Part shown: positions 1-64,000 of the stretch, piece after piece
How positions within the stretch are numbered: position 1 is the first letter of the stretch
Layout of the letters: each line of letters starts with the position of its first letter
Assembly (NCBI GenBank): GCA_947589015.1
Contig: CANPZF010000003.1
Coordinates: 3,968-67,967 of the forward strand
Reading direction: 5' to 3'
Source: an uncultured Clostridia bacterium
Lineage (GTDB): Bacteria; Bacillota; Clostridia; TANB77; CAG-508
DNA length: 64,000 nucleotides
Notes under the pieces: model-generated
Told to the model about the DNA's origin: nothing
Databases searched by the model: none
Seen by the model: the letters and a program-made list of their open reading frames with translations, nothing else
Translations under genes and position numbers: made by a program

Positions 1-9042: not shown

Positions 9043-11139
9043 ATGAGGGAGGGGATTTTGTTGAAAAATGGAAAAAAATTAAAAATATTAGTAATAATAC
9101 TAATAATAGTTATAATTGTTACGGTAGGTTTAAAAAATTTAAATGACAAAAACGAAGAAGAGCTAGTAACAATAAAATCAGAAAAAGAGCTAGAACAGAT
9201 TTATCAAGACGATTATTATGATGAATTTCCAATTTGGAAACAAATATGTACATTACCTTTTAGTTTTGTGATATCTACGTCTACTGTAAATTCAGGCAGT
9301 GGAATTCTTAGTAAGTCATCTTATTATGAAAATTCAATTATGGAGAGTGATGATGCAAATTCAACTGATTCTTATGATGTAAAAGGTGTAAATCCAAGTC
9401 AAATAGTAAGTGGCTCAGCAGAAAGCAATTCTAATGCTCAAAAAGACTTTTCAACTACAAACATTCAAGTAGAAAATGTTGATGAAGCAGATATTATAAA
9501 AACAGATGGGGATTATATATATTCTATATCTGAAAATAATGTAATTATAACAAACGTAAAAGATCCTTCTGCTCCAAATATTTCAAAAAAGATAGTAGAA
9601 AATGATGATGATGTAATACCAGAAGATTTAATGTTATATAACAATAAATTAGTAGTGATATATGAGAAAGTAAAGGCAACTAGATTTAGCTATAGTTACA
9701 GCAAAAATTCTACAGTAGTAAAAATATATGATATTACTAATAAAGAAGAACCAAAAGAAATTAAAAATTATGAATTAGAACAACCATATTATACGTCAAG
9801 ATGCATAGGAAATAAATTATATGTAATATCATCAGGAGAACTAAAAGAAGAAGACGATAAAATTGTAACTTATTATAGTGAAAATGGAGAAAAAATAGAT
9901 CCGGGATTCAGTTCTATACAATATATTAAAGATCATAAAACAACAAATCAAAGTCTTATATCAATGGTAGATTTAGACAATGTAAAATTACATGTAAAAG
10001 TAAATTCATATTTACTTGATATAGAAAATGCCTATATTTCAGAAGATAATATATATTTACTAAATGAAGAATATGAAGGATATACAAATGCACCATCAAT
10101 ATCATCTATATTTGGAGTAAAAGGTATATTTGGGGCATTTGATGAAAAGTATTTTGATTATACAGATGATGGATATAATACTAAGATTTATAAGTTTAAT
10201 TTACTAAATGATGGAAGCATAAAATTTGCAAATAAAACTAAAATTGAAGGACAAACTATAAATCAATTTTCACTTGATGAACATAATGGAAATTTAAGAG
10301 TAGCAGTATATAATGATAAAGGTTCTAAAATTGTAGTATTAGATGAAAAATTGAAGTTAATAGGTGAAACAGAATACTTAGCAGAAGGCGAAAAAATGTA
10401 TTCATCAAGATTTTTAGAAAATAAAGCATATCTAGTGACATATAAGACAGTAGATCCTTTATTTGTAATAGATTTAAGTGATGCTAAAAAACCAAAAGTA
10501 TTAGGAAAACTAAAAATACCAGGATATAGTACATATTTGCATCCATATGATGAAAATCACATAATAGGAATTGGAATGCAAACACAAGAAAAAGTTAGAA
10601 AAAATTCAAGCGGAAAAGTAGTATCTACAACAGCAACTATTACTGGAATGAAAATGGCATTATTTGATGTATCTGATGTAGAAAATCCCGTTCAAATATC
10701 AGATACAGTAATAGGAGACAGTAGAACAACTTCAGCAATTCTTACAAATCATAAAGCACTATTATTTTCAAAAGAAAAAGAACTTATAGCAATTCCTGTA
10801 AATAACTATGAAGAGGACTTTGAAATAGAAAACCAAGCAACAAATTATGAAAGTATGGTAAATTTATACAGAAATTATAATAAGAACTATATTTCAGAAG
10901 GATATTTTGTATATAAAATTAACTTACAAGATGGGTTTAATTTGAAAGGTGTAATTAATCATGATAAAACAACTCAAAATAAATATTATTATGATAATTC
11001 AAAATTGTTAAGAGGATTATATATTGATAATAATTTGTATACTGTTTCAGAAGATTATATAAAAGTAAATAATCTAGAAAATTTAGAAGAAATTAGTTCA
11101 TTAGCAATAAAAAAGCAAGATGAGAAGTCAGAAAAATAA
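9043..11139 (+). CDS. membrane-anchored beta-propeller domain protein (COG4880-like)
   Basis: It has an N-terminal TM segment (LKILVIILIIVIIVTV) and a long beta-rich domain. The real start may be the TTG at 9058 or 9061, just after the GAGGGAGGGG SD. Confidence 0.6.
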   Translation: MREGILLKNGKKLKILVIILIIVIIVTVGLKNLNDKNEEELVTIKSEKELEQIYQDDYYDEFPIWKQICTLPFSFVISTSTVNSGSGILSKSSYYENSIMESDDANSTDSYDVKGVNPSQIVSGSAESNSNAQKDFSTTNIQVENVDEADIIKTDGDYIYSISENNVIITNVKDPSAPNISKKIVENDDDVIPEDLMLYNNKLVVIYEKVKATRFSYSYSKNSTVVKIYDITNKEEPKEIKNYELEQPYYTSRCIGNKLYVISSGELKEEDDKIVTYYSENGEKIDPGFSSIQYIKDHKTTNQSLISMVDLDNVKLHVKVNSYLLDIENAYISEDNIYLLNEEYEGYTNAPSISSIFGVKGIFGAFDEKYFDYTDDGYNTKIYKFNLLNDGSIKFANKTKIEGQTINQFSLDEHNGNLRVAVYNDKGSKIVVLDEKLKLIGETEYLAEGEKMYSSRFLENKAYLVTYKTVDPLFVIDLSDAKKPKVLGKLKIPGYSTYLHPYDENHIIGIGMQTQEKVRKNSSGKVVSTTATITGMKMALFDVSDVENPVQISDTVIGDSRTTSAILTNHKALLFSKEKELIAIPVNNYEEDFEIENQATNYESMVNLYRNYNKNYISEGYFVYKINLQDGFNLKGVINHDKTTQNKYYYDNSKLLRGLYIDNNLYTVSEDYIKVNNLENLEEISSLAIKKQDEKSEK

Positions 11140-11190
11140 AAATATGCAAATAAATGACCATAAAAATAATTAAAGTTAGGGGGAGAATTT

Positions 11191-11451
11191 ATGGAGGATA
11201 ATAAGAAAAAAAGCTCTGCTATGAGCATATCTTCATTAGTTTTAGGAATTATATCAATAGTGACCGCGTTATTTTGGTATATAACGTTACCAACAGGAAT
11301 ATTGGCTATAGTATTTGGAGCAAAAACTGGAAATAAAGTAGAAGGTAAGACAGGAAAGGCTGGACTCGTAACGGGAATTATTGGCTTATCAATATTTGCT
11401 TTTTGCTATATAGGAATGATAATAATTTTAATATTAGCAAATAATTTTTAA
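11191..11451 (+). CDS. small membrane protein (DUF4190-like)
   Basis: It is 86 aa with two hydrophobic segments. A GGGGGAG SD lies upstream. Confidence 0.5.
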   Translation: MEDNKKKSSAMSISSLVLGIISIVTALFWYITLPTGILAIVFGAKTGNKVEGKTGKAGLVTGIIGLSIFAFCYIGMIIILILANNF

Positions 11452-11490
11452 TATTTAGGATGTATAAGTGTATAGGTGGAGGTATTTATT

Positions 11491-13275
11491 ATGTATGAGA
11501 GAAGTGCAATAGTACTTGAGAGATATTTTGAAGAAAAATTAGGATTAAACAAAAGATCAAACTTAAAAATTAATTATGAAAATTTTAGAACTATTATAGA
11601 GGAAATGCAAAATTATCAAACAATAATTAAAGAAGAAGAGCAAGTAATAAAAGAATTTGATACAGTTGCAAAAGAAATACAATCTATACAAAAGACACAA
11701 GAGAGATTTTATAAATTAAATCAAAAATTAGAAGATGATAGGAATCGACTATTTAATACTTTAGATGAAGATCCTCAAAATCTTGAAAAAAAGTTAGATC
11801 AAATTAGTGAAAACATAATAAAAAACAATGAAGAAATGAAATCATTGAAAGTAAACTTTATAACATTTGTGACAGAATTTATAGAAAAACAAAGTGAAAG
11901 AAATAAATATACTAAATCGAGAAGATTAGTAGAAGCTAATAATATGAACAACATAGAAAGGGCAACTAAAGACTGGAAAGAAATAGAAGAAGAAATTATA
12001 AAATCTATAAAAGAAACAGCTTTATATGATGAAAATATTGAAGAACAATTATCAAAAATAATGATAAATAATGGTAAAGATGAAAAAGTAGGATTTAATG
12101 AAGGGGTAATACAACAAGCAATAAAAGCAAGGTTGGACATTGCAAGAGAAGAAGGACAATGCTATGTAATTGTATATGACAGGATGAGAAGGCTTTTACA
12201 AGAAATAGAAAATGATAATGTAAAAATTGTTAAATATCAAAAATTTTCAAGAGATATATATGTAAAGTTAAAGTTTTTGTCAGCAAAAAAAGATTACATA
12301 ACAAGATTCTTAGATAATGAAAGAATGACTGCAATAAATGGAGCAACTGTACATAAACAAATGATGGAAGAAGCTTGTCAAAATTTTGAAGCTGATATTG
12401 CACAAATAGATAACTTATATGAATTAATACTAAAAGAAATTGCTGGAAAGGCAACTAAAAAGTCGTATAAAGAATTATATAATAAGACATATTTAAAGGA
12501 AATTGAAGAAAAAGAGAAGAACTTTGAACAAGAAGTAAATAGAATAAGAATTACAGGAACAATTATAAATTCAAATTATTGGAGAATAGAAGGTATAAAA
12601 AATATATATGAAACATTTTTAAAGGAAGTTTCAGAAAATTTTGATAAGGATTTATCAGAATATACATTAGAGCAAGTTGAACCAGAAAAATCAAGCATTG
12701 ATGAATTTGAAGTTAATGAACCTGTCCAAGAAGATAGTAAGATAAAACATATAAATATTTATGACGATGAAGATGACTTTGAAGATGAGGAAGATGAAGA
12801 AGACGACTTTGAAGAAAGTGAAGATGAAGATGAAGACGATGATTACGAATACGACGACGAAGATGATAAAATAGAAGAAAGCAAGACAAAATTTGAAAAA
12901 GAAAATAAAAATAGTAGTGATAAAAAAATAAAAAATACAAATAATGATGACATAGAGTTTGATGAGTATGATGACGATGACATAGAATTTGATGAAGAAG
13001 ATGACGATGATGATTTTATAGAATTTGAAAAAAGTGATAAAAAAGAACGTAAAGACAAAAAAGAAGATGACGACGATGATGATGACGAAATATATTTTAA
13101 AGATAGTGATGATGACAAGGAAGATAAAGAAGAAACAGATGATGATGATACAGAATTTGATGATAGTGATATAGGAAAAGAAATATTGAAGAACTTTAAA
13201 TATAATCAAAATAGAAGGAGAAAAAATGACAGCAACATTTTTGGAAAAATATTTAAAGATAAAAAAAAGAGATAA
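11491..13275 (+). CDS. coiled-coil protein with extremely acidic Asp/Glu low-complexity C-terminal third
   Basis: The ATG at 11491 lies 9 nt after a GGAGG. The C-terminal region (about 12720-13190) is runs of GAT/GAA/GAC codons. Confidence 0.5.
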   Translation: MYERSAIVLERYFEEKLGLNKRSNLKINYENFRTIIEEMQNYQTIIKEEEQVIKEFDTVAKEIQSIQKTQERFYKLNQKLEDDRNRLFNTLDEDPQNLEKKLDQISENIIKNNEEMKSLKVNFITFVTEFIEKQSERNKYTKSRRLVEANNMNNIERATKDWKEIEEEIIKSIKETALYDENIEEQLSKIMINNGKDEKVGFNEGVIQQAIKARLDIAREEGQCYVIVYDRMRRLLQEIENDNVKIVKYQKFSRDIYVKLKFLSAKKDYITRFLDNERMTAINGATVHKQMMEEACQNFEADIAQIDNLYELILKEIAGKATKKSYKELYNKTYLKEIEEKEKNFEQEVNRIRITGTIINSNYWRIEGIKNIYETFLKEVSENFDKDLSEYTLEQVEPEKSSIDEFEVNEPVQEDSKIKHINIYDDEDDFEDEEDEEDDFEESEDEDEDDDYEYDDEDDKIEESKTKFEKENKNSSDKKIKNTNNDDIEFDEYDDDDIEFDEEDDDDDFIEFEKSDKKERKDKKEDDDDDDDEIYFKDSDDDKEDKEETDDDDTEFDDSDIGKEILKNFKYNQNRRRKNDSNIFGKIFKDKKKR

Positions 13276-13852
13276 ATATGAATTAATTATTGCCTCAAAT
13301 AATAAAGGTAAAATAGAAGAGACTAAAGAAATATTGAATAGTTTTAAAATAATACCAATGGAAGAAGTATTAACCAAAATAGAAGTTGAAGAAGATGAAA
13401 ATACATTTGAAAAAAATGCTATAAAAAAGGCAAAAGTTATTGCTAAAAAATTAGAAGGAAGATTGTGTATAGCAGATGATTCAGGTATTGAAATAGAATA
13501 CTTAAATGGTTTTCCAGGAGTTTATACAAAAAGATGGCACAATGGAACAGATAGAGAAAGAAATTTAGCTATTATTGAAAAATTAAAAGGTGTACCAAAA
13601 GAAAAAAGAAAAATAAAATTTGTTACAGCAATAGCATTATCAAATGGACAAAACACAATTACATCTATATCTAGTATTGATGGATATGTATCAGAAAATA
13701 TTAAAGGGAAAAATGGATTTGGGTTTGATGAAATATTTGAATTAGATAATGGAAAGACACTTGCAGAATTATCTTTTGAAGAAAAAAATAAAATTAGTGC
13801 GAGGAAGAAAGCTTTGCAAATGTTGAAAGATAAAATTATTGAAGAAGATTAG
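13226..13852 (+). CDS. rdgB: XTP/dITP diphosphatase (RdgB/HAM1 family)
   Basis: Ham1 motifs are present: IIASNNKGKIEE, DDSGIEI..LNGFPGVYT.R, GFGFDEIF and SARKKA. The start is uncertain because it overlaps the upstream gene by 50 nt. Confidence 0.8.
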   Translation: MTATFLEKYLKIKKRDKYELIIASNNKGKIEETKEILNSFKIIPMEEVLTKIEVEEDENTFEKNAIKKAKVIAKKLEGRLCIADDSGIEIEYLNGFPGVYTKRWHNGTDRERNLAIIEKLKGVPKEKRKIKFVTAIALSNGQNTITSISSIDGYVSENIKGKNGFGFDEIFELDNGKTLAELSFEEKNKISARKKALQMLKDKIIEED

Positions 13853-13951
13853 TATTAAATTAATATTAATGGTACATAATTAATAAAAGCGTAAAGAAGT
13901 AAAAATTGAAAAATAATTATAATTTTGACTGTGAAAGGAATGTGATTAAAT

Positions 13952-14218
13952 ATGGAATATATATTTGAAACAGAAAATACATGTGCTAGAAAAATTAAAT
14001 TTACATTAGAAGGAAATGTTGTTACTAATGTTGAATTCTTAGAGGGTGGTTGTCCAGGAAATTTGCAAGCACTTCCAAGGCTTGTTGAAGGAATGACAGT
14101 AGAGGAAATAGAAAAAAAAATTGGTGGTATACAATGCGGAGGAAGAGGAACTTCATGTGCAGATCAATTAGCAAGAGCTGTAAGAAAGGCTTATGAAGAA
14201 TCAAAAAAATCAGCTTAA
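13952..14218 (+). CDS. TSCPD-domain protein (TIGR03905-like)
   Basis: It is 88 aa with GGCPGN and CGGRGTSCADQ motifs. Confidence 0.65.
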   Translation: MEYIFETENTCARKIKFTLEGNVVTNVEFLEGGCPGNLQALPRLVEGMTVEEIEKKIGGIQCGGRGTSCADQLARAVRKAYEESKKSA

Positions 14219-14278
14219 AAATTTATAATAAAAAGGATAAAATTATATAATATATAAATTATTATTCTAGCAATTAGA

Positions 14279-14308
14279 TAAAACCTAGATGTATTCTAGG
14301 TTTTTATT
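14279..14308 (+). terminator. rho-independent terminator
   Basis: The stem is AAACCTAGA / TCTAGGTTT with a 5-nt loop, followed by a T-rich tail. Confidence 0.6.
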
Positions 14309-14324
14309 TGAAGGAGGCGATAAA

Positions 14325-14726
14325 ATGAAAATATCTACAAAAGGAAGATATGCATTGAGAGTGATGATAGATTTAGCAATAAATGGTAATGAAAATTTTA
14401 TATCTTTAAAAGATATAGCAACAAGACAGAATTTATCAATTAAATATTTAGAACAAATTATATCTATGCTAAATAAGGCAGGATATTTAGAAACAGCTAG
14501 AGGCAATAATGGAGGATATAAATTAGCTAAAAATCCTAATGAATATAAAGTAGGAGATATACTAAGAGCAACTGAAGGAAATTTAGCACCAATATATTGT
14601 TTAACAGAAGAAGATTGCCAAAGAAAGGAAGATTGTAAAACACATTCTTTCTGGAAGGGATTAGATAATGTGATTAATGAGTATGTAGATAGTAAGACAT
14701 TGGAAGATTTAATAAAGACTACATAA
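14325..14726 (+). CDS. Rrf2-family transcriptional regulator (IscR/CymR-like)
   Basis: It begins MKISTKGRYALRVMIDLA and has a winged HTH. Its position upstream of nifS-nifU is typical. The ATG at 14325 follows an AAGGAGG. Confidence 0.85.
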   Translation: MKISTKGRYALRVMIDLAINGNENFISLKDIATRQNLSIKYLEQIISMLNKAGYLETARGNNGGYKLAKNPNEYKVGDILRATEGNLAPIYCLTEEDCQRKEDCKTHSFWKGLDNVINEYVDSKTLEDLIKTT

Positions 14727-14728
14727 TA

Positions 14729-15200
14729 GTTACAGTTCACAGATATGCTAATTTTTATATTATTGACGTTTTGATAGTAGTAGTAGTATATGTACTTATT
14801 TATAAATCAACGCTTGATTGAAATGAGAAATAGAAATTCTTATATACAAAATTGAGGGATGTTCACGGAAAAAGGATGATTAATATATTCTTTTTCTTTA
14901 CACTCCTCGGCTTGCTACATGACTTAGAAATTCTTGATAAAATCAATCAGCGCCCTCGTGAGGCGAGATTCCCTAATTGATTTTATTTAGAATTTCTACA
15001 GTCATTCCACGGCACATTCGTCGTTTCATTCAAAAGAATATATTAATCATCCTTTTGGCCTGAGTGAAAGCGGCTCAATTTTGTATATTAGAATGTCTTT
15101 TCGAGTGCAATGAACAAGTTGATTTATAAATAAGTACATATACTACTACTACTATCAAAACGTCAATAATATAAAAACTGGCATGACTGTGAATTGTAAC
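14729..15200. repeat. 472-bp foldback element: long inverted arms around a nested imperfect palindrome
   Basis: Bases 14752-14811 are the perfect reverse complement of 15118-15177 (60 bp). The imperfect extension reaches 14729 and 15200. Inner arms 14813-14893 and 15032-15117 match the element at 20030-20173. Confidence 0.85.
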
Positions 15201-15227
15201 AACCATTAACAAAAATTTAGGCATTTT

Positions 15228-15288
15228 ATTTATTTCCTATTGACTTGCTAGGAAATAAATGGTATAATTCCTACTGAATTAATAGGAA
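15228..15288 (+). promoter_or_regulatory. sigmaA-type promoter with two palindromic operator candidates upstream of nifS
   Basis: The promoter is TTGACT (15240-15245), a 17-nt spacer, then TATAAT (15263-15268). The inverted repeat ATTTATTTCCT (15228-15238) / AGGAAATAAAT (15250-15260) overlaps the -35. A second repeat is TTCCTA (15268-15273) / TAGGAA (15283-15288). Confidence 0.55.
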
Positions 15289-15302
15289 AGGAAAGTGAGA
15301 AA

Positions 15303-16484
15303 ATGGATACAATATATTTAGATAATAGTGCAACAACAAAAACAGATGAGGAAGTCATAAAAGCAATGATGCCATATTTAGTAGAAAATTATGGAAATCC
15401 ATCATCTATATATAAAATAGGAAGAGAAAACAAAAAAGCAATAGAGGAGGCAAGGGAAAAAGTAGCCAAAGCTTTAAATTGTGAACCAAACGAAATTTAT
15501 TTTACAGCAGGAGGAAGTGAAAGTGATAACACAGCCATAAGAGGAGTAGCTTATAGTTATAAAAGTAAAGGAAATCATATTATCACATCAAAAATAGAAC
15601 ATCCAGCAGTATTAGAAACATGTAAACAATTAGAAAAAGAAGGTTTTGAAGTTAGTTATATTGGTGTAGATGAAAATGGAATTGTAAACCTAGAAGAATT
15701 AAAAAAAGCAATAAAACCAACAACAACACTTATTACTATCATGTTTGCAAATAATGAAATAGGCACAATACAACCAATAAAAGAAATAGGAGAAATTGCT
15801 AAACAAAATAATATAGTTTTTCACACAGATAGTGTACAAGCAGTTGGAAGTGTAAAAATAGATGTTAGAGATTTAAATATAGACAGCCTTTCATTATCAG
15901 CACATAAATTCTATGGACCAAAAGGAATAGGAGCATTATATGTAAGAAAAGGGGTAAGATTCGATAAATTTATAAATGGAGGGCATCAAGAAAGAAATAA
16001 AAGAGCTGGAACAGAAAATGTTGCAGGAATTGTAGGATTAGGTAAAGCAATAGAAATAGCTTATAGAGATTTAGAAGAACACAACAAGAAAATTAAAGAG
16101 TTAAGAGATTATTATGTACAGCAAGTAACAGAAAAAATACCATATGTTAAAGTAAATGGTGATATGGAAAAAAGATTACCAGGAAACAGTAATATATCAT
16201 TTAGATTTATAGAGGGAGAAGGATTACTCTTAAATCTAGATTTGAAAGGTATTTGTGCTTCAAGTGGTAGTGCTTGTACATCAGGCTCACTTGATCCATC
16301 ACATGTTTTACTTGCTATAGGATTACCACATGAAATAGCACATGGATCTTTAAGAATTTCAATAGGAAAATATAATACAAAAGAAGAAATTGATTATGTA
16401 GTTGAAAGTTTAGTAGAAATAGTGGGTAAACTAAGAGAAATGTCACCATTATGGGAAAAATTTATAGAGGAGGAAAAGAAATAA
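15303..16484 (+). CDS. nifS: cysteine desulfurase NifS/IscS
   Basis: The PLP lysine context is SLSAHKFYGPKG and the catalytic Cys loop is SSGSACTSGS (393 aa). Confidence 0.92.
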   Translation: MDTIYLDNSATTKTDEEVIKAMMPYLVENYGNPSSIYKIGRENKKAIEEAREKVAKALNCEPNEIYFTAGGSESDNTAIRGVAYSYKSKGNHIITSKIEHPAVLETCKQLEKEGFEVSYIGVDENGIVNLEELKKAIKPTTTLITIMFANNEIGTIQPIKEIGEIAKQNNIVFHTDSVQAVGSVKIDVRDLNIDSLSLSAHKFYGPKGIGALYVRKGVRFDKFINGGHQERNKRAGTENVAGIVGLGKAIEIAYRDLEEHNKKIKELRDYYVQQVTEKIPYVKVNGDMEKRLPGNSNISFRFIEGEGLLLNLDLKGICASSGSACTSGSLDPSHVLLAIGLPHEIAHGSLRISIGKYNTKEEIDYVVESLVEIVGKLREMSPLWEKFIEEEKK

Positions 16485-16921
16485 TGGAGTATTCAGAAAA
16501 AGTAGTAGATCATTATACAAACCCTAGAAATGTAGGAAAAATAGAAGATGCTTCAGGAGTTGGAGAGGTTGGAAATCCAGTTTGTGGAGATATTATGAAG
16601 ATGTTTATAAAAGTTGAAAACAATATTATAGTAGATGTAAAATTCAAAACATTTGGATGTGGAGCAGCAATTGCAACAAGTAGTATTTCAACAGAAATGA
16701 TAAAAGGAAAGACATTAGAAGAAGCATTACAATTAAAAAATACAGATGTGGTAAATTCATTAGGCGGATTACCACCTGTAAAACTACATTGTTCTGTTTT
16801 AGCAGAAGAGGCGATACATGAAGCAATAGCAGATTATTATAGAAAAGAAGGAAAATTAACAGAGGAAGAAATAAAAGAGAAATGTAATTTAAAAGAACAT
16901 CATTGTGAACATTGCGGATAA
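16484..16921 (+). CDS. nifU: Fe-S cluster scaffold protein NifU/IscU
   Basis: Its start overlaps the nifS stop (taATG). IscU cysteine motifs are GNPVCGD, TFGCGAAIA and KLHCS. Confidence 0.9.
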   Translation: MEYSEKVVDHYTNPRNVGKIEDASGVGEVGNPVCGDIMKMFIKVENNIIVDVKFKTFGCGAAIATSSISTEMIKGKTLEEALQLKNTDVVNSLGGLPPVKLHCSVLAEEAIHEAIADYYRKEGKLTEEEIKEKCNLKEHHCEHCG

Positions 16922-17019
16922 TATAAAAATACATTAGAATAAATAGTTGAAAAAGAAAAATGCACTTAAATGTTAATTCTTTTTCAACTATTTGTGTTTA
17001 TGAAAGGAATGTGATAAAA

Positions 17020-17439
17020 ATGAAATATAAAAAATTTAATAATACTATAGTGGCAAGAATTGATAAGGATGAAGAAATACTAGAAAAAATAAAACAAATA
17101 GCTTTAAAAGAAAATATAAAATTGGCTAGTGTTAGTGCATTAGGAGCTACTAATGATTTTACAGTAGGAGTATTTAAAGTTGAAGAAAAGAAATATTACT
17201 CAAACAACTTCAAAGGAAATTTTGAAATAGTATCTTTAACAGGAACAATAAATACAATGAATAATGAATTTTATACACATATACACATGAGTGCAGGAAA
17301 TGATAAAGGAGAAGTATTTGGAGGACATCTTAATAGAGCAATTGTTAGTGCAACTTGTGAAATGATAATAAATATAATTGATGGGACGGTTGATAGATAT
17401 TTTGACGAAGAAATAGGATTAAATTTGTTTAATTTATAA
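17020..17439 (+). CDS. PPC (DUF296) domain DNA-binding protein
   Basis: The internal ATG lies after the SD-like GAAAGGAATG. It contains H.H....G...GGH typical of PPC domains. Confidence 0.6.
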   Translation: MKYKKFNNTIVARIDKDEEILEKIKQIALKENIKLASVSALGATNDFTVGVFKVEEKKYYSNNFKGNFEIVSLTGTINTMNNEFYTHIHMSAGNDKGEVFGGHLNRAIVSATCEMIINIIDGTVDRYFDEEIGLNLFNL

Positions 17440-17445
17440 TAATTA

Positions 17446-17488
17446 AAAAAATAGATAACGTACATATGCAAAGTTATCTATTTTTTTA
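17446..17488 (+). terminator. rho-independent terminator
   Basis: The stem is ATAGATAAC (17451-17459) / GTTATCTAT (17473-17481), followed by a T7 run. Confidence 0.65.
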
Positions 17489-17629
17489 TATAAACGCTGA
17501 AGTACAAAGTTAAAGAAAAATTAAATAAGACTAAAAATATTAAGATTTTACGATTTGTTCTATAATAATGAAAAAATGAAACTTTTTTAAAATAAAAAAC
17601 GATTATATAGTATAAGGGGGAACAAAAGA

Positions 17630-18172
17630 ATGAGTACTCAAATTAAGCAAAAAGACTTTGAAAAAATATATCAAGAAACATATTATAAGACTTTAAAATT
17701 TATTGTAATTAGATGTAATAATATAGACGATGTAAATGATATTATTCAGGATACGTATATAGAACTATTAAGAAAAATAAAAAAGAACGTATCGTTAGAT
17801 ATAGATAACATAGATAAATACATATTTGGAATAGCAAATAACGTAATAAAAAGGCATTATTATAAAAAGAAAAAAGAAAATATAGTTTATTATTATGATG
17901 ACGAAAATGATAATTCTTTAGAAATTAAAGATTCATTTGATTTAGAACAAAAAATTATTACAAAAGAAAATGTGAAAGAAGTATGGGATTATATAAAAAA
18001 TAAAGACTTGATAACAACTAAAATTTTTTACTTATATTTTGTTCTAGGCTTAAAAATTTCAGAAGTTTCAAATGAACTAAATATTAGTGAATCAACTAGT
18101 AAAAATAAAATATATAGAACATTAAAAGAAATAAAAAAATATTTAGGAAAGGATGTGATGCAAAGTGATTAA
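17630..18172 (+). CDS. sigma-70 family (ECF-like) RNA polymerase sigma factor
   Basis: Region 2 reads DDVNDIIQDTYIEL. Region 4 has the HTH (GLKISEVSNELNISESTSKNKIYRTLKEIK). Confidence 0.75.
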   Translation: MSTQIKQKDFEKIYQETYYKTLKFIVIRCNNIDDVNDIIQDTYIELLRKIKKNVSLDIDNIDKYIFGIANNVIKRHYYKKKKENIVYYYDDENDNSLEIKDSFDLEQKIITKENVKEVWDYIKNKDLITTKIFYLYFVLGLKISEVSNELNISESTSKNKIYRTLKEIKKYLGKDVMQSD

Positions 18173-37610: not shown

Positions 37611-40600
37611 TTGGGAAAAATAATAGAAACAAGACAACTCTACAAAGAAGTCATAAATGAACTTTCAGAAAGTGCAGAAAATTGGAGAAAGTTTTTAGAT
37701 AGCAGTTCATGGAATTTCAAATATGATTTTGATGACCAAATTTTAATATATGCACAGCGACCAGATGCAAGAGCTTGTGCAACAATGGAAGAATGGAATA
37801 AAAAAGTAGTACCACATAGATGGGTAAATAGTGGAGCAACACCAATTTATGTATTCGACAAAAATCCGTATAGTAAATATCCATTTAAGTTAGTATTTGA
37901 TTTATCAGACACGAACAACTATAATAATACAAAGTACAAATTGTGGTCTATAAAACAAGAATATGAAAAAGATATAATTGAAAGTTTAGAAGCCAATTTT
38001 GGAGATATAGGCTCAAAAGAAAATTTATCACAAGCTATAATTTCTGCAAGTTATAATATGGTAGTAGATAATATAGAAGATTATTTGGCATCAATTATAG
38101 ATAACAAGGCAAATTCAATGCTTGAAACTATATCAAATGAAGAAATAAAAACTATGCTTATTACTACTACATGGGCAAGTGTAAGCTATATGATGATGAC
38201 TAGATGTGGAATAAATGCAAAAGAACAAATACAAGAGCAAGAATTATCATATATAAAATACTTTAATAACCAAGAAGTTCTAACAACATTAGGTGCAAGT
38301 GTAAGTGATATAGCAGAAATGGGTTTGAGAGAAATTGCAAGGACAGTTGCAAATCTACAAAAAAGTGAAAAATTAAAAAATCGTACAATTGAGAAATTTG
38401 ATAAAGAAATGTATTCTAATGATAATGAAAAAATCAAAGGAGGAAATGAAGATGGTAGAGAAAATAGAGTACACGAAACAGGGGGATTATTATATGCCCA
38501 ACCTAACAATGGAGAAAGAGAGGATACCAACAGGGAAATACGCTCTGATGAGATACAATTATCTAAAGAATCACAAAAACCACGAATTGACAATATTAGT
38601 AATGAACAAGGAACTAGCACAACACTTGACACAAATACAGAAACAAATGAGCCAGAGAGTAGAAGAATTGGTAGAGATGATGAAGAAACAACAAGGAATA
38701 ACAGAGGAATTGAAAGCCAACAAACAAATGGAATGGGTAGGACTTGTGAACAACATCAAAGCGACAGCAGAGGAGATGGCAGCGAACGAAATAATTTACA
38801 TTTAGAAGAAAATTCACCACAAAGAAGAATATTAACTAAAGAAGAACAAAAAACAGATAAAGACTATTTACAAGACAAATATGTAAGCACATTATTAAGC
38901 AATATTCAAACTTTAAAAGTAAGTAGAAATGACATTAAAGAGTTTTATAAAACACATTTAGATATAGCAGATAGAACAGAATATATAAAAAAAGCCTTTA
39001 ATGATGCTTATACAGAAATTGTAGTTGATGATGTAAGATTAGGTTATAAAACTTATGAAAATGTACTACATTTATGGAAAGATGATTACTTAAATAGAAC
39101 AGCAGAAGTATATTACAAATGGGAAATAATAGCAGAATATATTGAAGGACTTATATTAGTAAATGAATTTAACGATTTGCATAAACCAATGCCAAGCTAT
39201 GATGACCAAATGCAAATGTTACAAGTAGAAGCAGAAAATGCTCCTACTTTTTCTTTTACGCAAGAGATAATTGATTATGCTTTACAAGGTGGAAGTAATA
39301 TTCATGAAAGCAAAATGAGAATATATCATCAATTTGAAACGAGTCTTTCTAGTAAAGATAATATACAGTTTCTAAAAAAAGAGTATGGATGGGGTGGTAG
39401 CAGTTCAATTCATACTGGAACAAGAGTAGGTATTGACTTTGATGGAACTGGAATAAAATTGCATAGAGGCTATGGAGATAATGATCCTAAAATTACATTA
39501 CCATGGAATAAAGTAGAAAAAAGAATAAGTGAGTTAATAAAACTTGATAGATACTTAAATGATAAGGAAAAAGCAGAATATTCTAATTGGCTAAAAAAAC
39601 AAGACCAAGAAAGAGAATTGCGAGAAGCAGAAGAAAAACTAGAAAATCAAGCAGAACAACAAGAGTATGAGCTTGCCAAAAGAGTATATTCATTTGTTAA
39701 GCCATCAGATTTATATAATTATCCAGATGATACAGCAGCTTTAAATACGGATGAAGAAAATATTGAAATAGTAAAATCAGATATAAGTGATACGAGAAAT
39801 GTAAATGACTATGTAAATGCTTTGAATAAAATAAGAGAAAGTATTACTGATACAGATTCGCAAAAACATGAACTAGATGTACTAATATCTATATTAGAGA
39901 AAAGAGTTCCACATTATGAATATCATTTAGGAGATACTGTCTATATTGGTGCAGATAAGTATGAAATTGCAGGTATAAAGGAGAATGTAGTTACCTTAAT
40001 TGATACAAAATTTCCAATACTTAATAAGCAAATGAGCTTTGATGAATTTGAAAGAAAAGTCAAAGACAACTATTCAAATGACCATTTAATTGTAAAAGAA
40101 GAAACTACAATAGAAGTATCAAAGGCAAAAAATGGGCAACCAATTGAATCAGAAAAAGCTATAAGTAATGACAAGATAGAAAAAGATATTAGTGAAAAGT
40201 ATGCACTAAAAATGTTTTTTGATGATTCGATAGAAGATATAGATCAAAAAAAATTATTAGATAGTGAGTTACAATTAGATAAAAAAATTGATATGGTGAA
40301 AGATATTTATACAACAGGTGCTTTTAGTATAGCTGATGTCGAATATAGAATAACAGAAGAAGGGTTGCAGTTTAAGTATAATGATAAGAAATATGGAGTA
40401 GAGTGGATAAGTCTTACAGAATTATTTATAGATTATATAAGAGAAAAGAATGAAAAAGTCCAAGAAATCTACTCAAATGACCATTTATCAGATCATACAA
40501 TAGAAAAAACAGAAGTAAAGGAAATTAAACAGGAAGAACCATACAAAGTAGGACAAGAAGTTTATTTAGAATCTGATAGAAAATATAAAATTGATACAAT

Positions 40601-43600
40601 AGATGTAGAGCATGATAAAATAAGCCTATTAGACTTATCAATAAACTATCCTATTTTTAGAGAAGAAAGTATTTTAACCTTTGAAAACTTATATAATCAA
40701 AATGAAAGAAACTTCCCTAAACAAGATATTAAGCCTAATTTTGTAAGAAATAAAAACAAAATTCAGGACTTCGTATTACACCCAGAAGTAGCACTAGAAA
40801 ATAGAAATAACTATAAAATTACAGATAATGATTTAGGAATAGGAACTCCTAGAGAAAAATTTGAAAGAAATATTGCTGCAATTAAAGTATTGAAAAAGTG
40901 TGAAGAGGAAAATAGGTATGCGACGCCAGAAGAACAAGAAATTATGTCAAAATATGTCGGATGGGGTGGTTTACAACAAGCATTTAAAGAAGATGATAGT
41001 AGTTGGTCAAATGAATATAAAACATTAAAAGAATTATTAAATGATGATGAATATAAAAATGCTAGAAGTTCTGTACTGACAGCATTTTACACACCACCTA
41101 TTGTAATCAATTCAATGTATGAAATACTACAAAATATGGGATTAAAAGAAGCAAATATATTAGAGCCATCATGTGGTGTTGGAAATTTCTTTGGAATGTT
41201 ACCAACACAATTAAAAGAATGCAAAATGTATGGTGTTGAGCTTGATTCTATATCTGGAAGAATAGCACAGCAACTATATCAAAAATCTACAATAGCAGTA
41301 AATGCCTATGAAAAAGTAGAATTACCAGATAGCTTTTTTGATGTAGCAGTTCGGCAATGTACCATTTGATGAATATAAGCCGAATGATAAAAGGTACAAT
41401 AAGAATAAGTTTCTAACACATGATTACTTTTTTGCAAAAACACTAGATAAGGTTAGACCTCGGTGGAGTTATTGCATTTATAACCTCAAAAGGAACAATG
41501 GACAAAAAGAACTCAGAGGTTAGGAAATATATTGCGCAAAGAGCAGAGCTATTGGGAGCAATAAGGCTACCTAATAATACATTTACCAAAAACGCAGGAA
41601 CAAAAGTAACTTCAGATATACTATTTTTGAAAAAAAGAGAGAATATGACAGATATTATGCCAGACTGGGTTTATTTAGACACTGACAAAAATGGTATTAC
41701 AATGAATAAATATTTTGTCGATAATCCAGACATGATATTAGGAACGATGGAAATGGAGTCTACACAATTTGGCAGACCAGATTCGACCTGTAAACCTTAT
41801 GAGGGAATAGAGTTAAAGACTTTATTAGACGAAGCAAAAGAGAAGATAGAAGGAGAAATTACAGAATATGAAATAGGAGATATTGAAGAAAGAGAAGAAA
41901 CAATGCTCCCAGCAGATCCTTCTGTAAAAAACTTTTCTTATACTATTATTGATGGCAAAGTATATTTTAGAGAAAATAGTGTAATGGCAGAACAAGACTT
42001 GCCAATTACCACAATAAGCAGAATAAAAGGAATGATAGAACTTCGTGATTGTGTCAGAGATTTAATAGATTTACAAACAGAAGATTATCCAGAAGAAAAT
42101 ATTAAAGTAGCACAAGCAAAATTGAATAGAATGTATGACAACTATGTTAAGAAGTATGGAATTATAAATAGTAGAGGAAATCGTTTAGCATTTGAAGCAG
42201 ATAGTAGCTATTATTTACTATGTTCGTTAGAAGTAATGGACAGTGAGGGCAGATTTGTGCGAAAAGCAGATATGTTCTCAAAAAGAACTATTAAAGCATA
42301 TAAGGAAATAACAAGTGTTGATACTGCAAATGAAGCACTAATTGTATCACTATCAGAAAAAGCATCTGTTGATTTAGAATATATGTCAAAACTTACAAAC
42401 AAAACGCAAGAAGAGTTAGTAAAAGAGCTAGATGGTATTATTTATAAACTTCCTATGGAAAATAATAAATATGTAACAAGTGATGAATACCTTTCTGGAA
42501 ATATAAGAGAAAAACTAAAAATGGCAGAAGCATCAGTTGGAATGCACCCAGAGTTTGCAACTAATATAGAAGCATTAAAAAAAGTAATGCCAAAAGATTT
42601 AACAGCTAATGAAATTGGAATAAAATTAGGTGCAACATGGATACCAACAGAGATTATTGATAGTTTTATGTATGAATTGTTAGAAACTCCAAATCATGCA
42701 CAATGGAATATGAAAGTAAAATTTAGCGAGTATAATTCACAATGGTATATAACAAGTAAAAATTATGATTATTCAAATGTAAGAGCTAATAAAACTTATG
42801 GAACAAATAGAGTAAATGCCTATGAAATTATTGAAAAAACATTGAATTTAAAAGATGTGAAAGTATTTGATACTGTAACAGATCTTGATGGAAACAAAAA
42901 AAGAGAATTTAATGCAAAAGAAACAGCTATTGCACAAGCAAAGCAAGACCAAATTAAGCAAGCATTTGAAGATTGGATTTTTAATGATGTAGAAAGAAGA
43001 GAACGATTAGTAAGGTTATATAATGACAAATTCAACAGCATTAGACCTCGTGAATACGACGGAAGCCATTTGAATTTTGTAGGTATGAATCCAGAGATAA
43101 AATTAAGGAAACACCAACAAAATGCTATTGCTCATATTTTATATGGAAGAAATACACTGTTAGCACATGAGGTACGGAGCAGGAAAAACATTTGAGATGG
43201 TAGCTCGGTGCTATGGAGAGTAAAAGGCTTGGACTTTGTAACAAGTCTATTTTTGTTGTGCCGAATCACATCATTGAGCAGTTTGCAGCAGAATTTTTAC
43301 AACTATATCCTTCTGCAAACATTATGGTAGCAACTAAAAAAGACTTTGCAACAGCTAACAGAAAGAAGTTTTGCTCTCGTATTGCTACTGGAGATTTTGA
43401 TGCAGTAATCATACGGACATTCACAATTTGAAAAGATTCCTATGTCAATAGAAAGACAACAGCAGCTAATTGAAAAGCAAATTGCAGATATTATAGCAGG
43501 AATAGCACAAGCTAAAAGAGATAAGGCAGAGAATTTTACTATAAAACAAATGGAAAAAACAAGACGAGGGTTAGAAAGCAAACTTGAGAAATTAAATTCA

Positions 43601-45608
43601 CAAACAAGAAAAGATGATGTAATCAACTTTGAACAGTTAGGAATAGATAAAATATTTGTAGATGAAGCACATAACTACAAGAATTTATTTTTATATACTA
43701 AAATGAACAATGTAGGTGGAATTTCACAGACAGATGCACAAAAGAGTAGCGATTTATATATGAAATGCCGTTATATGGATGAGATAACAGATGGTAGAGG
43801 AGTAGTATTCGCAACAGGTACTCCAGTAAGCAACTCAATGGTAGAACTTTACACTATGCAACGATATTTACAATATAACGATTTAAGAAAAATGGGACTT
43901 GAACATTTTGATAATTGGGCATCTATTTTTGGAGAAACAGTAACAGCAATGGAACTTTCGCCAGAACGGAACAAGTTATAGGAGTAAAACAAGATTCTCA
44001 AAATTTCATAATTTACCAGAACTTATGTCGCTTTTCAAAGAAGTTGCAGATATTCAAACTGCTGATACTTTAAATTTACCAACACCAGAAGTAGTAAGGC
44101 ATGATGAAATAGTAAAACCTAGTCAAATGCAACAAGATATGGTTGCAGAATTAGGAGAAAGAGCAGAAGCTATTAGAAAAGGTAGTGTAGATCCTAGCGA
44201 AGATAATATGCTAAAAATTACTAATGAGGGTAGAAAACTTGCATTAGACCAAAGACTTATGAATGAAATGCTAGAAGATAACGAAAATGGAAAAGTTGGA
44301 ACTTGTGCAAATAACATCTATAAAATATGGGAAGAAAATAAAGAACAAAAATTAACACAATTAGTATTTTGTGATTTATCTACACCAAAGCAATTTGAAG
44401 AAAAATTTGATGATGAGGGCAACTATGTATTTACTGATGTTTATAACGATTTAAGAAGAAAGCTAGTATTAAAAGGTATTCCACGCGAAGAAATCGCCTT
44501 TATACATGAAGCAGATAATGAAACTAAAAAGAAAGAACTATTTGCTAAAGTAAGAAAAGGCGAAATTAGAGTGTTAATGGGAAGTACAAGCAAAATGGGT
44601 GCAGGTACTAATGTGCAAGATAAAATAATAGCTTTACACCATTTAGACACACCATATAGACCTGCCGATTTAACACAAAGAAATGGTAGAGGAGTAAGAC
44701 AAGGAAATCAAAATAAACAAGTTCATATATATACCTATGTAACAGAGAAAACATTTGATGCTTACTTATTTCAAATGTTAGAGAGAAAGCAAGGCTTTAT
44801 ATCACAAATAATGACTTCAAAGACTCCAGATAGAACAGCAGACGATATAGATGAAACAGCATTGAGTTATGGAGAAATTAAGGCTCTGGCAACTGGAAAT
44901 AAATATATACTAGAAAAAACACAATTAGATTCAGAAGTTGCAAAATTAAAAATTGTAAGACAAAGTTATCAAAGTCAAATTTATGATTTAGAAGATAAAA
45001 TTGCAAGATCTTATCCAAATCAAATAAAAGAAATACAAGAAAAGGTAGACGCATTAGAAGCAGATGTTAAGCAGCTAGAAGATAATACAATACCAAATGA
45101 AGATGGATTCTCTAAAATGATACTTAAAGGAATTGAATATACTGATAAAGAGCAAGCAGGAAAAGCAATACTAGAAGTTTGCAAATCAAAATCAAATCCA
45201 GATATTGAAGATATAGGAGAATATAGGGGATTTAGATTAGAACTTGGTTTTAATTCAGTAGAAAAGAAATTTACTATGACTATGAAAAATAAATATAGTT
45301 ATAGTATTTTTTTAGGTAATGATACTTTTGGAAATATTACAAGAATAAATAATGCACTAGAAGCAATAAAAGATAAGATTCCAGATGCAAAGTTGAGAAT
45401 AGAAGATATTGAAAAGCAACTTGAAACAGCAAAAATAGAAGTTCAAAAGCCATTTCCAAAAGAAGAAGAACTAAAAGAAAAAATGAAAAAACTTGAAGAA
45501 CTAAATATATTATTGAAACTAGATGAGAAAGAAAAACAAGTATTAGATACATCAAATGATGAAATAGAAGAGAATGAAAAAGATAAAAACAAAGACCATG
45601 AAAGATAA
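37611..45608 (+). CDS. about 2660-aa polyvalent conjugative protein (N-terminal ssDNA-binding/ArdC-like region, N6-adenine DNA methylase, SNF2/DEAD-like helicase), split only by six extra C residues
   Basis: The TTG start follows a GGAGGAG. The methylase motifs are EPSCGVGNFFG and (G)NVPF. The helicase motifs are (G)AGKT and FVDEAHNYKN, plus a helicase-C region. Track ORFs 37611, 41498, 43213, 43442 and 44025 join through C-GGN sites at 41352, 41461, 43175, 43206, 43414 and 43967. The frame path is 0,1,2,0,1,2,0. Confidence 0.85.
38452..38805 (+). CDS. tnpV: TnpV-like protein encoded in the +1 frame inside the polyvalent protein gene
   Basis: An AAAGGAGG lies 8 nt upstream of the ATG at 38452. 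The 117-aa product has TnpV-family features (GKYALMRYNYLKNHK...ELKANKQMEWVGLVNNIKATAEEM..NEIIY). The host frame 0 stays open throughout. Confidence 0.6.
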   Translation: MVEKIEYTKQGDYYMPNLTMEKERIPTGKYALMRYNYLKNHKNHELTILVMNKELAQHLTQIQKQMSQRVEELVEMMKKQQGITEELKANKQMEWVGLVNNIKATAEEMAANEIIYI

Positions 45609-45667
45609 TCTAAATGCAAAGAAAATATTAGAAAATCATATATTTTTAGATAGAAAAGAGGTTGAAA

Positions 45668-45877
45668 ATGTTATCAAACGAAGATGAAATAAAACTATAT
45701 CATATTGTATGTAATATATCTAAAATATGTAAAAATTATTTTTATGAAAGAAAATATCTTCCTAAAGATTGTTGGTCTATTGATGATGTAGTTAAACTAA
45801 TTTCTGCATCTTCAACAGAATTAAAAAAACAATACAATATAATGAAAAAGAATAATAATTTAGAAAATATAAGATAG
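45668..45877 (+). CDS. small hypothetical ICE protein
   Basis: The ATG follows AAGAGG. A stem-loop (ACAGAC / GTCTGT plus a T-run) follows at 45878-45903. Confidence 0.45.
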   Translation: MLSNEDEIKLYHIVCNISKICKNYFYERKYLPKDCWSIDDVVKLISASSTELKKQYNIMKKNNNLENIR

Positions 45878-45922
45878 ACAGACTATAAAGGTCTGTATTT
45901 TTAGTTTTAGGAGGTGCTATAT

Positions 45923-46897
45923 ATGCCTTATATACCACCAGAAATAGTAAAAAAAGCAGAAGAGATGGACTTATTAACTTACTTGCAAAACTATGAGCCA
46001 GATGAATTAGTAAAGATAGGAAATGGAACATATACCACAAAAACACACGATAGTATGAGAATAAGTAATGGGTTATGGAATTGGTTTTCAGAGGGTATAG
46101 GTGGAAAAAATGCTGTTTCTTATCTAATGAAAGTAAAAAAATATTCTTTTTTAGAAGCTATACAAACAATTATAGGCAATATAAATGTTAAGCAACCTGT
46201 AATTTATAAAGAAGAAAAACAAGAAAACATTGCGTTAGTTTTACCGACAAAATCAAATAATTGTGATCGTGCAAAAAGCTATTTAATGAGTAGAGGAATT
46301 GACACAGAGATAATAAAAGAGTGCATAGAAAACAATTTGATTTATGAAAGTGAGCCTAATCATAATGTTGTTTTTATAGGTATTGATGATGAGAAATGTC
46401 CAAAGTATGCTTTTTATAGAAGTACAAACGATACAAGATTTATGGGAGAATCGAAAGGAAGTGATAAAGCATATACCTTTAGATTAAAGGCAAAAACAGA
46501 AAGCAATAGAGTGCATTTATTTGAAAGTGCTATTGATTTATTATCTTATGCAACATTATTAAAAATGAAAAATATAGACTGGCATAGAGAAAATATGATT
46601 TCACTTGCAGGTGTAAATAACCCATCAAAGACAAGTGAGAATAATAAAATACCAATAGCAATAAAAGAATTTTTAGAGAAGAATCCTAACATAAATGAAA
46701 TACATTTGCATTTAGATAATGATGAAGTTGGAAGAAATGCAAGCATAGCTTTGCAAGAAACACTATCAAAAAACTATAAAGTTTTAGATAGACCTGCACC
46801 ATTAGGAAAGGACTGCAATGATTATTTACGATATATGTTAGGTATAAAAAAGTTGAATAAAAATACAAAAGAAAAGGTATGCGAAGTAGCAAGATAA
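45923..46897 (+). CDS. DUF3991 + Toprim domain primase-like protein
   Basis: The ATG lies 8 nt after an AGGAGG. The N-terminus IPPEIVKKAEEMDLLTYL...W.WFS.GIGG.NA.SYLM is DUF3991-like. The Toprim-like part reads LFESAIDLLS...LHLDNDEVGR. Confidence 0.75.
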   Translation: MPYIPPEIVKKAEEMDLLTYLQNYEPDELVKIGNGTYTTKTHDSMRISNGLWNWFSEGIGGKNAVSYLMKVKKYSFLEAIQTIIGNINVKQPVIYKEEKQENIALVLPTKSNNCDRAKSYLMSRGIDTEIIKECIENNLIYESEPNHNVVFIGIDDEKCPKYAFYRSTNDTRFMGESKGSDKAYTFRLKAKTESNRVHLFESAIDLLSYATLLKMKNIDWHRENMISLAGVNNPSKTSENNKIPIAIKEFLEKNPNINEIHLHLDNDEVGRNASIALQETLSKNYKVLDRPAPLGKDCNDYLRYMLGIKKLNKNTKEKVCEVAR

Positions 46898-46924
46898 AGC
46901 AAAAAAATGGAGGAAAAAACAAAC

Positions 46925-47356
46925 ATGAATAAATATAAAATTGAATTTAAACAAACATTTAAGAAAGAAGTAACAGTATATGCAGATGATGAAAATGCAG
47001 CAATGAATATCGTAGAACAAACCTTTTTGAAAACGGATTTGCTTGATGATTCTACAAGAGATTTAGAAAAAATTGAAACAAAAATTATTGAAAAGAATAA
47101 TGAAAAAGTTGAAAATAATTTTACAAATTTAGAAGAAAACCAGATAACTTTAGACAAAGAAGATCTCGAATATATTGATAGATTAGCAGATGAAGTAGAG
47201 GGGGATTTAAACGAAATAAAAGATATTTTATTTGAAAATGAAGATAATTTAGATGTAGATGACCTTGAAAATCTTGAAGAATTAGAAGATGAAATGGAAG
47301 AAAAATTAGACGAAATTAGAGAAGTTATAGTAGAAATTAAGGAAGAAAATTTATAA
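46925..47356 (+). CDS. DpnD/PcfM-like protein with very acidic C-terminus
   Basis: The ATG follows a GGAGGAAAA. The N-terminus reads KYKIEFKQTFKKEVTVYADDENAAMNIVEQ, and the C-terminal half is D/E-rich. Confidence 0.55.
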   Translation: MNKYKIEFKQTFKKEVTVYADDENAAMNIVEQTFLKTDLLDDSTRDLEKIETKIIEKNNEKVENNFTNLEENQITLDKEDLEYIDRLADEVEGDLNEIKDILFENEDNLDVDDLENLEELEDEMEEKLDEIREVIVEIKEENL

Positions 47357-47399
47357 ATTTTGCCTAAAAAATATAACAAAAATATGTAGTTTTATTTTA

Positions 47400-47500
47400 G
47401 TCTATTTTAGAAATGTAAAAATGATGTCCTAGCAAGCACTGCATTTGTCTATACGCAAATGCAAATTATGGGGACACCCCAAACCCCATAAAAAATAATT
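47400..47500 (+). promoter_or_regulatory. candidate oriT region upstream of mobC-relaxase
   Basis: It is a non-coding gap with inverted repeats GCATTTG (47441-47447) / CAAATGC (47456-47462) and ATGGGG (47468-47473) / CCCCAT (47484-47489). It is locally GC-rich. Confidence 0.4.
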
Positions 47501-47525
47501 GTAGAAAGAGGTGTAAAATTTTTAT

Positions 47526-47849
47526 TTGAGAAAAAGAGATATTCTAAAAACTTTTTATGTAGATGATGAAGAAAACAAAAGATTAAAACAAAATGCAAAG
47601 AAAGTAGGACTAAACGAAAGTGCTTATATAAGAAATCTTATTATGGGATACAAACCAAAAGAGCAGCCAACAGAAAATATGTATGAGATAATAAAACAAT
47701 TACAACTTGTTGGAATAAACTTAAATCAAATTGCAAGAAAAGCAAATGCTTTAGATATAATTGATGCACCATTTTATAAAAAGGTTTATACAAAGTGGAA
47801 TGAATTAGCAGAAAATATAAAGAAAGAATTTTTAGATATGGAAAAGTAA
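47526..47849 (+). CDS. mobC: MobC-family relaxosome accessory protein
   Basis: It has a TTG start. It contains the ribbon-helix-helix-like RLKQNAKKVGLNESAYIRNLI and GINLNQIARKAN, and sits immediately upstream of the relaxase. Confidence 0.7.
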   Translation: MRKRDILKTFYVDDEENKRLKQNAKKVGLNESAYIRNLIMGYKPKEQPTENMYEIIKQLQLVGINLNQIARKANALDIIDAPFYKKVYTKWNELAENIKKEFLDMEK

Positions 47850-47850
47850 A

Positions 47851-49206
47851 ATGGCTACAACAAAAATAAAAGCAATAAAGAAAAGACTTGACCATGTAAT
47901 TGATTATACAACTAATCCAAGCAAAACAAGTAAGGAAGCATATAGTGAACTTCATAATGTTATTGAATATGCAAAGGCATCATATAAAACAGAAGAGCAA
48001 TTATATGTTACAGCAATAAATTGTGATAAAGATTCTATACATGAAGATATGATGAGAACAAAAAGAAGATATAGTAAAACAAATGGTGTTTTAGGTTATC
48101 ATGCTTTTCAGTCTTTTGCAAAAGGAGAGGTAACCCCAGAAATTGCACACGAAATTGGTGTAAAATTAGCCAATGAATTATGGGGAGATAGATTTGAAGT
48201 TATTGTAACAACACATTTGAATACAGAACATATACACAATCACTTCTGTTTAAATTCTGTTTCATTTAAAGATGGAAAAAAATATCATGACTGTCATGAA
48301 ACTTATGCTCTAATGAGAGAAACATCAGATAGACTTTGCGAAGAATATAAGTTGAGTGTGATAAAAGAAAAACAGTGTCCAAAAAGTAAAATAGATTACA
48401 GAAATTTTTATAAATCAGAAGTGAAAAAATCTAATCATCATACTATTGCAAAAGAAGATATTGACTATGCAATAGGACAAGCATATTCATACAAAGACTT
48501 TTTATCTATATTAAATAAAATGGGTTATACAGTAGAAAATCGTTATGGAAAATTAAGTGTGAGAAAAGAGCCTTACAAAAAGAACATAAGAATAGAGAGA
48601 GCCTTTGGAGATGATTACAAAATTGAAAATATTGAAAAAAGAATTTATGAAACACAAGCAATAAGAGAGCCATTTCCAGAAGCAAGAGCAAAACCTAAAA
48701 GATATAGAATGGTAAAAAAGCAAAACCTAAAAAATAGAAAAAAGGCTAAAGGAATAAAAGCATTATATTTGCATTATTGCTTTTTATTAAAAGTGTATCC
48801 TAAAAATAAGAAGATGAAAAAACAATATTCAAAAGAAATGAGAGAAGAAATAAAAAAGATGGATAAAATTTCAAATGAAGCAAAGCTCTTGTGCAGAAAA
48901 AATATTCAATCTGCTCAAGAGCTTTCAGCATATAAAAAATCACTTATACTTGATAGAAAAGAAAATAAGGCAAAAGTAGAGAGCTTATGGAAGAAAAATA
49001 GGAAAGCAGCTAATGAAAGTGATAAACAGAAAAATTATGAAGAAATAAAAATGCTTCAGAGCGAAATAAAAAAACTAAACCAAGAAATTGAGTTAATAGA
49101 AGATATTGAAACAAGAACACCAAAGATAAAAGAGATTATTGATGAAGTAGAAAATAGAAATCAAGAAAAAGAAAAGGAGAAAGAAAATAGTGAGTATATC
49201 AAGTGA
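47851..49206 (+). CDS. relaxase/mobilisation nuclease (MobA/VirD2-type, PF03432-like)
   Basis: The N-terminal relaxase domain has the histidine triad HLNTEHIHNHFCLNS. The C-terminus is coiled-coil and K/E-rich. Confidence 0.8.
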   Translation: MATTKIKAIKKRLDHVIDYTTNPSKTSKEAYSELHNVIEYAKASYKTEEQLYVTAINCDKDSIHEDMMRTKRRYSKTNGVLGYHAFQSFAKGEVTPEIAHEIGVKLANELWGDRFEVIVTTHLNTEHIHNHFCLNSVSFKDGKKYHDCHETYALMRETSDRLCEEYKLSVIKEKQCPKSKIDYRNFYKSEVKKSNHHTIAKEDIDYAIGQAYSYKDFLSILNKMGYTVENRYGKLSVRKEPYKKNIRIERAFGDDYKIENIEKRIYETQAIREPFPEARAKPKRYRMVKKQNLKNRKKAKGIKALYLHYCFLLKVYPKNKKMKKQYSKEMREEIKKMDKISNEAKLLCRKNIQSAQELSAYKKSLILDRKENKAKVESLWKKNRKAANESDKQKNYEEIKMLQSEIKKLNQEIELIEDIETRTPKIKEIIDEVENRNQEKEKEKENSEYIK

Positions 49207-49981
49207 TTCAGCAGAACAAACTGTTAAATTGCTATTAGATGGAACAGTAGTAGTAGCAAAAATAAGTGGACTAGCTGTAAAAAATATTGCTGTAGCATTA
49301 TATACTATATCACAAGACCAAAAGCAGACAAAAGGCAAGACTAGATTAAATAATATGATAAAAAGTGATAACGAATTAAAAATTTTTTCTATTAAAAAAG
49401 AAGATATGAAAACTTTTTGCCATGAAGCTAGAAGCTATGGAATATTATATTGTGCTTTGGTAAATAGAAAAAACAAAAATATTGATGGTATGGTAGATAT
49501 AATGGTAAGAGCAAAAGATGCACCACAAGTAAATAGAATTGTAGAAAGATATAATTTATGCACTTATGATAAGGCATCAATTCAAACAGAAATTGAAAAT
49601 GAGAAAGTTACTAATAAAAATGAAAAAGACTTGTCAGATAATGCACCAGATATAGGAGAGGAAAGAACAGAAGTAAATGAAGCTATGGTAGATGATATTT
49701 TTTCTAAACCAAAGGAAAATGAAAACCAAAACCCCGAAGTAGCAAAAACGGAAAAAAACCCTCCGTCAGAGCCTTCCTTGAAGAGCAAAAACAATTCCGA
49801 GGGGGTTACTAAACCTGCACAAAAAGAATCTGTTAAGAAGAAATTAAAAGAAGCAGAAGCAGAGTTAAAGGTTGAAACGGAATTGAAGAAAGCTCAAAAA
49901 TCTAAAGAAAGTATTATGGCAGAAATGCCACAAGTACAAGCACCAAAATTAGAAATAGCAAATAAGGAAAGAGGTAAATGA
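49190..49981 (+). CDS. PcfB/DUF3801-like protein
   Basis: It has a GTG start. The N-terminus reads TVKLLLDGTVVVAKISGLAVKNIAVALYTI, and the C-terminus is charged. Confidence 0.6.
   Translation: MSISSDSAEQTVKLLLDGTVVVAKISGLAVKNIAVALYTISQDQKQTKGKTRLNNMIKSDNELKIFSIKKEDMKTFCHEARSYGILYCALVNRKNKNIDGMVDIMVRAKDAPQVNRIVERYNLCTYDKASIQTEIENEKVTNKNEKDLSDNAPDIGEERTEVNEAMVDDIFSKPKENENQNPEVAKTEKNPPSEPSLKSKNNSEGVTKPAQKESVKKKLKEAEAELKVETELKKAQKSKESIMAEMPQVQAPKLEIANKERGK

Positions 49982-64000: not shown

Follow-up and report, generated by a model that had tools for sequence, protein, structure and literature searches.

A long foldback between rrf2 and nifS as a probable member of a multi-copy family of hairpin-forming repeats in gut Clostridia

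The DNA analyzed here (a stretch of 64,000 nucleotides, hereafter the window) carries a real 472-bp foldback, as earlier described, between the gene of an Rrf2 regulator and nifS. It is probably a full-length copy (copy 1) of a multi-copy, non-coding, non-autonomous hairpin-forming (foldback) mobile DNA element. A second, shorter copy (copy 2) lies in the same window, and related copies of 250–630 nt occur in 15 or more MAGs of Clostridia, recovered from the gut of rabbit, mouse, goat, chicken and human. These appear to form a previously undescribed family of long hairpin-forming repeats specific to a clade of uncultured AT-rich gut Clostridia. Its class is that of palindromic intergenic mobile repeats, among which it stands out by its length, its host clade and a modular, rod-like architecture.

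Anatomy of copy 1 and the rrf2–nifS locus

Copy 1 consists of nested inverted repeats (Table 1). The original prediction had described 60-nt perfect arms with an imperfect extension to 14729 and 15200, inner repeats and unequal bulges, and all were recovered. The extension is 94% identical over 83 nt, the inner repeats are 14829–14856/15074–15101, 14863–14894/15032–15063 and 14925–14950/14973–14998, and the bulges are those of internal loop 2. Within the window, ATTCTWATATACAAAATTG has exact matches at 14836, 15076, 20053 and 20131 only. Both the inner and the outer repeats of copy 1 are far above chance expectation. Its folding energy as single-stranded DNA is −136.7 kcal/mol, compared with −37.4 ± 4.7 for shuffles (z = −21), and the longest perfect inverted repeat is 60 nt in copy 1 and 78 nt in copy 2, compared with at most 26 nt in 20 shuffled windows. 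Alignment with the termini of L151, a copy from another genome, places the conserved termini of copy 1 at ~14723 and ~15207, so that the true element spans about 14723–15207 and is wider than 14729–15200. The terminal ~20 nt match those of L151, including the difference between the left (ATAATAGTTACA) and the right (AATRGTTGTTACA) end, and within 14729–14751 the left terminus has five mismatches with the right end.

Table 1. Features of copy 1 and position of copy 2 (window coordinates; sides A and B as defined in the text)
Feature	Position	Strand	Remarks
Left terminus	14723–14751		Imperfect inverted repeat of right terminus; conserved between genomes; holds the Rrf2 stop TAA (14724–14726)
Left spacer arm	14752–14811		Exact reverse complement of 15118–15177 (60 nt); sequence subfamily-specific, unrelated to arms of other copies
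Internal loop 1, A side (GCTTGATTGAAATGAGAAA)	14812–14828	+	Non-complementary to 15102–15117; conserved across copies
Helix 2, left arm	14829–14856		Pairs with 15074–15101; covaries (helix 4 in the covariation numbering)
Internal loop 2, A side (GGATGTTCACGG)	14857–14868	+	With the B side, the most widely conserved signature of the family
Helix 3, left arm	14869–14894		Pairs with 15032–15056; lineage-specific sequence, pairing kept through two-sided changes
Apical module	14895–15031	+	Internal loop 3, helix 4 (14925–14950/14973–14998) and G+C-rich apical loop 14951–14972 (CGCCCTCGTGAGGCGAGATTCC)
Helix 3, right arm	15032–15056		Pairs with 14869–14894
Internal loop 2, B side (GGCCTGAGTGAAAGCGG)	15057–15073	+	Motif GCCTGARTGAAAGMGGC retrieves family members in many MAGs
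Helix 2, right arm	15074–15101		Pairs with 14829–14856
Internal loop 1, B side (TTTCGAGTGCAATGAACAA region)	15102–15117	+	Conserved across copies
Right spacer arm	15118–15177		Exact complement of 14752–14811
Right terminus (..GAATTGTAACAACCATT)	15178–15207		Homologous to right terminus of L151; contigs from other loci diverge at 15200–15203
Copy 2, short form	19937–20266	-	Arms 19937–20029/20174–20266; core 20030–20173; A-to-B on minus strand

Four other assemblies (L130–L133) share the identical left junction after Rrf2 and break inside the element. A contig from ENA (L012) contains copy 2 complete and unchanged, along with the second half of copy 1, on its right side. It is scarcely credible that the palindrome is an artefact, chimeric or collapsed by the assembler. 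Short-read contigs do break inside the element, as such an artefact might suggest, but the junctions are identical in five independent assemblies and complete copies of the same architecture have been assembled in many MAGs.

The closest genomes belong to uncultured Clostridia of the rabbit and mouse gut, whose NifS shares no more than 89% identity with that of the window. In related species the spacer between Rrf2 and nifS is mostly 80–260 bp long, and has a small hairpin and the same promoter/operator palindromes with no trace of the element. Exact-protein look-ups found no empty site or polymorphic insertion in the same species, all contigs found breaking inside the element. The Rrf2 protein ends in ..DLIKTT (stop) in the window (14715–14729) and in ..DLIK (stop) in relatives. 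With the true ends at ~14723 and ~15207, the Rrf2 stop codon falls inside the conserved terminus of the element, and the altered C-terminus is consistent with this. Insertion at the very end of the gene thus appears to have rewritten its last codons, and the element now supplies the stop.

Downstream of copy 1 the nifS promoter is intact (−35 TTGACT at 15240, −10 TATAAT at 15263–15268), and so are the paired palindromes around it (TTTCCTATTGAC..TAGGAAA / TAATTCCTAC..TAGGAAA, 15228–15289), which all relatives retain and which probably serve the upstream Rrf2 regulator as its operator. Copy 1 separates Rrf2 from the nifS–nifU iron-sulfur cluster genes and leaves promoter and operator untouched. 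Since both are intact, it probably does no more here than insulate the two transcription units or terminate transcription between them.

Two related species have other, unrelated insertions of ~580–600 bp in the Rrf2–nifS spacer, one with its own inverted repeats (L026:6402–7001) and one with a small ORF (L024:6419–7001); this spacer has apparently received insertions repeatedly. Elsewhere in the window, the region 1729–4211 holds the sole block of minus-strand ORFs (206, 136 and 408 aa, with no Pfam match), the rest being plus-coded, and an intergenic imperfect inverted repeat of 36 nt (75%) around a 17-nt spacer, at 26748–26836, is unrelated to the element family.

Copies in the rabbit-gut metagenome and in other genomes

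Copy number was read from word depth in contigs from four runs of one rabbit-gut sample, a metagenomic depth that is not assignable to one genome. Unique flanks have a depth of ~6–8, the outer arms 50–220, the apical part ~165 and the rest of the core 500–1200; the left spacer arm of copy 1 alone stands at 150–220, compared with 6–7 in its flanks. Both arm types, that of copy 1 and that of copy 2, are repeated 7–25 fold at other loci. About ten different unique flanks abut 19936–19951, others join at 15200–15203 and 20264–20266, and in the rabbit contigs the same core is joined to at least four different arm types. As the arms are multi-copy and have differing flanks, they are not local DNA, and the repeated unit is the entire palindrome, arms included.

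This contradicts the earlier suggestion that the outer arms arose by inverted duplication of the DNA flanking the site. Besides the repetition of the arms at other loci, one arm type occurs in at least 13 copies of a single MAG (JAAWDR01, 87–99% identity), and the ~20-nt ends of copy 1 have homologs in another genome. For the same reasons a local fold-back scar, in which a small palindromic core would have triggered faulty replication or repair and so an inverted duplication of neighboring DNA, is largely refuted and retains very little probability, even though it would fit the perfection of the arms beside the core, the unrelated arms of the two window copies and the arm-to-arm copying described below. 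Of the three readings in the original prediction, that of a non-autonomous foldback element is supported, the palindrome being multi-copy with different flanks and having relatives in many genomes.

The similarity between copies is confined to a core of ~310 nt, equal to window 14811–15118, which comprises three unequal internal loops, three helices and the G+C-rich apical loop. The 22-mer of the apical loop (14951–14972) retrieved 18 copies in five MAGs, all of them palindromes of 250–630 nt, and the loop-2 motif GCCTGARTGAAAGMGGC added more members, found in MAGs from the gut of chicken, goat and human, among them Clostridium sp. CAG:389 and CAG:575. All family hosts have 25–31% G+C. An exact 19-mer of helix 2 gave single chance matches only in GTDB genomes, JGI metagenomes and IMG/VR, where the host species is not represented and the family is too diverged for such a word. 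A protein search for other copies with the small ORFs of the element gave no match, nor did BLAST of the element against plasmid and phage collections.

Two species-level MAGs (CANSMW01 and JAAWDR01) share the same element flank (L143:911–1376 and L209:5988–6191), which represents either an orthologous insertion older than the species split or two very close relatives. Several copies in JAAWDR01 (L135, L144, L158, L185 and L221) lie just upstream of paralogous genes for Big_2-domain proteins; one of these proteins bears a pilin-type N-terminal methylation motif. In the JAAWDR01 subfamily the element looked longer at one end, and the additional length would correspond to the paralogous, hairpin-containing upstream regions of the Big_2 genes beside the copies.

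Covariation, arms, and long and short forms

Applied to nine long-form cores, RNAalifold predicted 127 pairs. Two-sided changes are present in 54 of these, compared with 33.6 ± 2.7 in column shuffles (none of 500 reaching the observed number) and 12–16 when partners are slid; for helix 3 (helix 6 in the covariation numbering) the count is 15 of 28 pairs. Almost all pair cells are Watson-Crick (1072 of 1119), the others including 24 G–T, 16 of them in two invariant pairs, and 12 A–C, and there is no strand-specific wobble excess on either strand. Such near-pure Watson-Crick covariation with no strand excess points to a palindrome maintained at the level of DNA and not to an RNA gene, its complementarity presumably being kept by copying or repair. 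Column conservation in the core is 0.81 for paired and 0.83 for unpaired positions, and 0.52 in the outer arms. A constraint acting on the loops only would therefore apply to the arms and helix 3, but not to all helices. Taking all lineages together, conservation is strongest on both sides of internal loop 2 (GAGGRATGTTCAYGG / GCCTGARTGAAAGMGGCTC).

These data also bear on whether the repeats are structured elements selected by the host, such as a large hairpin RNA, a bidirectional terminator or insulator, or an element 3′ of genes that affects the stability of their mRNA, in which case their multiplicity would reflect function and not selfish spread. The conserved loops and covarying helices, the persistence of the family across many species, and the position of copies 0–10 nt from stop codons, often filling the gaps between convergent genes, would all suit this explanation. 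So would the relatives of the core (window 14811–15074, ~88–90% identical) in contigs of mouse-gut metatranscriptomes (runs X19 and X25), but their depth is just 3–4 and DNA carry-over is possible. It is nevertheless improbable: G–U pairs are not in excess on either strand, Rfam gave no match at an E of 1 or better on either strand of 13500–21500, the core occurs in both orientations relative to neighboring genes, copy 2 lies between divergent gene starts and not 3′ of a gene, no T run of terminator type follows copy 1 on its 3′ side, and truncated and solo-arm copies exist. A known structured RNA family or ribozyme was rejected on the Rfam result, and a structured RNA in general on the lack of a strand-specific G–U excess together with the mixed gene orientation. 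Among 40 copies (the window plus L134–L263, not all of them independent), the A-to-B direction coincides with the C-rich strand in 27 and with the G-rich strand in 13, a weak bias.

Within one copy the arms are identical beside the core, with mismatches confined to the outermost 20–45 nt; between copies they are often unalignable. The spacer arm, 50–130 nt long, varies freely in sequence, but the partner arm remains its exact complement. From one subfamily to another the outer arms differ, and conservation between genomes returns in the terminal ~20 nt, the conserved terminus amounting to ~20–30 nt with slightly different left and right ends. The core is found in either orientation relative to these unequal ends among different copies, an observation relevant to the invertible segment that the original prediction had also considered. 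L140 and L151 are symmetric B–B copies, with an inverted B side in place of the A side, and an opposite-strand joint is seen in rabbit contigs. One arm can therefore be copied over the other in this family. An internal deletion that keeps both termini (L136:3040–3260) and a solo arm (L144:3794–3849) are decay products typical of transposons.

When the four half-elements of the window are aligned, two unlike sides, A and B, can be distinguished, and the plus strand reads from A to B in copy 1 and from B to A in copy 2. The similarity of the two copies reaches ~14782–15147 and 19992–20211, beyond the core recognized in the original prediction, which had also not stressed the long arms of copy 2 (93 nt, 98%). 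The core of copy 2 is 144 nt long, and has at its center one copy of the helix-3 sequence (20091–20116); like the other short forms, it contains no apical module. The distance from the A loop to the B loop is 215–225 nt in most lineages and 49–59 nt in short forms, with intermediates of 82 and 133 nt. In the window and in JAAWDR01, short forms are centered on the helix-3 sequence that long forms in that genome carry. Deletion intermediates also exist, in L221 with both helix-3 arms around an 8-nt loop, and in L161 and L164 with a 7-bp stub. Copy 1 had been described as the core of copy 2 plus a central insert of ~138 bp, which is accurate as a description, but the direction of change is probably the reverse. 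Because long forms are widespread across lineages and deletion intermediates exist, recurrent loss of the hairpin tip is the simplest reading. Copy 1 is more likely the canonical long form and copy 2 a deletion derivative.

The same modularity could have been built up from within, by independent palindromic elements inserting into the tips of others (the outer element first, then the shell of loops 1 and 2, then the apical module), each insertion splitting a hairpin loop into an unequal internal loop and the composites spreading by their outermost ends. In agreement with this, the apical module is found alone with unrelated arms in L148, different apical modules occupy the same position in L214 and L242, the apical helix resembles helix 2 (TAGAAATTCT.. 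motif), one MAG has the same core with three unrelated types of arm and terminus, and the helix-3 sequence is single in the short form and present as two inverted copies in the long form. This remains rather unlikely, however. No outer element consisting of arms only (an empty one) was seen, long forms of constant size (215–225 nt) are common in distant lineages, and the deletion intermediates make loss the simpler explanation of the short forms. Serial insertion would also have to postulate a mechanism for an inverted target duplication, and unrelated arms are equally expected from neutral drift of a spacer that has only to pair.

Mobility and the closest known systems

Of the 12 complete copies, nine have an end no more than 10 nt from a stop codon, and some take up the entire gap between convergent genes. 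The genes recurrently found beside copies encode Big_2 surface proteins, ABC transporters and Mur ligases, while those of the window neighborhood are housekeeping genes. A clean direct repeat at the ends was found in one of 13 copies (L141, 9 bp) and in neither window copy, the boundaries being somewhat uncertain; this frequency is a poor fit to a cut-and-paste transposon and no proof of single-strand transposition. Neither the window nor the surroundings of ~40 copies (8-kb loci, examined by ORF clustering and then Pfam) contain a transposase or other mobilizing gene.

Since target duplications are missing, a classical cut-and-paste MITE is less likely. Copy 1 as a non-autonomous foldback element could be mobilized in trans by an enzyme that reads single strands, by analogy with what has been proposed for REPINs and RAYTs or for the ends of IS200/IS605. 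The unequal loops and the termini would then be cis-acting sites, read on the folded single strand by the trans-encoded enzyme, and movement would take place without regular target duplication. The identity of the arms may be restored by hairpin-templated repair or by arm–arm recombination, and the short forms, arising by repeated deletion at the hairpin tip, would still be mobile.

A more specific proposal, put forward tentatively, is that the family represents a new type of REPIN-like replicator, a rod-shaped DNA hairpin of 0.3–0.6 kb that persists clade-wide. Its conserved unequal internal loops would be read on folded single-stranded DNA by a dedicated single-copy enzyme, and hairpin-templated copying would keep its arms perfectly complementary. 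Long near-perfect palindromes are normally unstable in bacteria. If the proposal is true, bacteria tolerate tens of near-perfect palindromes of several hundred bp each. The family, with stems of up to ~300 bp, seems to occupy tens of sites in each genome, immediately next to gene ends, and would account for the breaks at gene boundaries in short-read assemblies of these organisms. It offers a natural system for studying how hairpin DNA is recognized, copied and kept symmetric, and points to an undiscovered mobilizing enzyme.

Some other candidates were rejected. The attC sites of integrons are imperfect palindromes of 57–141 nt with R″/L″–L′/R′ boxes (GTTRRRY), which occur in cassette arrays near an integrase. 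Copies of the element are 250–630 nt long and dispersed among housekeeping genes, and the window has no array or integrase. A retron and a single-strand origin were likewise rejected.

REPINs offer the nearest parallel in several respects. They, too, are non-coding, multi-copy, exclusively intergenic repeats with no internal transposase, which persist for long periods in a bacterial lineage and are presumably acted upon as a folded single strand. In REPINs the conserved parts are split by a spacer that only needs to pair, and compensatory changes are common (PMC3116915). The element has a comparable division into conserved inverted blocks (the A and B sides) and parts that need only pair (helices and arms, which vary with paired changes). 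In the element, however, the conserved blocks are the unequal internal loops and the termini, and the free part is the outer arm. REPINs are also smaller (~70–110 nt, built on REP units of 20–25 nt, versus 250–630 nt), have mainly Proteobacteria and not Clostridia as hosts, and show no sequence similarity to the element. A REPIN–RAYT system has in its genome a single-copy gene for the RAYT (Y1 HUH), typically flanked by the repeats; no RAYT-like gene lies near the element copies examined.

With MITEs and other palindromic repeats, such as Correia (CREE), ERIC, RUP, BOX and RPE, the element shares its small size, lack of autonomy, presence in multiple copies and ends in inverted repeat, as well as internal-deletion derivatives that keep both ends. 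These repeats are also gene-adjacent, and can act there as terminators or RNA-processing sites. Terminal inverted repeats are thus present as in MITEs, but MITEs have a target-site duplication of fixed length and a parent IS with the same ends, whereas direct repeats flank one of the 13 copies here, and no parent element with the same ends and a transposase was found in the ~40 loci of 8 kb or in the window. Furthermore, the element is palindromic in its entirety, with arms that differ between subfamilies.

The ends of IS200/IS605 and the PATEs derived from them likewise involve no target duplication and the recognition of imperfect hairpins in single-stranded DNA, and one subfamily of the element has a possible TTAC-type motif at its left end (GTTACA at 14729). 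Their hairpins are, however, short and subterminal, with no long terminal inverted repeats, while the inverted repeats of the element run from end to end. No TnpA or TnpB gene is associated with the element, and its strand bias is weak. A PATE inserts 3′ of a fixed tetra- or pentanucleotide. The element was not assigned to the PATEs, having end-to-end inverted repeats and no common nucleotide motif before its ends across subfamilies.

The Foldback (FB) elements of eukaryotes differ in host domain, are unrelated in sequence and have arms made of tandem subrepeats; like the element, they have a center flanked by long inverted arms that vary in length and sequence, and many of their copies are non-autonomous.
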